This document shows positions 1 through 64,000 of a DNA stretch of 64,000 nucleotides, piece by piece. The notes beneath the pieces are model-generated. The model was not told the origin of the DNA. It ran no database searches and saw nothing but the letters and a program-made list of their open reading frames with translations. The position numbers and the translations under genes were made by a program. The stretch is from assembly GCF_055900595.2 (NCBI RefSeq), contig NZ_CM148325.1. The stretch is one strand, 5' to 3'. Numbering within the stretch: the stretch's first letter is position 1; the number at the start of each line of letters is the position of its first letter.

Positions 1-676
1 ACGACAATCGTTCAACTTCCTCATCAAACAGCTCCACGCGAAGTGCAATGTCATCCGATTCTGCCGGGAAGATATCAATCACCTCGCCACGAACGCGGAA
101 AGTGCCACGCTGGAAGGCTTGATCATTCCGGGTGTATTGCAGCTCCGCCAGTCGACGCAGGATCGCGCGCTGATCGATAATCATACCGACCGTAAGATGG
201 AGCATCATCTTGAGATATAAATCAGGATCGCCCAGACCATAAATCGCGGAAACCGATGCCACCACAACCACATCACGCCGCTCCAGCATCGCTTTGGTGG
301 CGGACAAACGCATCTGCTCGATATGTTCGTTTACCGAGGCATCTTTCTCAATGAAGGTGTCGGAACTCGGTACATAGGCTTCCGGCTGATAATAGTCGTA
401 GTAGGAGACGAAATATTCCACCGCGTTTTCCGGGAAGAACTCTTTCATTTCGCCGTACAGTTGGGCCGCCAGCGTTTTGTTGGGCGCCAGTACCATGGTT
501 GGGCGCTGAAGGTCAGCAATGACATTGGCGATGGTGAAGGTTTTCCCGGAGCCAGTTACACCGAGTAACGTCTGGTGCGCCAGGCCATCTTCCAGCCCCT
601 CTTCGAGACGTCGAATCGCCTCTGGCTGATCGCCAGAAGGTTTAAAAGCGGAATTCAGTTTGAACGGTTTACTCAT
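1..676 (-). CDS. uvrB: UvrB excinuclease subunit, N-terminal part (gene runs off the window start)
   Basis: Reverse strand from ATG at 674-676 reads [28 protein letters not shown]...[10 protein letters not shown] (Walker A); open to the window edge; sits downstream of bioD as in E. coli. Confidence 0.9.
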
Positions 677-752
677 GAGTCGCTACCTGAAGGAGTTGGG
701 CGGGCAGGTATGTAATTTTACTCGTCGTACTTAATTATGCCAACAAATTATA

Positions 753-768
753 CTGGATAAAAAAACAG
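753..768 (-). promoter_or_regulatory. LexA (SOS) box of the uvrB promoter
   Basis: CTGGATAAAAAAACAG on the plus strand is a CTG-N10-CAG SOS box next to a TATAAT-like -10 on the uvrB strand, ~80 nt upstream of the uvrB start. Confidence 0.7.
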
Positions 769-1072
769 TTCCCCACCATAATATTTCTGTTACAGCGTAA
801 ACTCTGCTGTCAATCATGAGCAAAATTTACTCTGTGGCGAGATAAAACTCCGGCCTTACGGGGTTATCCCCAAAGCAACGGCTTTTTTAACATTTGTCAA
901 GATGAGTGATGACAGTTTTATGGCAAGAGATGCCTCTTCAGTGACTGCCATTGCAATTATCTAACCAGTTAAAAAATAAAAGATATTTCTTTGAGCCGTC
1001 TTTAACGCCAATTCGCGTGCAAGCCGCGTATTCTCTCGCTTGCCTCGTGTTTTCTAACTCTAATACACATGG

Positions 1073-1096
1073 TTATCCACAGGAATAGTGGATAAC
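1073..1096. promoter_or_regulatory. Inverted pair of DnaA-box-like 9-mers in the bioD-uvrB intergenic region
   Basis: TTATCCACA at 1073-1081 and GTGGATAAC at 1088-1096; consistent with the known DnaA site in the uvrB upstream region. Confidence 0.55.
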
Positions 1097-1254
1097 TGTC
1101 TGCAGCCCCTATCCCCCGCCGCCTGGGCAATTCCCACATTCACCGCATGATGCGGAAGTAAAATTTTTTTCGTGATTATTTTAGAATTTAATTGGTTAAA
1201 TTGCAGTCAACCGAAGACGCGATCTCGCTCGCAATTTAACCAAATACAGGATGG

Positions 1255-1932
1255 CTACAACAAGGCAAGGTTTATGTACTTTCCGGTTGCCGCATTTTCT
1301 GGATTTTCTGCAAGCCAGGGAATTTCGCCCAGCAGCGGCGCGGGAATCATGCGGGTGAGCGTGGTCATATATTCAGCGTGACGTTTTCCAGGAGGCGTGA
1401 CATCATTCGCCACCCAACCCGCCAGAGTCAGTCCGGCGTGTTGTATTGCCTGTGCCGTCAACATCGCGTGATTAATACAGCCGAGTTTCACACCAACTAC
1501 CAGTATCACCGGCAGTTGTTCCTGTGTTACCCAATCCGCAAAAGTGAAAGTGTCAGAAAGCGGCGTAAACCAGCCGCCAGCACCTTCCACTAACACCCAG
1601 TCAGCCTGTTGTTCAAGCGCGCGTAATCCGGCGCTCATTACCAATGATTCTATCGGCCTGCCCTCTTGCGCGCTGATGATGTGCGGTGAAGTGGGTTCTG
1701 CGAAGGTGTAAGGATTTACCGTTGCGTAATCCAGCTGCAGGCTGCCGTTGTGCTGTAACGCCAGCGCGTCACTATTACGTAAGCCGTCCGGGGTCTTTTC
1801 GCTGCCAGAGGCGACCGGTTTATAACCTGCCGTCCGATAACCTGCTGCCTTCGCGGCTTGTAAAAGTGCACAACTGGCGACAGTTTTCCCCACTTCGGTA
1901 TCCGTTCCGGTGACAAAATAACGTTTACTCAC
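1255..1932 (-). CDS. bioD: Dethiobiotin synthetase
   Basis: ORF reads (ML)[28 protein letters not shown]; P-loop GTDTEVGKT; start probably the GTG two codons inside the track ORF; last gene of the bioBFCD operon. Confidence 0.9.
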
Positions 1933-2680
1933 GAGCAATCACTCCCAAAAAAAGATGATACGTCAGAGGATATCGCCCCTGTTGTTGCGGCCAGGCCAGT
2001 TGCAATCGCTGCAACTGCGAACGCGTTAATATTCGTGGGTAGCGCCCTTCATGAAGATGCGTGGCACCGATGCCTTTCAGCGAACGCATGGCACTGAGCG
2101 CATCAGCAAACCACAGCGTGATGGGCTGAATATGATGTTGATAATGCACGCTGTTCAGCGACTGTTCGATTTCATCTGGCGGTAAAAAGCGATTAGCATG
2201 CGGGCGCTCGTCCACCGCCTGCCACGCCTGATGCAATTCAGGGAGCGATCCCTGCACCAGCGTGGTAAACGCGACCACGCCTCCGGGGCGCACCACGCGA
2301 TACAGCTCGCGAAGTGCCGTGGATAAATTACCGCACCACTGCACCGCGAGATTGCTCCATGCAAGATCGAAGGTTGCAGTCGCTAACGGCAGGGATTCGA
2401 TATCTCCCGCCAGATAATGGTCTGCGGCATCCTTCTGGCGTGCCTGAACAAGCATTGGCGGCGAGAGATCTAACGCTGTCACCTGCGCGTGACGTTCCCG
2501 CCAGTGGCGACTCATCCAGCCTGGTCCACAACCCGCGTCCAGCACGTGGGTGTATTTACGCTGTGGGAGCATTGCCAGTAAGACGTCAGCACTCTGGCGC
2601 TGTAGATCCGCATGTTGCTCATAATGTGCGGCTGCCCGACCAAATGCCGCAGCAATGGCTTGTTTATTAACCGTTGCCAT
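1925..2680 (-). CDS. bioC: Malonyl-ACP O-methyltransferase
   Basis: From internal ATG (2678-2680) reads [27 protein letters not shown]...[11 protein letters not shown] (SAM-binding motif); operon context. Confidence 0.9.
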
Positions 2681-3821
2681 GCAGCACCTCCAGCAGACGG
2701 TCGATATCCTGCATTTCATGCGCGGCGGTTAGCGTTAAGCGCAGTCGCGCAGTACCAGCGGGTACGGTTGGCGGGCGAATCGCCGTGACCCAGCAGCCTT
2801 GCTGGCGCAGTTTTTCTGCCAGTTGTAACGCACGGCTGTTATCACCGACAATCAATGGCTGGATGGCGCTGTATGAATCAGCAAGCGTAAACGGCAAATC
2901 CTGTACTCCGGCACGAAAACGCGTAATGAGTGCCGCCAGTTTTTCGCGCCGTGCATCACCCTCATCACTGCGAATGACCGCCAGCGACGCACGTAATGCC
3001 TGCGCCTGAGCGGGCGGCATACTGGTGCTGTAAATAAGATGGCGGGCAAATTGCAGTAGATAATCCGCCACCGTATCGGAGCAAAGCACCGCTGCCCCGC
3101 TGACGCCAAATCCTTTGCCAAAAGTCACCACCAGAAGTTCCGGTTTCACCTGCTGTTGCCAGCAGCTACCGCGCCCCTGTTCACCGATCACGCCCGTGCC
3201 GTGGGCATCGTCGACCATCAACCAGCCGTTGTGCTGTTGCGTTACCTGCTGGATTTCCGCCAGTGGCGCACTATCGCCGTCCATGCTGAACACGCCTTCT
3301 GTCACCACCAGTTGCTGCCCCGGACAGGGGGAAGCAAGCAGTCGCGCCAGATGAGCGACATCGTTATGGGTAAAACGGCGAAGCTGCGACGGGCTTAAAC
3401 TGGCAGCTTCCAGCAATGAGGCGTGACTCAGCCGATCGGCAACAATACGGTCCTCTTTCGCCGTCATCGCGGTAATGACTGCCTGGTTAGCGGCAAAACC
3501 AGAGATAAACAGCAGTGCCCGCGAATAGCCCAGCCACTCGGCCAGTTCTTCTTCCAGCGCCTGATGCGCCACGCTATAACCGCTGACGTGACCGGAACCG
3601 CCGCTACCGACGCCAAATTGCTCCGCACCCTGCTTCCATGCACGGATGATGTGCGGATGATGACTTAAACCTAAATAATCGTTACTGGAAAAGTTCAGAT
3701 ACTGGCATTCATCCGCCACCAGCCAGCGTCCGGCCCCTTGCGCCACCGGATAACGGCGACGCAGGGCATCGGCAGCACGCCGCGCATCGAGCGCCGCGTT
3801 GATTTTCTCCTGCCAGCTCAT
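2667..3821 (-). CDS. bioF: 8-amino-7-oxononanoate synthase
   Basis: 384 aa ORF, PLP-dependent aminotransferase-like ([12 protein letters not shown]); between bioB and bioC with overlapping stops and starts. Confidence 0.9.
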
Positions 3822-4858
3822 AGTGCTGCCGCGTTGTAATATTCGTCAGTGTCCGGGGTCATCAGCGCCTGTTCAAGACGTTGCTGTTGTTCGTTATCGC
3901 CCGCCAGCACTGCGGTTTGCTGCGGATTTAACCCCAGTTTGCGGAACAGTTGCAGGTCTTTATCTTCTTCCGGATTCGGCGTGGTCAGCAATTTGCAACC
4001 GTAGAAAATCGAGTTTGCGCCAGCCATAAAGCACATCGCCTGAGTCTGTTCGTTCATCTGCTCGCGTCCGGCAGAAAGGCGCACGTAAGAGGTCGGCATC
4101 ATGATCCGCGCGACTGCAATAGTGCGAATAAAATCAAAGGCATCGACATCATCGTTATCTGCCAGTGGAGTGCCTTTCACCTTCACCAGCATGTTGATTG
4201 GTACGCTTTCCGGCGGCGTCGGCAGGTTTGCCAGTTGCAGCAATAATCCAGCGCGATCTTTTACCGTTTCGCCTAAACCTACAATGCCACCTGAACAGAC
4301 TTTGATCCCGGCATCACGCACTTTTTCCAGCGTGTCGAGACGTTCCTGATAAGTGCGTGTGGTGATGATATTGCCGTAAAACTCCGGCGAGGTGTCGAGG
4401 TTGTGGTTGTAGTAATCCAGCCCGGCATTCGCAAGGCGCTGCGCCTGAGATTCACTCAACGTGCCCAGCGTCATACACGCCTCCAGGCCCATCGCTTTTA
4501 CCCCCTGCACCATCTGTTCCAGGTACGGCATGTCGCGTTCGTGGGGATTCTTCCACGCCGCGCCCATACAGAAACGTGTCGATCCCGCCGCTTTCGCTTT
4601 TCGCGCCGACTCCAATACCTGTTCAACTTCCATCAACCGCTCAGCTTCCAGTCCGGTTTTATAACGCGAGCTTTGCGGGCAGTATTTGCAATCTTCCGGA
4701 CAAGCTCCGGTTTTAATTGACAGCAAAGTACTGACCTGCACCTGACGAGGATCGAAATGCTGACGATGCACCTGCTGCGCTTCAAACAGCAGATCCAGCA
4801 ACGGTTTTTCAAATAATTCTGTGACTTGCGACAATGTCCAGCGTGGGCGGTTAGCCAT
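3818..4858 (-). CDS. bioB: Biotin synthase (radical SAM)
   Basis: 346 aa; [11 protein letters not shown] radical-SAM cysteine motif; divergent from bioA across the bio operator. Confidence 0.92.
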
Positions 4859-4900
4859 GGGGCTTCTCCAAAACGTGTTTTTTGTTGTTAATTCGGTGTA

Positions 4901-4940
4901 GACTTGTAAACCTAAATCTTTTCAATTTGGTTTACAAGTC
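4901..4940. promoter_or_regulatory. bio operator (BirA site) in the divergent bioA/bioBFCD promoter region
   Basis: Imperfect 40-bp palindrome GACTTGTAAACCTAAATCTTTTCAATTTGGTTTACAAGTC between the bioB and bioA starts. Confidence 0.8.
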
Positions 4941-4944
4941 GATT

Positions 4945-6234
4945 ATGACAACGGACGATCTTGCCTTTGACCAACGCCATATCTGGCACCCATACACATC
5001 CATGACCTCCCCGCTACCGGTTTATCCGGTGGCGAGCGCCGAAGGTTGCGAGCTGATTTTGTCTGACGGCAGACGCCTGATTGACGGTATGTCGTCCTGG
5101 TGGGCGGCAATCCACGGCTACAACCACCCGCAGCTCAATGCGGCAATGAAGTCGCAAATTGATGCCATGTCGCATGTGATGTTTGGCGGTATCACCCATG
5201 CGCCGGCCATCGAGCTATGCCGCAAACTGGTGGCGATGACGCCGCAACCGCTGGAGTGCGTTTTTCTCGCGGACTCCGGCTCCGTAGCGGTGGAAGTGGC
5301 GATGAAAATGGCGTTGCAGTACTGGCAAGCCAAAGGCGAAGCGCGCCAGCGTTTTCTGACCTTCCGCAATGGTTATCATGGCGATACCTTTGGCGCGATG
5401 TCGGTGTGCGATCCAGACAACTCAATGCACAGCCTGTGGAAAGGCTATCTGCCAGAAAACCTGTTTGCTCCCGCGCCGCAAAGCCGCATGGATGGCGAAT
5501 GGGATGAACGCGATATGGTGGGCTTCGCACGTCTGATGGCGGCGCATCGTCATGAAATCGCGGCGGTGATCATTGAACCGATTGTTCAGGGCGCTGGCGG
5601 AATGCGCATGTACCATCCGGAATGGTTAAAACGAATCCGCAAAATGTGCGTTCGTGAAGGTATCTTGCTGATTGCCGACGAGATAGCCACCGGATTTGGT
5701 CGTACCGGCAAACTGTTTGCCTGCGAACATGCAGAAATTGCGCCGGACATTTTATGCCTCGGTAAAGCCTTAACCGGCGGTACGATGACCCTTTCCGCCA
5801 CGCTCACTACGCGCGAAGTGGCTGAAACTATCAGCAACGGCGAAGCCGGATGCTTTATGCACGGGCCAACCTTTATGGGCAATCCGCTGGCCTGCGCGGC
5901 AGCAAACGCCAGCCTGGCCATTATCGAATCTGGCGACTGGCAGCAGCAGGTAGCGACTATTGAAGCACAACTGCGCGAGCAACTGGCTCCTGCCCGTGAC
6001 GCCGAAATGGTTGCCGATGTGCGCGTGCTGGGAGCGATTGGCGTGGTCGAAACCACTCGTCCGGTGAATATGGCTGCGCTGCAAAAATTCTTTGTCGAAC
6101 AGGGTGTCTGGATCCGACCTTTTGGCAAGCTGATTTACCTGATGCCACCCTATATCATTCACCCGCAACAGTTGCAGCGCCTGACCGCAGCGGTTAATTG
6201 CGCGGTGCAGGATGAAACATTTTTTTGCCAATAA
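4945..6234 (+). CDS. bioA: Adenosylmethionine-8-amino-7-oxononanoate aminotransferase
   Basis: From ATG 4945 reads [25 protein letters not shown], 429 aa; the track ORF start at 4882 lies inside the operator and is unlikely; class III aminotransferase motifs. Confidence 0.9.
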
Positions 6235-6292
6235 CGAGCAGTCAGCGTGAGGTTTTCTGGCTACACTTTCTGCAAACAAGAAAGGAGGGTTC

Positions 6293-6769
6293 ATGAAACT
6301 CATTAGTAATGATCTGCGCGATGGCGATAAGCTGCCGCATCGCCATGTCTTTAACGGCATGGGTTACGATGGCGATAATATTTCGCCGCATCTGGCATGG
6401 GATGATGTTCCTGCGGGAACCAAAAGTTTTGTCGTCACCTGCTACGACCCGGATGCGCCAACTGGCTCTGGCTGGTGGCACTGGGTAGTTGTTAACTTAC
6501 CCGCTGATACCCGCGTATTACCGCAAGGGTTTGGCTCTGGTCTGGTAGCAATGCCAGACGGCGTTTTGCAGACGCGAACTGACTTTGGTAAAACCGGGTA
6601 CGATGGCGCAGCGCCGCCGAAGGGCGAAACTCATCGCTACATTTTTACCGTTCACGCGCTGGATGTAGAACGTATTGATGTCGATGAAGGTGCCAGTGGC
6701 GCGATGGTCGGGTTTAACGTCCATTTCCACTCTCTGGCAAGCGCCTCGATTACTGCGATGTTTAGTTAA
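6293..6769 (+). CDS. ybhB: PEBP/YbhB-family protein
   Basis: 158 aa, MKLISNDLRDGDKLPHRHVF...; located between bioA and the lambda attachment site as in K-12. Confidence 0.85.
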   Translation: MKLISNDLRDGDKLPHRHVFNGMGYDGDNISPHLAWDDVPAGTKSFVVTCYDPDAPTGSGWWHWVVVNLPADTRVLPQGFGSGLVAMPDGVLQTRTDFGKTGYDGAAPPKGETHRYIFTVHALDVERIDVDEGASGAMVGFNVHFHSLASASITAMFS

Positions 6770-6859
6770 TTGCTCAACCAGATGGCGCAATGCTATCTGG
6801 TATCACTTAAAGGTATTAAAAACAACTTTTTGTCTTTTTACCTTCCCGTTTCGCTCAAG

Positions 6860-6874
6860 TTAGTATAAAAAAGC
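6860..6874. repeat. Prophage-host junction core (bio-proximal), lambda att core sequence
   Basis: TTAGTATAAAAAAGC (reverse complement of GCTTTTTTATACTAA), with CGCTCAAG host arm to the left and lambda P-arm-like sequence to the right; identical 15-mer at 45587-45601. Confidence 0.85.
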
Positions 6875-7018
6875 TGAACGTGAAACATTAAAAGCCATTA
6901 ATATCAATGCATTACAATATTTTTAGTCTAAAAAATAGACTACATAATGCTACAAAACACAACATACCCAGTCACTATGAATCAACCACTTAGATGGTAT
7001 TAGTGACCTGTAACAGAG

Positions 7019-7062
7019 CATTAGCGCAAGGTGACTTTTTGTCTTCTTGCGCTAATTTTTTG
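7019..7062 (+). terminator. Hairpin plus T-run at the inner edge of the P arm
   Basis: ATTAGCGCAAG...CTTGCGCTAAT stem followed by TTTTTTG; oriented to stop transcription entering from the ybhB side. Confidence 0.45.
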
Positions 7063-7265
7063 TCAAACACATTACGTCGTTTGCTGAATTTACAACCATG
7101 CTCAGTATCTCGATAAGCGCAGAGAAATGATGCAGTGGTGGGCGGATTGGCTTGATGAAAAGGTGTAGCAACCAACATTGCTATATCTCAGATAGCACAA
7201 AGCCTTGCAATCCAGTGCAAAGCTTTGTGTGTCTCAGTTTTGTCTCATCGGTAATTATGTGTTCG

Positions 7266-7565
7266 CTACGATGCAAGAATCCATACCAATAAGCATCCGA
7301 TAATTGGGAAAGAAAAATCCAACAAACTTCCCACATCCCACACGCGTGGATCAAAACCTCCCCACCACGGCATGTTGACACGTTTCCCTTTCCCAAACTT
7401 TTCTATCCAGCGATATTCTGCCTGGGTGTGTTCACGCGCAATGAAGAACGTACAACCGGCTATCGCACCGTAAGCCCAGTTTCCGGTAAAAATACCAACC
7501 AGTACCTGAGCCGCAAAAGCGCAAAGCGAGTGAAGAAATGGAGTGACATCAATGCTCTTAATCAT
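7266..7565 (-). CDS. Small predicted inner-membrane protein, function unknown (accessory gene)
   Basis: 99 aa with hydrophobic segments ([27 protein letters not shown]); start overlaps the tailspike stop (ATGA); last gene before the att site. Confidence 0.5.
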
Positions 7566-9619
7566 GAAACTTCCCCATTGGTTGAAAATATGGCTCCTCC
7601 AACTCCAAGTGTATTTCGTGTTGTGCTCAACCTAAGAGGGCTGGAGTCAGAATTAGAATATCCTGTAGCAGAAATAAAAGATCCTCCACTAATAGTCAAC
7701 TGCGGAACATCGGCTATATCTGAATAAGTTCTGTCAGCAACAGTATTATTTATAGCCACATGTGATCCAAAAAAACTTCTTATTGTTTGGTTTTTAACTT
7801 TACTTCCTTCAATGGTTATCCTACTACCACAGTCAGCAATAAATCCTGAATCTGCATCCAGCGTTGCATTCATAAAAGAAGCTTCAGATCTCTCTACATC
7901 AATCCATCTAATATCTTTTGTGGGATTTGCACCAAATACATGACAAATATTAGAGTTAAACCTTACACCATCTTGGAGGTGCATTAATTTTTTTATATCT
8001 GTACCCCATAGCCTTGGAAAATTAACAGATGCTCCTGCATGGCAATCAAATCCCAGCTCAACCCCTGAGATATCTACAGCCTTTCCGGAAATAACAGCAC
8101 CAGTGTCTGCATTAACGGCTGTTCCACAATTGCGCATATCATTACCAGCAACATCAACACAACCCGCACCATCAATACGCACACCAAGTGCACATCCATA
8201 AAAACCTTTTTCAATATTTGGTTCAAGGACTTTACCACTTGTTTCTGCATCACTTTCTTCAACGTCATGTCGTCTTGCATCAACATATGCTGTATGAATG
8301 CACGTTAATCCACGATATGAGCAATGTATAGTTTTATGGTCGCGTATATTAACATTTGAACCATCTCTTACATTCCATCCTATATAACAATAGCTTGCAC
8401 TTGACCCCTGAAAATCTGCTTTAACATTATAAATACAATTAACTGACGCAACCGTACTCTCTGTGCACCGTTCAAACTTACTTACAGGCATTGATGCCTT
8501 GACATTATTTACCAGTTGCAGGGAAGAGTATCTGCTATAAGAAAAATCACATACGTAATACCCTTCTGGCATATATGCAGCAACACTTTCCTCATCAGGA
8601 GCACATCCGGTATGATATGCACTAATTTTTGCACCAAAACTACCATGAATTCCAACGTAGAACTTTCGAGCACCTGAATACGGATAGAAATTAAGTTCAG
8701 CTTTTTGAGTTACAATAAATGCACAAACATCGCTATCATCTCTATTTTCTTCAATCTGAATAGCAAATACAGGACTTTTTGCTGCATCGCAAATGTAAAA
8801 TAAATATTTGTATTCGTAATACGTCCTAACAGTTTTAGTAAACAAACTGGTATCAGAGAAAACCACTGAGTCTTCTGATATTATTTTAATCCATGATAAG
8901 TCACATCCTGCTGAAATTTCTATTTGCTCATTGAGCACAAAACCGGAAAGAATTTTAATTATGCAAAAATCAATGCCATTTTTCCATAGTGGACGCAGTG
9001 CAACAGCTGAGTTTAGAGCATCACTAATAGATTTAAAATTACCATATTCCCCAACTGTTATTGTGAATGCATACCTGGAATTAAATACTGCGGCACTCTC
9101 TCCAGAGTTAATAGCTGCAGATATCATGTCATAATTTGATATAAAATCATTTGGCGTGATTATTTCTGCGTTTTTATTGTGCTGTGTTCTAAGTTTTGAA
9201 TTTACATGAACACTTTTAACTGCAATACGGGAGTCGTCAACAAGTATTTCATTACCCTCTGTTGCTAACTCTTGTCTTAACTGATCCGGGTCATACTTCA
9301 GCACATTCGGAAAATAGAACTGCTGCACACCGTACGCATCATAAACAGCCATAGAATGGCCCTGTACAGTAACGAATTTGGCAATCTGTCCGTTATATAC
9401 CGGATATCCAGCAGCGTTAATGATGATTGGTTGCGAAACAGGAACGTGAGATCCATCTTCGTTCTCTACATAAACCTGAATCTGGTTTTCAGGATTTACA
9501 GGGGCAGTATCAATTTTACCGATATAAATTTTGCCATTGGCTACGGCTTTAAAAGAACGCGCCATAGTGAAGAGTTGCGAAGGCATACTCACTACAACAT
9601 TGGCTGTAATGTCTGTCAT
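7562..9619 (-). CDS. Tailspike protein with P22 gp9-like N-terminal head-binding domain and a different receptor-binding domain
   Basis: N-terminus [38 protein letters not shown]...VLKYDPDQ matches the P22 tailspike head-binding domain as I recall it; remaining ~570 aa unrelated to P22 endorhamnosidase. Confidence 0.85.
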
Positions 9620-9687
9620 TTAATTTGCTCCAGATACAAGGAATCGCCGCAGCATTGCCACAGTGATGCATTATTAATCAAACAAAG

Positions 9688-9702
9688 AGACCACTGTGGT
9701 CT
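9688..9702. promoter_or_regulatory. Palindromic operator-like site between the tailspike and mnt-like gene
   Basis: AGACCACTGTGGTCT (7-1-7 palindrome), resembling the P22 Mnt operator in symmetry and position. Confidence 0.5.
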
Positions 9703-9765
9703 TATTGAGGATGCAACCAGCAGATAATAAGATGCCGATCCACTCACAAAAGCGAGGCATCAAGA

Positions 9766-10134
9766 ATGGGAAGAGATGACCCGCAATTTAATCTGCGGCT
9801 ACCTTACGAATTAAAGGAAAAACTAAAACAGCGAGCCAAATCCAATGGCCGCTCTCTTAATTCAGAATTAGTTCAGATAGTGACTGATGCTGTATCAAAG
9901 CCATCCAAAATTTCAGGCTATCGAGACGATGCGGAACGCATCGCTGATGAGCAGTCAGAGCTTGTTAAGAAGATGGTGTTTGATACGCTGAAGGATTTGT
10001 ACAAAAACCCACCTGATGGTGGGTTCCATTTATTAGTCTTGCTTTGTGGACGGTATAAGGGATGCATTTGCCTCTTTAGGCTTCAAGGTATACATCCCAC
10101 CATTAAATGGATCTACAGCAAGCCAACCAATTAA
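9766..10134 (+). CDS. mnt: Mnt-like ribbon-helix-helix repressor with ~40 aa C-terminal extension
   Basis: MGRDDPQFNLRLPYELKEKLKQRAKSNGRSLNSELVQIV...DAERIADEQSELVKKMVFDTLKDLYK closely follows P22 Mnt; ORF then continues antisense to the neighbouring lipoprotein gene. Confidence 0.75.
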   Translation: MGRDDPQFNLRLPYELKEKLKQRAKSNGRSLNSELVQIVTDAVSKPSKISGYRDDAERIADEQSELVKKMVFDTLKDLYKNPPDGGFHLLVLLCGRYKGCICLFRLQGIHPTIKWIYSKPTN

Positions 10135-10452
10135 CCCACCAAACACAAGGTTTCCACCAATATACCAACCATTAGCATTGGCTTTGATTGGCAGGGTAAC
10201 TGGTTCGTACCCATCCTTCTCCATAGTGATCTGGTAGCTCTTTTTGCCAAAATAACTACCATCTGACTTGGCAAGAGTTACTCCTTGCGGGGTCTTACCT
10301 TGCGCAACAATCACGCCTGATTCGTCTTTTACCTTAAAGCTCGCACCGGAAGGATTGCTGTTCACTTGCACAAGCTGTGTTTCGTCACCAACAATAGTTG
10401 CGCACCCAGATAACATGATAACGCCAGCAACGACGCCAATAATCCTCTTCAT
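10033..10452 (-). CDS. Lipoprotein with PEGA-like domain, function unknown
   Basis: MKRIIGVVAGVIMLSGC lipobox signal; VNSNPSGASFKVKDESGVIVAQGKTPQGVTL resembles the PEGA motif; convergent with mnt. Confidence 0.6.
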   Translation of the reverse strand: MKRIIGVVAGVIMLSGCATIVGDETQLVQVNSNPSGASFKVKDESGVIVAQGKTPQGVTLAKSDGSYFGKKSYQITMEKDGYEPVTLPIKANANGWYIGGNLVFGGLIGWLAVDPFNGGMYTLKPKEANASLIPSTKQD

Positions 10453-10569
10453 ATCAATTTCCATATTTAAAAAACCGGAAACATCCTAATGACAAACCAT
10501 TCAAATGTGAAGTAGGCAAAAGATGTTTACTTTTTTCATGGTATCCTGCTCAAAACTAAGGAGGTTGGC

Positions 10570-10959
10570 GTGAAGCAATTTCTTACTGCTATGTTCTTAT
10601 TCATATCTTTTGGGGCTACAGCAGAGTGCTGGGTCGTTGGAGATATGCGCGGAATAAGCTATTCAGAACGAAATAATTTCCATCCGGAAGAAGATGGTTT
10701 TAGTGGAACATTCATCATTAAGACAAACGGTGAAGATGCCAGCATCACATATTCTGGGACAGATGCGGGCGGCATGGCTTACAAAGCATTGTCTAAAAAC
10801 TCCATCATAGGAATCGGCGCGAATGGCGAAACTCAACGCGTTATCGACTCATGGGTAATACATCCTACTGGAACAGTTTTAATGTCAAAAACCATTTCCG
10901 GTTATGGAAATATGGATTCAACCAAAGCTTTTGTTGGAAAAGTAAAAAGAAAATGTTAG
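10570..10959 (+). CDS. Small secreted protein, family A/B paralogue 1
   Basis: GTG start after AAGGAGG; signal peptide MKQFLTAMFLFISFGATA then ECWVVGD...STKAFVGKVKRKC; shares motifs with the ORF at 36750-37154. Confidence 0.6.
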   Translation: MKQFLTAMFLFISFGATAECWVVGDMRGISYSERNNFHPEEDGFSGTFIIKTNGEDASITYSGTDAGGMAYKALSKNSIIGIGANGETQRVIDSWVIHPTGTVLMSKTISGYGNMDSTKAFVGKVKRKC

Positions 10960-10983
10960 CGATTGAATCCAATTTCCCATACG

Positions 10984-12825
10984 TTACTGCTGTGTTGCCT
11001 CAGTAGCAAACAGCGGTCTGATGGCATTCGCAGCGTTATTTATCGCTCTTTCATAGGCTGGTGTTCCTGCTTTGGTGTTTGCCAAACGAAGAAGCATATT
11101 CCTTGCTGCTTTGGACTCATACAAGCGCATCATTGCACCAAAACCAGCCTCAATCCCCATTGATACGCCAAGGGTCGCAGTTGCGCCAATCGTCCTTATC
11201 CTGTTGGCTTGCGATTGCCCCGTCTGAGTTACTACATTTGCGGTGTCTGACCTTGCTGTTTGCTGTAGAACTTCATGAAGAGCATCAAGCTCTTTCATGT
11301 GCTTTCCAGAAAAAATAGTGTTGTAAATTTCACCGCCTGACTGAGATTTCAGCTTATTAACTTCAGTGATGAACTTGGCTGGAGAGTCCCCGGCCTTTTC
11401 CGCTATTTTGCTGACGTAAGCTGCACGCATAGCATCTTTCCCCTTATCATCCAGTGCGCTCCAGATTCGTTTCACGTCAGATGGTTTTCTGCTTAATACA
11501 ACGGTATTTATAAGTTCAGGACTGGCTTCACTGCTTGCCTTGTTGAGCTTGTTGGCAATGTTTTTATTAAGCACCTTATTATAAACGTTTGCATAATCGG
11601 AATTTGCTTTAAGGTATTTTGCTGCGTCTGATGCACCGAGGTTTTTAGCAACTGCGTTACGAAGGTCTTTTGACATTGCATTCTCTACCATATTGGTAGC
11701 TGCTTTTGCCTGGTTGGGGAAGACCATAGCATCTCCCTGAACATTAGATCTAAATGCTGTTCTGTGCTGACGCAAGAGATCAAACGTAACATCCAAATCA
11801 GTTGCAGGGTTTGCTAATTCTTCACGTAGGTTACGCAAGGATGTAAGCAGGCTTTGATTGGCAGACGTCCCAAGCCGTTCCTGTCTTGCGATCGCTGTAT
11901 TCAGAGCATTCATGGTATTTGTGGTATCAACTGCGGCATTACCCATTTTATTGGTGACGTCATTGATAACAGCGCCAGCGGCATCCTTCCGCCCCCTTAA
12001 CGTGGTGGTCAGAGATTTCACCACATCATCAGGGTTGTACTCACCAAAACGGTCAAAATAATTGCTTACCAGCTTACTCCGCGTTGCATATTGCTCTGCT
12101 CGCTTTGAGCCCGTCCCGAGCAAAGCCCCCTCGGCATCCTGAGTAAGGCCGCGAGTGAAAGCATTTTTCGGCGGGATAACATCAGATGTCATTGGTGTCA
12201 CGCCCATCGATTCTGATGTGGCAATTTTCTTCGCCACTTCTGGCGCAATATCACCTTTTATAGCCGTTATTCCACGCCCTATTCCCTTTGCTGCTGCGGA
12301 AAGAACACCCTGAGCGGCAAGGTTAACTCCGGCATTTTTAGCTGCATTTTGTGCGAAATCGCCTTTCTGATTTGCGGCCTCTGCCAGCGATCCAATAGCC
12401 ATGCTTCCTGCCGTTCCAACTCCTGGAACTAAATACCCACCAATTGTTTCACCGGCTTGTGCGTATGGGTCTGTCGGTTTGTCTACTGGACGATAAACAT
12501 CATCCAAAACTTTTGGCCCACCAAGCCCCTGACTGATTGCATTAATCAGACTTGCGCCACCCTGCAATACGTCAAATGGTATGTTTACCAGACCACGACC
12601 AGCCTGTTCTGCAATTTGCCCTGCACTTTGACCACCAGTGAGCCAATCGCCAGCTTGTTGCATCAATGATGGTTCTTCACGTACTGGTGCATTATTGGCC
12701 TGATTAACTGTTTGTTGCTGAACAACCTGACCAGCAAAATAATCATCAATGGCGGCTCCAATATCTTCCGTGCTCGTACCATCAGGGAAGGTAAATGTCT
12801 TACCGTTTGCAGTTACTTTCATCAT
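10984..12825 (-). CDS. Ejection (internal virion) protein, P22 gp16-like by size and position
   Basis: 613 aa, Gly/Ala-rich; last of three co-oriented genes after the tail genes, matching the P22 order 7-20-16. Confidence 0.6.
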
Positions 12826-14237
12826 TCCACCGTAAATTGAATGCCTGATTTTGAGGTATATGATCCAACCTGATTCCGTGGTTCTCCTGAAGGTGTCGAA
12901 TCTTGTGCTGGCGCTGCGTCAGTATTCATTGACATATACCGCTTAACGGCACTCCCCAATGATTCACCTTTTTTAACATCCAACCCCAATATCTGACCGC
13001 CATTACGCGATTGTCCAGGGTTGCCATTCGCGCTCATCCACTCGGCTTTAAACTCATTAAACTGCGCGTTTCGTCGCTCAAGGTTTGCCATTGCATCAAG
13101 CCATCTTGCTACCGTCTCAGGGTTATCCATGTCAGTTGGAGCACCCTGTCGAACGATCTCAACGTCTTTATCCGTTGCGGGGCCGGGAGGTAGGAATTTA
13201 AGAACCTGACTGTTAACAAGGGCATTTTGGCGGATGCGCAAATCACGCAATGTTGTATCGCTTCCGGTAAGTTTTGCGAACATGTTCTGTGCGTTACCGA
13301 ACAAACCTGTCGTTGGTTTTTCTGCTCTGAACTGTTGAGCAAGCGCACTCATAGAATTGGCTGAGTTTGATGATGCTGTAGCATTGTTTACAGCCGTCTC
13401 GATGCCTTTTTCCATGTTTACTGACAGCTTAGGTGCTTCGCTAATCAACTGCTGAGCCTTTTCCTGTGCTTGCTGCATCTTAAACCCGAACTCTTGCTGA
13501 TCCAGAGCCAAGCGTTGTGCTGCGATATTGTGCCCAGTCATTGCTGACTGATAGGAAAGGTTTTGCCCTCTCGCCTGAAGTGCTTCTCCAGCCTGATTGC
13601 TGCGGATTGTCTCTGCCAGTTTGCCTCGGTCAATTTCACGACCAGCCATCTTGTCCTGAACAGCAAACGCCTTTTCTGGTCCAAGCGCACCGAGAGACAT
13701 AGTAGTCAGCATGTGTGATAGCTGCTCTGGATTCTGGATACCTGTCTGAATCATCCAGTCAGCATTCGCCCCCACGCGATTTAACCTGTCCTTGTTGTCA
13801 GTAATGAATTTACTGTAGGCTTCCGGTCCCTGGGAAAGAGCGACGTTAGCCCTCATGGCTAAATCGCCCATATCGTTGCGTTGCTGCTCATTAAGACCGG
13901 AAAACGCCTGTTGTGCCTGTGCAACAAACGCTGGATTTTCCTGGGCAAACTTAAATAGTCCAGATGGATCACCAGAAGCCCATGCATCAGCGTGAACCTT
14001 ATTGAACGCACTAATAGCTTTCTGTTGCTGTTCCTGATTGTAAATATCAGCAACTCCAGCCAGACCACGTAACGCGGTCAGACCAATGTTATTTGCACCT
14101 GAGCGAGCCAGTTCATTGTTTTCGCGGATCAGACCAAGCGTTGCGTTAATGTCGCTTGCCTTTGGCGCATTCTCATTTTGCGTACCGATGCCAGCCAGAA
14201 AACCACCAGAATTAATACCCTGTTGCCACGTAGCCAT
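12822..14237 (-). CDS. Ejection protein, P22 gp20-like
   Basis: 471 aa (same length as P22 gp20 as I recall), overlapping stop/start with neighbours. Confidence 0.6.
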
Positions 14238-14247
14238 TGATTACCCC

Positions 14248-14940
14248 TTAAAACAACGAGCCAAGCAGACCAAGACCGCCGCCGATCGCAGCCCCCCACG
14301 GAGTTGATGAACCAATTAATTTCGCAAGTCCGGCCCCAGCAATAGCACCAGACGCACCTCCGCCAATAGCAGATTGCATTGCTGATGGTCTGTTGGCATT
14401 TGCCGCTGCAAGAGCCGCACTTTGCTGCGAAATCTGACTCATATTGTTGGCATATGTTTGCCCGGCGTTTGCCTGACCTTGCAGTGCGCCAAGACCAATA
14501 TTTGCCAGATTCTGGTAGTTGTTCATCTGACCAGATAGCCATTGCTGACCAAGCGTTGGTGCGATTGTTGCTAACTGATTACCGGTTGCAGTGGAACCCA
14601 ATCCACCTGTTGCTTCCGCTGCCGCCAGACTCTGATAGCGAGCCTGACCAGCAAGATCTTTGTACTGCTGAGAGTTGTAATACTGGTTAAGTGCCTGACC
14701 TTGCCCTTCCAGAGACGATAAGTTCTCGAGGCTGCCGACATACTTATCAGCCAGAGGAGTAAACGGCTTCAGGTTGTTCATGATGGTGTTGAACTGCTGA
14801 TTTTGCAGGTCTGCGGCATACTTCTGGGCTTCTGCGGCATACTTTGCGCTTTTATCAGAACTGCCACCTTTGCCGCCTTTTTCAGGGCACCAAGGTTCCT
14901 CGCCGCACAGTTTTCTGCCCAGCTTAAATGCATATAACAT
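14248..14940 (-). CDS. Ejection protein, P22 gp7-like
   Basis: 230 aa; Gln/Ala-rich middle and Gly-rich hydrophobic C-terminus; position after the gp14-like gene. Confidence 0.55.
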   Translation of the reverse strand: MLYAFKLGRKLCGEEPWCPEKGGKGGSSDKSAKYAAEAQKYAADLQNQQFNTIMNNLKPFTPLADKYVGSLENLSSLEGQGQALNQYYNSQQYKDLAGQARYQSLAAAEATGGLGSTATGNQLATIAPTLGQQWLSGQMNNYQNLANIGLGALQGQANAGQTYANNMSQISQQSAALAAANANRPSAMQSAIGGGASGAIAGAGLAKLIGSSTPWGAAIGGGLGLLGSLF

Positions 14941-14942
14941 GG

Positions 14943-15398
14943 CTATCTCCCGTGATTCAGGAAGTCGATTAGTTCTTCGCGTGTGGCGCTGTAAAAAGTC
15001 ACGTCATCCACGCCTTTAAAGTATTTCTTGATGGTTCCGACACGCTTAAGGCCAATCATTGCGCAGTAAATCTGCCCGTGGCGGAATTTGCGTGCGGCGA
15101 ACGATGTGACGCACTGAACGGTGGTGTTAGTCAGAATGTATCGCCAGAAAGCCAGCCCGATTTCCTTGCTGAAGCCGCGAATCTCTGGCAGGTACATGGC
15201 GTGGCAATCAAAGGTCAGCGGCTGAATCTCCTGATAGTAAACAATTCCGCCGAACTGCCCGTGCACGTTAACCTCAAAGTAACGGCATTCAGGTTTGTAG
15301 TCGTATCCATCACCGTTGTTGCTCCCGGCGATAATGTCAGGGTGATTTCCTACGGCTTCTATCAGGTCGATGTTTCGCGTTGGTTTGAATGTAATCAT
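14943..15398 (-). CDS. P22 gp14-like protein
   Basis: 151 aa ORF between the tail needle and ejection-protein genes, in the P22 order. Confidence 0.5.
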   Translation of the reverse strand: MITFKPTRNIDLIEAVGNHPDIIAGSNNGDGYDYKPECRYFEVNVHGQFGGIVYYQEIQPLTFDCHAMYLPEIRGFSKEIGLAFWRYILTNTTVQCVTSFAARKFRHGQIYCAMIGLKRVGTIKKYFKGVDDVTFYSATREELIDFLNHGR

Positions 15399-16099
15399 CA
15401 GTCAATCAGCCCATGTAATCTAAGTGCCGTTTCAAGCGCCAGAATACGCTGCCGCGCCTGCTGCAAACCTGTAGCGAGTGCTGCGACTTCGGATTGTGTG
15501 TACGTAGTGCCGACTGTGTATGACTGGTTAGCGTTGAATGAGCCAAGAAGAGGTGTACCTGTGGCTGCAGTCCATCCGGTATTTCTTGCTCCAATAACCT
15601 GAATTCCATCAACTGAATATGATGTTTTTACATCCAGCGGTGACGCAAGAGACTGCGATTCGGTTACGGTTTTCGATACGTAATCACTCTTAATGTCAGA
15701 TACATCGCTTTCTACGCCATCCAGTCTTTGGTCAACAGTGACCAGATGCGCCTGAATATCGATAACCTCATCCAGCAAGTAATCAACATCGCTACGCAGT
15801 ACGACTATCTTCCCTTCGGCGGTTGTTAACCTGACCTCAAGGAGATTTATCGCTTTTGTGTTTGCGGTGATTCTTGAATCGTGATCTGCCAGTTCGACGT
15901 CCTGTTCATCGTTTTTCACCTGAGCATCGTAAGCGCCCTGACCAGCCTGATTTGCCTTCCCGGCAATTGCGCCGACATCAGCCCCCTGATTAATGACATA
16001 CAGCAGGTAAGACTGGCTGAATATATTGCGTGGAAGGATTGATGTATCTAGTCGTGTAGCCTGAACCACAACAGGTGTATTGAGATTCGAATCAGCCAT
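15398..16099 (-). CDS. Tail needle protein (P22 gp26-like)
   Basis: 233 aa; [26 protein letters not shown]-terminus and ...[36 protein letters not shown]-terminus match the P22 gp26 trimeric coiled-coil needle. Confidence 0.85.
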
Positions 16100-17517
16100 T
16101 ACTCGATCCTTATCTGGCAGCCTGACAGAGTGACAGGTGACTTAGTGATAACACGCAATTTGAAGCCGACATTTTTCCTGATGCGCCCAACTCGCTTCCA
16201 CAAAACGCGTTTGTCGTAAACGAACGGTTCATTCTGCTCAATCATCTGCTCACGCCCGTAATTGATGCCGTCAGTGGTTGCAGAGAGAAAAAGGCGGTCA
16301 GCATACTGCGCAACTCCAGTTGACGATTCAACTTCAAGGTCGAAAACTCTGGCGTTATCCGCTTTGAACAACGGAGTAAACAGCAGGTGTTCCTGCTGCT
16401 TGTCGTACTGACTGCTGATATCGAACTGCAATTTCCCGGTCACCGATTCCAGCTTATCGCCGCACGTTATCTGATTTCCTTCGTAAATGAAGTCGATAGC
16501 GCGGTACACATCGTCATACAAGCCTGTTTTCAGTACACACCATTGCGGACCATTGGCGCTTGAAGATGCGTCGTACACGAGGACGTGACGCGGAAGGTGG
16601 ATAATCAGCAACTCATGAGCATCAAATCTCAGAGACTCCATCACACCATCAGCCAGTTCATCAGCAGTGTAGGAGCGTAGTATTTTCTCAATGCTCGCGC
16701 TGGCGATTGGTGATACCTGACCGGAGCCGATGATGTATACAGATGGCGCACCAGTTGCCGGATTGCTGATGAACGCATACGAATCAGCGAATGGCGTTTT
16801 GCAGTAAGTCCCGGCAATGCCTTTCTGCACCATCAGCGATGGCTGTGCGACATACAAAGCGGCACCAACGGTGGTTGCGCCAGTCAGGGAGAAATATTCA
16901 ATCGTCGATGAACCAAAGCAGACGATGAAGTCTCGCCATGTTCCGATGCCGATGATGCCGTCCGGCTGCGATTCTGCGCGATATTGTGCGCTGTAGCGGT
17001 CAGGATGTGATTCGTCTTCAAGGTCAGTGATAAACCATGAATCAGTGCCGTCTTTTGACCACGCATAACGGCCACGTAAGCGCGTAATGTCGCGGACTGA
17101 GCCTAACTCGTACTGTGTGAATCCGCTGTCTGTAGGCCAGTTTGAGACGGTTTTAACCGTGCCATCATAGCGATACTCGACCAGTTGACCATTAACGCCT
17201 ACCGCCTGTGATGTCCGACCATGCGCCATTGATACACGACCACTTCCGGCGACGTCACCGACTTCGCTTTCGCCTTTGTAGAGCTTGCCGCCACACACAC
17301 GATAAACAGCATTCTGCGCCATGTTGTACTCGACGCCGCGCGATACGCCGTTTACATCAGAGCGTTTGGCAATGCCCGGGAATGAGCGAAGATATCCGCT
17401 GCTGTTCAGGATTTCTTTGGGTGTAGCCAACATATTCACTGGCAGATAGTCGATATAGTCGGCGTTTCGAAAGTCTTTGCCGACACCTTTCATAAGCGGA
17501 AGTTGCTGAATCGGCAT
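16099..17517 (-). CDS. Tail hub protein (P22 gp10-like)
   Basis: 472 aa, same length and position as P22 gp10. Confidence 0.7.
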
Positions 17518-17526
17518 TTATTCACC

Positions 17527-17988
17527 TCACGTACTCGGATCATCTTTCTCGATGTAAAACCGATTCCACGTAAACGCGCTTTTGTTACCACTACCGCGAG
17601 GCATGTCATTTCGCCGCTCAAGTGGTGGTATTTTGGTTAAAGCGATACAGATTGTCTGATATGCACTGTCAGCAGCGGTAAGGAGAACGTCTGACGGCTG
17701 AATGACGTTATCCATGCACACTTGCACAGCGAGTTTCAAAGCGACGCCATCATTTGCCCATGCAGGGATACCTGAATCATCGTCAGGTAACGGCATGATG
17801 CCATTTTCTGTATCCGCAAACTGATATCCAAGCTCGATACCTTTCGCCTGCCATGCTGCCATCATGTCTTCGAGGTCATTAATGGCATCTTCAATTGCCT
17901 GAGGGTCGGCATCTGTCAACGTGGCATTGGAATACAGCCCGGCTTTTCGTAAAGCCTTAAGAACGAGATCACCCTTCGTTTTCGCCAT
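17527..17988 (-). CDS. Head-completion / tail adaptor protein (P22 gp4-like)
   Basis: 153 aa immediately downstream of the coat region, in the P22 order 5-4-10-26. Confidence 0.65.
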   Translation of the reverse strand: MAKTKGDLVLKALRKAGLYSNATLTDADPQAIEDAINDLEDMMAAWQAKGIELGYQFADTENGIMPLPDDDSGIPAWANDGVALKLAVQVCMDNVIQPSDVLLTAADSAYQTICIALTKIPPLERRNDMPRGSGNKSAFTWNRFYIEKDDPST

Positions 17989-18196
17989 CTTCTTCCGCCT
18001 TAGCCACTTTTTGCTTCGTTGCGGTTTCTTCAGGAGTTTTTACCCAGCCTTTTTTCAGGTGAGATTTAACTTCTTCGTCATCAACAATGATGTAATCGAC
18101 AGTAAACTGACCACAGGTGATCATGTTGCCCGGCTTATAGAGCATTGTTCGTGCCATTGTCTTCTCCCAATAAAAATGGGGCCGAAGCCCCACCAA
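17969..18196 (-). CDS. Small hypothetical protein between coat and gp4-like genes
   Basis: 75 aa ORF with acidic C-terminus; co-oriented and tightly packed. Confidence 0.35.
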   Translation of the reverse strand: MVGLRPHFYWEKTMARTMLYKPGNMITCGQFTVDYIIVDDEEVKSHLKKGWVKTPEETATKQKVAKAEEDGENEG

Positions 18197-18198
18197 AA

Positions 18199-19458
18199 TT
18201 ACTGCCCGGCAATAACGATGCCCGTATATTCAGGAACAAGTACAGAGCAACCGTACAGAGTGGTGAAACGAGCAGTGGTTACGCCTTTGATGTGGTCGAA
18301 GGCGTAAGACATGATCAGCGTAGCGCCCTGCTCGGTGGTTGCTGTCATTACCTGTGGACCCTGACCAGTCGGGAACGCCAGTTTGCCGTACATCAGCTCA
18401 ACAGAACCATCAGCCCAGAACAGGTTAGCAGGTGCTGCGTTCTTGTTGAGAATGGTGATTGCTGCAGTTTCTGCCGGCTTGGCATCGACGTTTGCATATG
18501 GACGGCTCGCAACATCGGCATTTTCAACAGGGAGAATCTTTGGAGAGATTGTTACGGTGGTTCCTGCTGTGTCTACTGCCAGAACGCGGAATACCTGCGG
18601 CTGCCCGGTGGTATCTTTGGTGATCTGGTGTACGGAATTCACACCTGCGATGGTAAACGCATCGCCAACCTGCAAGCCTTTAGCAGATACCGTAATAGTC
18701 CCCTGTCGGTTATCAACTGGCATACCATTTGAATCTTTCGCTTCAACCTTGTGTTCAGGTTGGCCTGATACTGTCAAGGATTCAGCGCTTCCTTTCGGTA
18801 ATCGACCAGAAATATCGGTCTTGTAGCTATCAAAGGAAGCAACCGGAGGGATCTGCGCTTTTTCGTATGCTGTCAGGGTTGCGCCCTGAGCGTAGGCACG
18901 GTGCCCAAGCTCGCCAGCAAGGTCTTTGTAGTTGAAGGGGTTCCAGAAAGAGCGACGGTTGATACCCTGAGGTACACCAATCGCCGTCATGGTGGCATCA
19001 ATATCTGCCGCACCATTCCACAAGGCAAGGCCCCGTGAGCCATTTTCTGAGGCAGGAATTGCGACCACGTTAGTAGCACGCTGCGTGACCATGGAAATCA
19101 GGTCAGAGTCAATCTGTGCAGCAAGGCGCATACCTGCGGCGCGACCAGCTTCAGTTTTATGTTCCGGGTCACGCATTTCACGCGCATCCAGAGTGTACAG
19201 AATGTTTTTCGGCTCCTTGAACACAGAAGGAACAAGGCGCTGAACCAGTGCTGTTGGCGTTTTGCCGCTGAGGTCTAGGCCTTCCTCAATGTTCATGTGG
19301 TAATGCTGCGGACGATACAGAACATCACCTGCTCGCTGCATTGCTGTATCACCGGGACGGAATTTTTTAGCGTTACGGGAAACTACGCAGGCAGCCTCAA
19401 AGCCTTCAACGTAGTTTTCGAACATGATTTCAAGGTCTTTTGCTAATTGGTTAGCCAT
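18199..19458 (-). CDS. Major capsid (coat) protein, P22 gp5-like
   Basis: 419 aa; follows the scaffold gene; MANQLAKDLEIMFENYVEGFEAACVVSRN. Confidence 0.8.
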   Translation of the reverse strand: MANQLAKDLEIMFENYVEGFEAACVVSRNAKKFRPGDTAMQRAGDVLYRPQHYHMNIEEGLDLSGKTPTALVQRLVPSVFKEPKNILYTLDAREMRDPEHKTEAGRAAGMRLAAQIDSDLISMVTQRATNVVAIPASENGSRGLALWNGAADIDATMTAIGVPQGINRRSFWNPFNYKDLAGELGHRAYAQGATLTAYEKAQIPPVASFDSYKTDISGRLPKGSAESLTVSGQPEHKVEAKDSNGMPVDNRQGTITVSAKGLQVGDAFTIAGVNSVHQITKDTTGQPQVFRVLAVDTAGTTVTISPKILPVENADVASRPYANVDAKPAETAAITILNKNAAPANLFWADGSVELMYGKLAFPTGQGPQVMTATTEQGATLIMSYAFDHIKGVTTARFTTLYGCSVLVPEYTGIVIAGQ

Positions 19459-19476
19459 GCTTAATGCTCCGATAGG

Positions 19477-20370
19477 TTATTTTTTTGCCTTTTTAGCGGC
19501 GAAATACGGCGTCCAGTCACCAGTTTCCAGCGCCTTGGCTTTCAGTTTGTCGAGGTTATTGATTACTGCGCCGTTGCTCCCCTTAACTGTCGGGATTGTG
19601 GCTGCCGTGGTTTTTGCTTTTGGCATGATTCTGGCCTTCGATTCGATACGTTCCAGCAGACGACCAATTGCTACGGGGTTGGTAGCTTCTGCCAGTTGCT
19701 TGCGCAGTTCAGCGTTGCGACCGAGCGCCAGAACAACGATTTCCGGCTTCTCTGACTCAAACAGGATCGCGTTTTGTGTCTCGATGGGGATTTCCTCGAG
19801 TACGGCCTGCTCAGCTTCCTGATAGCCAGGAACTTTGAGAGCCTTAACACGTTGCTGATATTTGGATAATCGCTCTTGATAGGCAGCCTGAAGCTCCTGC
19901 TCCTTCTGCTTGCGAGCCATCTCCTGTTGCTGGTACTTGCCGTTATCCTCTGCCCACTTAGCCATGCGTTGCTGGTAGATTTCTTCATCGAAACCGATGT
20001 CCTCATCATCCAGTTTTGGCATTCGCGGTGGTTGAGTGATTACCGGCTGCTGCTCGACAGATTTCTGAGACTGACGCATCAGCTCTTTCAGCTCGCGATC
20101 TTTCTCTTTAATCGTCTTGCGCAGGTGTTTTACCAGTCCATGCTCTGCGCTATCTTCGCTGGTTGGCGAATCCAGCTTTTCATCACCAAAGTAGAATTCC
20201 TGCTCTGATTCGTCGTCATCAGTTTCAGTAGCTTCCTCTGCATCATTGCCGGAGGACTCACTGCCATCTTCTGTTTCGACTTCTTCAGCCAGTTCGACAT
20301 CATCAGGAATCTGCTCTGACGCGTCGGTTTCGATTTCAACTTCTGGTGTGTTTTCTGCCATCTGGTCCAT
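19477..20370 (-). CDS. Scaffolding protein, P22 gp8-like
   Basis: 297 aa, highly acidic N-terminus, coiled-coil-rich, between portal and coat. Confidence 0.75.
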   Translation of the reverse strand: MDQMAENTPEVEIETDASEQIPDDVELAEEVETEDGSESSGNDAEEATETDDDESEQEFYFGDEKLDSPTSEDSAEHGLVKHLRKTIKEKDRELKELMRQSQKSVEQQPVITQPPRMPKLDDEDIGFDEEIYQQRMAKWAEDNGKYQQQEMARKQKEQELQAAYQERLSKYQQRVKALKVPGYQEAEQAVLEEIPIETQNAILFESEKPEIVVLALGRNAELRKQLAEATNPVAIGRLLERIESKARIMPKAKTTAATIPTVKGSNGAVINNLDKLKAKALETGDWTPYFAAKKAKK

Positions 20371-20460
20371 TTGTTACCCCTGTTTACTCGATGTTCAGCC
20401 CATCGGAAGGCAATAGGGTGCCAGGCCTCATAAAGACAGCCATTGCACGTTATGGGTTAA

Positions 20461-22662
20461 TTACTGCTGTGGTTGTTGCTGAGTTGATTTTTGCAGGATG
20501 CTGTTGATGTCCATGCGCTGCGCATGACCCTGTGCCTGACTTTTCAGGACAAGCTCTGCATCAGCACGGGCATTGTCTCCTTGCTGTTGCTGGAACTGTC
20601 CGAGCAGTTTCAGAGCCTCGCGGATATCAGATTTCTGCTGGCTATCGGCAGATGCGAGGATTTTCACAACATTTGCCGCTGCAACCTGAGCATCAGTCTG
20701 TGCCTGGAATGCTTTAACCTGAATGGCTGCCTGTTCGTTCTGCGCTTTCTGCAATTCAGCCTGACCAGCAAGAAGCTGACCTTGCGCTGCAACCATAGCC
20801 GGATCTGGCTGACTGGCCTGTTGTTGTTTCGCCTGTTCAACCATCTGCTGTTCTTCAGGCGTTCTCGGCTTGATAACGCCAGACAGAAGCAACTGATTGC
20901 GGTTGTATTCTTTCAGGTCGTCCATCCCTTCGCCGTCCATATTGTCGAGAATCATCGACGATACAAGGTCGTGCTTCGGAGTTCCTGGTGGGATAAGTGC
21001 CAGCATGGAAAGTAACGACTTAACCGTTGCATCACGGCGAGTAGCGAACGACTGGCCAACATCGACAGTCACTTCATAGTTACCCTGCGAAAGGTCATTA
21101 AGCGCGATAACCTGCCCTGTCTGACGGTCAACCACTTCACCAGTCATCAGCGCCACGTCATCGCTGCCGTCCTCATTAACGATACGCATCGGCGTATCAC
21201 TGCCATAGACTTCACGAGCCATAGAAAGCCACACGACGCCAGCACGGCGCATGGATTTAGCCATGTTGTCCATGTAGATATAGGACTGCGTGTCCATCCG
21301 GTTAAAGATGCTATCAACGGTATCGGTAGCGACGTTGCTCGGCATGTTCTCAAGCTGCGACGCACCTGTAATTTGCTGAATAGCCGTTCCGGTGTACTGC
21401 AATAGCCCAGCAAGAGCAGGAGGCATTTGTGTCGGAGGTGTATAACTGCTGACCTGAGCCTGCGCAGTAATATCTCCGTTTTTGTTTTTCAGACTGACCA
21501 TCGGCAGGAACGCCGGGCGCTTTTTGTTGCGCTCCGCCCAATGAGTGGCAAGAGGACCAGGAATCATGTCAACATCAACTACAGGAATGCCATCGCCGCC
21601 AGCCTGAGTGGCGTTATCTGCAATCATGGAAACCATCAGGTTCTCAAGACGCTGTGCATCCATCGCTTTTGCTGCGTGGCCTTCGATTCGCTCCTGATTA
21701 TCAACAAATGATCGACGCCCATATACCGGGATGAGAGGAATATGTTCGCCCGGAATACGCTTCGGTTCTTCCAGCCATTCAGCGCCAGACAGAAGACCGC
21801 AATAAACTCTGCGTTTCTTCACTGTCCGCTCACCAATCAGTTCGAATGCGCCATCGGTCAGCTCGTCGACAATATCTTTGATTTGCTCTTCATCATAGAT
21901 TGCCGTTTCTCCGCTGACAGGGTTGCGCCATGCCGTGAGCTTCACCTTCTCTATGCGAACTTCGTAGTAGCGACCAACATAGATAGCATCAGGGGTTGAC
22001 CAGTCATATTGAGTGCCAGTGTCATCACGAGAAAGGCTTGCTGCGATGGAATCAGGGTATTCAGCCTCGAACGCTTTAGGCGTCATGGAGAACATTTCCA
22101 TAGCCCACATAGCATCAGAGCGGTCATATTGCTTGCTGTCCTGATCGAAGAAGACGCATGTCGCCGGGTCGTAAACAGGAAGAAGGCTGATGCGTCGCTG
22201 CTCGTTACTTGGGTCCATTTCATCTTCGTAATCGGCACACATGCGGAAACAACCGAATCCGCCCGTTACGGCATCATCAAATGCGTTATCACACGCTTCG
22301 CCACCGGATGTTTCCTGATAGTCAGCGCGGAATTTGCCGTTCATCTTTTCGGCTAACGCTTCCGATGCCTTATCGTCCTTCGGCCTGAATTTAACGCTTA
22401 TGCGATTCTGTCGATACTCGCCAATGATGCGATCACATTCACGGGCAATCTTATTCAGTTCAAAGCGCGGGTAATGCTCAAACCTTCCTTCATCAAATGA
22501 GTAACCAGCGTTTGTGCTGCCTTCCCACTGTGCGCCGGACACCCGGACGAAACGTTGAGCCTCAATAATCTGCTCTCGCATATCCTGCGTTGCTGACCAG
22601 GCATTATCAAAGTTGCACAGCACCTTGCGATGCCAGTAAGTCATCTTTCTATCATCAGCCAT
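20461..22662 (-). CDS. Portal protein, P22 gp1-like
   Basis: ~733 aa; Gln-rich C-terminal barrel (QQMVEQAKQQQASQPDPAMVAAQGQLLAGQAELQKAQNEQ); start taken at MADDRK, upstream ATG also possible. Confidence 0.8.
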   Translation of the reverse strand: MADDRKMTYWHRKVLCNFDNAWSATQDMREQIIEAQRFVRVSGAQWEGSTNAGYSFDEGRFEHYPRFELNKIARECDRIIGEYRQNRISVKFRPKDDKASEALAEKMNGKFRADYQETSGGEACDNAFDDAVTGGFGCFRMCADYEDEMDPSNEQRRISLLPVYDPATCVFFDQDSKQYDRSDAMWAMEMFSMTPKAFEAEYPDSIAASLSRDDTGTQYDWSTPDAIYVGRYYEVRIEKVKLTAWRNPVSGETAIYDEEQIKDIVDELTDGAFELIGERTVKKRRVYCGLLSGAEWLEEPKRIPGEHIPLIPVYGRRSFVDNQERIEGHAAKAMDAQRLENLMVSMIADNATQAGGDGIPVVDVDMIPGPLATHWAERNKKRPAFLPMVSLKNKNGDITAQAQVSSYTPPTQMPPALAGLLQYTGTAIQQITGASQLENMPSNVATDTVDSIFNRMDTQSYIYMDNMAKSMRRAGVVWLSMAREVYGSDTPMRIVNEDGSDDVALMTGEVVDRQTGQVIALNDLSQGNYEVTVDVGQSFATRRDATVKSLLSMLALIPPGTPKHDLVSSMILDNMDGEGMDDLKEYNRNQLLLSGVIKPRTPEEQQMVEQAKQQQASQPDPAMVAAQGQLLAGQAELQKAQNEQAAIQVKAFQAQTDAQVAAANVVKILASADSQQKSDIREALKLLGQFQQQQGDNARADAELVLKSQAQGHAQRMDINSILQKSTQQQPQQ

Positions 22663-24158
22663 CATCCAACTCCGCAAGGTATGTTGTAGCTTGAGTAATC
22701 AATCTCTTTAGGATCTTTGATGTCTCGCATCTGTATTGCATAACGCCTCATCATGTAGCCATAGCGAACAGCAGAAAGGATGTCGTCATTTAGCTTGACG
22801 ATCTTCCCGTTCTCATCGCGGTGATACAGGCGAAACTCTTCAAAGAATGGCTCGCAGGTGTTAAATACCTTGAAACGACCGTCGAGCATCATGTCGCGTA
22901 TCTCTGCTATCCCTGGTTCGACCGCATTACCTCCATCAGGCCATGTTGCATGATCTGGCAACATGTCGAACCCAGCGTCGGCGTATTGTTCCTTGAGCTG
23001 AGCGCCGCCTCCCTTTTCGTGCTGATGCCCGTCATGAGGCCAAGCCGTAGGGGTGTTTTTGCTCCATGCTTTAACAGCACTCCATGCCTCTGTCGCCTTC
23101 TTCTGTTTGGCCTTCCAGACGCGAGAAAGATAAATCACGTCCTCGTCTTTATCCCACCAAAGCTGGATATGTGCCTGTGGGTGATCCCATCCGAAGTCCA
23201 TTGCATTGATGACGTAGAAGTGATCAGGACACTCGAACGGCTGACACTTAATCGTCTCTTCCGGTATCTGGAAGATTCGACCGCTACCCATCGTAGGAAT
23301 ACCGCGAGCACGCGCCTCTCTCTCATGCTCGGGATAGGATGCGATGATTTGCTCTTTCTGCTCGTCGGTGTAGTGCTCAGCGTCATAGATGGTCATGTTG
23401 ACCACTTTCTGCGACTTGCTGGGATTCTTCAGGAACTTGGTAACAACGTCAGACATCCCCATCAGCGGGGTAAACGTCAGAATTGAGAATTGCCCGTATT
23501 TGTTGGTACGGGTAAGACCTTCGCCATAAATGCTGTATGGTGGCTCTTCGTCAAACCACACGCCGTGGATTGTGTCACCCTGCCAGCGAGCGCGGCCTTG
23601 CGAGTATGGTTTGAAGTAGCAGATTGAAATGCCATCTTCAACGCCATCGGCCGTGTGATGCTTAACCAGAAGATGATCAACAAGGTTCGGAAAGAAAGGA
23701 GACTTCTTCCAGCTAATGATGTCTTCTTTAGGTATGGAACCGTAGCCTGGCTCATCATTCTCTTCGATACGACCACACAGGATGCGTTGAGTCGTTTTGG
23801 TTACAGTCTCGTTTGTCTCGCCGCCAATCCAGAAGACAACAGGCTCATAGAAACGCTTACCTTTCCACTCACCGCCATATTTACCATCAGCAGGATAGCC
23901 TTTTGTGCCCGGATAACGCCCGGTAAGGTGAAACGCGACTTCAGCAGCACCAGTAAATGACTTACCAAGCTGGTTACCAGCCATAAAACATCGCTCTGGA
24001 TAGTCATGCCCGGCGTCGATGAACTCACGCTGTTTGCTGTATGGCGTAAATTCATATAGCAGGTGTGTGTTACGGTAGTTCTCTTCTTCTTCGAGTAGCT
24101 CGAGCAATTCGATTTGCTCTTCGTCGCTCAGGTTATCAAGAATCGCGTCCAGTTCCAC
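22662..24158 (-). CDS. Terminase large subunit (P22 gp2-like)
   Basis: 498 aa; [15 protein letters not shown] Walker-A-like ATPase motif. Confidence 0.85.
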
Positions 24159-24630
24159 GGTTGAATAGCTCCTTGATACGAGAGCGTCGCTTATCGCGAT
24201 CTCCCTTATCAGGTGTCACGTCTTCAACTTGCGACTGCTCTTTGAGGCCCAAATCACGGGCGATGATGTTAGCGTTGAGAAGGTCAGCAGCAGCGCCAGA
24301 GAATTTCTGGTCGTAGATGACCTGTTCTGCTCGCGTAACGACTTCAGATAAATCTTCTCGCAGGCGATATGTGCGCCATGTTTCAAGCGTCACATCAATG
24401 AACAGAGTGAGTCCGGTAATGGTCATCGCTCGCATCTTGGCGATAGGCTCTTGTATCACTTCACCCTGATACGAGAACGCCTTCATCTCCCATAGCGGGT
24501 TAGCTTCCACCCACTCGAAGTATTCACAACAAGCAGCCCACAGCGCCTCAGGCGATTCGAATTTAGGGTTTCGCCCATGACTACTGCGGGCCTCCCAAAA
24601 TCGGTTGCCCTTTGGTGCTGCCATATTCAT
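24136..24630 (-). CDS. Terminase small subunit (P22 gp3-like)
   Basis: 164 aa directly upstream of and overlapping the large terminase gene. Confidence 0.7.
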
Positions 24631-24647
24631 CTCACTTAGTTGTTATT

Positions 24648-25046
24648 TCAGGCTGATGACTCTTTCGCGCTTTCAATCAGTGACTGCTTCAGCAAGTAAC
24701 CTTCGAGCATCCAGATTTTGTTTACAGCATTCTGCCGGGCAATCTTCCGACCAATTTCTGCATCAAAGTTTTCCGGGCTTGCACAGGCACTCTCTCCGGT
24801 GACGGTGAAGCCATTCTTCAGCACCAGTACGCAGAAAGTGAGCAACTTCAATGGTGATAAATCACGATCGCCTTCTTCTGGTTTTTCCCTGCCACAATAT
24901 TCGTTGCTGGAAATGGCACCATTACGTCCATCATAAGCAGTAAAGTAATGCTCGCTTTTAATCACGTCTTCGATGTGCTGAGGAGTGATTCGCGGGGCTG
25001 TTTTGCCTTTCTCAACGATTTCTTTTTCGATTTGCTGGTCGCTCAT
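24648..25046 (-). CDS. Hypothetical phage protein (Gp49-like)
   Basis: 132 aa ORF upstream of the terminase genes; family call from memory only. Confidence 0.45.
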   Translation of the reverse strand: MSDQQIEKEIVEKGKTAPRITPQHIEDVIKSEHYFTAYDGRNGAISSNEYCGREKPEEGDRDLSPLKLLTFCVLVLKNGFTVTGESACASPENFDAEIGRKIARQNAVNKIWMLEGYLLKQSLIESAKESSA

Positions 25047-25334
25047 AATTATGACCCTGTAGAGTGGTTGCTTGATTAGGATGTCTTTCCATCAGTCCGC
25101 CACCACAAAGAATCTTTTTTGCCATAAGGCAGGAGGTTCATCTTTCAGTGGCTGCCGGTGTTATTTCCCCACTTACTGGCTTGGGTTGCTTCGTGGTACT
25201 GCCGTAACTGGTTGCCAAGAATAAATTCCGGTTTCATTATCAAGCCCACCCGTAGATGGGCTTTGTAATGGATAGCCGTTGCTCAGTTCTCGTAATGCTT
25301 TGATTTTTCCGATAACGCAGTTTTGCGTTTGCCA

Positions 25335-25856
25335 TCAGCACGCGATATCGAGAGTCAACTGCAGTTGCTCGCGCCAGTACTCAACATTTGCTTCAATAAC
25401 CGGCTTATCCCATCGCCAGCGAGCCATCTCTCTTGCCCCATTGCTGGCTTTTGATTTCCGGTCATCGCGAATGCGACATGCTTGCTCATATTTCTGCTGC
25501 TCAGTCAGTTCACCGCGAAGCAGACTATCAATGTGCAGGTCGCACCACACAGCAAAACGAGCATCACACCAACGGGCAAATGCAACTGAAAGTTTTGGAT
25601 GTAGCCACGTACCACCACCCCTGTCCTTTCGTGCCTTGCTGGTTTTTACATACCTCGATTGTGAGGGATGTAAAATTTGAGATTCTTTCCCGGTCAACGC
25701 TTCGTCTAAAGCACGAACGTATTCAAGCGTTTCTGCCAAACGCATCCAGTTATCAATGCGTTTCCCAAATCTCTCAGCAACACCTGTGACGTTGATCCAA
25801 CCATCAGTGTTGAAACTGACAATTTCACCTTTGTAATTAAGTGGCACGATATTCAT
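25335..25856 (-). CDS. KilA-N domain protein
   Basis: 173 aa; TWLHPKLSVAFARWCDARFAVW resembles the KilA-N/APSES DNA-binding motif. Confidence 0.6.
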   Translation of the reverse strand: MNIVPLNYKGEIVSFNTDGWINVTGVAERFGKRIDNWMRLAETLEYVRALDEALTGKESQILHPSQSRYVKTSKARKDRGGGTWLHPKLSVAFARWCDARFAVWCDLHIDSLLRGELTEQQKYEQACRIRDDRKSKASNGAREMARWRWDKPVIEANVEYWREQLQLTLDIAC

Positions 25857-26057
25857 AACGTTTACCTACCATTTGAAATGAACCTTTGCCGCATAGGAAA
25901 CCAGCCCACCGAGGCTCGCCAGCACTAACTGGTATCCTCAAAGGCCCATTCCAAAGGGGCAGGTTCGGTGTAAAAAACATGCGTTGCGGTACGCATTTAT
26001 TGCAAAAAGCCCCGCATCGCGAGGCTCATTAAATTGACTTTGTGATTTGCAAAAAAA

Positions 26058-26495
26058 TTATTTCAGGCATTGCGTCCTGATGTATTCCTGCAGGTAGTTA
26101 ACCTGCGCGGTTATCTTGTCGATTCCACTTCGGAGACGGTAATAATTGAGTTCAGCATCTGCTGTAAGTCTTGGGCTTTCTCCATCGCCCATGCCGCTGG
26201 CTCCGGTCTTTGACTTTGCACAGGAGGCGGCGACTTGCAGCCGCTTACGCCCAGCAGAAACATCATCACGGAGACTTTCGATAGTCGCGTTAGCATCAGC
26301 AAGCTCCTTTGTATATCTGGCATCGAGTTCTGCTACATCACGTTGACGCTTCTGCATATCAGCGATGATGGATGTGGCTTTATCGCGCTGGTCTTTGTAG
26401 GCGATGGCGTTATCACGGTAATGATTAACAGCCCATGACAGGCAGACGATGATGCAGATAACCAGAGCGGAGATAATCGCGGTGACTCTGCTCAT
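26058..26495 (-). CDS. Rz: Spanin inner-membrane subunit Rz
   Basis: [31 protein letters not shown] matches lambda Rz N-terminus; follows endolysin R. Confidence 0.85.
26111..26323 (-). CDS. Rz1: Spanin outer-membrane lipoprotein Rz1, embedded in Rz in another frame
   Basis: Internal ORF with lipobox LLGVSGC and proline-rich stretch [13 protein letters not shown]; true start probably the internal MM. Confidence 0.6.
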
Positions 26496-26968
26496 ACCTC
26501 AATCTCTCTGACCGTTCCGCCCTCTTCTTTGAATTTTGCAATCAGGCTGTCAGCCTTATGCTCGAACTGACCATAACCAGCCCCCGGCAGTGAAGCCCAG
26601 ATATTGCTGCAACGGTCGATAGCCTGACGGATATCACCGCGATCAATCATCGGTAAAGCGCCACGCTCTTTAATCTGCTGCAATGCCACAGCGTCCTGGC
26701 TTTTGGGAGAGAAGTCTTTCAGGCCAAGCTGCTTACGATAGGCATCCCACCAACGGGAAAGAAGCTGGTAACGTCCGGCTGCTGTTGATTTGAGTTTGGG
26801 GTTTAGCGTGACAAGTTTGCGAGGGTGATCGGAGTAATCAGTAAATAGCTCTCCGCCAACAATGACGTCATAACCATGATTTCTGGTTTTCTGACGTCCG
26901 TTATCTGTCCCCTCTGACCACGCCAGCATATCGAGGAACGCCTTACGTTGATTATTGATTTCCACCAT
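26492..26968 (-). CDS. R: Endolysin (lambda R lytic transglycosylase)
   Basis: 158 aa, [49 protein letters not shown], essentially lambda R. Confidence 0.92.
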
Positions 26969-27275
26969 CTTCTACTCCGGCTTTTTTAGCAGCGAAGCGT
27001 TTGATAAGCGAACCAATCGAGTCAGTACCGATGTAGCCGATGAACACGCTCGTTATATAAGCGAGATTGCTACTTAGTCCGGCGAAGTCGAGAAGGTCAC
27101 GAATGAACCAGGCGATAATGGCGCACATCGTTGCGTCGATTACTGTTTTTGTAAACGCACCGCCATTATATCTGCCGCGAAGGTACGCCATTGCAAACGC
27201 AAGGATTGCCCCGATGCCTTGTTCCTTTGCCGCGAGAATGGCGGCTAACAGGTCATGTTTTTCTGGCATCTTCAT
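26952..27275 (-). CDS. S: Holin (lambda S, dual-start S107/S105 type)
   Basis: [41 protein letters not shown], 107 aa. Confidence 0.92.
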
Positions 27276-27598
27276 GTCTTACCCCCAATAAGGGGATTTG
27301 CTCTATTTAATTAGGAATAAGGTCGATTACTGATAGAACAAATCCAGGCTACTGTGTTTAGTAATCAGATTTGTTCGTGACCGATATGCACGGGCAAAAC
27401 GGCAGGAGGTTGTTAGCGCAGCCTCTTGCCACCCGCTTTCACGAAGGTCATATGTAGAAGGCCGCAGCATAACTATCACTGATGAATTCAGGATAGCCAG
27501 TGGCTACGGCTCAGTTTGGGTTGTGCTGTTGCTGGGCGGCGATGACGCCTGTACGCATTTGGTGATCCGGTTCTGCTTCCGGCATTCGCTTAATTCAG

Positions 27599-27685
27599 CA
27601 CAACGGAAAGAGCATTTATGGCTCGCATCGCGGGAAAAAGCCCACGGTAGAGAGTCGAACTCTACAAATACTCTTACCTGTTGTG
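27599..27685 (-). ncRNA. Long-stem stem-loop A in the Q-S intergenic region (putative structured RNA element)
   Basis: CACAACGGAAAGAGCA at 27599-27614 pairs with CTCTTACCTGTTGTG at 27671-27685. Confidence 0.3.
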
Positions 27686-28033
27686 CGCTCCGTTTCGTGG
27701 AGCTAACGGCGACGCTAGTACCGGTCTATGCGTCGCACCCTTGAGGGATTTACTAAGGCGACATGCCCGTTGTTACCCACTCAATTGGACCCTCCCCGTC
27801 GCCATCTGGGTCTAGTCAGGAATCGAACCTGCCGAGGGTACATTTGAATGGGTGCCCATTATTAATCACACCGGGCCAGTGCGCCGAATTTGGTAGCGGG
27901 GAGTCGGAAGACCCCGTGATTTTGGTTTCTTAGGCCGCCATCAACATCAAATCATCGTTTGCATTTATCTTTGTGGTCAGTTTCTAAAAACCCGCAAAGT
28001 CGCCAACTCTGACGAAAACTATCGTTGTGCTGC

Positions 28034-28101
28034 CACAACGATAAGAGCACTCGGTGCATTTAAGCCAAGCCCCATAAGGGAGAATGCTCTTACCTGTTGT
28101 G
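28034..28101 (-). ncRNA. Stem-loop B, second copy of the same stem motif
   Basis: CACAACGATAAGAGCA at 28034-28049 pairs with CTCTTACCTGTTGTG at 28087-28101. Confidence 0.3.
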
Positions 28102-28138
28102 CAAACGCAAAAAGCCCTGAGCTATTAACTCAGGGCTT
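28100..28138 (-). terminator. Rho-independent terminator just downstream of the late promoter
   Basis: AAAGCCCTGAGTTAATAGCTCAGGGCTTT hairpin followed by TTTTGCGTTTG on the transcribed strand. Confidence 0.6.
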
Positions 28139-28158
28139 TATTTAACGAGTGCATTTAT

Positions 28159-28201
28159 CCATCGTTGAGTCAAATTTACCCAACTTTATTCAATAAGTCA
28201 A
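28159..28201 (-). promoter_or_regulatory. Late promoter pR'-like (Q-dependent antitermination site)
   Basis: Reverse strand TTGACTTATTGAATAAAGTTGGGTAAATTTGACTCAACGATGG: TTGACT -35, 17 bp spacer, TAAATT -10, immediately downstream of Q. Confidence 0.7.
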
Positions 28202-28243
28202 TATCATGCCGTTAATATGTTGCCATCCGTGGCAATCATGCTG

Positions 28244-28867
28244 CTAACGTGTGACCGCATTCAAAATATTGTCTGCGATTGACTCTTCCTTGTGGCATTG
28301 CACCACCAGAGCGTCATACAGCGGCTTAACAGTGCGTGACCATGTGGGTTGGGTAAGGTTGGGGATTAGCATCGTTACAGCGCGATATGCGGCGCTTGCT
28401 GGCATCCTTGAATAGCCGACGCCTTTGCATCTTCCACACTCTTTCTCAACAACTCTCCCCCACAGCTCTGTTTTGGCAATATCAACCGCACGGCCTGTAC
28501 CGTGGCAATCTCTGCATCTTGCGCCCGGCGTCGCGGCACTACGGCAATAATCAGCATAAGCGAATGTTGCGAGCACTTGCAGTACCTTTGCCTTAGTATT
28601 TCCTTCAAGCTTTGCCACACCACGGTATTTACCCGATACCTTGTGTGCAAATTGCATCAGATAGTTGATAGCCTTTTGTTTGTCGTTCTGGCTGAGTTCG
28701 TGCTTACCGCAGAATGCAGCCATACCGAATCCGGCTTGTGATTGCGCCATCCCCATAGCAGCCATCACATCAGTACCGGAAAGGGAGTCAGAAGCCGTGG
28801 CCCGTGGTGAGTCGCTCATCATCGGGCTTTTTGGCGAATGAAATTTAGCTACGCTTTCGAGTCTCAT
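28244..28867 (-). CDS. Q: Late-gene antiterminator Q
   Basis: 207 aa, zinc-binding [12 protein letters not shown]...CGRCKGVGY; matches lambda Q in length and sequence. Confidence 0.9.
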
Positions 28868-29529
28868 GCGCCTTCTCCCTGTACCTGAATCAATGTGAGG
28901 TTTCCGCAGAACACTGCTCCGGTATCGATATACATTTGGTTGGCAAACTTGAGTGGTTTCACTGCTGGCGTATGACCAAAGATGAACGTGTCCGCTCCTT
29001 TGATTTCTTTTACGATCCCGTCTTGTGAGTTGCTGATTCGTTCGCGGTTCCAGATTACCTGCTGATGAACAACTGGCTTTCCAAACTCGTATTCGTCACA
29101 AGGATAATCGGCGTGGCAGATAACATATTTTTTACCTTTGCTCACCAGTTCAATGATTAACGGAAGTTCATCTGCTTTATGGGCAAGAGCTTTAGCCAGA
29201 ATTTCTTTGTCGTAATCGAGATTAAAGAACCAGCCACCGCCATTAAACAGCCAGTGATTGACGTTTCCACGCTCTGATAAGCCCTCAATCATCATTTGCT
29301 CATGGTTTCCACGTACAGCTCTGAACCAGGGGAATGTGATTAATTCCAGGCATTCAACGTTCTCTGCACCACGATCAACCAAATCGCCCACCGAGATAAG
29401 CAGGTCTTTTTTGTTGTCGAATCCAATCGTATCCAGTTTGTTCATCAGGTTCGTGTAGCATCCGTGCAGATCGCCAACTACCCAAATATTTCGGTATTTG
29501 CTGCCATCAATTTTTTCGTAATAGCGCAT
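28864..29529 (-). CDS. ninI: NinI Ser/Thr protein phosphatase
   Basis: From internal ATG reads [35 protein letters not shown] metallophosphatase motifs. Confidence 0.85.
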
Positions 29530-29713
29530 CTCTTTCACTCCATCCGCGATGAACCATAAGAACGTCGTTGACGATGGCGTGCATTTTCCCGTCTTTATCA
29601 TCAACGTATTTTCTGACCGTACCGCGACTACATTTCAGTCTGCGTGCTACTTCTGTCTGGTTTCCGTATGCTTCAACGAGCATGTCTGGAATGGTTTTTA
29701 CTGAGAACGTCAT
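29507..29713 (-). CDS. ninH: NinH
   Basis: 68 aa, [37 protein letters not shown] helix-turn-helix. Confidence 0.8.
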
Positions 29714-30315
29714 GCGGCCTCACTTCTGCTATTTCGCAGGTCTTTGAGTTTCTGTTGGTACTCTGCCTTGATCGCCTTGCACTCTTCGACAGTCCAGCGA
29801 TGGCGGCTATGGTTTGATTCGATTTCGTCTACTGCTTCCTGCCCGATGCGGTTAATCAGTTCGACGCGATACGGAACGAGATTTCCGCTTTTGTGCTGGT
29901 TGCACACCACGCATTGCTTGTGAATATTGCGTTCATCAAATCGGAGTTGAGGTGCCGCAGCAGTTGTCCGGTAATGTCCGGCATCCCACTGAGCAGACGT
30001 GAGCGTTCCGCACGAGATACATGGTAAGTCGCGGTCTCTTTCTCTGATGAAGGCGTTTACGGCTTGTTGGGCTTGTTTAATCCAGTAACTGCGGGGCTTT
30101 AAGGCGAGTTTTCGAATCTTCAGTTTATCTTTCTGTTTCTGCTCCTCTCGTCGTCGTTTCTTCTCTGCTGCTTTTTCCGCTTTTTCGCGTTCTTTACTTC
30201 GTCGTTCGAGTGCTAATTGAGTTCCGTGTTCCGGGCTGCACCACCACTGATTTGAGAATGCCGGGTGAAACCATTCCTTGCAGATTTTGCATTTCCTTCG
30301 CGCTGGTTTAGCCAT
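29710..30315 (-). CDS. ninG: NinG (Rap) recombination-promoting endonuclease
   Basis: 201 aa, [31 protein letters not shown]...CVVCNQHK Cys-rich. Confidence 0.85.
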
Positions 30316-30477
30316 CGTCTTCTTCCTCGTACATTGAGCTATTCGGATCGCTCATCAGTTCTGCGCAGCAGTGCTCACACACGTGAACTTCCAGCACATG
30401 CAGCTTCTGACCGCAGTTAGCGCACGTTAAAGCCCGCTCGACGCTTTGTTGTTCGTAACTTCGATTTGGGTCAATCA
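30308..30477 (-). CDS. ninF: NinF-like small protein (GTG start)
   Basis: Reverse strand reads (V)[55 protein letters not shown]; not in the ORF track (short, non-ATG start). Confidence 0.5.
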
Positions 30478-30657
30478 CCTTGTTTTCCTCGCACGTTCTC
30501 TAAGCCACCGGATATCCCACAGGTGAGCCGTGTAGTTGAAGGTTTTTACGTCAGATTCTTTCGGGATTGGCTTGCGTTTATTTCTGGAGCGTTTCGTTGG
30601 AAGGTATTTGCAGTTTTCGCAGATTATGTCGGTGATACTTCGTCGCTGTCTCGCCAC
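30475..30657 (-). CDS. ninE: NinE
   Basis: 60 aa, [60 protein letters not shown]. Confidence 0.8.
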
Positions 30658-30794
30658 ACGTCCTCCTTTTCCTGCGGTAGTGGTAACACCCCTGTTGGTG
30701 TTCTTTCACGCCGGAGACACCATCGATTCCAGTCAGGTTGATTTGGTCGGAAGCGGTTATCTTCTTTGCATTCACCGCACCGATAACATCGCAT
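30624..30794 (-). CDS. ninD: NinD
   Basis: From internal ATG reads [33 protein letters not shown]...DEVSPT. Confidence 0.65.
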
Positions 30795-31666
30795 CATGCA
30801 GCTTCCCTCCCGAAGTCGAAATAAAGCTGCCCTCCAAATATTTCGCATGACTCAGAACAAGAGCCGGTATCGAATCTTTTAGCTCGTACCATGTCCTGAT
30901 ACAGGGCTTGATAATCATTTTCTGAATACATTTTCGCGATACCATCCAGCGACATTCTTCCTCGGTACATAATCTCCTTTGGTGTTTCCCGATGTCCGTC
31001 ACGCACATGCGATCCCGTGATGACCTCATTAAAAACACGCTGCAATCCCTCCTCATCTTTACAGGCAAGTCCGATTTTTTGCGTTGATTTTTTAATGCAG
31101 AATATGCAGTTACCGAGATGTTCCGGTATTTGCAAATCGAATGGTTGTTGCTTCCACCATGCGAGGATATCTTCCTTCTCAAAGTCTGACAGTTCAGCAA
31201 GATATCTGATTCCAGGCTTTGGCTTTAGCCGCTTCGGTTCATCAGCTCTGATGCCAATCCACGTGGTGTAATTCCCTCGCCCGAAATGGTCATCACAGTA
31301 TTTGGTGAAGGGAACGAGTTTTAATCTGTCAGTGCAGAACGCGCCGCCGACGTATGGAGTGCCATATTTCTTTACCATATCGATAAATGGCTTCAGAACA
31401 GGCATTTTCGTCTGAATATCCTTTGGTTCCCATACCGTATAACCATTTGACTGTCCAAGCTCTGGGTTGATATCAACCTGCAATACAGTGAGCGGTATAT
31501 CCCAGAACTTCACAACTTCGCGGATAAACCGATATGTCATCGGGTGTTCACAACCTGTATCCATGAAAACGTAATGCACGTCTTCACCTGCCTGTCGCTT
31601 TTGCTCCATTAGCCAGAGCAAATATGCTGACGTCCTGCCACCGGAGAAACTAACGACATTTATCAT
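30794..31666 (-). CDS. ninC: NinC (PAPS-reductase-like)
   Basis: From internal ATG reads [22 protein letters not shown], 290 aa; SGGRTS PP-loop. Confidence 0.8.
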
Positions 31667-32103
31667 GCAGCCCTGTCTCCCCATCTTGCTTTCCACTCCA
31701 GAGCCAGTCGCGCTTCGTCTGACCACTTAACGCCACGCTCTGTACCAAATGCCTGTATAAGCTCTAATAGCTCCGCAAATTCGCTTACACGCATCCTGCT
31801 GGTTGACTGGCCTATTACCACAAAGCCATTCCCGGCAAGGTTAGGAACAACGTCCTGCTGCTTTAATGCTGCTGTAAAAACGCACTTCCAGCTTTCTGCA
31901 TCCAGCCAGCGACCATGCCATTCAACCTGACGCGAGACGTCACCAAGGCAAGCCCAAAGTTTCCGATTTTGGTCTAAGCTGCGGTTACGTTCCTGAATGG
32001 TTACTACGATTGGTTTGGTTGGGTCTGGAAGGATTTGCTGTACTGCGTGAATAGCGTTTTGCTGATGTGCTGGAGATCGAATTTCAAAGGTCAGTTTTTT
32101 CAT
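31663..32103 (-). CDS. ninB: NinB (Orf) recombination mediator
   Basis: 146 aa, MKKLTFEIRSPAHQQNAIHAVQQILPDPTKPIVVTIQERNRSLDQNRKLWACL. Confidence 0.88.
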   Translation of the reverse strand: MKKLTFEIRSPAHQQNAIHAVQQILPDPTKPIVVTIQERNRSLDQNRKLWACLGDVSRQVEWHGRWLDAESWKCVFTAALKQQDVVPNLAGNGFVVIGQSTSRMRVSEFAELLELIQAFGTERGVKWSDEARLALEWKARWGDRAA

Positions 32104-32296
32104 GACTTCCCTCTCTAACAGATTTCAGGTTATTCCACTCCGTTACCGCACTGCGATAATTCGCGGCCGCCACAGCAGCGTGGTTAGCGCAGTAGATTTG
32201 GCACCCGTTCTCCATGTCGAATATTGTCGGTGATTTTCCGCATTTACATTTTTTGGCACGCGGTGCGTCTGAACACATTCCGTTAACGGTGTCCAT
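32084..32296 (-). CDS. Small Cys-rich hypothetical protein
   Basis: 70 aa with CKCGK...CQIYCANH; sits between the replication module and ninB. Confidence 0.4.
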   Translation of the reverse strand: MDTVNGMCSDAPRAKKCKCGKSPTIFDMENGCQIYCANHAAVAAANYRSAVTEWNNLKSVREGSHEKTDL

Positions 32297-32381
32297 TAGG
32301 ATCCCCCTAGTTCTTAATCCAATAAAAAAGGGCTACTGTGTAAATAGCCCCTGTTATTAGCCCAGTGATGTAGATGGTCAT

Positions 32382-34262
32382 TTAATACTCCGTCACGTTT
32401 TCCTGTCGCCACGCCTCGTCATATTCCGATTTCGGCATATTGGCGATGTAGCTATATGGCGATCCTGATTCAAGTTGCAGGAACTGGTGCGATTGCTCGT
32501 CAAGGAACAACGGGACACCACCTTCCCAACCTTCGCCGTTACGTTGTTTTTCAAGCATCAAAACAGATGCCGGAGATGCCAGTAGCTGTTCGTCCTTCTC
32601 TGACATCTTTTCACCACTCTGAACTCTCTGTAACGCTCTCTCGCGAGCCTTGTTACGCCAGATGATGAAAAGGTTGTCTGTCAGGTCTGTTATCGCTCCA
32701 GAGCCTTTTACGTCCATTTTCCCGGTTGGTTTTTCTTCGCTGTCTCCTTTTCGCGAGTGAGTAACGAGAATGACGTGGGAGTTTGTTTTGTTTTTGAAGT
32801 CGCAAATCGAGTCAACAAACGCCTTCTGCCCGTTATAGTCATCGTCGCCTATGCCACATTTCATCAGGCTGTCGATGATGAATAACTGGATCCCGTATCG
32901 GCGGCGAGCGTAGTCGAATATTTCGATCAGCCTGTCGGCTTTCGCCGTTCCGGTCAGGCCAAACACCCAGAGTCTTTCGTCATAAAATTTAAATGCAGAG
33001 TCAATTTCCAGCACTGGCGGCATCTTGCAGCACGTTGCCTGACGGGTAAGGCGCTTAAGGAGAATACCAGGCTTCAGCTCAAGTGACGCGATGCACGTCT
33101 TCACACCCTGACGCATTGCCTCAAGTGCCATATGCCCGACAACCTCCGTTTTTCCGTGACCGTTCACACCATTGACCAGCGTCAACTCGGCCTCACGGAA
33201 CTGGAATTTATCTGCCAGAGATTCCCACGGTGGATTAAACAGATACTGCTGCTTGCCGTAGAAAGCGTTGATAGTGTCCTGGTAAAACTCTCGCGCGCTG
33301 TAGAGTTCTTCAGGATCGAAGTAGGATGCCGTGCCAATGTACTGCCAGATTTCATCCTCGGTAACACCGTTCATCAGGCATTCGTTGATGTCTTTGTACG
33401 GCAGAGTAACAAGACGGCAACGATGTTCACCGAGTCGGCTTGCGATTTCCCTTGCGGCTTCACGACCAACATCATCAACGTCCATCGAGATGAATATTTC
33501 CTCAAACCTGTCGAGGTTGTGATACTCAAACTCAATCCACTGCTGCTTAGCGCCTTTCCCGCCACCAAACGGCACGGATAACGCCGAGATGCCGTATTGC
33601 GCATAGCTCATACAGTCAATTTCGCCTTCGCAAAGTACAACAGCCCTCACGCCAGCGTCCAGAGCCTGCCATCCGAACAGACAAGGTTCGCAATCACCTT
33701 CTGCCATAATGACTTTCTTCCCGTCCGGGCGCTCAGTGCTGATTCGCTTGACCTGCAACAACTCACCATCGCGTTTGTACGGAATCACCAGAGCATCCAG
33801 TTCCCGCTCTCCATTCCACACCTTGCCGCTGACAACCTCGTATCGCTTTACGATTTCTGGCGATATGCCACGCGATTGCAGGTACTCAAGATGGGATTCT
33901 GTTCTGGTAACGTAGCGGGCTATTTTCTTGCGATCAGGTCTGGAGAATTTCTTCTCACGTTTGGCATCGAAATGGTGATCGTCATCCTTGATACCGAGAA
34001 ATGCTTTCGCTTCCTGCATAGCCTGATGCAGGTTAATTCCACGACATGCCATCCACAAATCAAGCATGTCACCGCCGTCTCCCTCAGCGAAATCAGCCCA
34101 TTTTTTCTTGCCGCTAAGATTGACCTTAAGGCTGTTTCCCTTGTCACCGTTGACGTTACCGGCAACCCACTCATGCCCCTCTTTCTTGCCGTTTGGCAAC
34201 AGGTGCGGAGCCACCCTGTCAACCTGCGCCCAAAGCAGGTCGCTAAGTTCACTTGGCGTCAT
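32382..34262 (-). CDS. Replicative primase-helicase (TOPRIM primase fused to DnaB-like helicase)
   Basis: 626 aa; VVLCEGEIDCMSYAQ (TOPRIM acidic motif), GVNGHGKT Walker A, IIDSL Walker B; occupies the lambda P slot. Confidence 0.75.
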   Translation of the reverse strand: MTPSELSDLLWAQVDRVAPHLLPNGKKEGHEWVAGNVNGDKGNSLKVNLSGKKKWADFAEGDGGDMLDLWMACRGINLHQAMQEAKAFLGIKDDDHHFDAKREKKFSRPDRKKIARYVTRTESHLEYLQSRGISPEIVKRYEVVSGKVWNGERELDALVIPYKRDGELLQVKRISTERPDGKKVIMAEGDCEPCLFGWQALDAGVRAVVLCEGEIDCMSYAQYGISALSVPFGGGKGAKQQWIEFEYHNLDRFEEIFISMDVDDVGREAAREIASRLGEHRCRLVTLPYKDINECLMNGVTEDEIWQYIGTASYFDPEELYSAREFYQDTINAFYGKQQYLFNPPWESLADKFQFREAELTLVNGVNGHGKTEVVGHMALEAMRQGVKTCIASLELKPGILLKRLTRQATCCKMPPVLEIDSAFKFYDERLWVFGLTGTAKADRLIEIFDYARRRYGIQLFIIDSLMKCGIGDDDYNGQKAFVDSICDFKNKTNSHVILVTHSRKGDSEEKPTGKMDVKGSGAITDLTDNLFIIWRNKARERALQRVQSGEKMSEKDEQLLASPASVLMLEKQRNGEGWEGGVPLFLDEQSHQFLQLESGSPYSYIANMPKSEYDEAWRQENVTEY

Positions 34263-34369
34263 GATTCCCTCAGATTGAGATTTTTAAACCAGAAATCGAC
34301 AAATGAAATACTTAACCAGCCGTGGTTATAACCAGCGACCAGTAGCGATTTGATTTTTGATTTCATGGT

Positions 34370-35230
34370 TCACCTGTCGAAAAACACGTAGCCAGTTTTC
34401 GATACGGTGATTGCGGATGATGGTTTGGATTGTGGTTGAATGGTTTCTGGCTTTTCGTCGTTCCAGCGTTGACCGTTCAGGTAGCTCGATGGTAACAACC
34501 TGTCGAATCCGAACTGCTTACCATTCCTGCATGCGATGTCTTCTGCCAACATCGTGGCAAACTCGCTTGCCGTACCCCTGGTAGTTTTACGCCATTCCCT
34601 GAACTGTGTTCTGAATGCCGAAGCTGCGTTTTTCTTCCCGGCTTTCCGCATGCCTGCACACCAGAATATTTCCTCGAATGCCTTGTCGGTTTCTTCGTGA
34701 CGGTCAGGTGATTTTTCACACTCCGTCCGAACACTTTCGGACATAGTGTTTTTATTATTTCTTTTTTCTTTTGTAATAGTTTCTTTTGTGTGTCCCTGTT
34801 TTGGTGACAGCGCTGTCACCATTTTGGTGACACTTTTTGTCACCAATGCAGTGACATTATCACCAGAGTAGTGACACCCTTCGATTTGCCATTCCTCGAT
34901 GTTCTTGTTAGGCCCGATTTGCTGGCCTTCGCGAAGGATAACCTTCATCGCGATAAGCTCATTCTTGGCCTTGTTTACCTTCTGTCTTGGCAGCCTGGTA
35001 ATTTGAGCTAACTGACTATCAGAGATGCGATCCATCTTTTTACCGTAGCCGTATGTTTTACGGCATATGGCGTGGGCAACCTTGCTCTGATTTTTCGTTA
35101 AATCTGCGCCGATAAGCTCTTCATACAGGGCATTTGCAAGACGGGTATAACCATCTTCAACTTCTGCCACACGACGCTCCACAGGCCGTTGTGAAGGCCT
35201 TAAATGTGTTACGGTTGCAAGATTACTCAT
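34370..35230 (-). CDS. Replication initiator, lambda O-like N-terminal domain with divergent C-terminus
   Basis: [56 protein letters not shown] parallels the lambda O N-terminal domain; gene contains an iteron array. Confidence 0.75.
34793..34878. repeat. Putative replication origin iterons inside the O-like gene
   Basis: GGTGACA / TGTCACC motif alternating ~6 times (TTGGTGACAGCGCTGTCACCATTTTGGTGACACTTTTTGTCACC...) flanked by an AT-rich stretch at 34745-34790. Confidence 0.6.
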
Positions 35231-35403
35231 GACCTTTCTCCTTCTGCATCAGCTTCACTTTTTCCAACTCAGCCCGGAATCGACCAGGCTGCTTGAAGCT
35301 GGACAGGAAGCGATCACGTAGTATGTGTTTGTGAATTTTGTCCTGGTAAGGACTGAGTTGTTTTGTCATAATTACTCCTGTGGATTGATCCAGTCTTTCT
35401 ACA

Positions 35404-35682
35404 TCAGGCCTCGAAGAATTCGCCGTTCTTCGGGGCTTTTTCTTTTGTCAGCATTCTGGCTACTTTCTTAGCCAGTTCCGCCAACTCCTCGTCTTCAACA
35501 CCCCATTCAAGAACAGCCAGAAGCATTCCCATTTTTGGGATGAAGCTGTCTTTCCATCGTGAAATTTGCGATTCATTAATCCCTAACGCGTCGGCCACCT
35601 TTCGCTGACCACGTACAGCAATTCGATTTAGGATGTTGCTTGTAATTGCATTCGCTTTCTTGCGAGTACTTGTAAGTTGCAT
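35404..35682 (-). CDS. cII: cII-like transcriptional activator
   Basis: From internal [65 protein letters not shown], cII-family HTH pattern. Confidence 0.7.
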
Positions 35683-35761
35683 ATGTAAGTATTTCCTTAG
35701 ATAACAATTGATTGAATGTATGCAAATAAATGCATACACCATAGGTGTGGTTTAATTTGAT

Positions 35762-35776
35762 GCCCTTTTTCAGGGC
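35762..35776 (-). promoter_or_regulatory. nutR boxB hairpin
   Basis: Reverse strand GCCCTGAAAAAGGGC between cro and cII. Confidence 0.7.
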
Positions 35777-35801
35777 TGGGATGTGTAAGAGCGGGAATGT
35801 C

Positions 35802-37154
<1,353 letters not shown>

Positions 37155-37203
37155 TCCCCACCTCAATCTCGATAACCAAAAACAAACTATTTTTCATTTA
37201 AAA

Positions 37204-37271
37204 ACAATGGAGTTTGTTTTTCACGCCCCTTTTTACAATATTTCTTGTTTACAACATACAATCTTTCTTGT
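37204..37271. promoter_or_regulatory. Left operator oL (three 434-type sites) with pL
   Basis: ACAATGGAGTTTGT, ACAATATTTCTTGT, ACAATCTTTCTTGT upstream of N. Confidence 0.8.
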
Positions 37272-37331
37272 AATTTTAAGCCATCAGCAGGACGCACTGA
37301 CCACCATGAAGGTGAGGCTCTTAAAAATTAA

Positions 37332-37346
37332 GCCCTGAAGAAGGGC
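37332..37346 (+). promoter_or_regulatory. nutL boxB hairpin (boxA-like GCTCTTA just upstream)
   Basis: GCCCTGAAGAAGGGC preceded by GGCTCTTAAAAATTAA, as in lambda nutL. Confidence 0.8.
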
Positions 37347-37544
37347 AGCATTCAAAGCAGAAGGCTTTGGGATTGGATGAATGAGCAGGCTGATGCTCGA
37401 CCAATGTATAAACAGCGCTCATGGCAAGCAGTAACCAATCTGCGCCTCAAGACAGCGTCACTGGTAGTGCGGGCGCTCTAACCAGTAAGCCGGGGTTCAG
37501 CGCCGGCCATCCAATCACCAAAGCTAACTGACAGGAGAATCCAG

Positions 37545-37877
37545 ATGGATGCACAAACACGCCGCCGCGAACGTCGCGCAGAGAAACAGGCTCAATGGAA
37601 AGCAGCAAATCCCCTGTTGGTTGGGGTAAGCGCAAAACCAGTTAACCGCCCTATTCTCTCGCTGAATCGCAAACCGAAATCACGAGTAGAAAGCGCACTG
37701 AATCCGATAGACCTTACGGTGCTGGCTGAATACTACGAACAGATTGAAAGCAACCTGCAACGTATTGAGCGCAAGAATCAGCGCACATGGTACAGCAAGC
37801 CACGGAGTGAAATGGGTGTGACATGCTCAGGCCGCCAGAAGCAACGCGGAAAATCAATTCCGGCTTATTACGATTGA
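37545..37877 (+). CDS. N: Antiterminator N
   Basis: MDAQTRRRERRAEKQAQWKAANPLLVGVSAKPVNRPILSLNRKPKSRVESALNPIDLTVLAEY, arginine-rich motif; lambda N-like. Confidence 0.9.
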   Translation: MDAQTRRRERRAEKQAQWKAANPLLVGVSAKPVNRPILSLNRKPKSRVESALNPIDLTVLAEYYEQIESNLQRIERKNQRTWYSKPRSEMGVTCSGRQKQRGKSIPAYYD

Positions 37878-37885
37878 GGTGAGAT

Positions 37886-38137
37886 ATGGAATTTCATGAA
37901 AGTGCGATTTGTGATTTTCGCGCTAACGCAAATTCAGTAAAACCACAGCCAATTGCAGTTCTTTTTAAAACAATGGGAGCGTGGGCTGTTTTATGCTTCG
38001 CCTCTGACGACACTGATGCAAGAATGGCAATAGGCCAAGAGATGGAGATGGACCCGACAAACGATGAATTCATAATTTATGGCGCTCCATCTAATTACTT
38101 ACTTGATACCTGCAACATTTACAACAAGGCTGCCTGA
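37886..38137 (+). CDS. Hypothetical early protein (ral position)
   Basis: 83 aa ORF 8 bp after N, followed by a hairpin plus T-run terminator-like structure. Confidence 0.45.
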   Translation: MEFHESAICDFRANANSVKPQPIAVLFKTMGAWAVLCFASDDTDARMAIGQEMEMDPTNDEFIIYGAPSNYLLDTCNIYNKAA

Positions 38138-38196
38138 TGGTGGCCTTTATTTTTTTGCCGTAAATAATTTCATGATTATTACAATCAAGGTGATAT

Positions 38197-38385
38197 ATGA
38201 AACGTAAATTTGAAATTTGGTTGGATTCCGGAGCAAACATTCACTCTTGCAAAAAGACAGTTGTAACACTCGATGATCTTGGCTTATCCGAGAATGAGTG
38301 GAATGAAATGGATCAGGACGAAAAAGACGAAAACATGCGTGATGTAGCATTTGAAACGCTTGATTGGGGATGGAAGGAAATTTAA
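38197..38385 (+). CDS. Small acidic hypothetical protein
   Basis: 62 aa, very acidic (ENEWNEMDQDEKDENMRD); followed by hairpin GGCCGCATAGTCGGCC plus T-run. Confidence 0.45.
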   Translation: MKRKFEIWLDSGANIHSCKKTVVTLDDLGLSENEWNEMDQDEKDENMRDVAFETLDWGWKEI

Positions 38386-38624
38386 GTGATGGCCGCATAG
38401 TCGGCCTTTATTTTTGGCATAAACAACAGAATAAACACAGCACTGTGTATTCATTCCAACGAGTGAATACACGGAGCAATGTCGCTCGTAACTAAACAGG
38501 AGCCGACTTGTTCTGATTATTGGAAATCTTCTTTGCCCTCCGATGTGAGGGCTTTTTTATATGCATACCAATAACGCTTCACTCGAGGCGTTTTCGTTAT
38601 GCAATCAAACAGAAGGAGCATCCT

Positions 38625-38795
38625 ATGCAACAGTTCGCTATTGCAGGGGCGGCATCGGTTCGCCCTTTCAACCCGATTTTATCGGTACAGCATTCACGAA
38701 AAAATATTTTAACCGGAGCAGACTTTAAACAACCAAGAATGAAAAGTTTGCTCGAAAAGCTTTGGGATATTTTGAAACAACAAGGCCGTCCATGA
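38625..38795 (+). CDS. cIII-like small protein
   Basis: 56 aa from ATG after AGGAG: MQQFAIAGAASVRP...SLLEKLWDILKQQGRP, resembling the lambda cIII pattern. Confidence 0.5.
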   Translation: MQQFAIAGAASVRPFNPILSVQHSRKNILTGADFKQPRMKSLLEKLWDILKQQGRP

Positions 38796-38950
38796 GTTTT
38801 ACGGATAACTGGTCAGACGAAGAATTCATTCGTCAGATGAAAGAATTAATCGGTAACGAAGGAGATATTCATGTCACTTGCAACCACAGTGAAGGAGAGC
38901 AAGTTACAGAGACGCATGTACACGCAGAAAGCTCTCTGGTATCGCCATAA
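38792..38950 (+). CDS. Small hypothetical protein (start overlaps cIII-like stop)
   Basis: 52 aa MSFTDNWSDEEFIRQMKELIGNEGDIHVTCNHSEGEQ...; ATGA overlap. Confidence 0.35.
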   Translation: MSFTDNWSDEEFIRQMKELIGNEGDIHVTCNHSEGEQVTETHVHAESSLVSP

Positions 38951-39049
38951 TGGCGACCGCGAAGGAATGCGGGTATGCCTTAATTTGTCCCGAGTCGAAG
39001 TATTAAATCAGCGTTATTTCCTTGGGCCATGTCCATTCTGAGGTGATTT

Positions 39050-39757
39050 ATGGATTTGAATAAATTCGATGAGCCATTCAGCCCTGAAGATATCGAATGG
39101 CGAATACAGCAAAGCGGTAAAACACGCGATGGCAAAGTGTGGGCTATGGTGCTGGCTTATGTCACGAACCGGGCAATCATGAAACGCCTGGACGATGTTT
39201 GCGGCAAAGCAGGATGGCGCAATGAATACCGCGATATTCCCAACAACGGCGGAGTTGAATGCGGCATATCAATCAAGATTGATTCCGAATGGGTAACCAA
39301 ATGGGATGCCGCTGAAAACACGCAGGTAGAAGCCGTCAAAGGTGGTCGTTCCGGTGCAATGAAGCGCGCTGCCGTTCAGTGGGGAATCGGTCGGTATCTG
39401 TATAACCTTGAGGAAGGTTTTGCACAAACATCTCTCGATAAAAAGCAGGGATGGCACAGGGCAAAACTCAAGGATGGAACAGGATTTTACTGGCTCCCTC
39501 CATCGCTGCCGGGATGGGCAATCCCAGCATCAGATAACAAACCATCACCAGAAAATACCAACCAGAAATCTCCATCGGTTGACTGCGAACAAATCCTGAA
39601 AGACTTCAGCGATTATGCGTCAACAGAAACTGACAAGAAAAAACTCATCGAGCGTTATCAGCGTGACTGGCAATTAATGGCTGGCAACGAGGAGGCGCAG
39701 GCTAAATGCGTTCAGGTAATGAACATCAGAGTTAACGAACTAAAACAGGCGGCATAA
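39050..39757 (+). CDS. Single-strand annealing protein (Rad52/Sak-like recombinase)
   Basis: 235 aa in the recombination slot of the pL operon; architecture-based inference, not lambda Bet. Confidence 0.55.
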   Translation: MDLNKFDEPFSPEDIEWRIQQSGKTRDGKVWAMVLAYVTNRAIMKRLDDVCGKAGWRNEYRDIPNNGGVECGISIKIDSEWVTKWDAAENTQVEAVKGGRSGAMKRAAVQWGIGRYLYNLEEGFAQTSLDKKQGWHRAKLKDGTGFYWLPPSLPGWAIPASDNKPSPENTNQKSPSVDCEQILKDFSDYASTETDKKKLIERYQRDWQLMAGNEEAQAKCVQVMNIRVNELKQAA

Positions 39758-40225
39758 ATGTCTCACTTGGACGGAATTATTAAAAGATTCGAGTCCAGCT
39801 ACAAAGTTAATGAAACAACAGGTTGCTGGGAGTCTACCTATTCAAAAAACAAAGGAGGATACACAAAATTTGTAGCCTTTGGCGTAACAATGCTTTCTCA
39901 TCGGGTTGCTTTTGAGCTTTATCACTCCCCCATTCCATCTGGGAAGATGGTTTGCCACAAATGCGATAACCCATGCTGCGTTAATCCTGAACATCTCTTT
40001 TTAGGTAGCGCGCAAGAAAACATGGACGACAAGATAGCAAAAGGAAGGCATCGTGGAGCCAAGAAAGGTCATGCTCATCATGGTGCAAAATTAACAGAGT
40101 GGCAGGTTATAGAAATTAGGAAAAGACTCTCTGAAAAAGAGAGTCAGTACAAGATAGCAAAAGACATGGGTGTATCTCAATCAATTATAAGCAACATAAA
40201 AACTGGCAAGAGGTGGAGCAAATGA
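39758..40225 (+). CDS. HNH endonuclease
   Basis: 155 aa; [11 protein letters not shown]...[29 protein letters not shown]/zinc motif; inserted between annealing protein and SSB. Confidence 0.75.
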
Positions 40226-40728
40226 GTTCTCGCGGGATAAATAAGGTGATTATTCTTGGTCGGGTAGGACAAGACCCGGAAGTTCGATACTCACCATCAG
40301 GAACAGCGTTCGCTAACCTGACAATAGCCACGTCAGAACAATGGCGAGATAAAAATACTGGCGAGCAAAAGGAATTGACTGAATGGCATCGTGTTGCTGT
40401 ATCCGGGAAACTGGCTGAGGTCGTGGGGCAGTATGTGAAAAAAGGTGATCAGATTTATTTCGAGGGAATGCTGAGAACCAGAAAGTGGAAAGACCAGTCA
40501 GGGCAAGACCGTTACACAACCGAGGTTCATGTCGGAATTAATGGTGTGATGCAAATGCTTGGCGGCATTGGCGACAGCAAACAACAAGCATCCAGCAGGC
40601 AATCACAGAAGCCACAGCAGCAATCATCACCAGCACAACACAACGAACCTCCGATGGATTTTGACGACGATATACCCTTTGCACCAGTAACTCTCCCCTT
40701 CCCTCGTCACGCTATTCACGCAATTTAA
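40222..40728 (+). CDS. ssb: Single-stranded DNA-binding protein
   Basis: [48 protein letters not shown]...; OB-fold SSB signature and acidic DFDDDIPF tail motif. Confidence 0.85.
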
Positions 40729-40741
40729 TCAGGAGAAAATC

Positions 40742-41035
40742 ATGCCAGCGCCTCAGTATGGTGCGGATGACCCGCGCCGCTGTTCCGGCAATTCCGTATC
40801 GGAGGTGCTGGATAAATTCAGAAAAAACTACGACCTGATAATGTCGCTACCGCAGGAAACGAAAGAGGAAAAGGAATTTCGCCATTGTATATGGCTTGCA
40901 GAGAAAGAAGAACGCGAGCGAATTTACCAGACATCAATCCGACCATTCCGCAAAGCCACATATACCCACTTCCCTGAAATTGACCCGCGCCTGCGTAATT
41001 ACCGCTCACGCTATGGCGCTATCAGTAATGACTGA
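40742..41035 (+). CDS. Hypothetical early protein
   Basis: 97 aa ORF in operon context. Confidence 0.45.
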
Positions 41036-41045
41036 GGAATTTACC

Positions 41046-41210
41046 ATGAGAGGACTTGCATACAATCCCGGCATTCTTCCGGCAGAAATGATTATTCGCC
41101 AACGCGTAAAGCCAATGCCATCGAGAGAGGAATTGCTTAAGAGAAATTCTTTTCCATCAGTGTATCAAAACAAATATCTGAATGCAATGTGGCGGAGTGG
41201 GAAGAAATGA
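41046..41210 (+). CDS. Small hypothetical protein
   Basis: 54 aa from ATG after GAGGA; tight spacing. Confidence 0.3.
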
Positions 41211-41626
41211 AACAAATGTCACTAATTGAGATGGATGGATTTCTGAAAGGTAAATGCATCCCAAGTGATTTAAAGGTTAACGAAACAAACGCTGATTATC
41301 TGGTGCGTAAATTTGCTGAAGCGGAGGCCAAGTGCGCGGCGCTTGCGGCGGAGAATGAGCTGGCTCGTAAGGCAGTTCAGGCATTCTGCGATGTTGTTGG
41401 CGACAACACCGAGGTTATCGCTGAGGTGGTTGGGCGAGATGGCGTTCTGGTTATTTTGGAGGCCATGAAGGCAACAGGAAATATGCCAGCCACCGATGCT
41501 TTTCTGGCTGAAGTACGGGCGCAGGGTGTTGAATTGTTGCGCGAGCATCCTGCTATCCAGATTTGCTCTTTAACGCACGTATGCGACGAGTTCGCCGCCC
41601 AGCTTCGTCAGGGGGAAGCGGTATGA
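41207..41626 (+). CDS. Hypothetical early protein
   Basis: 139 aa, [16 protein letters not shown]..., overlapping starts/stops with neighbours. Confidence 0.45.
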
Positions 41627-41940
41627 GCATAGTTGATGATTCACATCTTACAGACGAAGTGGTTAACGCCGCTTTCGAAGGTACCAATTTCGGGCGCACT
41701 GATTTCCGCACCATTCTGGCAGAAACAGTTATGAAGCGTGCTGCTGGCTATCACTCTGGCTACACGGCAACGACTATCTGTATTCGCCTGGGATTGCTTG
41801 GCAAACACGATCGCCCGACAAAACTCGGCCTGACCTTCGCTTTCCATCACTACTACAGGCCATGCGTTCGCGAAGCGCTGATTTCGCATAACAGCCTTGA
41901 AGTATGGGCAAAACTTGGAGCACAGGAGTCCGCCAAATGA
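41623..41940 (+). CDS. Hypothetical early protein
   Basis: 105 aa, [20 protein letters not shown]...; ATGA overlap with upstream gene. Confidence 0.45.
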   Translation: MSIVDDSHLTDEVVNAAFEGTNFGRTDFRTILAETVMKRAAGYHSGYTATTICIRLGLLGKHDRPTKLGLTFAFHHYYRPCVREALISHNSLEVWAKLGAQESAK

Positions 41941-42224
41941 GCAACATCAACAAACAGGCGCTGATTGCAAAAATCAAAAAGCAGGCCGAAAGCTTCGACA
42001 CAGTGGTGTTGAGAGAGGATGAAGCTAACGCGCTGCTGGATGAGCTGGAAGCAGCAGAGAAGCGGATTGCTGAACTGGAAGCGCGGGAAATACTGCTCCC
42101 GGAACGTAGCAGCATGCTTCATCGAACAGATTTTCACGATGATTACCAAACGGTAATGGCATACAAAGTTTCTGAAGTCATCGATGCAATCCGCGCCGCT
42201 GGCATTCGTATCAAAGGAGAGTGA
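41937..42224 (+). CDS. Hypothetical coiled-coil protein
   Basis: 95 aa, MSNINKQALIAKIKKQAE...LDELEAAEKRIAELEAREI. Confidence 0.45.
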   Translation: MSNINKQALIAKIKKQAESFDTVVLREDEANALLDELEAAEKRIAELEAREILLPERSSMLHRTDFHDDYQTVMAYKVSEVIDAIRAAGIRIKGE

Positions 42225-42225
42225 T

Positions 42226-42447
42226 ATGGCTAACTCATTACTTGAAACCTGCAACAACTGGCAGATTCAGAGGGCGGAGATTTTATCTCGCAATCCAGAT
42301 ATGGCAATGACAATTGATAATCTGGACACGCTAATTGAACGGACCGTGCGTTCTGCAATTGATATAGCACATCGAGTGGATTGGGATTTCAGAGAAGCGG
42401 AGCGACTTGCTAAAGAGCAGGCGAAAGCAGCGGGTAAAGGAGAGTGA
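42226..42447 (+). CDS. Hypothetical early protein
   Basis: 73 aa, MANSLLETCNNWQIQRAEIL...; start within repeated AAAGGAGAGTGATATGG junction. Confidence 0.45.
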   Translation: MANSLLETCNNWQIQRAEILSRNPDMAMTIDNLDTLIERTVRSAIDIAHRVDWDFREAERLAKEQAKAAGKGE

Positions 42448-42448
42448 T

Positions 42449-42646
42449 ATGGATAAAAACACCACTGCTTACTGGAGTCTTTCACTTGATACCGAATGTC
42501 CCAAATGCGGCCACAATTTCGATCTGCTTTGCGATGCTGATTTCTGGGAATTTTCTGGAGCAAAACAGGCATGTGAAGAAATAAAAGGTTACGAAACATG
42601 CTGCCCAGAATGTAACCATGAATTTAAAACAGATTTTGTGTATTGA
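42449..42646 (+). CDS. Small zinc-ribbon protein
   Basis: 65 aa with CPKCGH...CCPECNH four-Cys motif. Confidence 0.5.
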   Translation: MDKNTTAYWSLSLDTECPKCGHNFDLLCDADFWEFSGAKQACEEIKGYETCCPECNHEFKTDFVY

Positions 42647-42656
42647 GGCATAACGA

Positions 42657-43466
42657 ATGACCACTTTTACTAAAGAACAATTAATAGAGATAATTAAGCG
42701 CAATATAACGGTTATGGATCGTTATCCTGATTTAGTAACTGCACAAATGGATCTGGAAGTATACAAAATTGCGCTGGCATCACTGGAAGCAGAACCAGTT
42801 GCTTATATTTTCAAACATCCGGCCGGGAAATTATTCTGGGCTTTAACGGATGAAAGCAATAAAGAGCAACCGGACGTTATTCCTGTTTATGCTGACTCAC
42901 CTGCGCCGGTTGTGCCGGATGAAATAGACGTAAACGATGTACCAAGGGCGGTGACATATTTCAAGACACACAGAGATTGTTACGCAGATGGCTGGAACGC
43001 CTGCCGCGCCGCCATGCTTCAGTCCGGAAACTTTCGGGAAAACAAGAATTCGTCAACCAATAATTTTCGGGAAATCGCGGAAACGTCAACCAACTATCCG
43101 GTAATTCCTAGTGAGGTGTTGTCCGCAATCCTGAAGGTTGCCAAGATTCGTGCCGATTTCGATGATTTTGACGGTGACAGGCGAGGTATCGGTGATTGTC
43201 TGGATGAGGCTGAGCAAGAGCTTATCGTTACCATTAACAAATATGCCAGTCAGTTGGCAGCAGAACCGATAGCGACTAATGACGTTCGAGAGCAAACAGC
43301 CGTTCCGCCAGTTCCTGTAATACAGGCTGATGTCGCGCAGGCAATTGAAAAACTCAAACGGAAATTAGTGGAATGCAATCGCTATAACTACTGCGCAGAT
43401 GCAGTTAAGGGCGTTGAGTATGCCTGCCACGCTGCCACGCTGCCACGCTGCCATGCTTCAGGGTAG
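42657..43466 (+). CDS. Hypothetical early protein with 8-bp tandem repeat near its 3' end
   Basis: 269 aa ORF; C-terminus encoded by CTGCCACG x3. Confidence 0.5.
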   Translation: MTTFTKEQLIEIIKRNITVMDRYPDLVTAQMDLEVYKIALASLEAEPVAYIFKHPAGKLFWALTDESNKEQPDVIPVYADSPAPVVPDEIDVNDVPRAVTYFKTHRDCYADGWNACRAAMLQSGNFRENKNSSTNNFREIAETSTNYPVIPSEVLSAILKVAKIRADFDDFDGDRRGIGDCLDEAEQELIVTINKYASQLAAEPIATNDVREQTAVPPVPVIQADVAQAIEKLKRKLVECNRYNYCADAVKGVEYACHAATLPRCHASG

Positions 43467-43857
43467 CCAACCTGTAAGCCAAACTTACAAGTTTCCAGTT
43501 AATACACCTTGCCAGGATGCGCCAGCCCATATCTGGCTGCAAACAGCTGGAGTATGGCCAGAAGATGGCGAGTTAAGCGAATTAACGTGGTGCAGCCACA
43601 ATCAGCACCATGATGACACGCTATATGTTCGAGCTGACTTGGTAAATGGCAATTCTCCGGTAACTCCGGATGGTTGGATAAGCTGTAGTGATCGAATGCC
43701 AAACGAAGAAGATGTTTTGGTTTATTGCTCAGACACTAAAGAGCAGATGGTAGGGTTTCACAAAGGTAAAGGGTTATTTCAATTCTTTTACATGAATGGT
43801 GTTGAGGGGGTATGTGAGCCGTCACACTGGATGCCGCTACCAGAGCCTCCACTTTGA
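43399..43857 (+). CDS. DUF551-like protein (overlapping ORF in another frame)
   Basis: C-terminal motif HWMPLPEPP as I recall for DUF551; true start uncertain. Confidence 0.4.
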   Translation: MQLRALSMPATLPRCHAAMLQGSQPVSQTYKFPVNTPCQDAPAHIWLQTAGVWPEDGELSELTWCSHNQHHDDTLYVRADLVNGNSPVTPDGWISCSDRMPNEEDVLVYCSDTKEQMVGFHKGKGLFQFFYMNGVEGVCEPSHWMPLPEPPL

Positions 43858-43953
43858 AAGCGAAGCTTATACATATCTTTTACATCAGCAATCTATTGTT
43901 AATCTCCAATCAATGTTACGTTGTCATCTCACTCATGCTTTGGAGGTAGTGAT

Positions 43954-44133
43954 ATGTCTTGTCCAAAATGCGGTTCTGGAAATATTGCAAAAGAAAAAAC
44001 AATGCGTGGATGGTCTGGTGATTATGTGTGCTGCGATTGCGGATACAACGACTCTAAAGACGCATTTGGAGAGCGTGGTAAAAACGAGTTTGTCAAAATT
44101 AATAAAGATCGCGAAGGCAACGGAAAAAGCTAA
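43954..44133 (+). CDS. Small zinc-ribbon protein
   Basis: 59 aa MSCPKCGSGNIAKEK...CCDCGYN; RBS GGAGG. Confidence 0.45.
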   Translation: MSCPKCGSGNIAKEKTMRGWSGDYVCCDCGYNDSKDAFGERGKNEFVKINKDREGNGKS

Positions 44134-44198
44134 TTTATTTATTCATATATGAAAACAATGTAACCAATATTCGAATTGAAGAACTGAAAGAACACCAA

Positions 44199-44220
44199 GC
44201 CGCCTGATGGCGGTTTTTTC
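44199..44220 (+). terminator. Hairpin plus T-run upstream of xis
   Basis: GCCGCCTGATGGCGG followed by TTTTTTC. Confidence 0.5.
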
Positions 44221-44246
44221 TTGCGTGTAATTGCGGAGACTTTGCG

Positions 44247-44465
44247 ATGTACTTGACACTTCAGGAGTGGAACGCACGCCAGCGACGCCCAAGAAGCCTT
44301 GAAACAGTTCGTCGATGGGTACGCGAGTGCAGGATATTCCCTCCTCCGGTTAAGGATGGAAGAGAGTATCTGTTCCACGAATCAGCGGTAAAGGTTGACT
44401 TAAATCGACCAGTAACAGGTAGCCTTTTGAAGAGGATCAGAAATGGGAAGAAGGCGAAGTCATGA
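44247..44465 (+). CDS. xis: Excisionase Xis
   Basis: 72 aa MYLTLQEWNARQRRPRSLETVRRWVRECRIFPPPVKDGREYLFHESAVKVDLNRP, lambda Xis. Confidence 0.92.
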   Translation: MYLTLQEWNARQRRPRSLETVRRWVRECRIFPPPVKDGREYLFHESAVKVDLNRPVTGSLLKRIRNGKKAKS

Positions 44466-45513
44466 GCGCCGGGATTTACCCCCTAACCTTTATATAAGAA
44501 ACAATGGATATTACTGCTACAGGGACCCAAGGACGGGTAAAGAGTTTGGATTAGGCAGAGACAGGCGAATCGCAATCACTGAAGCCATACAGGCCAACAT
44601 TGAGTTATTTTCAGGACACAAACACAAGCCTCTGACAGCGAGAATCAACAGTGATAATTCCGTTACGTTACATTCATGGCTTGATCGCTACGAAAAAATC
44701 CTGGCCAGCAGAGGAATCAAGCAGAAGACACTCATAAATTACATGAGCAAAATTAAAGCAATAAGGAGGGGTCTGCCTGATGCTCCACTTGAAGACATCA
44801 CCACAAAAGAAATTGCGGCAATGCTCAATGGATACATAGACGAGGGCAAGGCGGCGTCAGCCAAGTTAATCAGATCAACACTGAGCGATGGATTCCGAGA
44901 GGCAATAGCTGAAGGCCATATAACAACAAACCCTGTCGCTGCCACTCGCGCAGCAAAATCAGAGGTAAGGAGATCAAGACTTACGGCTGACGAATACCTG
45001 AAAATTTATCAAGCAGCAGAATCATCACCATGTTGGCTCAGACTTGCAATGGAACTGGCTGTTGTTACCGGGCAACGAGTTGGTGATTTATGCGAAATGA
45101 AGTGGTCTGATATCGTAGATGGATATCTTTATGTCGAGCAAAGCAAAACAGGCGTAAAAATTGCCATCCCAACAGCATTGCATGTTGATGCTCTCGGAAT
45201 ATCAATGAAGGAAACACTTGATAAATGCAAAGAGATTCTTGGCGGAGAAACCATAATTGCATCTACTCGTCGCGAACCGCTTTCATCCGGCACAGTATCA
45301 AGGTATTTTATGCGCGCACGAAAAGCATCAGGTCTTTCCTTCGAAGGGGATCCGCCTACCTTTCACGAGTTGCGCAGTTTGTCTGCAAGACTCTATGAGA
45401 AGCAGATAAGCGATAAGTTTGCTCAACATCTTCTCGGGCATAAGTCGGACACCATGGCATCACAGTATCGTGATGACAGAGGCAGGGAGTGGGACAAAAT
45501 TGAAATCAAATAA
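44443..45513 (+). CDS. int: Tyrosine integrase Int
   Basis: 356 aa MGRRRSHERRDLPPNLYIRNNGYYCYRDPRTGKEFGLGRDRRIAITEAIQAN...; overlaps xis; catalytic R/HxxR/Y region (HELRSL...Y); lambda Int. Confidence 0.95.
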   Translation: MGRRRSHERRDLPPNLYIRNNGYYCYRDPRTGKEFGLGRDRRIAITEAIQANIELFSGHKHKPLTARINSDNSVTLHSWLDRYEKILASRGIKQKTLINYMSKIKAIRRGLPDAPLEDITTKEIAAMLNGYIDEGKAASAKLIRSTLSDGFREAIAEGHITTNPVAATRAAKSEVRRSRLTADEYLKIYQAAESSPCWLRLAMELAVVTGQRVGDLCEMKWSDIVDGYLYVEQSKTGVKIAIPTALHVDALGISMKETLDKCKEILGGETIIASTRREPLSSGTVSRYFMRARKASGLSFEGDPPTFHELRSLSARLYEKQISDKFAQHLLGHKSDTMASQYRDDRGREWDKIEIK

Positions 45514-45586
45514 TGATTTTATTTTGACTGATAGTGACCTGTTCGTTGCAACAAATTGATAAGCAATGCTTTTTTATAATGCCAAC

Positions 45587-45601
45587 TTAGTATAAAAAAG
45601 C
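45587..45601. repeat. Prophage-host junction core (gal-proximal), int-adjacent
   Basis: TTAGTATAAAAAAGC preceded by lambda P'-arm-like sequence (TGATAGTGACCTGTTCGTTGCAACAAATTGATAAGCAATGCTTTTTTATAATGCCAACT) and followed by host AGGC. Confidence 0.85.
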
Positions 45602-45647
45602 AGGCTTCAACGGATTCATTTTTCTATTTCATAGCCCGGAGCAACCT

Positions 45648-46931
45648 GTGAACACATTTTCAGTTTCCCGTCTGGCGCTGGCATTGGCTTTTGGCGTGAC
45701 GCTGACCGCCTGTAGCTCAACACCGCCCGATCAACGTCCTTCTGATCAAACCGCGCCTGGTACCTCTTCTCGCCCGATTCTGTCGGCAAAAGAAGCGCAG
45801 AATTTCGATGCTCAACACTATTTTGCGTCCCTGACGCCAGGTGCTGCAGCGTGGAATCCTTCCCCGATTACTCTGCCTGCGCAACCTGACTTTGTTGTCG
45901 GCCCGGCGGGTACTCCGGGTGTAACGCATACCACGATTCAGGCGGCGGTAGATGCGGCAATTATCAAGCGCACCAACAAGCGCCAGTATATTGCCGTGAT
46001 GCCTGGTGAGTATCAGGGAACGGTGTATGTCCCTGCTGCTCCGGGTGGAATTACTCTGTACGGTACAGGTGAAAAACCGATTGATGTGAAGATTGGGCTT
46101 TCCCTTGATGGGAGCATGAGCCCTGCCGACTGGCGTCACGACGTCAACCCGCGCGGCAAATATATGCCAGGTAAACCAGCGTGGTATATGTACGATAGCT
46201 GCCAGAGCAAACGCAGCGACAGTATCGGCGTTCTGTGTTCTGCGGTCTTCTGGTCACAAAACAACGGCCTGCAACTGCAAAACCTGACCATCGAAAACAC
46301 GCTGGGTGATAGCGTAGATGCGGGTAACCATCCGGCGGTGGCACTGCGTACTGATGGCGACAAAGTGCAGATCAATAACGTCAACATTCTCGGTCGTCAG
46401 AATACATTCTTTGTCACCAACAGTGGTGTGCAAAACCGTCTGGAAACCAACCGTCAGCCGCGTACTCTGGTGACCAACAGTTACATTGAAGGGGATGTGG
46501 ATATCGTTTCTGGTCGCGGCGCAGTGGTGTTCGATAATACCGAATTCCGCGTGGTGAACTCACGTACTCAGCAAGAAGCGTATGTGTTTGCACCGGCTAC
46601 GCTGTCTAACATCTATTACGGTTTCCTCGCCGTAAACAGCCGCTTCAATGCTTCCGGTGATGGCGTGGCGCAACTGGGCCGCTCGCTGGATGTTGATGCC
46701 AATACCAACGGTCAGGTGGTGATCCGTGATAGCGCCATCAACGAAGGTTTTAACACGGCTAAACCGTGGGCCGATGCGGTGATTTCCAATCGCCCGTTTG
46801 CGGGTAATACTGGCAACGTTGATGATAACGACGAAGTACAGCGTAATCTGAATGACACTAACTACAACCGCATGTGGGAATACAATAACCGCGGCGTGGG
46901 TAGCAAAGTGGTTGCAGAGGCGAAGAAGTAA
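45648..46931 (+). CDS. ybhC: Pectinesterase-family outer-membrane lipoprotein
   Basis: GTG start; MNTFSVSRLALALAFGVTLTACSS lipobox; 427 aa. Confidence 0.85.
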   Translation: MNTFSVSRLALALAFGVTLTACSSTPPDQRPSDQTAPGTSSRPILSAKEAQNFDAQHYFASLTPGAAAWNPSPITLPAQPDFVVGPAGTPGVTHTTIQAAVDAAIIKRTNKRQYIAVMPGEYQGTVYVPAAPGGITLYGTGEKPIDVKIGLSLDGSMSPADWRHDVNPRGKYMPGKPAWYMYDSCQSKRSDSIGVLCSAVFWSQNNGLQLQNLTIENTLGDSVDAGNHPAVALRTDGDKVQINNVNILGRQNTFFVTNSGVQNRLETNRQPRTLVTNSYIEGDVDIVSGRGAVVFDNTEFRVVNSRTQQEAYVFAPATLSNIYYGFLAVNSRFNASGDGVAQLGRSLDVDANTNGQVVIRDSAINEGFNTAKPWADAVISNRPFAGNTGNVDDNDEVQRNLNDTNYNRMWEYNNRGVGSKVVAEAKK

Positions 46932-46937
46932 AAGCGA

Positions 46938-47160
<223 letters not shown>

Positions 47161-47163
47161 TTT

Positions 47164-49425
47164 TTACATCTGACGGTTTTTATTGAAGTTAATCAAACTA
47201 CCCGCCTTGATAATCTCGCGCTCTTCAGCAGTCAGACTTTCCATATAGAGCGTAATCTCTGTTACCGGCGCATCTTCATGGATCACATAACCTTTAAACG
47301 TCGTCCCCGGATTATCCAGCGCCGCTTTAATGCCAGGGATGTAAATGTAATCGCCCACTTCAAAGTTCGGTGCTTCCGCCATCTGCAGCGGTAACATTCC
47401 CCAGTTGATGACGTTAGAACGGTAGCGTTTAGTCGCGTATTCCTCGGCAATATTCGCCAGACCGCCAATCACACGCTGGCAGCTCGCCGCCTGCTCACGC
47501 GCAGAACCATCGCCTGGTTTCACCGCATAGACCATGCTGCCAATTTCAGTTTGCAGCGGATCAATATGCTCCTGACCAGCAATCTGCTTAATGCGCGCAA
47601 ACACCTCTGTCAGCTCGCTGACATTGCCCGCCAGACGCTGATTTTCCAGCTCAGCAGTCGCTTTACTTCTGCCAACATAACCTGGATCGCGGCGTGACAG
47701 GGTAAACTCCGCCAAACCAATCGGATTTGAACGATAAGAAGAGGTTTCACCGGAAGGAATCAGTTCGTCGGTGGTGGTGACTTCGTCGAGGATCTTCGAG
47801 CACACTTTGAGGACGATATTGTCAGTCAGCGCCCCCAATTCCGGCCAGTCTTTAATGTTCGGTCCGTAAATCAGCGGTTGCTGGGTCGCCCCTTTCACAA
47901 AGCCCTGATAAACACGGTTTTTATACGGCGTTACATCGAAGGCGTACTCCGGCACGTTGTCCCAGCAATCGAGTTCGCTGGCAGAGGTTAAATAGCCTCC
48001 GTTTGCCGCAGTCGCAGCAATAGAACGGGCGTCCATCAACGCCACCGCTGACATCTGACCATTAGCTGGCTTAGAGCCTTCGCGGTTCGGGAAGTTACGC
48101 GTGGTGTGGCGAATACTCAAACCGTTGTTGATTGGCGTATCACCCGCACCGAAGCATGGGCCGCAGAACGCGGTTCTGATGATTGCGCCTGCGCCAATCA
48201 AATCTGCTACCATGCCTTTTTTGGCTAAATCCATAAACACCGACTGTGATGACGGATAAACCGCCAGCGAGAAGGTGTCATTGCCACAGGATTGACCGCG
48301 CAGCGCATTCGCCGCCGCGATGACGTTTTCGTAGTTACCGCCAGAACAGCCCGCGATAATCCCCTGCTGCACTTTCAGGCGACCATTTTCCACTTTATCC
48401 AGCAGCGAGAGTTTGGCTTTACCGTGCGCCACGCGCTCGGACTCAATTTCAATCTCACGCAGAATGTCAGTCAGGTTCTGGTTCAGCATGTCGATTTCAT
48501 ACACGTTGCTCGGGTGGAACGGCAGCGCAATCATTGGTTTGATGGCGCTTAAATCAACGCTGATGCAGCCATCGTAGTACGCCATCGGTTGAGGGTTAAG
48601 CTGGCAGTAATCCTGGCCGCGACCGTGCAGCGCCAGCCAGTTATGGACTTCTTCATCAGTTTGCCAGACAGAACTTAAACAGGTAGTTTCAGTGGTCATC
48701 ACGTCAACGCTGTTACGGAAATCGGTAGAGAGCGCCGCAACACCGGGACCCACGAACTCCATCACTTTGTTTTTGACGTAGCCGTTTTTGAACACGGCAC
48801 CGATGATAGCCAGCGCCACATCCTGCGGCCCCACATACGGCGCAGGTTTTCCGGTCAAATGCACCGCAACAACTCCCGGATAGTCGATATCCCAGGTGTC
48901 ATTAAGCAGCTGTTTTACCAACTCACCGCCACCCTCACCGACTGCCATTGTCCCTAATGCACCGTAACGGGTGTGGCTGTCTGACCCGAGGATCATTTTG
49001 CCGCCGCCTGCCATCATCTCACGCATATATTGATGGATGACCGCAATATGTGGAGGCACAAAAATACCGCCATAACGCTGCGCTGCCGATAAACCAAAAA
49101 CATGGTCATCACCGTTAATGGTGCCGCCGACGGCGCAGAGTGAGTTATGGCAGTTGGTCAGCACATACGGCAGCGGGAAACGTTCCATACCGGACGCTTT
49201 AGCGGTCTGTACAATACCAACAAAGGTAATATCGTGAGAGGCTAATGAATCAAACTTAATTTTAAGTTTATCCATATTTCCGGACGTATTATGAGAAGAG
49301 AGAATAGACCAGGCAATAGTGCCTTTTTTTGCTTCTTCTTTTTTAATTTCGCCGGTGAAATGTTCTTCGGCAATTATTTCGTTATTACTGGCGAGAAACA
49401 CGCCTTTTTCAGATAACTTGATCAT
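47164..49425 (-). CDS. ybhJ: Aconitase-family protein
   Basis: ~753 aa from internal [11 protein letters not shown]; aconitase-like Cys residues; position as in K-12. Confidence 0.8.
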
Positions 49426-49607
49426 CAAATGCTCCAGATATCTGCGCACCGTTAAGTACGCAGAAAGATAATAAATGGATATACTCTAAATAATTCGAGT
49501 TGCAGGAAGGCGGCAAGCGAGTGAATCCCCAGGAGCTTACATAAGTAAGTGACTGGGGTGAGCGAACGCAGACGCAGCACATGCAACTTGAAGTATGACG
49601 AGTATAT

Positions 49608-51041
49608 TTACAGCATGTTCCAGCCGATCAGCATATTCCACCACCACACGCCGAGGGTGATATGTACCAGGAAGGTTAATATCGTCAGTACCGCACCGAC
49701 TAACCACCAGGATTTAATATCGTTATAGCCTACGCCGAAGATGACCGGACCTGCCGCACCGCCATAGTGAGTAACCATGCCGCCATAGGAGTTGGAGAAA
49801 AGCAGCGCCAGCGCAGTTAACATTAACGGTGCGCCGGAGACGTTCGCCAGCATGGCAAATACCGGTAACATGGCAACGATATAGGCACTACCGGAAGCAA
49901 AGAAATAACGCACGATGATGCTAAGGAAAATAATAACGAAGAAAGCTACGTTACCATGACCGTCAAATGCCAGGTTATTTTTAAAGACTTCAGCTAACCA
50001 TTCGAAGAATTTAACTTTCGATAATAAGGAGCTTAAGCCGATAATACCGCCGTACCAGATTAAGGTATTCCAGCCGCCTTTATTTTTCACCACGTCTTCC
50101 CAGGTAACGATCCCCAGCAGCAGCATGGTCGCCATAACAACGATTGCCACAGTGGATTCATCTACCCCGAGCGTTTTACTGAAAATCCAGCCCAACAGCG
50201 CCAGCACAAAGACACCGAGCAGCATTTTTTCGCGGATTTTCATCGGCCCCAGTTCAGCAAGGCCCGCTTTGGCGATAGTTTTGTTATCCACTTTCTTAAT
50301 TTCTGGCGGATACATGGTGTAAATCACCAGCGGAGTGACCAGCAGCATAATGATGCCCGGTAAACCAGCGGCCAGTGCCCATCCACCCCAGCTAATTTGC
50401 AGGTGCAGAATGTCGTTGATCATTTTCAGCGCCAGAATGTTCCCCGCCATTGCGGTAAAGAACATATAGCTGGTGGTTTTGGTGACCATGTAAATGGACA
50501 TCATCAGGTAATGTCCGACACGACGCGGGCTTTTTTCAGGTTCTGACCCCAAAGCCACCGCCACGCTGTTGATGATCGGTAACACAATGCCGCCCGCACG
50601 CGCGGTGTTAGACGGTGTTGCCGGAGCCAGTACCAGATCGAGGAATACCGTAACGTAACCCAGCCCCAGCGTGGTGTTACCGATTTTACCAATCAGCAGA
50701 TAGGCTATACGTTTGCCTAAGCCGGTGGTCACAAATGCGGCGCTTAAGGTAAACGCCGAGAACACCAGCCAGGTGGTACCTGAAGAGTAACCGCTTAATA
50801 CGGCGGTAGTCTTAAATGCACCAGCGGATAAATTACCGACCACCACCATTGAGGCAGCAACGGCAATTAACAGTACGACAGGTTCCGGGAAAGGCTTGAT
50901 AACCAGCCCGACGATTGCTGCCAGGTAAATACCAAAAAGCACCCACGCCAGTTCGCTTAATCCTGCCGGAGCTGGCATAAAGCCAATAATACATGGGATC
51001 GCTAATATCAGAATTAGCTTCCATAACGATTTTTTATTCAT
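49608..51041 (-). CDS. ybhI: Anion transporter (DASS family)
   Basis: 477 aa multi-pass membrane protein. Confidence 0.8.
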   Translation of the reverse strand: MNKKSLWKLILILAIPCIIGFMPAPAGLSELAWVLFGIYLAAIVGLVIKPFPEPVVLLIAVAASMVVVGNLSAGAFKTTAVLSGYSSGTTWLVFSAFTLSAAFVTTGLGKRIAYLLIGKIGNTTLGLGYVTVFLDLVLAPATPSNTARAGGIVLPIINSVAVALGSEPEKSPRRVGHYLMMSIYMVTKTTSYMFFTAMAGNILALKMINDILHLQISWGGWALAAGLPGIIMLLVTPLVIYTMYPPEIKKVDNKTIAKAGLAELGPMKIREKMLLGVFVLALLGWIFSKTLGVDESTVAIVVMATMLLLGIVTWEDVVKNKGGWNTLIWYGGIIGLSSLLSKVKFFEWLAEVFKNNLAFDGHGNVAFFVIIFLSIIVRYFFASGSAYIVAMLPVFAMLANVSGAPLMLTALALLFSNSYGGMVTHYGGAAGPVIFGVGYNDIKSWWLVGAVLTILTFLVHITLGVWWWNMLIGWNML

Positions 51042-51115
51042 TTAAAATCCTGTTCTTTCTGTATGACTTATACAGAAGTCCTTTGTTAATTGCCCTTATC
51101 ACGACAACGACCTTT

Positions 51116-52168
51116 TCAGGGAAGATAAACTTCACCGGAAAATATTTTTCTGGTCGTCCGAATAACAGATGCGCGTAAGGTTGTGGCATCCTGACCTTCA
51201 TTGCTTAAATGAACGTCGAGCGCACCACTGGGATGTTCAATATTGATATTGCCATATCCTACAGAAGGGACGATTTGTCGGGTGACGGTGCCTTCCAATG
51301 CACAACTACTGGAAATGGCAATAGCACCGGTTATCGCCAGCGCACGATGGCAGGAGTGCGGCATAAAATAACGCACATTAATTGCCCCGCCTTTCTGTGC
51401 TGGAGAAATAAGCACAGGCTTAGGGATAACCATATTACTGACATCACCTAAGCCCATTGCTTTACCCGCTTGTAGGCGGATAGATTCAATGCGGGCTAAT
51501 AATGTTTTGTCGGCATCCAGTTCCGCCGGTAATTCATAGCCTGTTTTACCCAAATAATCAGCCGGAATAATGACGACTGGCATCGCCATATCGATACAAG
51601 TCACTGGAACATCGTCAAAATAATCGATCTGATTATCAGTCGGGAAAACTTTTCCGGTTTTGGTTCCAGCGGCATTCAGGAAAGTGAGCGCAACCGGTGC
51701 GGCAGTACCCGGTACGCCGTCAATTCTGGTGCTACCCTCGTACTCGACAACACCATTTGGCGTTTGCACATCAGCTTCGATGAACGTACCCGTATTGACG
51801 TTGCGGATACGTACGCGGGTAACTGGCGAAGTCGCTGCAATCAAACCATTTTCAATGGCGAATGCCCCAACGCCAGACAGCATATTGCCGCAGTTAGGTG
51901 TAGTGTCGACACGTTGCTCATGGACGATAACCTGAGCAAACAGATAATCGACGTCAGCACGCGGATCGCTGGAACGGCTAATTATGGCGACTTTACTGGT
52001 CAGCGGATTACCGCCGCCAATACCGTCAATTTCCAGATCGTTACCGGAACCCATAATTGCCATCAATATTTTATCGCGCTGCGTTTGATCTTCGGGTAGA
52101 TGTTCCGCTAACAGGAACGCGCCCCTCGAGGTTCCACCTCGCATCATCACGCAGGGTATTTTTTTCAT
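51116..52168 (-). CDS. ybhH: PrpF-family isomerase
   Basis: 350 aa MKKIPCVMMRGGTSRGAFL. Confidence 0.8.
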   Translation of the reverse strand: MKKIPCVMMRGGTSRGAFLLAEHLPEDQTQRDKILMAIMGSGNDLEIDGIGGGNPLTSKVAIISRSSDPRADVDYLFAQVIVHEQRVDTTPNCGNMLSGVGAFAIENGLIAATSPVTRVRIRNVNTGTFIEADVQTPNGVVEYEGSTRIDGVPGTAAPVALTFLNAAGTKTGKVFPTDNQIDYFDDVPVTCIDMAMPVVIIPADYLGKTGYELPAELDADKTLLARIESIRLQAGKAMGLGDVSNMVIPKPVLISPAQKGGAINVRYFMPHSCHRALAITGAIAISSSCALEGTVTRQIVPSVGYGNINIEHPSGALDVHLSNEGQDATTLRASVIRTTRKIFSGEVYLP

Positions 52169-52351
52169 AATAATGCCCTCAATTTAAAAACATAACTTAT
52201 TGCGATATGGTTACATTAAGGGCAAAGCATCTCTAATGACTTTAGCTCAACGATTAATAACATTTTTTCATTAATTTAAGTTGGCTAAATGCAGTTAAAA
52301 TTTTTAACGGCCTGTCATCCAAAATCGTCGCATCCATTTTTCGGAGTAATA

Positions 52352-53305
52352 ATGAAGCATGAATTATCAAGTATGAAGGCATTTGTCATACTGGCAGAGT
52401 CCAGTTCATTTAACAATGCTGCTAAATTACTCAATATTACGCAACCTGCATTAACGCGAAGAATAAAAAAGATGGAAGAGGATTTACATATTCAACTATT
52501 TGAGCGTACAACTCGCAAGGTTACGTTAACAAAAGCAGGAAAAAGGTTGCTCCCGGAGGCACGGGAATTAATAAAGAAATTCGATGAAACGCTTTTTAAT
52601 ATTCGTGATATGAATGCTTATCATCGTGGTATGGTGACGTTAGCGTGTATTCCGACCGCAGTATTTTATTTTTTACCACTGGCAATCGGTAAATTTAATG
52701 AGCTGTATCCCAATATTAAAGTGCGGATTCTGGAACAAGGCACGAATAATTGCATGGAATCGGTGCTGTGTAACGAATCAGACTTTGGCATAAACATGAA
52801 CAACGTCACAAATTCATCCATTGATTTTACCCCACTGGTCAACGAGCCGTTTGTGCTGGCCTGTCGGCGTGACCACCCATTAGCCAAAAAGCAGCTTGTA
52901 GAATGGCAGGAGTTAGTAGGTTACAAAATGATTGGCGTACGCTCCTCCCGCGGCAACCGACTGCTGATAGAACAGCAACTGGCCGACAAGCCCTGGAAGC
53001 TGGATTGGTTTTACGAAGTGCGTCATCTTTCGACGTCGTTAGGACTGGTAGAGGCGGGACTGGGGATTTCAGCGCTTCCTGGTCTTGCAATGCCCCATGC
53101 GCCCTATTCTTCCATTATTGGTATCCCGCTGGTGGAACCCGTTATACGTCGGACATTGGGGATTATTCGCCGCAAAGATGCCGTACTTTCTCCGGCTGCA
53201 GAACGCTTTTTTGCCTTGCTGATTAATTTATGGACCGACGATAAAGACAACTTGTGGACCAATATCGTCGAACGCCAGAGACATGCGTTACAGGAGATAG
53301 GTTAA
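52352..53305 (+). CDS. ybhD: LysR-family transcriptional regulator
   Basis: From internal ATG MKHELSSMKAFVILAESSSFNNAAKLLNITQPALTRRIKKMEEDL (HTH); divergent from ybhH. Confidence 0.8.
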   Translation: MKHELSSMKAFVILAESSSFNNAAKLLNITQPALTRRIKKMEEDLHIQLFERTTRKVTLTKAGKRLLPEARELIKKFDETLFNIRDMNAYHRGMVTLACIPTAVFYFLPLAIGKFNELYPNIKVRILEQGTNNCMESVLCNESDFGINMNNVTNSSIDFTPLVNEPFVLACRRDHPLAKKQLVEWQELVGYKMIGVRSSRGNRLLIEQQLADKPWKLDWFYEVRHLSTSLGLVEAGLGISALPGLAMPHAPYSSIIGIPLVEPVIRRTLGIIRRKDAVLSPAAERFFALLINLWTDDKDNLWTNIVERQRHALQEIG

Positions 53306-53345
53306 TACTCCGGCGCAGGAGAGACTGCGCCGGGTGAATCAGCGG

Positions 53346-54377
<1,032 letters not shown>

Positions 54378-54495
54378 CTAAAATTAGTCGCTTTTGGCGG
54401 TGAATGCTGAATTAAAACGCAGAATTTTGTCCGATAGTGGTATCGGTGTACCATTCGCGCAGACGAAAATTCTTAACCTTAATCTGGAATACGCC

Positions 54496-55314
54496 ATGAC
54501 CACACGCGTGATTGCACTCGACTTAGACGGCACCTTATTGACCCCGAAAAAAACCTTGCTTCCTTCATCGATAGAAACCCTGGCCCGCGCTCGCGAAGCA
54601 GGCTATCAATTAATCATCGTCACGGGCCGCCATCACGTCGCTATTCATCCTTTTTATCAGGCGCTGGCGCTGGATACACCTGCTATTTGCTGTAATGGCA
54701 CCTATTTGTATGATTATCATGCAAAAACAGTACTTGAAGCCGATCCAATGCCCGTTAATAAAGCCCTGCAACTCATTGAGATGCTGAATGAACACCACAT
54801 TCACGGTCTGATGTATGTGGATGATGCAATGGTCTATGAGCACCCGACCGGGCATGTCATTCGCACGTCTAACTGGGCGCAAACCCTGCCGCCGGAACAG
54901 CGTCCGACCTTTACCCAGGTTGCTTCACTGGCCGAGACAGCGCAGGAAGTTAACGCAGTATGGAAGTTCGCCCTGACACACGATGACCTGCCGCAATTGC
55001 AGCATTTTGGTAAGCATGTTGAACATGAATTGGGACTGGAGTGTGAATGGTCCTGGCACGATCAGGTTGATATTGCCCGCGGTGGTAACAGCAAAGGTAA
55101 ACGCCTGACGAAATGGGTTGAGGCGCAAGGCTGGTCGATGGAAAACGTCGTCGCATTCGGCGATAATTTTAATGATATCAGTATGCTGGAAGCCGCTGGT
55201 ACAGGCGTGGCGATGGGCAACGCTGATGACGCAGTAAAAGCGCGTGCCAACATTGTGATTGGTGATAACACCACCGACAGCATTGCCCAGTTCATTTATA
55301 ACCACCTGATTTAA
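54496..55314 (+). CDS. ybhA: HAD-family sugar phosphatase (Cof-type)
   Basis: From ATG 54496 MTTRVIALDLDGTLL (DxDGT HAD motif), 272 aa. Confidence 0.85.
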   Translation: MTTRVIALDLDGTLLTPKKTLLPSSIETLARAREAGYQLIIVTGRHHVAIHPFYQALALDTPAICCNGTYLYDYHAKTVLEADPMPVNKALQLIEMLNEHHIHGLMYVDDAMVYEHPTGHVIRTSNWAQTLPPEQRPTFTQVASLAETAQEVNAVWKFALTHDDLPQLQHFGKHVEHELGLECEWSWHDQVDIARGGNSKGKRLTKWVEAQGWSMENVVAFGDNFNDISMLEAAGTGVAMGNADDAVKARANIVIGDNTTDSIAQFIYNHLI

Positions 55315-56373
55315 TCAGGCGGTTATCGAGACACTTTTAATTTGCGCGTATAGCCACAGGCCAGGTTTGATCGCCAGTTCATCCCTGGCCCACGGGCTTA
55401 TTCGCGCCCACAGCGTTTTACCGCCGACTTCCAATTCCACTTCCACCTGACCGTTGTCGTCATAGCTATTGACGACTTTGGCGCGCAGCACATTGCGGAT
55501 GCTGGTTTGTTGCGGCGGTTGTAAAACCAGAGAAACATCGGAAGCCTGGATGCGGATGCGTAGCGCGGCTTGCAGCGGTTCATCCAGCTTATTAACCCAC
55601 AAATGCTGATCGCCCAGCGCCAGCGCGGTCATCGCGTAATGCGGATGATGTTCCAGTACCGTTACTTTCAGAATGCTGCTTTGTTGCTCTTTCGGCAACC
55701 ATGGATTCATTACGCTACTGCCCCAGACTTCTTCCAGCGCACCGAACGCTTTCACCTGGCCGTTTTCCAGTACCATCACTCGGTCTGCCAGATGGAGGAT
55801 CTCATCCAGCGAATGGCTGACATAGAGCATTGGAATGTTGATTTCCCGCGTCAACCGTTGCAGATAAGGCAATAGCTCGCGTTTTCGCGGAAGATCCAGC
55901 GAGGCCAGTGGTTCATCCAGCAACAGCAATTCCGGTGCTGTCAGCAAAGCCCGCCCAATCGCCACACGCTGTTTTTCGCCTCCGGACAGGCTGCCTGGTA
56001 AACGGTCAAGCAACGGTTCAATGCCTAAAAGCGCCACCAGCTTATCGAACTGATCGGCCATGCTTTTCGCCATGCCGTAGCGCAGATTTCCACGTACTTT
56101 GTAATGCGGAAACAGCCGCGCATCCTGAAACACATAACCAACGCGACGCTTTTCTGGCGAAAGGCAGATCCCTTTTTCGGCGTCATTTAGTACCCGACCA
56201 TTGAGGACAATCCGCCCTTTTTGCGGACGTGTCAGCCCACTGATGGCATTAATCAGCGAGGTTTTTCCGGCACCAGAGACGCCAAAGATAGCGGTGATAC
56301 CATTGGCGGGCAGCGTTTCATTAATGGCCAGGCAATGATTGCCCAACGTCTGGGAAAAATTCAGTTCCAGCAT
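55315..56373 (-). CDS. modC: Molybdate ABC transporter ATPase
   Basis: GVSGAGKTS Walker A, LSGGEKQR signature, C-terminal TOBE domain. Confidence 0.9.
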
Positions 56374-56375
56374 GA

Positions 56376-57065
56376 TTAGCGCCCCGCCCGTTCACGGCTG
56401 ATTCTGGCCAGCCATTCAGAAATCAACAGGGAGATCATCGCCAGCGCAATAGAGATAATGCACAGTCTCGCCGCGCCACTTTCCCCGCCGGGAGTCTGGA
56501 TCAGGGTATACATGGCAGAAGGAATGGTTCGCGTTTCACCAGGAATGTTAGAAACAAAGGTTATGGTTGCCCCAAACTCACCGAGCGAACGAGCGAATGC
56601 CAGTACCGTACCGACGATAATTCCCGGTAGGGTCAGCGGTAACGTGATAGTAAAGAACACGCGCCAGCGCCCTGCCCCCAATGTTCTTGCGGCCTGTTCC
56701 AGTTTGACATCAACCCCTTCCAGCGCCAGACGAATTGCCCGCACCATCAACGGAAACGACATCACGGCGGCAGCGAGAACCGCGCCACGCCAGCTAAAGG
56801 CGAAGGTAATGCCAAACCAGTCATACAGACGTTCACCGATAAATCCGCGCCGTCCCATCGAAACTAATAACAAGTAACCGACGACCACGGGCGGTAACAC
56901 CAGCGGTAGATGCAGTACGCTATCGAGCAGAGCTTTGCCCGGAAATGTGCAACGCACCAGTAACCAGGCAAAAAAGATCCCAAACGGCAGGCTAAACAGC
57001 ACAGCCAGGGAAGAAACTTTCAGGCTTAATAAAACCGCCTGCCATTCTGGATCGGTCAGTATCAT
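56376..57065 (-). CDS. modB: Molybdate ABC transporter permease
   Basis: 229 aa membrane protein between modA and modC. Confidence 0.9.
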
Positions 57066-57838
57066 TACTTGGTTGTAAATCCGTAGCGTTTAAAAATTTC
57101 CGCAGCCTGCGGTCCCTTCAGATAATCATAAAATGCTTTTACTGTCGCATTGTTATGTCCTTCCACAACAGCAACCGGATATTCCACTTTTTTATGTGAA
57201 TCTTCCGGGAAGGTGGCAACCACTTTTACCCCTTTGCTGGCAACAGCGTCAGAACCGTAAACAATACCCAGCGGCGCTTCATTGCGTTCGACCAACGCCA
57301 GCGCGCCACGAACATCTTCCGCCGGAGCCAGTTTCGGGGAGAGCGTATCCCATGCGCCCAGTTTTTGCAGTGCTTCTTTTGCATAAATGCCAGCGGGAAC
57401 ATGTTCCGGATCACCAACCGCCAGGCGACCGCCATTCAGCAGCGAAGTCCAGTTGGTTTTGCTGTCAATGGAGAAATCTTTCTGCTCGCTGGCTTTCGGT
57501 GCTACAACAACCAGGCTATTACCGAGTAGAGTCTGACGCGAGGCCGTATCGATCGCTTTTTTATCAACCGCATAATCCATCCATTTCTGATCGGCAGAAA
57601 TAAACAGATCCGCAGGCGCACCCGCTTCAATCTGACGGGCCAGGGTAGAAGACGAGGCGAAAGAAGAGACGATATCTACGCCTTTCTCTTTTTTATACTG
57701 CGTAGCGATGTCCTGCATTGCGTTAGTCAGTGATGCGGCGGCGAACACCGTGATTTTTCCTTCATCTGCCAGTACATTGCCAGCAACAGCGAAAGAGAAT
57801 GCCGCCCCGGCAAACAAGTTCAACCATTTACGAGCCAT
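57065..57838 (-). CDS. modA: Molybdate-binding periplasmic protein
   Basis: 257 aa with signal peptide MARKWLNLFAGAAFSFAVAGNVLA. Confidence 0.9.
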   Translation of the reverse strand: MARKWLNLFAGAAFSFAVAGNVLADEGKITVFAAASLTNAMQDIATQYKKEKGVDIVSSFASSSTLARQIEAGAPADLFISADQKWMDYAVDKKAIDTASRQTLLGNSLVVVAPKASEQKDFSIDSKTNWTSLLNGGRLAVGDPEHVPAGIYAKEALQKLGAWDTLSPKLAPAEDVRGALALVERNEAPLGIVYGSDAVASKGVKVVATFPEDSHKKVEYPVAVVEGHNNATVKAFYDYLKGPQAAEIFKRYGFTTK

Positions 57839-57857
57839 TGGTAACCCCTTAATGTGA

Positions 57858-57881
57858 CGTTATGTAGGCGACAATATAACG
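57858..57881. promoter_or_regulatory. ModE operator in the modA promoter
   Basis: Palindrome CGTTATGTAGGCGACAATATAACG about 20 nt upstream of modA. Confidence 0.65.
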
Positions 57882-58003
57882 GCAAGTTCAGAATTTTCCC
57901 AGCAGTTATTGCTAACCTTTGTGAGGTTGATGAAAAAAATATCGGCAGGAAAAGCAGGAAGTTGAGAAAAAGAAAATGCCCGACTAAGCGGGCATTCAGA
58001 GAA

Positions 58004-58171
<168 letters not shown>

Positions 58172-58281
58172 TCATGAGACTATTCTAACCGCTAAGCACA
58201 GAAAAGCACTCCCCTTTTGTGCGGTCAGCTTTGCGTGGCGTTCGTTTTCCGTCACAATAAGACTTTTGCCAGGACATTGTT

Positions 58282-59070
58282 ATGCAGGCCGAAATCCTTC
58301 TCACCCTTAAGCTCCAACAAAAATTATTCGCCGACCCGCGCCGCATTTCGTTACTAAAACACATTGCGCTTTCCGGTTCCATTAGCCAGGGAGCGAAAGA
58401 TGCCGGTATCAGCTATAAAAGCGCCTGGGATGCCATTAACGAGATGAATCAGTTAAGTGAGCATATTCTGGTTGAGCGCGCAACAGGCGGTAAAGGTGGC
58501 GGCGGCGCAGTACTGACCCGCTATGGTCAGCGACTGATTCAGCTCTATGATTTACTGGCGCAAATCCAGCAAAAAGCCTTTGATGTGTTAAGTGACGATG
58601 ACGCCTTGCCGCTGAACAGCCTGCTGGCCGCGATCTCACGTTTTTCACTGCAGACCAGTGCCCGTAACCAGTGGTTTGGCACCATCACCGCCCGCGATCA
58701 TGATGACATTCAACAACATGTTGATGTCTTACTGGCCGATGGCAAAACACGCCTTAAAGTCGCGATTACCGCACAAAGTGGCGCACGTCTGGGACTGGAT
58801 GAAGGCAAAGAAGTGTTGATTCTGCTGAAAGCGCCGTGGGTGAACATTACTCAGGATGACACTGTCGCCCAGGGTGCCGACAACCAATTGCCGGGCATTA
58901 TTCGTCATATAGAGCGCGGTGCAGAACAGTGCGAAGTATTAATGGCGTTACCTGACGGGCAAACTCTGTGCGCCACGGTGCCGGTAAATGAAGCAGCTTC
59001 TCTTGAACAAGGGCAGAATGCCACGGCTTACTTTAACGCCGACAGCGTGATTATCGCTACGCTTTGCTAA
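58282..59070 (+). CDS. modE: Molybdate-responsive transcriptional regulator
   Basis: 262 aa MQAEILLTLKLQQKLFADPRRISLLKHIALSGSISQGAKDAGISYKSAWDAI. Confidence 0.9.
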   Translation: MQAEILLTLKLQQKLFADPRRISLLKHIALSGSISQGAKDAGISYKSAWDAINEMNQLSEHILVERATGGKGGGGAVLTRYGQRLIQLYDLLAQIQQKAFDVLSDDDALPLNSLLAAISRFSLQTSARNQWFGTITARDHDDIQQHVDVLLADGKTRLKVAITAQSGARLGLDEGKEVLILLKAPWVNITQDDTVAQGADNQLPGIIRHIERGAEQCEVLMALPDGQTLCATVPVNEAASLEQGQNATAYFNADSVIIATLC

Positions 59071-59137
59071 GCGTGTTGACAATTTGTTATGAAACACGTA
59101 TCCCTGTCAGTAATCGCTGCAAAAAATGGGATATAAA

Positions 59138-60610
59138 ATGTCATCGTTGCAAATTTTGCAAGGCACGTTTCGTCTTAGCGACACAAAAACGCTGCAATTG
59201 TCTCAGCTAACGTTAAACGCGGGTGATAGTTGGGCGTTTGTCGGTTCGAATGGAAGCGGGAAGTCGGCGCTGGCCCGCGCGCTGGCGGGGGAACTTCCGC
59301 TTTTGAAAGGTGAACGACAAAGTCAGTTTTCCCACATCACTCGTCTCTCCTTCGAGCAATTGCAAAAGCTCGTCAGCGACGAATGGCAACGGAATAACAC
59401 CGATATGCTCGGCCCTGGCGAAGATGACACCGGACGCACTACGGCTGAAATCATTCAGGATGAAATTAAGGATGCACAGCGTTGTGCGCAGTTGGCGCAG
59501 CAGTTCGGCATTACCGCCCTTCTCGACCGACGCTTTAAATACCTTTCCACTGGCGAGACGCGAAAAACCCTGCTGTGTCAGGCGCTGATGTCGGAGCCAG
59601 ACTTGTTGATTCTTGATGAGCCGTTCGATGGCCTGGATGTTGCCTCACGTCAGCAGCTGGCTGAGCGACTCGCCTCGTTACATCAGTCCGGTATTACCCT
59701 GGTACTGGTGCTCAATCGCTTCGATGAGATCCCGGAATTTGTCCAGTTTGCTGGCGTGCTGGCGGATTGCACGTTAGCGGAAACTGGCGCTAAAGAGGAA
59801 CTGCTCCAACAAGCACTCGTCGCGCAACTGGCGCATAGCGAACAGCTTGAAGGTGTGCAACTGCCGGAGCCAGATGAACCTTCAGCACGTCACGCCTTAC
59901 CTGCCAACGAACCGCGCATTGTGCTGAACAACGGCGTGGTTTCTTATAACGATCGCCCCATTCTTAATAACCTTAGCTGGCAGGTGAATCCAGGCGAGCA
60001 CTGGCAAATTGTCGGGCCAAATGGCGCGGGAAAATCGACGCTATTAAGCCTGATTACAGGCGATCATCCGCAAGGTTACAGCAACGATTTAACACTTTTC
60101 GGACGACGTCGCGGCAGCGGCGAAACCATCTGGGATATCAAAAAGCATATCGGTTACGTCAGCAGTAGTTTGCATCTGGATTACCGGGTCAGCACTACCG
60201 TGCGTAATGTGATCCTTTCTGGCTATTTTGATTCGATTGGCATTTATCAGGCCGTTTCAGATCGCCAGCAAAAACTGGTGCAGCAGTGGCTGGATATTCT
60301 CGGCATTGATAAACGCACGGCTGACGCTCCTTTCCATAGTCTTTCCTGGGGACAGCAGCGTCTGGCGCTGATCGTTCGCGCACTGGTGAAGCATCCGACT
60401 TTGCTTATTCTTGATGAACCTTTACAGGGCCTTGATCCACTCAATCGCCAGCTTATCCGCCGTTTTGTTGATGTGCTGATTAGCGAAGGTGAAACGCAAT
60501 TATTGTTTGTTTCACACCACGCCGAAGATGCGCCCGCCTGTATTTCACATCGTCTTGAGTTCGTGCCGGACGGTGACCTCTATCGTTATGCGCTGACAAA
60601 AATAAACTGA
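59138..60610 (+). CDS. modF: ABC-type ATPase ModF (two ATP-binding cassettes)
   Basis: From MSSLQILQGTF; two Walker A motifs GSNGSGKS and GPNGAGKS. Confidence 0.85.
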   Translation: MSSLQILQGTFRLSDTKTLQLSQLTLNAGDSWAFVGSNGSGKSALARALAGELPLLKGERQSQFSHITRLSFEQLQKLVSDEWQRNNTDMLGPGEDDTGRTTAEIIQDEIKDAQRCAQLAQQFGITALLDRRFKYLSTGETRKTLLCQALMSEPDLLILDEPFDGLDVASRQQLAERLASLHQSGITLVLVLNRFDEIPEFVQFAGVLADCTLAETGAKEELLQQALVAQLAHSEQLEGVQLPEPDEPSARHALPANEPRIVLNNGVVSYNDRPILNNLSWQVNPGEHWQIVGPNGAGKSTLLSLITGDHPQGYSNDLTLFGRRRGSGETIWDIKKHIGYVSSSLHLDYRVSTTVRNVILSGYFDSIGIYQAVSDRQQKLVQQWLDILGIDKRTADAPFHSLSWGQQRLALIVRALVKHPTLLILDEPLQGLDPLNRQLIRRFVDVLISEGETQLLFVSHHAEDAPACISHRLEFVPDGDLYRYALTKIN

Positions 60611-60776
60611 GTCGGTAATGCTGACTGTACCGGAGGCGGCCTAAGCGCCCTCTCCGGCCTAAAGTTCGACGCATCCAGGCATGAAACCGCGACTTTTTTC
60701 AGATAAAAAGCGCAATCATTCATAAACCCTCTGTTTTATAATCACTTAATCGTGCATAAAGAACGGCTAAATTCTT

Positions 60777-60792
60777 GTGTAAACGATTCCAC
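60777..60792. promoter_or_regulatory. gal external operator OE (GalR/GalS site)
   Basis: GTGTAAACGATTCCAC upstream of galE. Confidence 0.8.
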
Positions 60793-60870
60793 TAATTTAT
60801 TCCATGTCACACTTTTCGCATCTTTGTTATGCTATGGTTATTTCATACCATAAGCCTAATGGAGCGAATT

Positions 60871-61887
60871 ATGAGAGTTCTGGTTACCGGTGGTAGCGGT
60901 TACATTGGAAGTCATACCTGTGTGCAATTACTGCAAAACGGTCATGATGTCATCATTCTTGATAACCTCTGTAACAGTAAGCGCAGCGTACTGCCTGTTA
61001 TCGAGCGTTTAGGCGGCAAACATCCAACGTTTGTTGAAGGCGATATCCGTAACGAAGCGTTGATGACCGAGATCCTGCACGATCACGCTATCGACACCGT
61101 GATCCACTTCGCCGGGCTGAAAGCCGTTGGCGAATCGGTACAAAAACCGCTTGAATATTACGACAACAATGTCAACGGTACTCTGCGCCTGATTAGCGCC
61201 ATGCGCGCCGCTAACGTCAAAAACTTTATCTTCAGCTCCTCCGCCACCGTTTATGGCGATCAGCCCAAAATTCCATACGTTGAAAGCTTCCCGACCGGCA
61301 CACCACAAAGTCCTTACGGCAAAAGCAAGCTGATGGTGGAACAGATCCTCACCGATCTGCAAAAAGCCCAGCCGGACTGGAGCATTGCCCTGCTGCGCTA
61401 TTTCAACCCGGTTGGCGCGCATCCGTCGGGTGATATGGGCGAAGATCCGCAAGGTATTCCGAATAACCTGATGCCATACATCGCCCAGGTTGCTGTAGGC
61501 CGTCGCGACTCGCTGGCGATTTTTGGTAACGATTATCCGACCGAAGATGGTACTGGCGTGCGTGATTACATCCACGTAATGGATCTGGCGGATGGACACG
61601 TCGTGGCGATGGAAAAACTGGCGAACAAGCCAGGCGTACACATCTACAACCTCGGCGCTGGCGTAGGCAGCAGCGTGCTGGACGTGGTGAATGCCTTCAG
61701 TAAAGCCTGCGGCAAACCGGTTAACTATCATTTTGCACCGCGTCGCGAGGGCGATCTTCCGGCCTACTGGGCGGACGCCAGCAAAGCCGACCGTGAACTG
61801 AACTGGCGCGTAACGCGCACACTCGATGAAATGGCGCAGGACACCTGGCACTGGCAGTCACGCCATCCACAGGGATATCCCGATTAA
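60871..61887 (+). CDS. galE: UDP-glucose 4-epimerase
   Basis: From ATG 60871 MRVLVTGGSGYIGSHTCVQLL (Rossmann GxxGxxG), 338 aa. Confidence 0.92.
   Translation: MRVLVTGGSGYIGSHTCVQLLQNGHDVIILDNLCNSKRSVLPVIERLGGKHPTFVEGDIRNEALMTEILHDHAIDTVIHFAGLKAVGESVQKPLEYYDNNVNGTLRLISAMRAANVKNFIFSSSATVYGDQPKIPYVESFPTGTPQSPYGKSKLMVEQILTDLQKAQPDWSIALLRYFNPVGAHPSGDMGEDPQGIPNNLMPYIAQVAVGRRDSLAIFGNDYPTEDGTGVRDYIHVMDLADGHVVAMEKLANKPGVHIYNLGAGVGSSVLDVVNAFSKACGKPVNYHFAPRREGDLPAYWADASKADRELNWRVTRTLDEMAQDTWHWQSRHPQGYPD
60890..60905. promoter_or_regulatory. gal internal operator OI
   Basis: GTGGTAGCGGTTACAT inside the 5' end of galE. Confidence 0.8.
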
Positions 61888-61896
61888 GGAACGACC

Positions 61897-62943
61897 ATGA
61901 CGCAATTTAACCCCGTTGATCATCCACATCGCCGCTACAACCCGCTCACCGGGCAATGGATTCTGGTTTCACCGCACCGCGCTAAGCGCCCCTGGCAGGG
62001 GGCGCAGGAAACGCCAGCCAAACAGGTGTTACCTGCGCACGATCCAGATTGCTTCCTCTGCGCAGGTAATGTGCGGGTGACAGGCGATAAAAACCCCGAC
62101 TACACTGGGACTTACGTTTTCACTAATGACTTTGCGGCCTTGATGTCTGACACGCCAGATGCGCCAGAAAGCAACGATCCTTTGATGCGTTGTCAGAGCG
62201 CGCGCGGTACCAGCCGGGTGATCTGCTTTTCACCGGATCACAGTAAAACGCTGCCAGAACTGAGCGTTGCGGCTTTGACGGAAATCGTCAAAACCTGGCA
62301 GGAGCAAACCGCAGAACTGGGGAAAACATACCCGTGGGTGCAGGTCTTTGAAAACAAAGGCGCGGCGATGGGCTGCTCTAACCCGCATCCGCACGGACAG
62401 ATTTGGGCAAATAGCTTCCTGCCTAACGAAGCTGAGCGCGAAGATCGCCTGCAAAAAGAATATTTTGCCGAGCAAAAATCGCCAATGCTGGTGGATTATG
62501 TTCAGCGCGAGCTGGCAGACGGTAGCCGTACCGTTGTCGAAACCGAACACTGGTTAGCCGTTGTGCCTTACTGGGCTGCCTGGCCGTTCGAAACGCTACT
62601 GCTGCCCAAAGCCCACGTTTTGCGGATCACCGATTTGACCGACGCCCAGCGCAGCGATTTGGCGCTGGCGTTGAAAAAGCTGACCAGTCGTTATGACAAC
62701 CTCTTCCAGTGCTCCTTCCCCTACTCTATGGGCTGGCACGGCGCGCCATTTAATGACGAAGAGAATCAACACTGGCAGCTGCACGCGCACTTTTATCCGC
62801 CTCTGTTGCGCTCCGCCACCGTACGTAAATTTATGGTTGGTTATGAAATGCTGGCAGAGACCCAGCGAGACCTGACCGCAGAACAGGCAGCAGAGCGTTT
62901 GCGCGCAGTCAGCGATATCCATTTTCGCGAATCCGGAGTGTAA
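61897..62943 (+). CDS. galT: Galactose-1-phosphate uridylyltransferase
   Basis: 348 aa; CFLC zinc motif and HPHGQ active-site motif. Confidence 0.92.
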
Positions 62944-62946
62944 GTA

Positions 62947-64000
62947 ATGAGTCTGAAAGAAAAAACACAATCTCTGTTTGCCAATGCATTTGGCTACCCT
63001 GCCACTCATACCATTCAGGCGCCTGGCCGCGTGAATCTTATTGGCGAACACACCGACTACAACGACGGTTTCGTTCTGCCCTGCGCAATTGATTATCAAA
63101 CCGTCATTAGCTGTGCGCCACGTGATGACCGTAACGTTCGCGTGATGGCAGCCGATTATGAAAATCAGCTTGACGAGTTTTCCCTTGATGCGCCCATTGT
63201 CGCTCATGAAAACTATCAATGGGCTAACTACGTCCGTGGCGTGGTGAAACATCTGCAACTGCGTAACAACAGCTTCGGCGGCGTGGACATGGTGATCAGC
63301 GGCAATGTGCCGCAGGGTGCCGGGTTAAGTTCTTCCGCTTCACTGGAAGTCGCGGTTGGAACCGTATTGCAGCAGCTTTATCATCTGCCGCTGGACGGCG
63401 CACAAATCGCACTTAACGGCCAGGAAGCAGAAAACCAGTTTGTTGGCTGTAACTGTGGGATCATGGATCAGCTAATTTCCGCGCTCGGCAAGAAAGATCA
63501 TGCCTTGCTGATCGATTGCCGCTCACTGGGCGCCAAAGCGGTTTCTATGCCGAAAGGTGTGGCTGTGGTCATCATTAACAGTAACTTCAAACGTACCCTG
63601 GTCGGCAGCGAATACAACACCCGTCGTGAACAGTGCGAAACCGGTGCGCGTTTCTTCCAGCAGCCGGCCCTGCGCGATGTCACCATTGAAGAGTTCAACG
63701 CTGTTGCGCATGAACTGGACCCGATCGTGGCGAAACGCGTGCGTCATATCCTGACTGAAAACGCCCGTACCGTTGAAGCAGCCAGCGCACTGGAGCAAGG
63801 CGACCTGAAACGTATGGGCGAGTTGATGGCGGAGTCTCATGCTTCTATGCGCGATGATTTCGAAATCACCGTGCCGCAAATTGACACTCTGGTAGAAATC
63901 GTCAAAGCTGTGATTGGCGACAAAGGTGGCGTACGCATGACCGGCGGCGGATTTGGCGGCTGTATCGTCGCACTGATCCCGGAAGAGCTGGTGCCTGCCG
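62947..64000 (+). CDS. galK: Galactokinase (3' end beyond window)
   Basis: [48 protein letters not shown]; GHMP kinase motif GAGLSSSAS; runs to window end. Confidence 0.92.

What the first reader, a model, noticed from the sequence alone, without database searches (positions are those of the whole stretch)
24648..25856. Two extra genes between the lysis cassette and terminase, one with a KilA-N domain
A 173 aa KilA-N domain protein and a 132 aa hypothetical protein separate Rz from the small terminase subunit. KilA-N proteins are frequently antirepressor-like or host-kill factors. Given the missing ant gene in the immI remnant, this is worth testing.
Basis: inference. Interest (0 to 1): 0.35.

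Follow-up and report, generated by a model that had tools for sequence, protein, structure and literature searches.

The report
Anti-CBASS sponge and Rha-like prophage cassette
The two extra genes between the lysis and packaging genes of this P22-like E. coli prophage are real, but one is a member of the known Acb4 family of proteins that soak up bacterial immune signals, and the other is a DNA-binding protein that nothing here marks as an antirepressor.

Summary
Both ORFs exist exactly as described, on the minus strand, between Rz (26058-26495) and the gp3-type small terminase (24136-24630) of a P22-like prophage at att-lambda.

The 132-aa "hypothetical" protein (24648-25046) is an Acb4-family protein. 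It matches Pfam PF13876 (E=8e-35) and is 96% identical to Sf6 gp66. Its AlphaFold model matches only the SPO1 Acb4 crystal structure. Acb4 proteins are tetrameric sponges that sequester CBASS cyclic-dinucleotide signals.

The 173-aa protein (25335-25856) combines KilA-N with a C-terminal ORF11CD3-like helical hairpin. It is the domain-swapped counterpart of P22 Rha (pRha + ORF11CD3), in the same slot.

The antirepressor idea is not supported:
- The protein has no ANT/KilA-C/AntA/P22_AR domain.
- The gene lies in the late operon behind terminator-like hairpins.
- Mnt-only immI regions are common in P22-like phages.
- An 85%-identical copy coexists with an intact mnt-arc-ant region in Salmonella phage SF11.

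In phage Huey the same slot holds a Tad2-like gene beside the Acb4 ortholog, so the slot is an accessory and anti-defence hot spot.

In passing: a conserved ~86-nt RNA hairpin (P22 sncRNA "P22F") precedes the KilA-N start. Elsewhere it precedes KilA-N, Rha or HNH-AP2 genes interchangeably.

The finding itself is ordinary and already known.

The parts
26058..26495 (-). Rz (i-spanin), last gene of the lysis cassette; Rz1 is embedded at 26111-26323. This is the upstream boundary of the slot.
   Evidence: PF03245 E=1.6e-35 and phrog_13 E=1.6e-72. The embedded ORF has a lipobox-like LLGVSGC.
26000..26031 (-). Terminator-like hairpin (GAGCCUCGC-GAU-GCGGGGCUU followed by UUUUGC) just after the Rz stop.
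   Evidence: RNA fold. The homologous positions are annotated as a rho-independent terminator in HK544 and as a putative terminator in ES18.
25972..25996 (-). Second small hairpin (AUGCGU-ACCGCA-ACGCAU) followed by a U run.
   Evidence: Terminator scan and fold. It is conserved, with one compensatory pair, in alignment A3.
25871..25956 (-). Conserved ~86-nt extended RNA hairpin. It forms the 5' leader of the KilA-N gene and is the homologue of P22 sncRNA 'P22F'.
   Evidence: Folding z-score -3.67 for 25857-26057. Consensus structure with 97-98% of cells paired, against 32-54% in slid controls, plus compensatory pairs. P22F sequence from PMC13397905. No Rfam match.
25335..25856 (-). 173-aa KilA-N (residues 7-114) plus ORF11CD3-like C-terminal helical hairpin (about residues 116-172). 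It is a full-length homologue of Pseudomonas phage D3 ORF11.
   Evidence: Pfam. 26 of 29 family members hit PF10549. hhalign against P22 Rha gives E=2.9e-4. AF2 pLDDT 88.6. 100% identical to the HK544 protein and 44% to D3 orf11.
25080..25205 (-). Conserved non-coding linker shared by P22 (downstream of ORF201), Sf6 (upstream of gene 66), HK544 and E212. It corresponds to the 3' part of P22 sncRNA 'P22G' and is the mosaic joint between the HK544-like and Sf6-like modules.
   Evidence: Pairwise blastn and the P22G sequence. It contains only a 21-aa ORF.
24648..25046 (-). 132-aa Acb4-family (PF13876; N4 Gp49 / Sf6 gp66) putative cyclic-dinucleotide sponge.
   Evidence: Pfam E=8.1e-35. phmmer hit to 9E4W Acb4. 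96% identity to Sf6 gp66 and 45% to N4 Acb4. AF2 pLDDT 91.7. Foldseek against PDB finds only 9E4W (prob 1.0, TM 0.63-0.72).
24684..24695 (-). Mosaic junction (Sf6-like to P22-like) inside the 3' end of the Acb4 gene. It replaces the Sf6 C-terminus KLSEQ with SLIESAKESSA.
   Evidence: blastn module boundaries and the protein alignment.
24136..24630 (-). Small terminase subunit (P22 gp3 type); downstream boundary of the slot.
   Evidence: PF16677 E=3.6e-33 and phrog_606. 97% nucleotide identity to P22.

Best explanation
The interval is the variable accessory slot that P22-like and other lambdoid phages carry between the lysis cassette and the packaging genes. Here it holds two independent cassettes, joined by recombination at conserved linkers: an HK544-like module, an Sf6-like module and a P22-like module.

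Cassette 1 (24648-25046) is an Acb4-family protein. By homology it most likely forms a homotetramer whose inter-protomer pockets sequester CBASS cyclic-dinucleotide signals (3'3'-cGAMP; for homologues from Gram-negative phages also 3'3'-cAA and 2'3'-cAA). The CBASS effectors then stay inactive while the induced phage completes its late phase.

Cassette 2 (25335-25856) is a KilA-N + ORF11CD3 protein of the domain-shuffling 'Bro network'. It is the architectural and positional counterpart of P22 Rha. It most likely acts as an oligomeric sequence-specific DNA-binding regulator made with the late genes, under a conserved structured 5' leader. It is not an Ant-type antirepressor.

Shown here: the gene models, family membership, fold match, mosaic borders, shared C-terminal domain, shared leader, and coexistence with ant in a relative. 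Inferred: tetramer formation, ligand binding and specificity, late-operon expression, and DNA binding and its target.
For: Acb4:
- PF13876 at E=8.1e-35.
- Chang et al. (bioRxiv 10.1101/2024.12.30.630793) define the Acb4 family as PF13876. They show that SPO1 Acb4 is a tetrameric 3'3'-cGAMP sponge and that 8 of 8 tested homologues bind 3'3'-cGAMP.
- Their Table S3 lists Sf6 gp66, which is 96% identical to the window protein.
- N4 Acb4 (45% identical) is experimentally active (PMC12657230).
- The AF2 model (pLDDT 91.7) matches only 9E4W in the PDB.
- The nucleobase-pocket residues F48, F62 and I66 are conserved as F80, F94 and I98.
- In phage Huey the 97.6%-identical orthologue lies next to a Tad2-like gene (PF11195 E=1.7e-24; PDB Tad2 E~1e-16) in the same slot.

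KilA-N protein:
- Pfam match.
- The C-terminal domain is shared with Rha.
- The AF2 model shows a KilA-N fold plus a two-helix hairpin; the best PDB match is the APSES-DNA complex 4UX5, though weak.
- It occupies the same slot and has the same upstream leader as P22 and ES18 rha.
- The full-length family is conserved into Pseudomonas. There one copy sits divergent from an S24 repressor, a position typical of regulators.
Against: - No experiment exists on this protein or, as far as the texts read show, on the Sf6 gp66 subclade. The eight tested homologues are not named in the text I could read.
- Only 3 of the 10 SPO1 ligand-contact residues are identical (K36>L, E49>T, V56>C, Y57>A, N63>D, T70>I, K81>M), so the ligand could differ.
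- The tetramer could not be modelled.
- The protein carries a 28-residue low-confidence insertion and an altered C-terminal tail.
- For the KilA-N protein, no target, partner or phenotype is known.
- Its own ORF11CD3 score is below the Pfam cut-off (16.2 against 25 bits).
- Late-operon expression is inferred only from position and from the lack of a consensus promoter.
Confidence: 0.65

Rival explanations
1. One reading: the KilA-N protein is an antirepressor or host-kill factor that functionally replaces the ant gene missing from the immI remnant.
For: The window has an Mnt homologue but no Ant. KilA-N belongs to the same domain-shuffling network as ANT, AntA and P22_AR domains (PMC10111431). 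Some database records label the positional analogue rha as 'anti-repressor'. A Pseudomonas homologue lies next to an S24 repressor.
Against: No ANT/KilA-C, AntA, P22_AR or Bro-N domain was found. An 85%-identical copy coexists with an intact mnt-arc-ant region in phage SF11, and P22 itself has both Rha and Ant. Mnt-only immI regions are common. The gene is in the late operon behind terminator-like hairpins, with no promoter found on its strand. The 'anti-repressor' labels are untested annotation.
Confidence: 0.1
2. The KilA-N gene is essentially a selfish, exchangeable cassette, akin to a free-standing homing-endonuclease gene. It persists because it sits behind a shared leader that mediates its exchange or restrains its expression, and it contributes little to the phage.
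For: The same ~100-nt leader precedes KilA-N (45), pRha (42) and HNH_3+AP2 homing-endonuclease-type genes (25) in 121 IMG/VR occurrences. An ORF always starts at a fixed distance from the leader. Nearly identical leaders precede different gene classes. From the Pfam family description as I recall it, the KilA-N fold has been likened to the nucleic-acid-binding modules of LAGLIDADG nucleases.
Against: No nuclease domain or motif is present in the 173-aa protein. The full-length architecture is conserved at 50-60% identity from Enterobacteria to Pseudomonas, which suggests selection on the protein. No 'empty' leader sites were seen. The downstream P22G-like linker is not a general 3' arm: it occurs in 22 of 38 KilA-N cases, 1 of 34 Rha cases and 0 of 20 HNH cases.
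Confidence: 0.15
3. The KilA-N protein is a prophage-encoded defence factor, for example a BstA-like abortive-infection or exclusion protein acting against other phages.
For: [quoted passage not shown] The candidate PADLOC defence protein PDC-S22 matches the KilA-N domain at E=1.2e-5.
Against: The PADLOC hit covers only the KilA-N domain. There is no BstA hit and no BstA-type C-terminal domain, and the protein is about half BstA's length. Its position in the late operon, with no promoter found, argues against expression in the lysogen.
Confidence: 0.07
4. The Acb4-family protein sequesters a different nucleotide signal (for example Thoeris gcADPR or a cyclic oligoadenylate), or has a non-sponge role, rather than acting against CBASS.
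For: Seven of ten SPO1 contact residues differ. Ligand range varies among homologues, and Acb4 domains occur fused to Tad2 or Sequestin. [quoted passage not shown]
Against: All eight tested homologues bound 3'3'-cGAMP. The N4 and Ab09 Acb4 domains bind cyclic dinucleotides. The hydrophobic base-stacking residues are conserved.
Confidence: 0.15

Closest known systems
Acb4 (anti-CBASS 4) sponge family, PF13876: SPO1 Acb4 (PDB 9E4W), N4 Acb4 (named gp48 in PMC12657230; the Pfam family is named after N4 Gp49), Sf6 gp66
   Same: Pfam family, core fold and small size. It is phage-encoded. It is 96% identical to Sf6 gp66 and 45% to N4 Acb4. The aromatic and hydrophobic base-pocket residues are conserved. 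It lies in the same slot as in Sf6 and Huey.
   Different: Only about 27% identical to the SPO1 founder, and 7 of 10 contact residues differ. It has an N-terminal helical extension and a 28-residue insertion. A mosaic junction gives it a new C-terminal tail. It lies in the late operon of a temperate phage. It is untested.
P22 Rha (ORF201) and ES18 gp79. From my own knowledge (Henthorn & Friedman 1995, not readable here), these are known only as inhibitory to phage growth in IHF-deficient hosts; the ES18 record carries a matching note.
   Same: Same slot after Rz and the same conserved structured leader. P22 Rha shares the same C-terminal ORF11CD3 domain; ES18 gp79 has a different C-terminus.
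   Different: The N-terminal DNA-binding domain is KilA-N rather than Phage_pRha. No direct BLASTP similarity (E=7.3).
Pseudomonas phage D3 ORF11 (namesake of the ORF11CD3 domain), HK620 p38 and Stx2 phage 1717 KilA-N protein
   Same: Full-length KilA-N + ORF11CD3 architecture (44% identity to D3 orf11). In phage 1717, whose record describes its KilA-N protein as similar to HK620p38, the gene follows Rz and the leader.
   Different: D3 orf11 and the P. putida copies lie among head or tail genes, and P. aeruginosa prophage copies lie next to the repressor. None has a known function.
P22 Ant, KilAC/ANT-domain antirepressors and P1 KilA
   Same: Membership of the same domain-shuffling 'Bro network'. 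P1 KilA shares the KilA-N domain.
   Different: No ANT/KilA-C, AntA or P22_AR domain. Not under Mnt/Arc or SOS control. It coexists with a true ant in a relative.
BstA abortive-infection protein of prophage BTP1
   Same: N-terminal KilA-N-like DNA-binding domain; carried by a P22-like prophage.
   Different: Lacks the BstA C-terminal domain, lies at a different locus (late operon, not next to the repressor), and gives no PADLOC BstA hit.

Membership tests
Acb4 (PF13876) viral sponge | Sequence match to PF13876 above Pfam's gathering score | tested here: met
   119.6 bits against a cut-off of 27, E=8.1e-35, profile positions 1-81 of 82. 96% identical to Sf6 gp66, which is listed in Table S3 of Chang et al..
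Acb4 (PF13876) viral sponge | Protomer fold: three-stranded antiparallel sheet flanked by N-terminal helices and a long C-terminal helix, as in 9E4W | tested here: met
   AF2 model with pLDDT 91.7. Foldseek against PDB gives significant hits only to 9E4W chains: E=6.5e-4, prob 1.00, TM (target) 0.63-0.72.
Acb4 (PF13876) viral sponge | Homotetrameric pinwheel with ligand pockets at protomer interfaces | not testable with these tools
   No multimer prediction was available. Testing needs AF-multimer/AF3 or SEC-MALS.
Acb4 (PF13876) viral sponge | Conservation of the SPO1 ligand-contact residues (K36, F48, E49, V56, Y57, F62, N63, I66, T70, K81) | tested here: inconclusive
   Mapped through alignment A1 to L68, F80, T81, C88, A89, F94, D95, I98, I102 and M113. 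Three are identical (F, F, I). Family members with divergent pockets still bind cGAMP.
Acb4 (PF13876) viral sponge | Binds and sequesters CBASS cyclic dinucleotides and rescues phage from CBASS | not testable with these tools
   Requires biochemistry or a phage challenge.
KilA-N domain proteins (PF04383) | KilA-N domain match above the gathering score | tested here: met
   77.5 bits against 23.8, residues 7-114, profile 4-106 of 107. The best fold match is an APSES-DNA complex, but it is weak (E=0.19).
Rha-type late-region regulators (P22 ORF201) | Phage_pRha N-terminal domain (PF09669) | tested here: not met
   No pRha hit. P22 ORF201 has pRha at residues 48-135.
Rha-type late-region regulators (P22 ORF201) | ORF11CD3 C-terminal domain (PF10549) | tested here: inconclusive
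   The protein's own hit is E=0.013, 16.2 bits, below the 25-bit cut-off. However, 26 of 29 full-length homologues hit (best E=1.9e-11). hhalign against P22 Rha residues 156-190 gives E=2.9e-4 at 40% probability. tblastn matches the C-terminus of phiAH14b Rha.
Rha-type late-region regulators (P22 ORF201) | Location after Rz, behind the conserved P22F-type leader | tested here: met
Ant-type antirepressors (P22 Ant; KilAC/ANT proteins) | ANT/KilA-C, AntA or P22_AR_N/C domain | tested here: not met
   No such Pfam hit even at E<=1. tblastn with P22 Ant and with the EC332 KilAC antirepressor finds nothing in the window.
Ant-type antirepressors (P22 Ant; KilAC/ANT proteins) | Expression controlled by immI (Mnt/Arc/sar) or SOS, so that it can act on a repressed prophage | tested here: not met
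   The gene lies 15 kb from the Mnt gene, inside the late operon. No promoter was found on its strand between Rz and the terminase.
Ant-type antirepressors (P22 Ant; KilAC/ANT proteins) | Binds and inactivates the CI/C2 repressor | not testable with these tools
   Needs a two-hybrid, pull-down or induction assay.
BstA abortive-infection proteins | KilA-N-like N-terminal domain plus the conserved BstA C-terminal domain (~300 aa protein) | tested here: not met
   The PADLOC scan gives only PDC-S22, over the KilA-N domain, and no BstA model hit at E<=1. The protein is 173 aa.

The most novel reading that the evidence does not exclude
The KilA-N gene is one allele of a family of interchangeable late-operon cassettes in lambdoid phages: KilA-N, pRha, P22_AR_N-like and HNH-AP2 homing-endonuclease genes. 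Each is preceded, at a fixed distance, by the same conserved ~86-nt structured RNA hairpin, which is absent from Rfam and so far reported only as the P22 sncRNA 'P22F' of unknown function. This leader may be a dedicated control or exchange device. It could act as a processing or translation-control element that limits expression of potentially toxic DNA-binding or nuclease proteins. It could also be the homology or target site through which these genes replace one another. On that reading the region between lysis and packaging genes is a combined hot spot for mobile cassettes and anti-defence genes (Acb4, Tad2).
Probability: 0.3. Interest if true: 0.55.

Novelty: already known. Interest (0 to 1): 0.3.

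Why it matters
For annotation, a gene widely labelled 'hypothetical' or 'Gp49 family' in E. coli, Shigella and Salmonella P22-like prophages can be read as an Acb4-type immune-signal sponge. Many temperate enterobacterial phages would then carry anti-CBASS capacity in their late operon, sometimes beside an anti-Thoeris Tad2 gene. This affects how prophage induction and phage therapy interact with CBASS, Thoeris and Panoptes-type immunity.

For the KilA-N gene, the analysis redirects experiments away from 'substitute antirepressor' and towards 'Rha-like late regulator or cassette'.

The shared structured leader gives a concrete handle on the long-standing puzzle of what Rha and other Bro-network genes do in lambdoid late regions. 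It is testable by end-mapping, RNase III mutants and leader-reporter fusions.

Tried and rejected
- Direct BLASTP of the KilA-N protein against P22 Rha gave no significant similarity (E=7.3). The relation only appears at profile level.
- PDB sequence search for the KilA-N protein gave nothing at E<=1.
- Foldseek against PDB for the KilA-N model gave only weak APSES (4UX5, E=0.19), Bqt4 and coiled-coil matches, with no functional lead.
- NCBIfam gave no hit for either protein.
- PADLOC gave only a domain-level hit to the candidate PDC-S22, with no BstA hit and nothing for the Acb4-like protein.
- The sigma-70 scan found no promoter-like site on the minus strand between Rz and the terminase, so I dropped the idea that the genes are independently expressed morons.
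- Rfam (E<=1) had no family for the leader or the linker.
- The 5' leader and the P22G-like linker do not form a general pair of flanking arms for cassette exchange. The linker follows only 22 of 38 KilA-N cases, 1 of 34 Rha cases and 0 of 20 HNH cases.
- No 'empty' leader sites were found. All four apparent cases were truncated loci with an ORF starting at the usual distance.
- The leader is not an N-terminal coding extension, as some P22 ORF201 annotations imply. In the window an in-frame TAG lies four codons upstream of the ATG, and compensatory pairs favour RNA structure.
- The original rha paper (Henthorn & Friedman 1995, PMC177009) is not held. What I say about the Rha/IHF phenotype rests on my own knowledge and on the ES18 gp79 annotation note.
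- The Sf6 experimental-evolution paper shows deletions only in the nin region, so it says nothing about whether gene 66 is dispensable.
- A literature search on DUF2560, another occupant of the slot, found no functional data.
Full report
CONTEXT AND OBSERVATION

The window is E. coli chromosome carrying a P22-like (Lederbergvirus-type) prophage at att-lambda. The bio genes and ybhB lie at 1255-6769, the tailspike at 7562-9619 and the integrase at 44443-45513. The late operon is on the minus strand.

They lie between Rz (26058-26495, with Rz1 embedded) and the gp3-type small terminase (24136-24630). Both have strong family matches, so they are genes rather than chance ORFs. The 2.4-kb stretch is 100% identical in E. 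coli strains A3 and EC332. There RefSeq calls the products 'KilA-N domain-containing protein' and 'Gp49 family protein'. Only 4 of 5,426 complete E. coli genomes carry this exact combination, but the parts are very common.

THE 132-AA GENE IS AN ACB4-FAMILY SPONGE

It matches Pfam PF13876 (N4 Gp49 / Sf6 gene 66) at E=8.1e-35. A plain sequence search of the PDB gives one meaningful hit, 9E4W 'anti-CBASS 4 (Acb4)' (E=0.0066).

Chang et al. (bioRxiv 10.1101/2024.12.30.630793) discovered Acb4 in Bacillus phage SPO1. They showed it to be a 96-aa protein that forms a tetrameric pinwheel sequestering four 3'3'-cGAMP molecules. They defined the family as PF13876, with 1,331 homologues. All eight purified homologues bound 3'3'-cGAMP, and those from phages of Gram-negative hosts also bound 3'3'-cAA. 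Their Table S3 lists Sf6 gp66, which is 96% identical to the window protein.

Later work supports the family's function:
- N4 Acb4, 45% identical here, is a working sponge that even triggers the Panoptes counter-defence (PMC12657230).
- A Pseudomonas Acb4-Sequestin fusion binds cGAMP and 2'3'-cAA.
- Acb4 is often fused to Tad2 or Sequestin.

I tested the fold directly. An AlphaFold2 model built on a 33-sequence alignment has pLDDT 91.7. Its only significant PDB matches are the 9E4W chains (probability 1.0, TM 0.63-0.72 normalised to the target).

Mapping the ten SPO1 ligand contacts through the alignment shows three identical residues, the base-stacking and hydrophobic F48, F62 and I66. The polar and phosphate contacts differ. 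Family membership is therefore firm, but ligand preference is open.

Relative to SPO1 the protein has an N-terminal helical extension, shared with many proteobacterial members, and a 28-residue lower-confidence insertion. Its last 11 residues are new because a mosaic junction falls inside the gene's 3' end.

THE 173-AA GENE IS KILA-N PLUS AN ORF11CD3-LIKE DOMAIN

The KilA-N domain covers residues 7-114 (E=8.2e-22). The remaining ~55 residues hit a 'Rha-like' PHROG. They also match Pfam ORF11CD3 weakly in this protein (E=0.013) but clearly in 26 of 29 full-length homologues (best E=1.9e-11).

P22 ORF201/Rha, which occupies the same slot in P22, is Phage_pRha + ORF11CD3. A profile comparison aligns the shared motif (AS-SGR-L--W---KP-L) at E=2.9e-4. 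A Pseudomonas Rha-like protein matches residues 120-171 by tblastn. The protein is a full-length homologue (44% identity) of phage D3 ORF11, after which the domain is named, and is 100% identical to the HK544 protein.

The AF2 model (pLDDT 88.6) shows the KilA-N fold followed by a long two-helix hairpin, a plausible oligomerisation module. Fold search gives only a weak match to an APSES-DNA complex, in line with the known KilA-N/APSES relationship.

The ~170-aa architecture is conserved at 50-60% identity into Pseudomonas, but its genomic position is not. It lies between tail genes in P. putida-type prophages and divergent from an S24 repressor in P. aeruginosa prophages. HK97-type phages carry KilA-N with a different C-terminus (P63C) after their lysis genes. 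This is the behaviour of the domain-shuffling 'Bro network' (PMC10111431).

THE ANTIREPRESSOR IDEA

The window does lack ant: there is an Mnt homologue at 9766-10005 and no Ant or KilAC homologue. However:
- The KilA-N protein has none of the domains that define known antirepressors.
- Mnt-only or empty 'ant morons' are frequent in P22-like phages (PMC2629481).
- Salmonella phage SF11 has an 85%-identical KilA-N gene in the same slot together with a complete sieA-mnt-arc-ant region. P22 likewise has both Rha and Ant.
- The gene follows two terminator-like hairpins, and no promoter was found on its strand. It is most simply read as part of the Q-antiterminated late transcript, made after induction rather than before it.

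A BstA-like defence role was also considered. BstA has a KilA-N-like N-terminus. The PADLOC scan gives only a domain-level hit to a candidate protein and no BstA hit, and the BstA C-terminal domain is absent.

THE SLOT AND ITS MOSAIC STRUCTURE

Pairwise comparisons split the interval into three modules:
- 24001-24695 is P22-like (97%).
- 24684-25212 is Sf6-like (97.5%).
- 25075-26600 is HK544-like (97.8%).

A ~130-bp non-coding linker (25080-25205) is shared by P22, Sf6, HK544 and E212 and serves as one joint. The other joint lies inside the Acb4 gene's 3' end.

The slot's occupants differ among relatives:
- P22: Rha + DUF2560.
- Sf6: gene 65, gp66 (Acb4), DUF2560 and gene 68.
- E212: KilA-N + DUF2560.
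- Stx2 phage 1717 (its record cites similarity to HK620p38 and HK620p39): KilA-N plus a small gene.
- Phage Huey: a Tad2-like protein (PF11195 E=1.7e-24; PDB Tad2 E~1e-16) followed by the Acb4 orthologue and DUF2560.

. Extra genes at this place have therefore been documented since the first P22-like genome papers. At least part of the slot is an anti-signalling locus.

MOST LIKELY MECHANISM

Shown: gene models, family assignments, fold match, shared domains, mosaic joints and the coexistence test.

Inferred: after induction, Q-modified RNA polymerase reads from the late promoter through the lysis genes and the terminator-like hairpins into both cassettes.

The Acb4-like protein would assemble as a tetramer and soak up the cyclic dinucleotides made by a host CBASS cyclase, so that effectors are not triggered before assembly and lysis finish. 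From my own knowledge, several CBASS systems are reported to be triggered by late structural proteins, so late expression would be compatible with this role. That link is inference.

The KilA-N/ORF11CD3 protein would bind DNA as an oligomer and act like Rha. Rha's only reported phenotype is inhibition of phage growth when IHF is missing (my own knowledge, plus the ES18 gp79 annotation). The target of the KilA-N protein is unknown.

NOTICED IN PASSING: A CONSERVED STRUCTURED LEADER

The 201 nt between Rz and the KilA-N start fold far better than shuffles (z=-3.67). They form a terminator-like hairpin, a small hairpin with a U run, and a long extended hairpin (25871-25956) ending about 12 nt before the start codon.

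The long hairpin is the homologue of the P22 small RNA 'P22F', whose 3' end lies 6 nt from the rha start. The 25080-25205 linker corresponds to the 3' part of 'P22G' (PMC13397905). Rfam has no match.

Across 41 distinct hairpin sequences, 97.1% of cells form standard pairs, against 33-54% when the partners are slid. Compensatory changes occur at three pairs. One caveat applies: the sample was selected by an exact 20-nt apical pattern, and overall sequence identity is high (91%).

The gene that starts just after the hairpin varies: KilA-N types 45, pRha types 42, HNH_3+AP2 homing-endonuclease types 25, and a few others, two of which resemble the P22 antirepressor N-terminal domain by eye. An ORF always begins at the same distance. 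KilA-N and Rha cassettes mostly follow Rz. The HNH cassettes mostly follow Q or another, unidentified upstream gene; in the two annotated examples (RothC, CharmingMan) the cassette lies just after Q.

This suggests either a shared expression-control device or a shared exchange site for a set of interchangeable cassettes. I could not discriminate between these.

VERDICT

The arrangement and both protein families are already known, and the Acb4 assignment is a useful re-annotation. The KilA-N protein's function remains open, but it points towards 'Rha-like' rather than 'Ant-like'. The shared leader is the only element with some novelty.

Noticed in passing
window 25871-25956 (-), with upstream hairpins at 25972-25996 and 26000-31: A conserved ~86-nt extended RNA hairpin lies immediately upstream of the KilA-N start codon. 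It is the homologue of P22 sncRNA 'P22F' and is not in Rfam. In at least 121 viral contigs it precedes, at a fixed distance, interchangeable KilA-N, pRha or HNH-AP2 genes. Covariation supports the structure.
   Followed up: yes
window 25080-25205 (-): A ~130-bp non-coding linker is shared by P22 (downstream of ORF201), Sf6 (upstream of gene 66), HK544 and E212. It corresponds to the 3' part of P22 sncRNA 'P22G' and acts as a mosaic joint. It contains only a 21-aa ORF (MNLLPYGKKDSLWWRTDGKTS; 27 aa in P22). It follows 22 of 38 KilA-N cassettes but almost no Rha or HNH cassettes.
   Followed up: partly
window 24684-24695: A recombination junction between Sf6-like and P22-like sequence falls inside the 3' end of the Acb4-family gene. 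The protein therefore ends ...LLKQSLIESAKESSA instead of Sf6's ...LLKQKLSEQ. The new tail is read from sequence that is intergenic in P22.
   Followed up: yes
L146:1266-1766 (Escherichia phage Huey, PQ850609.1): In this relative the same slot after Rz carries a 166-aa Tad2-like (anti-Thoeris) protein just upstream of the 97.6%-identical Acb4 orthologue. Both are annotated there as 'anti-CRISPR protein'. The slot behaves as an anti-signalling island.
   Followed up: yes
L011-L014:5001-5522 (Pseudomonas aeruginosa prophages): A full-length homologue (54% identity) of the KilA-N/ORF11CD3 protein is the first or second gene of the operon divergent from an S24 (LexA/CI-type) repressor, a Cro-like position. 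In P. putida-type prophages the homologue lies between tail genes.
   Followed up: partly
window 27882-27984 (-): Weak sub-threshold tmRNA/tRNA-like Rfam hits lie between the Q gene and the holin gene. ARAGORN finds no tRNA anywhere in the window, whereas Sf6 and the E. coli A3 prophage carry tRNA-Asn and tRNA-Thr at this place. This may be a decayed tRNA remnant.
   Followed up: no
window 9766-10134 (+): The immI remnant encodes a 122-aa ORF. Its first ~80 residues are 76% identical to P22 Mnt (83 aa; Arc + Repressor_Mnt domains), followed by an unrelated extension. No arc or ant gene is present. The closest genome (EC332) annotates the equivalent as an incomplete Arc-family pseudogene.
   Followed up: partly
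window 28111-28201 (-): A promoter-like site (TTGACT-17-TAAATT) is followed by a strong 13-bp terminator-like hairpin, and a second hairpin lies at 28019-28044, just downstream of the Q gene. This may be the late promoter and tR' from which the two genes of the finding would be transcribed. The basis is a consensus scan only.
   Followed up: no

Follow-up and report, generated by a model that had tools for sequence, protein, structure and literature searches.

The replication cassette and its genomic setting

The window, by which we mean the whole 64,000-nucleotide stretch of DNA that was analysed, carries an O-like replication initiator gene and the gene for a large primase-helicase, both of which were recovered exactly where the original prediction had placed them (34370-35230 and 32382-34262). 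Together with a small reading frame between the two genes, the elements of an origin and the flanking signals, the region comprises the following features:

36045..36073, minus strand: pR-like promoter, TTGACA-17-GAAAAT, between cI and cro (promoter scan, 10/12 matches)
34370..35230, minus strand: O-like replication initiator gene, 286 aa (Phage_rep_O; comparison with lambda O and with ES18 and phi24B)
34791..34876, minus strand: four 19-bp dyad iterons, TGTCAC(C/T)-N5-GGTGA(C/T)A (repeat families D1/D3 and pattern search)
34750..34790, minus strand: AT-rich tract, A-rich on the sense strand, putative unwinding site (near-identity to lambda)
34718..34749, minus strand: imperfect inverted repeat I7, with 14-nt arms that are 86% complementary (also listed as a hairpin)
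34259..34366, minus strand: 35-aa open reading frame (ORF), MKSKIKSLLVAGYNHGWLSISFVDFWFKNLNLRES, homologue of ES18 gp60 (phrog_21848, 4e-26)
32382..34262, minus strand: predicted bifunctional primase-helicase of the T7 gp4/Twinkle type, 626 aa (Pfam, PHROG, TIGR, PDB and AF2/Foldseek)
32318..32352, minus strand: terminator-like hairpin with a T-run, tail TTTTTATT (consensus scan; 10-bp stem, 4 GC pairs)

The cassette is flanked by cII/DUF2740 on one side and by NinB on the other, and its gene order is that of ES18 genes 59-60-61. Judged by gene content and sequence, the module belongs to a P22-like lambdoid prophage of E. coli and is a replication cassette of the ES18 type. The same order and the same proteins are found in epsilon34 (50-51-52), g341c, mEp043, Sf101, SEN22 and the Stx2 phages phi24B and Min27. 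Identity to ES18 is 96.7% for the initiator C-terminal domain (gp59), 97% for the 35-aa ORF (gp60) and 93.9% for the primase-helicase, and the latter is 99.7% identical to its counterparts in mEp043 and Sf101. At the DNA level, phages mEp043 and Sf101 match the entire region at 98.8% identity and strain EC332 matches it at 100%. Of 5426 complete E. coli genomes, 296 (~5%) contain the cassette.

The novelty that the original prediction implied for this module is not borne out, as the cassette is already catalogued in ES18 (gp59-61), epsilon34, mEp043, Sf101 and phi24B. It is a known and ordinary arrangement, recognised in the first four of these phages since 2005. The module has been recognised in epsilon34 and ES18 (PMC2629481) and in the Anderson typing phages (PMC10307801), and the GenBank annotation of ES18, on which our ES18 comparison is based, describes gp61 as "primase/helicase, similar to T7 gene 4". 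As a discovery the cassette therefore carries little weight, being catalogued, common and annotated as primase/helicase in several phage records. The Eru1-3 types described for the replication of Stx phages (PMC8044961) have an SF2 helicase with Toprim, an O-like protein with a DnaB helicase, and a DnaB helicase; on comparison, none of them equals the present cassette.

The pR-like promoter would drive a cro-cII-DUF2740-O-orf35-primase/helicase operon and, with it, transcription across the origin. The terminator-like hairpin, which is a consensus match only, follows the stop codon of the primase-helicase gene at a distance of 30 nt, at the position of lambda tR2. An oop-like antisense element is found upstream, as in lambda, and an Rfam search of 31500-37500 returned no family. 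Within the operon, the 35-aa ORF overlaps the start of the primase-helicase gene through an ATGA sequence, which suggests translational coupling. Nucleotide differences in this small ORF among close relatives are few and all synonymous, phi24B keeps it at 71% identity, and phage Fraca has a related reading frame between its initiator and a primase-helicase that is 61% identical; nothing in Pfam matched the ORF at E<=10. No homologue of lambda P or Ren was found anywhere in the window, in agreement with the claim that the primase-helicase stands in place of P, and the operon contains no P-, DnaC- or DnaT-like loader.

A lambda-type origin inside a bimodular initiator gene

The initiator consists of an origin-binding N-terminal domain (about aa 1-156) and an ES18-type C-terminal domain (aa 157-286). 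Matches to Pfam Phage_rep_O (PF04492; residues 20-114, E 1.2e-37) and TIGR01610 (E 1.5e-30), together with 49% identity to lambda O over residues 1-157 (about aa 1-155), confirm that the N-terminus is lambda-O-like, as had been proposed. The proposed divergence of the C-terminus from lambda is equally evident, as the alignment to lambda O contains no similarity past residue 157, that is, over the C-terminal 130 aa. This part is 97.5% identical to phi24B O, as well as closely similar to ES18 gp59. Nothing in Pfam matched the C-terminal domain at E<=10, and a PDB sequence search with the domain as query gave nothing meaningful. Its AF2 model (pLDDT 76) consists of a ~75-residue helical core and a disordered tail, for which Foldseek against the PDB gave no match better than E 4.

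The putative origin lies inside this gene. Mapping by motif search, with up to two mismatches permitted, placed four sites of the pattern TGTCACYN5GGTGAYA in a cluster within 34791-34876 and one site elsewhere, compared with ~0.95 expected per window; none of 100 shuffled sequences matched the observed count. The exact heptamer GGTGACA occurs in four copies in 34803-34844 and 15 times across the whole window, where 6.4 are expected per 64 kb. Read in gene sense, the iterons occupy 34876-34858, 34856-34838, 34832-34814 and 34809-34791, so that their start-to-start spacing of 20, 24 and 23 bp is that of lambda, and in the alignment they stand in register with lambda iterons 1-4 (lambda 39034/39054/39078/39101). 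The repeats first reported are thus real, but the register assigned to them, GGTGACA..TGTCACC, corresponds to the junction of adjacent iterons, whereas alignment to lambda ori gives TGTCAC..GGTGACA. Their sequence does differ from lambda as claimed, with TGTCAC..GTGACA here and TCCCTC..GAGGGA in lambda.

The adjoining AT-rich tract, CACAAAAGAaACTATTACAAAAGAAAAAAG, is nearly identical to that of lambda. Directly to its right lies the I7 inverted repeat, at the position of the palindrome that flanks lambda ori; it moves together with the C-terminal module and may have a role in the origin. At the level of sequence, then, the initiator is bimodular, with an O-type N-terminal domain paired with its own iterons and a separate C-terminal domain, and the origin inside its gene has the lambda-ori architecture of four dyad iterons, an A/T-rich tract and a palindrome. 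To call the module "non-lambda" was consequently an overstatement with respect to origin architecture. The likeness to lambda extends to the O-type N-terminal domain, the location of ori within the gene, the four ~19-bp dyads and the operon position after cro-cII; the differences are an unrelated C-terminal domain, the missing P and Ren, and a phage helicase-primase that would replace recruited host DnaB and DnaG.

Pairwise identity profiles between relatives switch at nucleotides ~475-485 of the O gene, which correspond to window positions ~34746-34756. On these profiles, the mosaic breakpoint is the end of the AT-rich tract, and it separates an N-terminal/iteron module from a C-terminal/helicase module. 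One and the same set of C-terminal domain, 35-aa ORF and primase-helicase is combined with three distinct N-terminal/iteron types. The TGTCAC..GTGACA type is common to the window, mEp043, Sf101, SEN22, 720R6 and PhiR12, while ES18 and epsilon34 differ in having a lambda-type N-terminal domain with lambda iterons, and phi24B differs in having an HTH_36-type N-terminus with its own GGGCAGCTCCTGCCCC iterons and a helicase that contains an intein. In 78 of 80 IMG/VR loci, and likewise in ES18 and phi24B, the primase-helicase is directly preceded by the same C-terminal domain (93-100% identical) and the 35-aa ORF; of the two exceptions, one has no upstream DNA, and in the other no more than the final 16 codons of that ORF are present. 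Across these loci and phages the N-terminus is of the window type, of the lambda type (ES18) or unlike either (phi24B), and P is absent from all of them. Phage PhiR12_1 combines the window-type N-terminus and iterons (99.8% identical DNA) with a C-terminus of the lambda type and with P and Ren. The cassette is a natural example of domain-level mosaicism in which the crossover coincides exactly with the origin's conserved AT-rich linker, and origin specificity (N-terminal domain and iterons) and the choice of machinery (C-terminal domain and its partner) therefore assort independently.

Among close relatives, C-terminal domain and primase-helicase are strictly linked, and the linkage extends to four lineages at ~60% identity. 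In Fraca, CharmingMan, LMessi and ValSw3-3, a ~60%-identical primase-helicase adjoins an initiator whose C-terminal domain is 38-60% identical to that of the window. This linkage suggests that the C-terminal domain contacts the helicase. The C-terminal core also exists as free-standing proteins of ~115 aa that have no primase-helicase next to them, and the core of Vibrio phage D65 precedes a 173-aa protein; conversely, one 62%-identical primase-helicase follows an initiator with a different C-terminus. The idea that the core is a dedicated primase-helicase adaptor was dropped, as the free-standing homologues and Vibrio phage D65 break the linkage.

Architecture of the primase-helicase

Four parts can be distinguished in the 626-aa protein: a zinc-ribbon-like domain (aa ~26-90) that lacks zinc ligands, an RNA-polymerase/TOPRIM domain whose TOPRIM part spans aa 209-296, the SF4 helicase at aa ~355-594, and a short tail of acidic/aromatic character. 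Pfam annotation supports the original assignment, in which a TOPRIM primase and an SF4 helicase are fused, with Toprim_2 at 209-296 (3e-12) and AAA_25 at 357-507 (2e-6), and PHROG 239, "DNA primase/helicase", matches the protein at 1.5e-171. Its description as DnaB-like needs correction, as Pfam gave no match on the protein to PF00772, the DnaB N-terminal domain, and DnaB_C scored 23.9 bits, under the Pfam cut-off of 27 bits. The best solved relatives by sequence are T7 gp4 (2.7e-23) and Twinkle. In Foldseek, the AF2 model (pLDDT 94) aligns with T7 gp4 5ikn (5ikn_J; E 6e-27, 502 columns, TMt 0.73) and with Aquifex DnaG 2au3 (E 1.6e-13), while DnaB structures match in the RecA-like core only (E ~1e-13). 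By domain content and predicted fold, the protein is a T7 gp4-type SF4 enzyme and not a member of the DnaB family in the strict sense.

Conservation was assessed in 94 family representatives of 35-60% identity. The helicase residues K371, E395, D464 and H502 (Walker A, catalytic Glu, Walker B and sensor His), aligned to T7, are invariant in all 94, and the TOPRIM residues E212, D261, D263 and D291, which align with T7 E157, D207, D209 and D237, are kept in 92-93. Where T7 has its arginine finger, R522, the window protein has Lys519; 60 of the representatives have K at this position and 26 have R, so that here the residue is still basic but is not Arg. The protein therefore has the three-part architecture and the catalytic residues of T7 gene 4, its best match by sequence and by fold, but it differs in its low overall identity (only ~21-25%), in the Lys at the R522 finger and in the absence of a Cys4 zinc site. 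All four Cys/His ligands of the zinc ribbon are missing and no CxxC pair is present; when the sequence is aligned by hand with the zinc motif of DnaG, G35 and D57 occupy zinc-ligand positions in 90-91 of the 94 representatives. AF2 predicts a five-strand ribbon-like fold at aa 26-64 and TIGR01391 dnaG matches aa 26-143, while nothing in Pfam matched the first 190 aa at E<=10. In T7 gp4, the zinc domain is required for template-directed priming. Because the zinc-binding-like domain of the window protein is without all four ligands, its primase activity cannot be taken for granted.

A relevant precedent is metazoan Twinkle, which has lost the zinc ligands of its N-terminal zinc-finger-like region and, along with them, its TOPRIM metal ligands and primase activity. 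Twinkle shares the gp4-like architecture of the window protein, matches it significantly in sequence and fold, and is among its closest solved relatives. Given also that zinc ligands are missing family-wide, the protein might be a helicase only, with a silent or structural primase half and with host DnaG priming as for the P22 gene 12 helicase. We consider this unlikely. In contrast to metazoan Twinkle, the TOPRIM acidic residues are intact, and their retention across diverged relatives, together with the strong conservation of the N-terminal domain, argues for selection on the primase half. Furthermore, DnaG docks on the DnaB-type N-terminal domain, of which Pfam found no match here. P22 gp12 does work with DnaG, according to Wickner 1984 as cited in PMC8022706. 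The P22 gene 18/12 system resembles the present module in having a phage-encoded replicative helicase for a P-type loader and an iteron origin inside the initiator gene (PMC8022706), but gp12 is of DnaB type, has no primase domain and uses host DnaG, whereas the enzyme here is of gp4 type with a TOPRIM primase.

It is far less probable still that host DnaB remains required, with the gp4-like protein serving as a primase or accessory translocase while some other phage or host factor loads DnaB. The change of the Arg finger to Lys, the sub-threshold DnaB_C score, and a 35-aa ORF and initiator C-terminal domain without assigned function could all be accommodated by such a scheme. However, the remaining SF4 catalytic motifs are all invariant, the fold matches T7 gp4 across ~500 residues, the operon is devoid of P-, DnaC- and DnaT-like loaders, and the alternation of Lys and Arg at position 519 is what would be expected of a functional basic "finger". 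That the prophage is decaying and the module an inactive leftover, as the chromosomal location might suggest, deserves hardly any credence, given that every reading frame is intact, that the region is near-identical to the sequenced phages mEp043 and Sf101 and fully identical in EC332, and that the 35-aa ORF differs among close relatives by synonymous changes only.

Proposed mechanism and probable host independence

The reading that we favour, and in which we have good confidence, is that an ES18-type cassette uses the phage's own primase-helicase at a lambda-type origin. In this mechanism, transcription from pR would pass through the operon and the origin, and initiator N-terminal domains would bind the four TGTCAC..GTGACA iterons as dimers to form an O-some, the strain of which would open the adjacent AT-rich tract. 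The initiator C-terminal domain, with its helical core and conserved tail, would deliver the hexameric primase-helicase directly onto the unwound strand. Direct delivery would substitute for the O-P-DnaB hand-off of lambda, so that P, DnaC and the DnaK/DnaJ/GrpE remodelling that releases P would not be needed. The helicase would unwind 5'->3', the TOPRIM domain would lay primers, and host Pol III holoenzyme would extend them. In two further respects the window protein would then differ from T7 gene 4, working with host Pol III and not with a phage polymerase, and being recruited at an iteron origin and not at the transcription-primed T7 origin.

Since a primase-helicase of the phage's own would be delivered for both unwinding and priming, host DnaB is most likely dispensable and DnaG probably so, as judged from domain content. 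The literature that we searched contained no experimental test of DnaB or DnaG independence for this module. The further suggestion in the original prediction, that host-dependent defences could thereby be bypassed, found no support in the analysis. As a precedent for independence, the dnaB-GrpD55 block, which stops phages with lambda-type replication, does not affect a lambda hybrid that carries P22 genes 18/12 and hence a helicase of its own (PMC3349717).

A more ambitious form of this proposal, which we put forward only tentatively, is that the enterobacterial ES18-type cassette represents a third way of helicase delivery at a lambda-type origin. Here the C-terminal domain, and perhaps the 35-aa peptide, might place the zinc-less primase-helicase directly, with neither a loader nor DnaK/DnaJ/GrpE, and the enzyme might prime for and couple to host Pol III. 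A TOPRIM primase active without a zinc site would, if this is true, be unusual. A capacity to prime without a zinc site, cooperation with Pol III and possible freedom from DnaB, DnaC, DnaG and the DnaK chaperones would matter equally for Stx2 phages with this helicase, of which phi24B is an example.

Gene order and distribution of the replication cassette

The region falls within the early-right operon of a lambdoid prophage of the P22-like kind and is read on the minus strand, with the following gene order.

36121-36753 (+): cI
between cI and cII: cro
next after cro: cII (PF05269)
35223-35369: DUF2740 gene, following cII and preceding the initiator
34370-35230 (-): initiator, 286 aa
34259-34366 (-): 35-aa ORF between the initiator and the primase-helicase
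32382-34262 (-): 626-aa protein (primase-helicase)
after the 626-aa protein gene: terminator-like hairpin
beyond the hairpin: 70-aa ORF, then NinB

The E. coli EC332 chromosome carries 2849 bp of this region at 100% identity, with the gene pair named 'replication protein' and 'toprim domain-containing protein' in RefSeq. The cassette is already known. Megablast matches the whole region to mEp043 (98.8% identity), Sf101 (98.6%) and SEN22 (91%), while the right-hand 83-85%, comprising the primase-helicase and the initiator C-terminus, is 88-98% identical in ES18, epsilon34, g341c, Oslo and the Stx2 phages phi24B, Min27 and F403. The ES18 GenBank record describes gp61 as a 'putative primase/helicase; similar to phage T7 gene 4' and gp59 as resembling lambda gpO and having an origin 'similar to lambda ori', the two being separated by the 35-aa gp60. 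The cassette has been treated as one lambdoid replication module type in the epsilon34 paper (PMC2629481) and is listed among such types in the Anderson typing-phage paper (PMC10307801). Of 5426 complete E. coli genomes, 296 carry the module; clustered at 50%, the protein family has 8368 representatives.

Several neighboring elements were also observed. The Cys-rich 70-aa ORF (32084-32296, -) belongs to phrog_6308, of unknown function, overlaps the ninB start and is unannotated in RefSeq; a PAPS-reductase-domain gene (PF01507, 7e-9) lies within the nin region at 30794-31726 (-). In host SSB, the partner-binding element is the free C-terminal tip; in the prophage-encoded SSB (40222-40728, +; PF00436, 1.7e-36), the acidic tip DFDDDIPF is not C-terminal and is followed by 15 residues. 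Opposite the cII/DUF2740 junction is an oop-like antisense element (~35367-35448, +). It has a CATAAT box (35367-35372), a 5' region that matches lambda oop and, at 35406-35438, a strong terminator hairpin with a T-run. Lambda oop is ~13 nt longer, and an Rfam search of 31500-37500, which includes the element, matched no family.

The primase-helicase and host dependence

The original prediction of a TOPRIM primase fused to a DnaB-like helicase stands with respect to Toprim_2 (residues 209-296), AAA_25 and PHROG 239 'DNA primase/helicase' (1.5e-171), but DnaB_C scores under the Pfam cut-off, and the helicase is of the T7 gp4 type rather than of the DnaB family in the strict sense. The nearest solved proteins by sequence are T7 gp4 (2.7e-23) and Twinkle, and residues 26-143 match TIGR01391 (dnaG). 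The AlphaFold model, computed with 94 diverse relatives (pLDDT 94), has T7 gp4 as its best superposition (E 6e-27, 502 columns, TMt 0.73), followed by Twinkle and DnaB, and also matches the zinc-binding and RNA-polymerase domains of Aquifex DnaG (E 1.6e-13). Alignment with T7 gp4 shows that the TOPRIM residues (Glu E212, the DxD pair D261/D263, and D291) and helicase residues (Walker A K371, catalytic E395, Walker B D464 and sensor H502) are kept, as they are in 92-94 of 94 representatives at 35-60% identity. Two features deviate: the T7 arginine finger position is Lys519 (K in 60/94, R in 26/94), and the N-terminal ribbon-like domain (strands at 26-64) is without zinc ligands, with G35 and D57 at ligand positions in about 90 of the 94 sequences. 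Given the fold and motif evidence and these two deviations, we consider the predicted helicase assignment solid and the putative primase well supported on its catalytic side, with a real caveat on the template-recognition side.

The tail of T7 gp4 (...ESTDWSNDTDF) binds T7 DNA polymerase. Residues 606-626 of the primase-helicase (32382-32444) form a low-confidence acidic tail, ...EYDEAWRQENVTEY, with a terminal aromatic residue; it is loosely alignable with the gp4 tail and conserved among enterobacterial relatives only.

Replacement of P by the 626-aa protein, as originally proposed, holds: genes for P, Ren, a DnaC-like or a DnaB-type protein are absent from the locus, with P and Ren searched across the window. 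DnaG docks on the DnaB N-terminal domain, and the gp4-like protein is without this domain. The dnaB-GrpD55 block, which halts rep-lambda phages, does not stop a lambda hybrid equipped with the P22 helicase cassette (PMC3349717). By this analogy, and with no loader or DnaB-type gene present, independence from host DnaB is likely; independence from host DnaG is probable, conditional on the zinc-less primase being active. A literature search for experiments on the module's DnaB or DnaG independence found none. The functional claims are plausible; the proposed role in defense evasion is unsupported.

Origin architecture and the mosaic initiator

Four dyad repeats of 19 bp each lie at 34791-34876, reading in gene sense TGTCACTACTCTGGTGATA, TGTCACTGCATTGGTGACA, TGTCACCAAAATGGTGACA and TGTCACCAAAACAGGGACA. 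A degenerate iteron pattern finds these four sites and one elsewhere in 64 kb, against 0.95 expected. The motif in the original prediction was correct, but its pairing, GGTGACA...TGTCACC, straddles the junction between neighboring iterons; aligned to lambda, the unit reads TGTCAC...GGTGACA. The repeats start 20, 24 and 23 bp apart, the same spacing as for the annotated lambda iterons (starts 39034, 39054, 39078 and 39101), and direct alignment places the two sets in register. The AT tract that follows, CACAAAAGA(A/C)ACTATTACAAAAGAAAAAAG, is near-identical in lambda, and an imperfect palindrome comes next (34718-34749), where lambda also has one. This shared register, spacing, AT tract and palindrome indicate a predicted origin with lambda's architecture and a different recognition sequence.

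The fourth iteron (34791-34809) is a hybrid, its left arm TGTCACC being of window type and its right arm CAGGGACA similar to lambda iteron 4, CAGGGGGACA; it adjoins the lambda-identical AT tract, near the mosaic breakpoint. Exact GGTGACA half-sites also occur in the 5' part of the primase-helicase gene (34067-34073 and 34142-34148, -), in the same orientation and 75 bp apart; they are single, form no dyad and may be due to chance.

Initiator residues 20-114 match Phage_rep_O (1.2e-37) and TIGR01610, and residues 1-157 are 49% identical to lambda O, with no significant BLASTP similarity to lambda O thereafter, bearing out both the O-like N-terminus and the divergent C-terminus first proposed. 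Overall, the analysis confirms the original observation and bears out its structural interpretation as correct. Pfam and PDB searches gave no relative for the last 123 residues, which match only PHROG families for replication initiation or primosomal proteins. In their AlphaFold model (pLDDT 76), a disordered tail comes after a small helical core, and a Foldseek search of the PDB with this model gave no match.

In ES18, the window's C-terminus is preceded by an N-terminus and iterons of lambda type; PhiR12_1 joins the window N-terminus and iterons (DNA 99.8% identical) to a C-terminus 100% identical to lambda's, with P and Ren next. Identity profiles place the crossover at O-gene nt ~475-485 (~34746-34756), the end of the shared AT-rich tract. 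Together, the crossover and mosaics argue that the module recognizing the origin and the one choosing the machinery are separate and can be exchanged. The lambda O C-terminus binds P. The modular split agrees with the known division of lambda O, whose N-terminus binds ori (PMC2629481).

Linkage of the C-terminal domain and putative selfish insertions

Of 80 IMG/VR loci whose primase-helicase shares at least 99% identity with that of the window, 78 carry directly upstream both the 35-aa ORF and an initiator with the same C-terminal domain (93-100% identity); of the other two, one is without upstream DNA and one holds just the last 16 codons of the ORF. None of the 80 has a P gene, and their initiator N-terminal domains are either of window type or unlike both the window and lambda queries. 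In phi24B, the N-terminal type that BLAST did not recognize is an HTH_36 winged-helix domain; it has repeats of its own, GGGCAGCTCCTGCCCC, spaced at 24 and 21. Primase-helicases of ~60% identity in Fraca, CharmingMan, LMessi and ValSw3-3 lie beside initiators with this C-terminal domain at 38-60% identity, and one of 48% identity is likewise paired with a domain at 32%. There are exceptions to this linkage: one primase-helicase at 62% identity lies after an initiator whose C-terminus is different, free-standing core homologues have no primase-helicase neighbor, and in Vibrio phage D65 (L095:3129-4365) the core is followed by an unknown 173-aa protein and no primase-helicase. Recruitment of the primase-helicase by the initiator C-terminal domain is therefore kept as our best inference.

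The helical core is itself a shuffled module, also found as free-standing ~115-aa proteins, after a phi24B-like HTH N-terminus in D65, and after another N-terminus plus a long acidic linker in Fraca (L096:2380-3402).

The 35-aa ORF (phrog_21848, the ES18 gp60 homologue) goes unannotated by RefSeq in the identical E. coli region and is kept as an ORF in ES18 and phi24B; in Fraca, a related frame (...LLVAGYNRGFL...) precedes the 61%-identical primase-helicase. The phi24B primase-helicase (L003:1501-4407; 968 aa, labeled 'P' in GenBank) contains an intein (Hom_end_hint and LAGLIDADG_3 domains) just past the Walker A region. In four related viral contigs (L056, L059, L074 and L081), the 35-aa ORF and the primase-helicase lie ~490 bp farther apart, and in the one inspected, L056 (3010-3504), the intervening DNA holds a 164-aa ORF that is, by motif, a putative HNH-type homing endonuclease. 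Together, the phi24B intein and the L056 ORF suggest that this replication gene attracts selfish elements.

What the first reader, a model, noticed from the sequence alone, without database searches (positions are those of the whole stretch)
37886..38950. Unfamiliar small genes downstream of N, including a strongly acidic 62 aa protein
Where lambda carries ral, sieB, cIII and kil, this prophage has a different set. It includes a very acidic 62 aa ORF (38197-38385) bracketed by hairpin terminators, and only a loosely cIII-like peptide. Small acidic early proteins in this position are often anti-restriction or anti-defence factors (DNA mimics).
Basis: inference. Interest (0 to 1): 0.45.

Follow-up and report, generated by a model that had tools for sequence, protein, structure and literature searches.

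The report
Swappable small-gene slot in prophage
This stretch of an E. coli lambda-like prophage holds known early-gene parts (a cIII variant, the PreS small RNA) plus a rare swappable 62-residue acidic gene, DUF7167, whose function is untested but which is a reasonable candidate for an early phage inhibitor of a host or rival-phage protein.

Summary
Downstream of N (37545-37877) lie ORF83 (37886-38137), an acidic 62 aa ORF (38197-38385; pI 4.4, net -8) between two terminator-like hairpins, a cIII-family gene (38625-38795) and two overlapping small ORFs. No ral, sieB, kil, ea10 or P22 gene 17 homologue occurs in the window.

The acidic ORF belongs to Pfam DUF7167 / phrog_8831. The family has 291 clusters at 50% identity, from enteric lambdoid phages to Vibrio phages and a cyanophage. 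It is acidic throughout (median net -10) and under purifying selection (dN/dS about 0.24). It occupies a hypervariable slot in which whole ORFs are exchanged between a shared ribosome-site/ATG leader and a shared hairpin. Other genomes carry nothing there, or a Sf6 gp34-like gene, Nmad5 plus P22 gene 17, Ea10/DUF2528 or DUF7446.

That spacer encodes the Hfq-dependent sRNA PreS, which ends at terminator tL2a.

No fold, sequence or literature link ties DUF7167 to any known DNA mimic or anti-defence protein. Anti-defence remains a positional inference.

Verdict: ordinary lambdoid architecture with one uncharacterised, catalogued cargo gene. Interest is modest.

The parts
37317..37346 (+). nutL: boxA-like GCTCTTA (37317-37323) and boxB GCCCTGAAGAAGGGC (37332-37346). 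This is the site where N loads, so that pL transcription reads through the downstream terminators.
   Evidence: Read directly from the sequence. The boxB hairpin was also picked up on the opposite strand. The match to lambda nutL is from my own knowledge of the lambda sequence.
37545..37877 (+). Antiterminator N (110 aa, lambda type).
   Evidence: Pfam N36 at E=1.6e-26 and phrog_271. PGAP labels it 'antitermination protein N'.
37886..38137 (+). ORF83: 83 aa, acidic (net -7, pI 4.2), function unknown. It is the gene directly after N in Stx phages and HK106-like phages.
   Evidence: phrog_2471 at E=2.9e-61. It corresponds to HK106_042, whose record notes similarity to VT2-Sakai VT2-Sap20. The family is restricted to Enterobacteriaceae at 70% identity or more. 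It is present in 402 of 5426 complete E. coli genomes. The AF2 model is unusable at pLDDT 55.
38126..38157 (+). Hairpin 1 plus T-run (AAGGCTGCC-TGAT-GGTGGCCTT TATTTTTTT). It overlaps the ORF83 stop codon. It is the left boundary of the cargo slot and the same hairpin that follows ral in lambda and Sf6.
   Evidence: -13.9 kcal/mol. In genomes with an empty slot it is followed directly by the PreS region. The same sequence follows lambda ral and Sf6 gene 35.
38158..38196 (+). Cassette leader (GCCGTAAATAATTTCATGATTATTACAATCAAGGTGATAT, then ATG). It is shared almost base for base with the unrelated Sf6 gp34-like cargo.
   Evidence: comparing the window with L068 and Sf6. No sigma-70-like promoter was found here.
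38197..38385 (+). DUF7167 gene: 62 aa, pI 4.4, net -8. This is the exchangeable cargo of the slot.
   Evidence: PF23768 at 34.7 bits against a cut-off of 24.4, and phrog_8831 at E=1.3e-32. 291 representatives at 50% identity. Median dN/dS is 0.235. It is present in only 33 of 5426 complete E. coli genomes, 30 of them with most of the query covered.
38391..38415 (+). Hairpin 2 plus T-run (GGCCG-CATAGT-CGGCC TTTATTTTT). It is the right boundary of the cargo cassette and is shared by the Sf6 gp34-like and Nmad5 cargos.
38404..38558 (+). Conserved non-coding block, corresponding to the lambda ral-ea10 spacer and the Sf6 'boundary sequence bsq4'. It contains a 14-bp hairpin (38443-38474) and the PreS region.
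   Evidence: 96.2% identity to lambda over 157 aligned positions. Part of it (38391-38470) is 95% or more identical in most of 325 phage records. The hairpin folds at -18.8 kcal/mol, z=-7.3.
38471..38558 (+). Homologue of the sRNA PreS (LPR1), about 88 nt. It consists of a 5' stem-loop, an unpaired U-rich stretch, and the tL2a-type terminator 38535-38552 with its U-tail. The 5' end is placed only by counting 88 nt back from the U-tail.
   Evidence: 97.6% identity to lambda over 82 nt, with both mismatches in the terminator loop. The fold gives z=-3.6. PreS is described in lambda as an Hfq-dependent sRNA of about 88 nt between ral and ea10, ending at tL2a, that activates dnaN (bioRxiv 10.1101/2024.10.31.621285).
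38573..38592 (+). A further hairpin upstream of cIII, with a weak T-tail. It is shared with HK106.
38625..38795 (+). cIII-family gene (56 aa, basic). It is a variant with a divergent, longer central segment.
   Evidence: phrog_550 'CIII' at E=1e-22. Against lambda CIII only the MQxFAIAG start and the L(x)DIL(x)Q(x)G(x)P end align, at E=0.025. PGAP calls it hypothetical, WP_001183771.1.
38792..38950 (+). orf52: 52 aa, net -9, corresponding to Sf6 gp30 and HK97 gp42.1. Its start overlaps the cIII stop codon (ATGA). Coding status is tentative.
Evidence: phrog_2123 at E=6.6e-42. It is not annotated by PGAP. Codon-position bias is weak, cp3:cp2:cp1 = 41:28:37.
38871..39041 (+). orf56: 56 aa, basic, corresponding to Sf6 gp29 and HK97 gp42. 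It overlaps orf52 by 80 nt in another frame and lies just upstream of the Rad52-like annealing protein gene.
   Evidence: phrog_1723 at E=9.4e-36. Codon-position bias is clear, cp3:cp2:cp1 = 94:21:48. It is not annotated by PGAP.

Best explanation
The region is the N-to-cIII accessory segment of the early-left (pL) operon of a lambdoid prophage of E. coli EC332.

Anatomy and expression. Transcription starts at pL and is made terminator-resistant by N acting at nutL. It then runs through:
- ORF83;
- a hairpin-bounded cargo slot that here holds a DUF7167 gene;
- the conserved block that encodes the Hfq-dependent sRNA PreS and ends at tL2a;
- a cIII-family gene;
- two overlapping small ORFs;
- the recombination module (Rad52-like annealing protein, HNH, SSB, Abc2).

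The cargo slot. The 62 aa acidic ORF is the exchangeable unit of a hypervariable slot. Different, unrelated ORFs are swapped in precisely between a shared ribosome-site/ATG leader and a shared 3' hairpin, apparently by recombination at these short conserved boundary sequences.

Inferred expression. DUF7167 has no promoter of its own, so it would be made only after infection or induction, as an N-dependent delayed-early protein.

Inferred function (not shown). DUF7167 works alone as a small, acidic, stoichiometric binder that blocks a host or rival-prophage protein, which would be a counter-defence or host-takeover function. The conserved acidic face of its helices (residues 32-56) would contact a basic surface, probably a nucleic-acid-binding one. 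The conserved W-x-DSGAN-xx-S turn and the tryptophans would build its small core.

My estimates: about 0.9 for the anatomy and the cassette nature, about 0.4 for 'early inhibitor of a host or rival protein', and about 0.1 for the specific idea of a DNA mimic of type I restriction enzymes.
For: Anatomy.
- The window is 100% identical to the annotated EC332 prophage.
- nutL was read, and the terminators come.
- The PreS block is 96-98% identical to lambda. The experimental description of PreS in lambda was read.

Cassette.
- Genomes with an empty slot join hairpin 1 directly to the PreS block (M160133, HK106, and lambda after ral).
- The filled slots examined carry phrog_3054, Nmad5 plus a gp17-like gene, Ea10/DUF2528 or DUF7446.
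- The leader, up to the ATG, is shared with the phrog_3054 cargo. The 3' hairpin is shared with the phrog_3054 and Nmad5 cargos.
- Sf6 annotators marked the block as a 'boundary sequence'.
- DUF7167 is rare, in 33 of 5426 E. coli genomes, whereas some part of the 1065-base region matches in 2271 genomes.

Real gene.
- 291 clusters at 50% identity, almost all stand-alone proteins of 55-75 aa.
- Median dN/dS is 0.235.
- All 97 aligned members hit PF23768.

Functional inference.
- Acidity is a family trait: median net -10, pI 4.05-5.4. Acidic columns at 32-34, 40-42, 44-45, 49, 53 and 56 lie on the predicted helices.
- No promoter-like site was found upstream of the gene.
- The same position just before C3 is kept in Salmonella P22-like phages. 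40 of 57 IMG/VR loci have a lambdoid context, and 23 have the PreS block directly downstream.
- In P22 the gene in this position is gene 17, annotated 'allows growth on phage Fels2 lysogen'.
- There is no conserved partner gene, and the family occurs in lytic Vibrio phages, an Aeromonas phage and a cyanophage. This points to a stand-alone action on a widely conserved target.
Against: - No experiment, homology or fold links DUF7167 to any function.
- The AF2 model has only moderate confidence: pLDDT 69.6, and about 55 over the conserved N-terminal motif. The placement of the acidic residues on one helical face is therefore tentative.
- Most genes in this operon segment have no known function (PMC8022706), so guilt by position is weak.
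- Acidity is common among small phage proteins.
- Ral co-occurs with DUF7167 in 11 loci, so DUF7167 is not simply a Ral substitute.
- Transcription of this prophage was not examined.
Confidence: 0.5

Rival explanations
1. One reading: DUF7167 is a classical DNA-mimic anti-restriction protein, like Ocr, ArdA, Arn or Gp5.9. It would occupy the DNA-binding groove of type I restriction-modification enzymes, or another DNA-binding defence nuclease.
For: - Net -8 in 62 aa, and acidity conserved across the family. As I recall it, the charge density is similar to that of T7 Gp5.9, a 52 aa DNA mimic.
- Early N-dependent position next to where ral sits in lambda, Sf6 and P22.
- This prophage has no ral.
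Against: - 13% of residues are basic.
- The best-conserved residues are a Gly/Ala/Asn/Ser turn and tryptophans, not acidic arrays.
- Ral and DUF7167 co-occur in 11 of 57 loci.
- hhalign against Ral finds nothing.
Confidence: 0.1
2. DUF7167 serves the phage's own programme rather than conflict with the host's defences. It could be a modulator of the lysis-lysogeny decision, replication or recombination (as cIII, Kil, Arf and PreS are), acting on a host housekeeping protein or on a phage protein.
For: - Its neighbours with known roles are of this type: cIII, PreS, and Kil and Arf in related loci.
- PreS lies immediately downstream in 23 of 57 loci.
- The family also occurs in lytic phages among nucleotide-metabolism and early genes.
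Against: - It is rare and freely replaceable in otherwise near-identical prophages, in 33 of 5426 genomes. That is typical of accessory conflict genes rather than core regulators.
- There is no conserved partner gene.
Confidence: 0.2
3. DUF7167 is a prophage-expressed 'moron' that protects the lysogen, by superinfection exclusion or defence. In this reading the flanking terminators insulate it as an independent transcription unit.
For: - The gene is flanked by terminator-like hairpins, which resembles moron anatomy.
- The neighbouring slot in lambda and P22 holds sieB.
Against: - No promoter-like site lies between hairpin 1 and the ATG.
- The leader is shared with other cargos and contains only a ribosome-binding site.
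- The gene is co-oriented with pL and would be repressed in a lysogen.
- The family occurs in lytic phages of about 130 kb.
- PADLOC finds nothing.
Confidence: 0.07
4. The ORF has no function of its own. It would be a hitch-hiking or decaying ORF carried along with the recombinogenic boundary sequences.
For: - The mEp043 copy looks truncated. Only residues 15-62 match, and the match is 185 nt long.
- It is rare in E. coli.
Against: - Purifying selection, with median dN/dS of 0.235.
- 291 divergent clusters with conserved motif, length and charge across distant phage groups.
- A good ribosome-binding site.
Confidence: 0.03

Closest known systems
Pfam DUF7167 (PF23768) / PHROG phrog_8831
   Same: The 62 aa ORF is a full-length member, covering profile positions 1-58 of 60. 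It shares the W-x-D-S-G-A-N-x-x-S motif, G29, W35, the C-terminal W-G-aromatic-x-E, the length of about 62 aa, and the acidity.
   Different: Nothing differs. It is a typical member. The family has no assigned function and no paper mentions it.
P22 gene 17 (phrog_1510)
   Same: It occupies the same position, as the last gene before the terminator/PreS block and c3 in a pL operon. It is a small early accessory gene of the same exchangeable slot, seen next to Nmad5 in E. coli BA92. The P22 record annotates it 'allows growth on phage Fels2 lysogen', which is a counter-exclusion function.
   Different: It is unrelated in sequence (hhalign finds nothing). It is 103 aa rather than 62 aa. It co-occurs with DUF7167 in 3 loci.
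Lambda Ral and DNA-mimic anti-restriction proteins (Ocr, ArdA, Arn, Gp5.9)
   Same: These are small proteins expressed early. Ral lies in the same operon segment. The mimics are acidic.
   Different: There is no sequence relation to Ral and no fold relation to any solved protein. Ral itself is not a DNA mimic; it alleviates type I restriction, as annotated and as described in PMC8022706. The charge of DUF7167 is moderate and interrupted by eight basic residues.
Lambda PreS (LPR1) sRNA / terminator tL2a / Sf6 boundary sequence bsq4
   Same: 38404-38558 is 96% identical to the lambda ral-ea10 spacer. The last 82 nt or so differ only by two bases in the terminator loop. The position upstream of cIII is the same, and so is the architecture of stem-loop, unpaired stretch and terminator with U-tail (paper read).
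   Different: The tail after the terminator differs (GCTTTTTTAT here, GCGATTTTTT in lambda). The downstream gene is cIII rather than ea10. Expression and Hfq binding were not tested here.
Lambda CIII / P22 C3 (FtsH inhibitor, phrog_550)
   Same: It gives a profile match at E=1e-22. It shares the N-terminal MQxFAIAG, the C-terminal L-x-D-I-L-x-Q-x-G-x-P, the size of 56 aa and the map position.
   Different: The central segment is replaced and 12 residues longer. In lambda that segment is the region I recall as essential (about residues 14-37, an amphipathic helix). BLASTP against lambda gives only E=0.025. No kil gene follows it.

Membership tests
Pfam DUF7167 (PF23768) | Whole-protein score above Pfam's gathering threshold | tested here: met
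   34.7 bits against a cut-off of 24.4, E=2e-8, covering profile positions 1-58 of 60. All 97 aligned relatives also match.
Pfam DUF7167 (PF23768) | Family-conserved residues (aromatic-x-[DN]-[SN]-G-A-N-x-x-S; G29; W35; W/G/aromatic-x-E at the C-terminus) and a stand-alone length of about 62 aa | tested here: met
   All are present in the window protein. Most of the 150 listed hits are 55-75 aa long.
DNA-mimic anti-restriction proteins (Ocr/ArdA/Arn/Gp5.9 type) | High net negative charge, conserved across relatives | tested here: inconclusive
   Net -8 in 62 aa, 26% D/E but 13% K/R. The family median is -10, with a range of -19 to -2. This is compatible with a mimic but not specific to one.
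DNA-mimic anti-restriction proteins (Ocr/ArdA/Arn/Gp5.9 type) | Fold or sequence similarity to a solved DNA mimic | tested here: not met
DNA-mimic anti-restriction proteins (Ocr/ArdA/Arn/Gp5.9 type) | Binds and inhibits a DNA-binding defence enzyme, and acidic side chains follow B-DNA phosphate spacing | not testable with these tools
   This needs binding or restriction-alleviation assays and an experimental or multimer structure.
Lambda Ral (phrog_1055) | Sequence homology to Ral | tested here: not met
   hhalign of the DUF7167 alignment against lambda Ral gives probability 0.2%. tblastn with Ral finds nothing in the window.
P22 gp17 (phrog_1510) | Sequence homology to gp17 | tested here: not met
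   hhalign gives probability 2.7% with one aligned column. tblastn finds nothing in the window. Only the map position is shared.
Moron (autonomous promoter-gene-terminator unit in a prophage) | Own promoter upstream of the gene | tested here: not met
   No sigma-70-like site lies between 38148 and 38196. The leader holds only a ribosome-binding site and is shared with other cargos. The scan is a simple consensus match.
Moron (autonomous promoter-gene-terminator unit in a prophage) | Own terminator downstream | tested here: met
   Hairpin at 38391-38406 followed by TTTATTTTT.
PreS / LPR1 sRNA | [quoted passage not shown] | tested here: met
   97.6% over 82 nt with no gaps, and 96.2% over 157 positions with one gap. 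The alignment is and the criterion was read.
PreS / LPR1 sRNA | 3' end formed by a tL2a-type GC-rich hairpin plus U-tail, located in the pL operon | tested here: met
   Terminator at 38535-38552 followed by TTTTTT. It lies downstream of N and upstream of cIII. The Sf6 record labels the homologous terminator tL2A.
PreS / LPR1 sRNA | Expressed in the lytic cycle, bound by Hfq, and activates dnaN | not testable with these tools
   Shown for lambda only. The unpaired region where the paper places the predicted seed is identical here.
CIII (phrog_550), FtsH inhibitor | Profile match to the family | tested here: met
   E=1e-22, residues 1-56 on profile positions 1-46 of 53.
CIII (phrog_550), FtsH inhibitor | Conserved central amphipathic region (about lambda residues 14-37; recalled from the literature, not verified here) | tested here: inconclusive
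   The centre is divergent and 12 residues longer. Only SLLEKLWDIL resembles lambda's WKRLIDIL.
CIII (phrog_550), FtsH inhibitor | Inhibits FtsH and stabilises CII | not testable with these tools
   No assay was possible. A CII-family gene is present in the prophage.

The most novel reading that the evidence does not exclude
DUF7167 may be the first recognised member of a broad, stand-alone family of small acidic phage inhibitors. The family has at least 291 clusters at 50% identity and runs from enteric lambdoid phages to Vibrio phages and a cyanophage. Its members would neutralise a widely conserved bacterial nucleic-acid-binding protein or defence system through a new fold. It sits in a precisely exchangeable slot of the lambdoid pL operon, so that slot could then be mined, cargo by cargo, for further counter-defence genes (the Sf6 gp34-like family, DUF7446, Nmad5).
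Probability: 0.3. Interest if true: 0.6.

Novelty: new member of a known kind. Interest (0 to 1): 0.3.

Why it matters
If DUF7167 proves to be a counter-defence or host-takeover factor, three things follow:
- It would add a compact (62 aa), widely distributed inhibitor family with no known fold relatives.
- It would give a function to a Pfam DUF.
- It would mark the hairpin-bounded slot between N/ORF83 and PreS as a defined place to harvest such genes from thousands of E. coli and Salmonella prophages.

Two findings are practical for annotators regardless of function. The 'spacer' at 38404-38558 is the PreS sRNA gene. The 'hypothetical' protein at 38625-38795 is a cIII-family variant.

As it stands, the locus is ordinary lambdoid mosaicism carrying one uncharacterised cargo gene.

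Tried and rejected
- Structure of ORF83. The alignment is shallow (14 sequences, 70% identity or more) and the model reached pLDDT 55, so I did not use it for fold search.
- DSGAN as a catalytic or ligand-binding site. I considered a retropepsin-like D-S/T-G-A, a phosphate-binding loop and an EF-hand. I rejected these as unsupported. The motif instead produces partial hits to ankyrin-repeat proteins, which have a similar L-L-x-x-G-A-[DN] turn. That suggests a structural turn. The protein is too short for those folds.
- Fusion partners. A 174 aa cyanophage protein, a fusion with an RF-1-like fragment, and tandem duplicates gave no informative domain.
- Conserved neighbours outside lambdoid phages. 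None was found.
- Databases. PADLOC and NCBIfam gave nothing. Rfam gave nothing in 36000-40000 at E up to 1, so no Rfam family matches the PreS region.
- Literature. Searches for DUF7167, PF23768, phrog_8831, the WP accession and the motif found no papers. The motif is also absent from the supplements of one accessory-gene screen.
- Remote homology to slot-mates Ral and gp17. None.
- An own promoter for the cassette. None found.
- The search for related loci with the broad alignment failed. I repeated it with the narrower alignment.
Full report
SOURCE AND LAYOUT

The finding's 1065 bases are 100% identical to the chromosome of E. coli EC332 (NZ_AP039429.1), inside a lambdoid prophage. The early-left operon runs on the + strand of the window. 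In order it contains:
- a LexA-family cI repressor (36121-36753) and a small gene in the position where lambda has rex;
- nutL, with a lambda-type boxA/boxB at 37317-37346;
- N (37545-37877; Pfam N36 at E=1.6e-26);
- the finding itself;
- a recombination module with a Rad52-like annealing protein, an HNH endonuclease, SSB and Abc2.

CHECK OF THE OBSERVATION

The 62 aa ORF at 38197-38385 has a good ribosome-binding site, 16 acidic and 8 basic residues, net -8 and pI 4.38.

Terminator-like hairpins lie at 38126-38147 and 38391-38406, on either side of it, and a third lies at 38535-38552. They fold at -13.9, -11.5 and -11.1 kcal/mol.

tblastn with lambda and P22 Ral, SieB and Kil, P22 gp17 and Ea10 finds no homologue anywhere in the 64 kb window. 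The statement that this prophage carries a different set from lambda is therefore correct.

The region is only partly 'unfamiliar'. Each ORF falls in an existing PHROG:
- ORF83: phrog_2471;
- the acidic ORF: phrog_8831 and Pfam DUF7167;
- the 56 aa ORF at 38625-38795: the CIII family, phrog_550 (E=1e-22);
- 38792-38950: phrog_2123 (corresponding to Sf6 gp30);
- 38871-39041: phrog_1723 (corresponding to Sf6 gp29).

PGAP already names the acidic ORF 'DUF7167 family protein'.

THE cIII GENE

Against lambda CIII only the N-terminal MQxFAIAG and the C-terminal DIL-Q-G-P align (BLASTP E=0.025). The centre is different and 12 residues longer. 'Loosely cIII-like' is a fair description relative to lambda. 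The profile match and the map position nevertheless make it a cIII-family variant. Whether it inhibits FtsH cannot be tested here. No kil gene follows it.

The 'spacer' at 38404-38558 is 96.2% identical to the lambda ral-ea10 intergenic region. Part of it is conserved at 95% or more in most of 325 phage records.

A 2024 preprint (bioRxiv 10.1101/2024.10.31.621285) shows that in lambda this region encodes LPR1/PreS. PreS is an Hfq-dependent sRNA of about 88 nt, processed to about 68 nt, whose 3' end is the tL2a terminator. It is made in the lytic cycle, activates dnaN translation and promotes phage DNA replication.

In the window the last 82 nt or so before the U-tail differ from lambda only by two bases in the terminator loop. 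The fold has the expected stem-loop, unpaired stretch and terminator (z=-3.6). Rfam 15 gives no match in this region.

The Sf6 record labels the same block 'boundary sequence bsq4' and its terminator 'tL2A'.

A very stable 14-bp hairpin (38443-38474; -18.8 kcal/mol, z=-7.3) lies just upstream of the inferred PreS 5' end.

THE ACIDIC ORF IS THE CARGO OF A PRECISELY BOUNDED, HYPERVARIABLE SLOT

In E. coli M160133, in HK106, and in lambda (after ral), hairpin 1 (GGCTGCCTGATGGTGGCCTTTATTTTT) is followed directly by GGCATAAATAACAGAATA, which is the start of the PreS block.

In the window a cargo lies between hairpin 1 and a second hairpin (GGCCGCATAGTCGGCCTTTATTTTT), which is then followed by the PreS block. 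The same second hairpin closes the phrog_3054 cargo in DETEC-E601 and Sf6 and the Nmad5 gene in BA92. There the gp17-like gene lies between it and cIII.

The other genomes examined carry the following cargos:
- DETEC-E601 and Sf6: a phrog_3054 protein (Sf6 gp34);
- BA92: an 'Nmad5 family putative nucleotide modification protein' plus a homologue of P22 gene 17;
- EEC_W5: Ea10/DUF2528;
- TW14425: DUF7446.

The leader up to the ATG (GCCGTAAATAATTTCATGaTTATTACAATCAAGGtGATAT-ATG) is shared, apart from two or three substitutions, between the DUF7167 cassette and the unrelated phrog_3054 cassette. Where DUF7167 directly follows N (IME10, mEp043), the junction is again GAGGTGATAT-ATG.

So whole ORFs are exchanged between a conserved ribosome-site/start junction and a conserved hairpin. 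This is the classic lambdoid 'boundary sequence' mosaicism. The hairpins that 'bracket' the acidic ORF are therefore module boundaries and ordinary N-overridden terminators. They are not a feature specific to this gene.

No promoter-like site lies in the leader. I therefore infer that expression is N-dependent and delayed-early.

Frequencies differ sharply across 5426 complete E. coli genomes:
- DUF7167: 33 genomes;
- ORF83: 402 genomes;
- some part of the 1065-base region: 2271 genomes.

THE DUF7167 FAMILY

A full HMMER scan of 1.84 billion representatives found 291 clusters at E<=0.001, almost all stand-alone proteins of 55-75 aa.

Members occur in the following phages:
- E. coli lambdoid and P22-like phages (IME10, mEp043);
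- Salmonella P22-like phage UPF_BP1, again immediately upstream of C3;
- an Aeromonas phage;
- Vibrio phages of about 130 kb;
- Synechococcus phage S-CBWM1, where it forms the N-terminus of a 174 aa protein.

Of 57 IMG/VR loci, 40 have a lambdoid context and 23 have the PreS block directly downstream. Ral co-occurs in 11 and gp17 in 3.

Conserved positions are an aromatic residue, then x-[DN]-[SN]-G-A-N-x-x-S near the N-terminus, then G29, W35, and W-G-aromatic-x-E at the C-terminus.

Acidity is a family trait (median net -10, pI 4.05-5.4). Acidic columns are concentrated at 32-34, 40-42, 44-45, 49, 53 and 56, on the two predicted helices.

Median pairwise dN/dS is 0.235, so this is a real, selected protein.

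The motif gives partial hits to ankyrin-repeat proteins. I read this as a similar local turn, not homology and not an active site.

FUNCTION

Nothing in the databases or the literature assigns a function:
- PADLOC and NCBIfam give nothing.
- The related PHROGs are all of unknown function.
- No other Pfam family recurs among the members.
- The PDB profile search has no hit better than E=0.025.
- No paper mentions the family.
- hhalign finds no relation to Ral or to P22 gp17.

What remains is inference from several observations:
- probable early, N-dependent expression;
- free gain and loss among near-identical prophages;
- a position whose annotated occupants or neighbours include counter-defence functions, namely P22 gene 17 'allows growth on phage Fels2 lysogen', ral, and a putative nucleotide-modification protein;
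- no conserved partner gene;
- a host range of the family that spans enterobacteria to cyanobacteria;
- a conserved acidic helical surface.

Together these make a stand-alone stoichiometric inhibitor of a conserved host or rival-phage protein the most likely mode of action (about 0.4). A basic, nucleic-acid-binding target would fit best. A true DNA mimic of type I restriction enzymes is a less likely special case (about 0.1).

A role in the phage's own regulatory, replication or recombination programme is the main rival (about 0.2). A lysogen-protecting moron (about 0.07) and a functionless ORF (about 0.03) are disfavoured by the lack of a promoter and by purifying selection, respectively. The remaining probability is unassigned.

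It should be kept in mind that most early-left genes of P22-like phages have no known function (PMC8022706). Positional inference is therefore weak.

OTHER ORFs

ORF83 is acidic (net -7). Its family is confined to Enterobacteriaceae at 70% identity or more, and it could not be modelled (pLDDT 55).

orf56 shows clear third-position substitution bias (94:21:48), which supports coding. orf52 does not (41:28:37), so it is tentative. Neither is annotated by PGAP.

orf52 shares a W-[ST]-D-[DE]-[EA]-F-I motif with small ORFs found just upstream of the annealing-protein gene in related loci, where P22 has arf. I suspect a recombination accessory role but did not test it.

VERDICT

The locus is standard lambdoid mosaic architecture carrying one rare, catalogued but uncharacterised cargo gene. 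I rate it 'new member of a known kind' with interest 0.3. It is a reasonable but unexceptional candidate for anti-defence screening.

Noticed in passing
window 38404-38558 (PreS-like about 38471-38558): The apparent spacer between the acidic ORF and cIII is 96% identical to lambda's ral-ea10 region. That region encodes the Hfq-dependent sRNA PreS/LPR1 ending at tL2a. Sf6 annotators called the same block 'boundary sequence bsq4'. Rfam 15 gives no match here.
   Followed up: yes
window 38443-38474: A perfect 14-bp hairpin (-18.8 kcal/mol, z=-7.3) lies immediately upstream of the inferred PreS 5' end and is conserved in lambda, Sf6 and HK106. It may be a processing signal for release of the sRNA from the pL transcript.
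   Followed up: partly
window 38148-38196 and 38391-38415; L068, L007, L009, L008: Unrelated cargo ORFs (DUF7167 and the Sf6 gp34-like phrog_3054) share nearly the same leader up to the ATG and the same 3' hairpin. A (A/G)AGGTG(A/C)TAT-ATG junction recurs at several gene starts here. Gene exchange therefore appears to occur exactly at ORF boundaries.
   Followed up: yes
window 36678-37154 (likely start about 36750): The gene in the position of lambda rex (phrog_2651, unknown function) has an N-terminal signal-peptide-like stretch ([16 protein letters not shown]) if started upstream of PGAP's call (36843). It may be a secreted, prophage-expressed protein with a mis-called start.
   Followed up: no
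window 38792-39041: Two small ORFs overlap by 80 nt in different frames (corresponding to Sf6 gp30 and gp29) and are left unannotated by PGAP. Only the second (38871-39041) shows clear codon-position substitution bias.
   Followed up: partly
window 39758-40225: An HNH endonuclease gene sits between the Rad52-like annealing protein and SSB genes of the recombination module. It may be a homing-type insertion.
   Followed up: no
L008 / L016 (phage mEp043): The mEp043 DUF7167 copy directly follows N and matches only residues 15-62. The match is 185 nt long, which is not a multiple of three. It may be frameshifted or truncated and so lack the DSGAN motif.
   Followed up: no
P0030 (Synechococcus phage S-CBWM1 gp148), P0058, P0102, P0132: Rare architectures of DUF7167 include an N-terminal domain of a 174 aa cyanophage protein, a C-terminal fusion to an RF-1-like fragment with a degenerate GGQ motif, and tandem duplications with a degenerate motif.
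   Followed up: partly
P0111, P0130 (long ankyrin-repeat proteins): The DUF7167 profile picks up ankyrin-repeat STAND/NACHT proteins through the L-D-S-G-A-N-I segment, which resembles the ankyrin L-L-x-x-G-A-[DN] turn. These are false positives for family membership.
   Followed up: partly
window 38049-38076: The only sigma-70-like site in 37100-39300 (TGGACC-16-CATAAT, 9 of 12 matches) lies inside ORF83. It is fewer than expected by chance and probably meaningless.
   Followed up: no

Follow-up and report, generated by a model that had tools for sequence, protein, structure and literature searches.

The HNH gene that separates an annealing-protein gene from ssb in the prophage analysed here is probably a free-standing ('intronless') homing-endonuclease gene. 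It would belong to a lineage of gammaproteobacterial phages specialised on the 5' end of bacterial-type ssb. The open reading frame (ORF) encodes 155 aa and occupies positions 39758..40225 (+ strand) of the window, the stretch of 64,000 nucleotides that was analysed. A preliminary description of the locus had proposed a homing endonuclease that invaded an operon. Sequence comparison supports this proposal well. Sites that lack the gene are exact, the start of ssb beside it is recoded, a Vibrio phage retains a relic of the old start, the position is tied to ssb, the gene varies less than the sequence on either side, and the junctions around it are graded. Its coupling to the neighbouring genes, the purifying selection acting on it and its conserved position next to ssb fit a genuine component of the recombination module as well.

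Gene anatomy and protein architecture

The prophage is P22-like, as judged from profile matches to its parts. These include a P22-type portal gene (20464..22677), a terminase gene (22665..24158) and a tailspike head-binding domain (7565..9619), all on the - strand. The lambda-type N protein gene (37545..37877, + strand; Pfam N36, E 1.6e-26) encodes the arginine-rich N-terminal peptide of lambda N in a prophage that is otherwise P22-like. A DUF7167 ORF (38197..38385) lies between N and the recombination module. The module itself includes a gene for a Rad52/22-family single-strand annealing protein (39050..39757, + strand; Pfam Rad52_Rad22, E 5e-26; PHROG 1097, E 3.5e-130). Downstream of the HNH gene it continues with the presumed target gene, a bacterial-type ssb (40222..40728, + strand; Pfam SSB, E 1.7e-36; NCBIfam ssb), and with the anti-RecBCD gene abc2 (40742..41035, + strand; Pfam Anti-RecBCD_p2, E 4.9e-64). 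Both flanking genes had been correctly named in the preliminary description. The integrase gene int follows at 44443..45513 (+ strand), which places the HNH gene in the early-left operon, between N and int. A packaging-associated HNH protein like HK97 gp74 is ruled out, because the terminase and portal genes are not adjacent: they lie approximately 16 kb away on the opposite strand.

The ORF list and the raw sequence agree on a very compact arrangement, as first described. The TAA of the annealing gene (39755-39757) is followed with zero spacer by the HNH ATG at 39758, and the HNH stop (TGA, 40223-40225) overlaps the ssb ATG (40222-40224) in the tetranucleotide ATGA at 40222..40225. The HNH gene is a separate ORF with its own start and stop, outside any intron or intein, and an Rfam scan of 36000..42000 returned no group I intron or other RNA family at E <= 1. 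Immediately upstream of the gene there is no + strand sigma-70-like site that could serve as its own promoter, so the gene is presumably transcribed from the PL operon. Promoter-like sites in the HNH region are fewer than expected from shuffled sequence.

The protein combines an HNH core with a different kind of domain at its C-terminus. Pfam HNH_3 (PF13392) matches aa 48-89 at E 1.1e-13, its score of 51 bits exceeding the cut-off of 24.8, and three PHROG families named 'HNH endonuclease' (59, 1872 and 6254) match the ORF at E 1e-33 to 1e-30. This His-Me finger core (39899..40024, + strand) is also marked by invariant alignment columns and by a predicted beta-beta-alpha fold. In a 60-sequence alignment H67, C69, D70, C74, N76, H79 and N88 are invariant, and C66 and H48 are nearly so; individual members of this set would act in catalysis or as zinc ligands. 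The zinc-binding His-Me loop family of Pfam, zf-His_Me_endon, gives a weak, sub-threshold match. Towards the C-terminus, aa ~111-149 (40088..40204, + strand) form a putative three-helix, HTH-like DNA-binding region, to which point a weak Pfam HTH_38 match (E 0.0016, aa 111-146), matches to PHROG HTH families and the predicted helices. The preliminary description had expected a Pfam scan to bear on HNH and AP2 domains. The HNH domain was confirmed, whereas no AP2 domain was detected in the protein by Pfam at E <= 0.01, and the C-terminus matches HTH families in its place. Assignment to the AP2-associated (IPA-) HNH class of homing endonucleases is therefore rejected.

An AlphaFold2 model built from the same 60 sequences has a mean pLDDT of 90.3. 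It predicts an N-terminal beta region, a core of two beta strands (64-67 and 80-83) and a helix (85-94) at high pLDDT, and C-terminal helices at 114-125, 130-137 and 141-149. A Foldseek search of the PDB with this model places I-HmuI (1u3e, E 7.5e-4) and I-PpoI on top; the match to I-HmuI is global yet loose (TM 0.38, rmsd 13 A). A sequence search of the PDB returned nothing significant, the best match (E 0.038) being a designed protein. Membership of a defence system was considered and rejected: 'homing endonuclease' is the sole real match in PADLOC, accompanied by a weak HTH match, and NCBIfam gives no meaningful match. The RefSeq annotation is already the generic 'HNH endonuclease'.

Empty sites and the recoded start of ssb

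Relatives without the gene define the inserted segment precisely. A query of 1681 bp, running from the Rad52 gene through ssb, matched 93 phage records, none of which contains the HNH gene. Alignment with HK75, Huey and Sf6 shows that a net segment of 464 bp (39758..40221, + strand) is missing, the span measuring 1217 bp against 1681 bp in the window. Both flanks are 98.8-98.9% identical in HK75, mEp235 and mEpX2, and their span is exactly 464 bp shorter. Flanks of epsilon34 and g341c are ~90.7% identical and the span is shorter by the same 464 bp. In all five phages the TAA of the annealing gene is followed directly by the ssb ATG. The closest protein in any deposited phage genome is 62% identical.

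Complete E. coli genomes give the same picture on a larger scale. The Rad52-SSB module is found in 419 of them, 37 with the full-length occupied form. Such relatives had been proposed as a comparison in the preliminary description, which named a conserved, non-mobile module component as the finding that would speak against mobility. The opposite was observed: the exact absence seen in HK75, mEp235 and mEpX2 extends to ~380 of the 419 E. coli modules, so that the gene is missing from ~90% of the same modules. HNH DNA occurs in 40 of 5426 complete E. coli genomes, always at a nucleotide identity of at least 99%, and the copy adjoins ssb in every E. coli match listed. A chance ORF is ruled out by these near-identical copies, by the Pfam and PHROG scores and by the pattern of substitution. 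Between lineages synonymous sites are saturated (pS ~0.8) and pN is 0.19-0.33, from which it follows that the protein has been under purifying selection.

On its left, the insertion site borders on the last ~20 nt of the Rad52-type gene (AAACAGGCGGCATAA). This stretch is conserved in empty and occupied sites and in the group of homologues at 74% identity, behind Rad52-type and Erf-type genes alike. At occupied E. coli sites the left flank is always one Rad52-type allele, with 96-100% amino-acid identity. Several occupied sites in other genomes are surrounded by signs of decay. In one (L004, 1..2624) the Rad52 gene is cut short by an IS66-family element, 124 nt ahead of the HNH gene; in another (L009, 2294..2997) the Rad52 gene is frameshifted beside the occupied site; and in a third (L051, 1282..1868) the HNH copy lacks its first 100 nt, at a prophage rearrangement. 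In E. coli E2348/69 (NC_011601.1) the HNH gene occupies two sites, and the Rad52-SSB module is matched three times. If its third module is an intact empty site, target and endonuclease gene occur naturally in one cell.

The insertion is accompanied by a change in ssb itself. Occupied E. coli-type loci, the window included, have ATG AGT TCT CGC GGG ATA (MSSRGI) as ssb codons 1-6, where empty sites have ATG GCA AGC AGA GGC GTA (MASRGV). The longer starts read ATGAGTTCTCGCGGGATA in the occupied E. coli group and ATGGCAAGCAGAGGCGTA in the native form. Within codons 2-6, ten of the 15 bases differ between occupied and empty loci, and the only amino-acid changes are A2S and V6I. The sequence around these codons is ~99% identical between the two kinds of locus. 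HK75, Huey, Sf6, ES18 and a phi80-type prophage all have the same native 29-nt start, although their ssb genes otherwise diverge down to 66% protein identity. Precise removal of the HNH gene with a normal ssb start would leave TAAATGGCA.... The element-borne start (40222..40239, + strand) is a candidate immunity tract and lies at the presumed target position. Both the recoding and the split junction are seen at occupied sites, a pattern that self-immunity would lead one to expect.

As read from its sequence, the element supplies ssb with a new Shine-Dalgarno sequence, a new ATG and new first codons. The HNH ATG takes the position of the old ssb ATG and inherits the TAA-ATG coupling to the annealing gene. 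A Shine-Dalgarno-like AAGAGGTGGAG, read from the sequence at 40208..40218 (+ strand), lies in the last HNH codons, 3-11 nt before the new ssb ATG, and probably serves ssb. Its core, A(A/G)AGGTGG, is kept in the enterobacterial copies of 74% identity and in the Vibrio and Shewanella copies; L054 has AAGCGTTGGGG instead. Since the start signals of ssb lie inside the 3' end of the HNH gene, simple deletion of the element would remove them. The preliminary description spoke of a gene 'wedged' between its neighbours. This is accurate for the position, but a simple intergenic insertion is not what is found, because the original ssb start position was taken over and a new start supplied.

Distant relatives and mosaic junctions

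Attachment to ssb extends well beyond E. coli. All homologues of at least 60% identity whose neighbourhoods were examined overlap the start of ssb, and they do so behind five different upstream genes. The IMG/VR sequences L029-L034, with the clusters P0002 and P0003 named Cronobacter/Citrobacter, are 74% identical to the window protein, have a 4-nt overlap with ssb and follow a Rad52-type or an Erf-type single-strand annealing protein (SSAP) gene. Vibrio phage 1.079.O (62%, 4-nt overlap) has a Vibrio ERF gene upstream, a Shewanella algae homologue (60%, overlapping ssb) a gene for a 143-aa protein of no known function, and GCA_039558625.1 (L054; 60%, 4-nt overlap) an RdgC-like gene. The SSB N-terminus at the distant occupied loci is MSSRG, MSQRG or MGKG, as against the canonical MASRG. 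Homologues of 48% identity or less (L035-L046, P0021, P0023) are not adjacent to ssb, which limits the association to a clade of about 60% identity or more. The starts vary among these relatives. In L054 (2501..2995; P0009, 60% identical) the HNH ORF opens with MASKGNIK..., which gives the impression of an in-frame fusion to the native start of ssb, and the ssb downstream of the Shewanella copy (L052, 1602..1640) begins MGKGINK, one residue shorter. Each lineage has therefore remodelled the left junction of the element in its own way.

The Vibrio phages provide a second pair of occupied and empty sites. Phages 1.003.O and 1.067.O have no HNH gene and are ~95-96% identical to 1.079.O across the shared parts of ERF and ssb. 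In 1.079.O 14 nt from the very start of the native ssb (ATGGCATCACGCGG) persist as a relic ~60 nt upstream of the HNH ATG. The relic is followed by ~60 nt of unrelated sequence, the HNH ORF and a new ssb start, ATGAGTAGTAGAGGGATA, which corresponds to ATGGCATCACGCGGCGTT in the HNH-less relatives; homology with these resumes at AATAAAGTA. The relic of the native start places the insertion point within ssb codon 5 and identifies the event as an insertion and not a deletion. The Ser-Arg codons changed in opposite directions in the two systems, from TCA CGC to AGT AGA in Vibrio and from AGC AGA to TCT CGC in E. coli. In both, bases change maximally and the peptide is kept, as might be expected if selection had favoured a cleavage-resistant copy of the target. 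The two kinds of Vibrio phage differ also at the other end of ssb, where 1.079.O has an enterobacterial-like tail with an extension (L006, 3456..4043) and the HNH-less relatives end in NNEPPF (L048, 915..1400). The 3' part of the gene thus contains a second mosaic boundary.

Among 24 occupied E. coli-type loci, the HNH gene has a mean pairwise identity of 99.6%, compared with 93-95% for the adjoining Rad52 gene and 5' part of ssb and 89% further into ssb. Ungapped identity over the whole Rad52 gene is lowered by indels and by the frameshift in L009, and the figure means just that the flank is more variable than the HNH gene. Variable sites in the 24 HNH genes number about 10 synonymous to 3 non-synonymous. 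A single HNH allele is found on HK75-type and Sf6-type ssb and with various abc2 types, with or without a DnaQ-like gene. HK75-type and Sf6-type ssb are discriminated by 182 sites. L014 and L015 are Sf6-type from the first informative site (nt 29), that is, after 0 HK75-type sites; the switch occurs after 14 such sites in L022 and after 21 in L005, all with the same HNH allele. These three graded crossover points are compatible with the pattern that co-conversion tracts of variable length would produce. Ordinary recombination of a Rad52-plus-HNH block into different ssb alleles could also yield some of the mosaics, as the left flank in E. coli is always of the same Rad52 type. The suggestion in the preliminary description of a recombination hot spot that explains module exchange is thus borne out in part, namely in one HNH allele on different ssb alleles with graded crossovers.

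The 3' end of ssb is variable in its own right. In the window, the encoded protein continues for 15 aa past DDDIPF (40681..40728) according to a C-terminal comparison, and HK75, epsilon34 and phi80-type SSBs share such an extension. In Sf6, Huey and L005 the ssb gene stops after IPF and is followed by an ORF of 155-159 aa with the HNH-like pattern CxxC...HH...CxxCH (Sf6 gp26; L003, 2692..3171; L005, 3156..3635; L002, 2686..3153). Sf6 gp26 has no match in Pfam. It was considered as a homologue of the window protein and rejected: similarity is not detectable, and the two are distinct ORFs at separate sites, gp26 with an HNH motif of its own. The 3' end of ssb gives the appearance of another place where endonucleases insert, unrelated to the first, at which the ssb tail has been left fused to the invader. 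The gap between ssb and abc2, empty in the window (40729..40741), is filled in relatives by ES18 gp47, an HNH_3 protein (L047, 3218..3739), by an ORF of the Sf6 gp26 type or by an Rv2179c/DnaQ-like 3'-5' exonuclease gene (L008, 3980..4528). This slot holds variable cargo.

Proposed homing, its alternatives and known systems

From these patterns we infer that the protein is an active enzyme, where exactly it would cleave, that recoding confers immunity and that the gene homes. A life cycle can be proposed as follows. (i) The HNH gene would be expressed from the early-left (PL) operon after induction or infection. (ii) Its product would recognise the junction of annealing-gene stop and ssb start (...GGCGGCATAA ATGGCAAGCAGAGGCGTAAATAAGG...) in an HNH-less relative that is co-resident or co-infecting. 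(iii) This empty junction would be cut or nicked. (iv) In the repair the occupied allele would serve as the template, and the HNH gene would be copied along with more or less of the adjoining ssb sequence. (v) The occupied allele would be immune, as the insert splits the site and a recoded version replaces ssb codons 1-6. (vi) The element would lower its own cost and resist deletion by using the old ssb ATG position, by carrying the ssb Shine-Dalgarno sequence within it and by overlapping its stop with the ssb ATG. Such a cycle predicts HNH-less alleles that keep the recoded ssb start. No such allele came up when a synthetic 89-nt junction of this form (HNH-less, recoded start) was used as a BLAST query, a search that says little either way, because the halves of the query were joined across the HNH gene in occupied loci, and empty loci were aligned through mismatches.

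The principal alternative within the biology of the module is that the Rad52-SSB-Abc2 set includes the HNH protein as a functional nuclease, its gene not being a selfish element. The protein would provide the nicks or breaks that start recombination-dependent replication and be present in some variants, as Exo, RecE or DnaQ-like proteins are elsewhere. A 2025 survey of lambdoid Rec modules found some HNH genes mobile and considered tightly packed ones, such as that of ES18, likely to be legitimate members (PMC12315714). In favour of such a role, the window gene leaves no room between itself and its neighbours and is coupled to them in translation, purifying selection acts on it, and the copies of E. 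coli, Vibrio and Shewanella all keep the place beside ssb. Against this, ~90% of otherwise ~99% identical modules do without it, those of isolated phages HK75, mEp235 and mEpX2 among them. A core nuclease of the Exo/RecE kind is rejected on this count, because regular co-occurrence with the annealing protein is not observed. The gene is tied to the start of ssb and not to one annealing protein, as its five kinds of upstream neighbour show; its diversity is below that of its flanks, and the recoded ssb start and the Vibrio relic are left without explanation. Sporadic presence, attachment to ssb, recoded start and low diversity together argue against a core module role, and we consider this alternative quite unlikely. 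A homing gene may nevertheless bring its phage a secondary benefit through break-stimulated recombination.

A protein that cuts the start of ssb could also act mainly as a weapon, directed at competing phages (marker exclusion) or at the host, with its own spread as a by-product. The start of the K-12 host ssb (ATGGCCAGCAGAGGCGTAAACAAGGTT) matches the empty-site start at 24 of 27 bases (L050, 1126..1152, against L001, 2209..2235), otherwise divergent phage ssb alleles have the identical 29-nt start in common, and in T4 gene 32 is subject to marker exclusion by SegG (PMC2988022). Upstream of its ATG, however, the host ssb bears no relation to the phage junction, which makes recognition of the host site uncertain, and it is clearly the HNH gene itself that spreads; a weapon in the first place is very unlikely. 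That the gene is a remnant which has decayed or been domesticated is highly improbable. On this view its product would bind DNA through the HTH, the nuclease being dead, and the gene would be kept only because the ribosome-binding site and start of ssb lie inside it. The embedded Shine-Dalgarno sequence and ATG would disfavour deletion whether or not the enzyme is active, and truncated copies exist (L051, P0007). Yet every His-Me finger and zinc-ligand residue is invariant, non-synonymous change is strongly suppressed over the whole ORF, within E. coli and between lineages, and near-identical copies sit on different ssb and abc2 backgrounds. A broader version of the preferred reading, in which the lineage is an 'addictive start-codon replacer' that homes into the first five or six codons of bacterial-type ssb across phages of Enterobacterales, Vibrio and Shewanella, is unlikely on present evidence. 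Here loss of the element would silence ssb, and the protein may also cut the host ssb during lytic growth (host shutoff or competitor exclusion), a candidate role suggested by the 24 matching bases.

The proposed homing into the start of ssb has its closest counterpart in T4. The free-standing segG gene lies directly upstream of gene 32, which codes for the T4 SSB and is the target of SegG, and promoters of gene 32 are located within segG (PMC2988022). In both cases the endonuclease gene stands immediately upstream of the phage SSB gene that is its target, shown for SegG and presumed here. Both are promoter-less cassettes in an existing operon, and in both the coding sequence of the endonuclease contains signals for expression of the SSB gene that follows. 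Flanking markers are co-converted by SegG (PMC2988022), and the locus described here has a co-conversion-like sequence pattern. The two differ in family (GIY-YIG for SegG, HNH_3 in the window) and in the neighbouring protein, gp32 in T4 and a bacterial OB-fold SSB here. SegG, whose activity has been shown, cleaves away from its own gene, whereas the window protein is a putative enzyme whose gene is inserted where its presumed target lies, in the first codons of ssb, and brings along a recoded start.

Other comparisons concern the protein. The predicted model resembles I-HmuI in its N-terminal beta region, beta-beta-alpha-metal core and helical C-terminal HTH, and I-PpoI in its zinc-binding loop, as indicated by the weak zf-His_Me_endon match. 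I-HmuI is a nicking enzyme. Both of these enzymes are encoded in group I introns, unlike the free-standing window gene, and identity to them is just 16-24%. Further parallels are T4 MobE and proteins like ES18 gp47 and T7 gp7.7, in which an HNH domain is joined to a distinct C-terminal DNA-binding region and whose free-standing genes stand beside essential genes of DNA metabolism (PMC2988022). ES18 gp47 is 35% identical to the window protein, with the same architecture and in the same recombination module, but it is located between ssb and abc2. MobE targets nrdB, unlike the window lineage with its tie to the ssb start. The IPA-HNH genes of ICP1 and other phages cluster near essential genes and mark boundaries of genetic exchange (PMC10448857). 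They too are homing-endonuclease genes of the HNH superfamily, but the window protein has an HTH and no detectable AP2 domain. No description of an ssb-start-specific HNH lineage with a recoded replacement start was found in the literature searched.

The HNH gene is probably a selfish element, of a clear yet ordinary kind. In its sporadic but exact presence, its own ORF and its co-conversion-like flanks it appears, at the level of sequence, as homing genes do elsewhere. Free-standing homing endonucleases are well known in T4-like phages and in ICP1, and are little characterised in temperate lambdoid or P22-like phages. The practical consequence is modest: annotation of Rad52-SSB modules, and recombineering with them, should not count the window HNH gene as recombination machinery. 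The locus is an unusually clean natural series of exact empty sites, recoded target, old-start relic and graded crossovers. This series is relevant to the question of whether the HNH genes of lambdoid recombination modules truly belong to them (cf. PMC12315714), and it argues that the window gene, at least, invaded as a selfish element directed at the conserved start of ssb. It offers a concrete candidate target sequence, along with an explanation for the mosaic junctions inside ssb of P22-like prophages, and shows how a selfish element can reorganise the signals for translation of an essential gene next to it.
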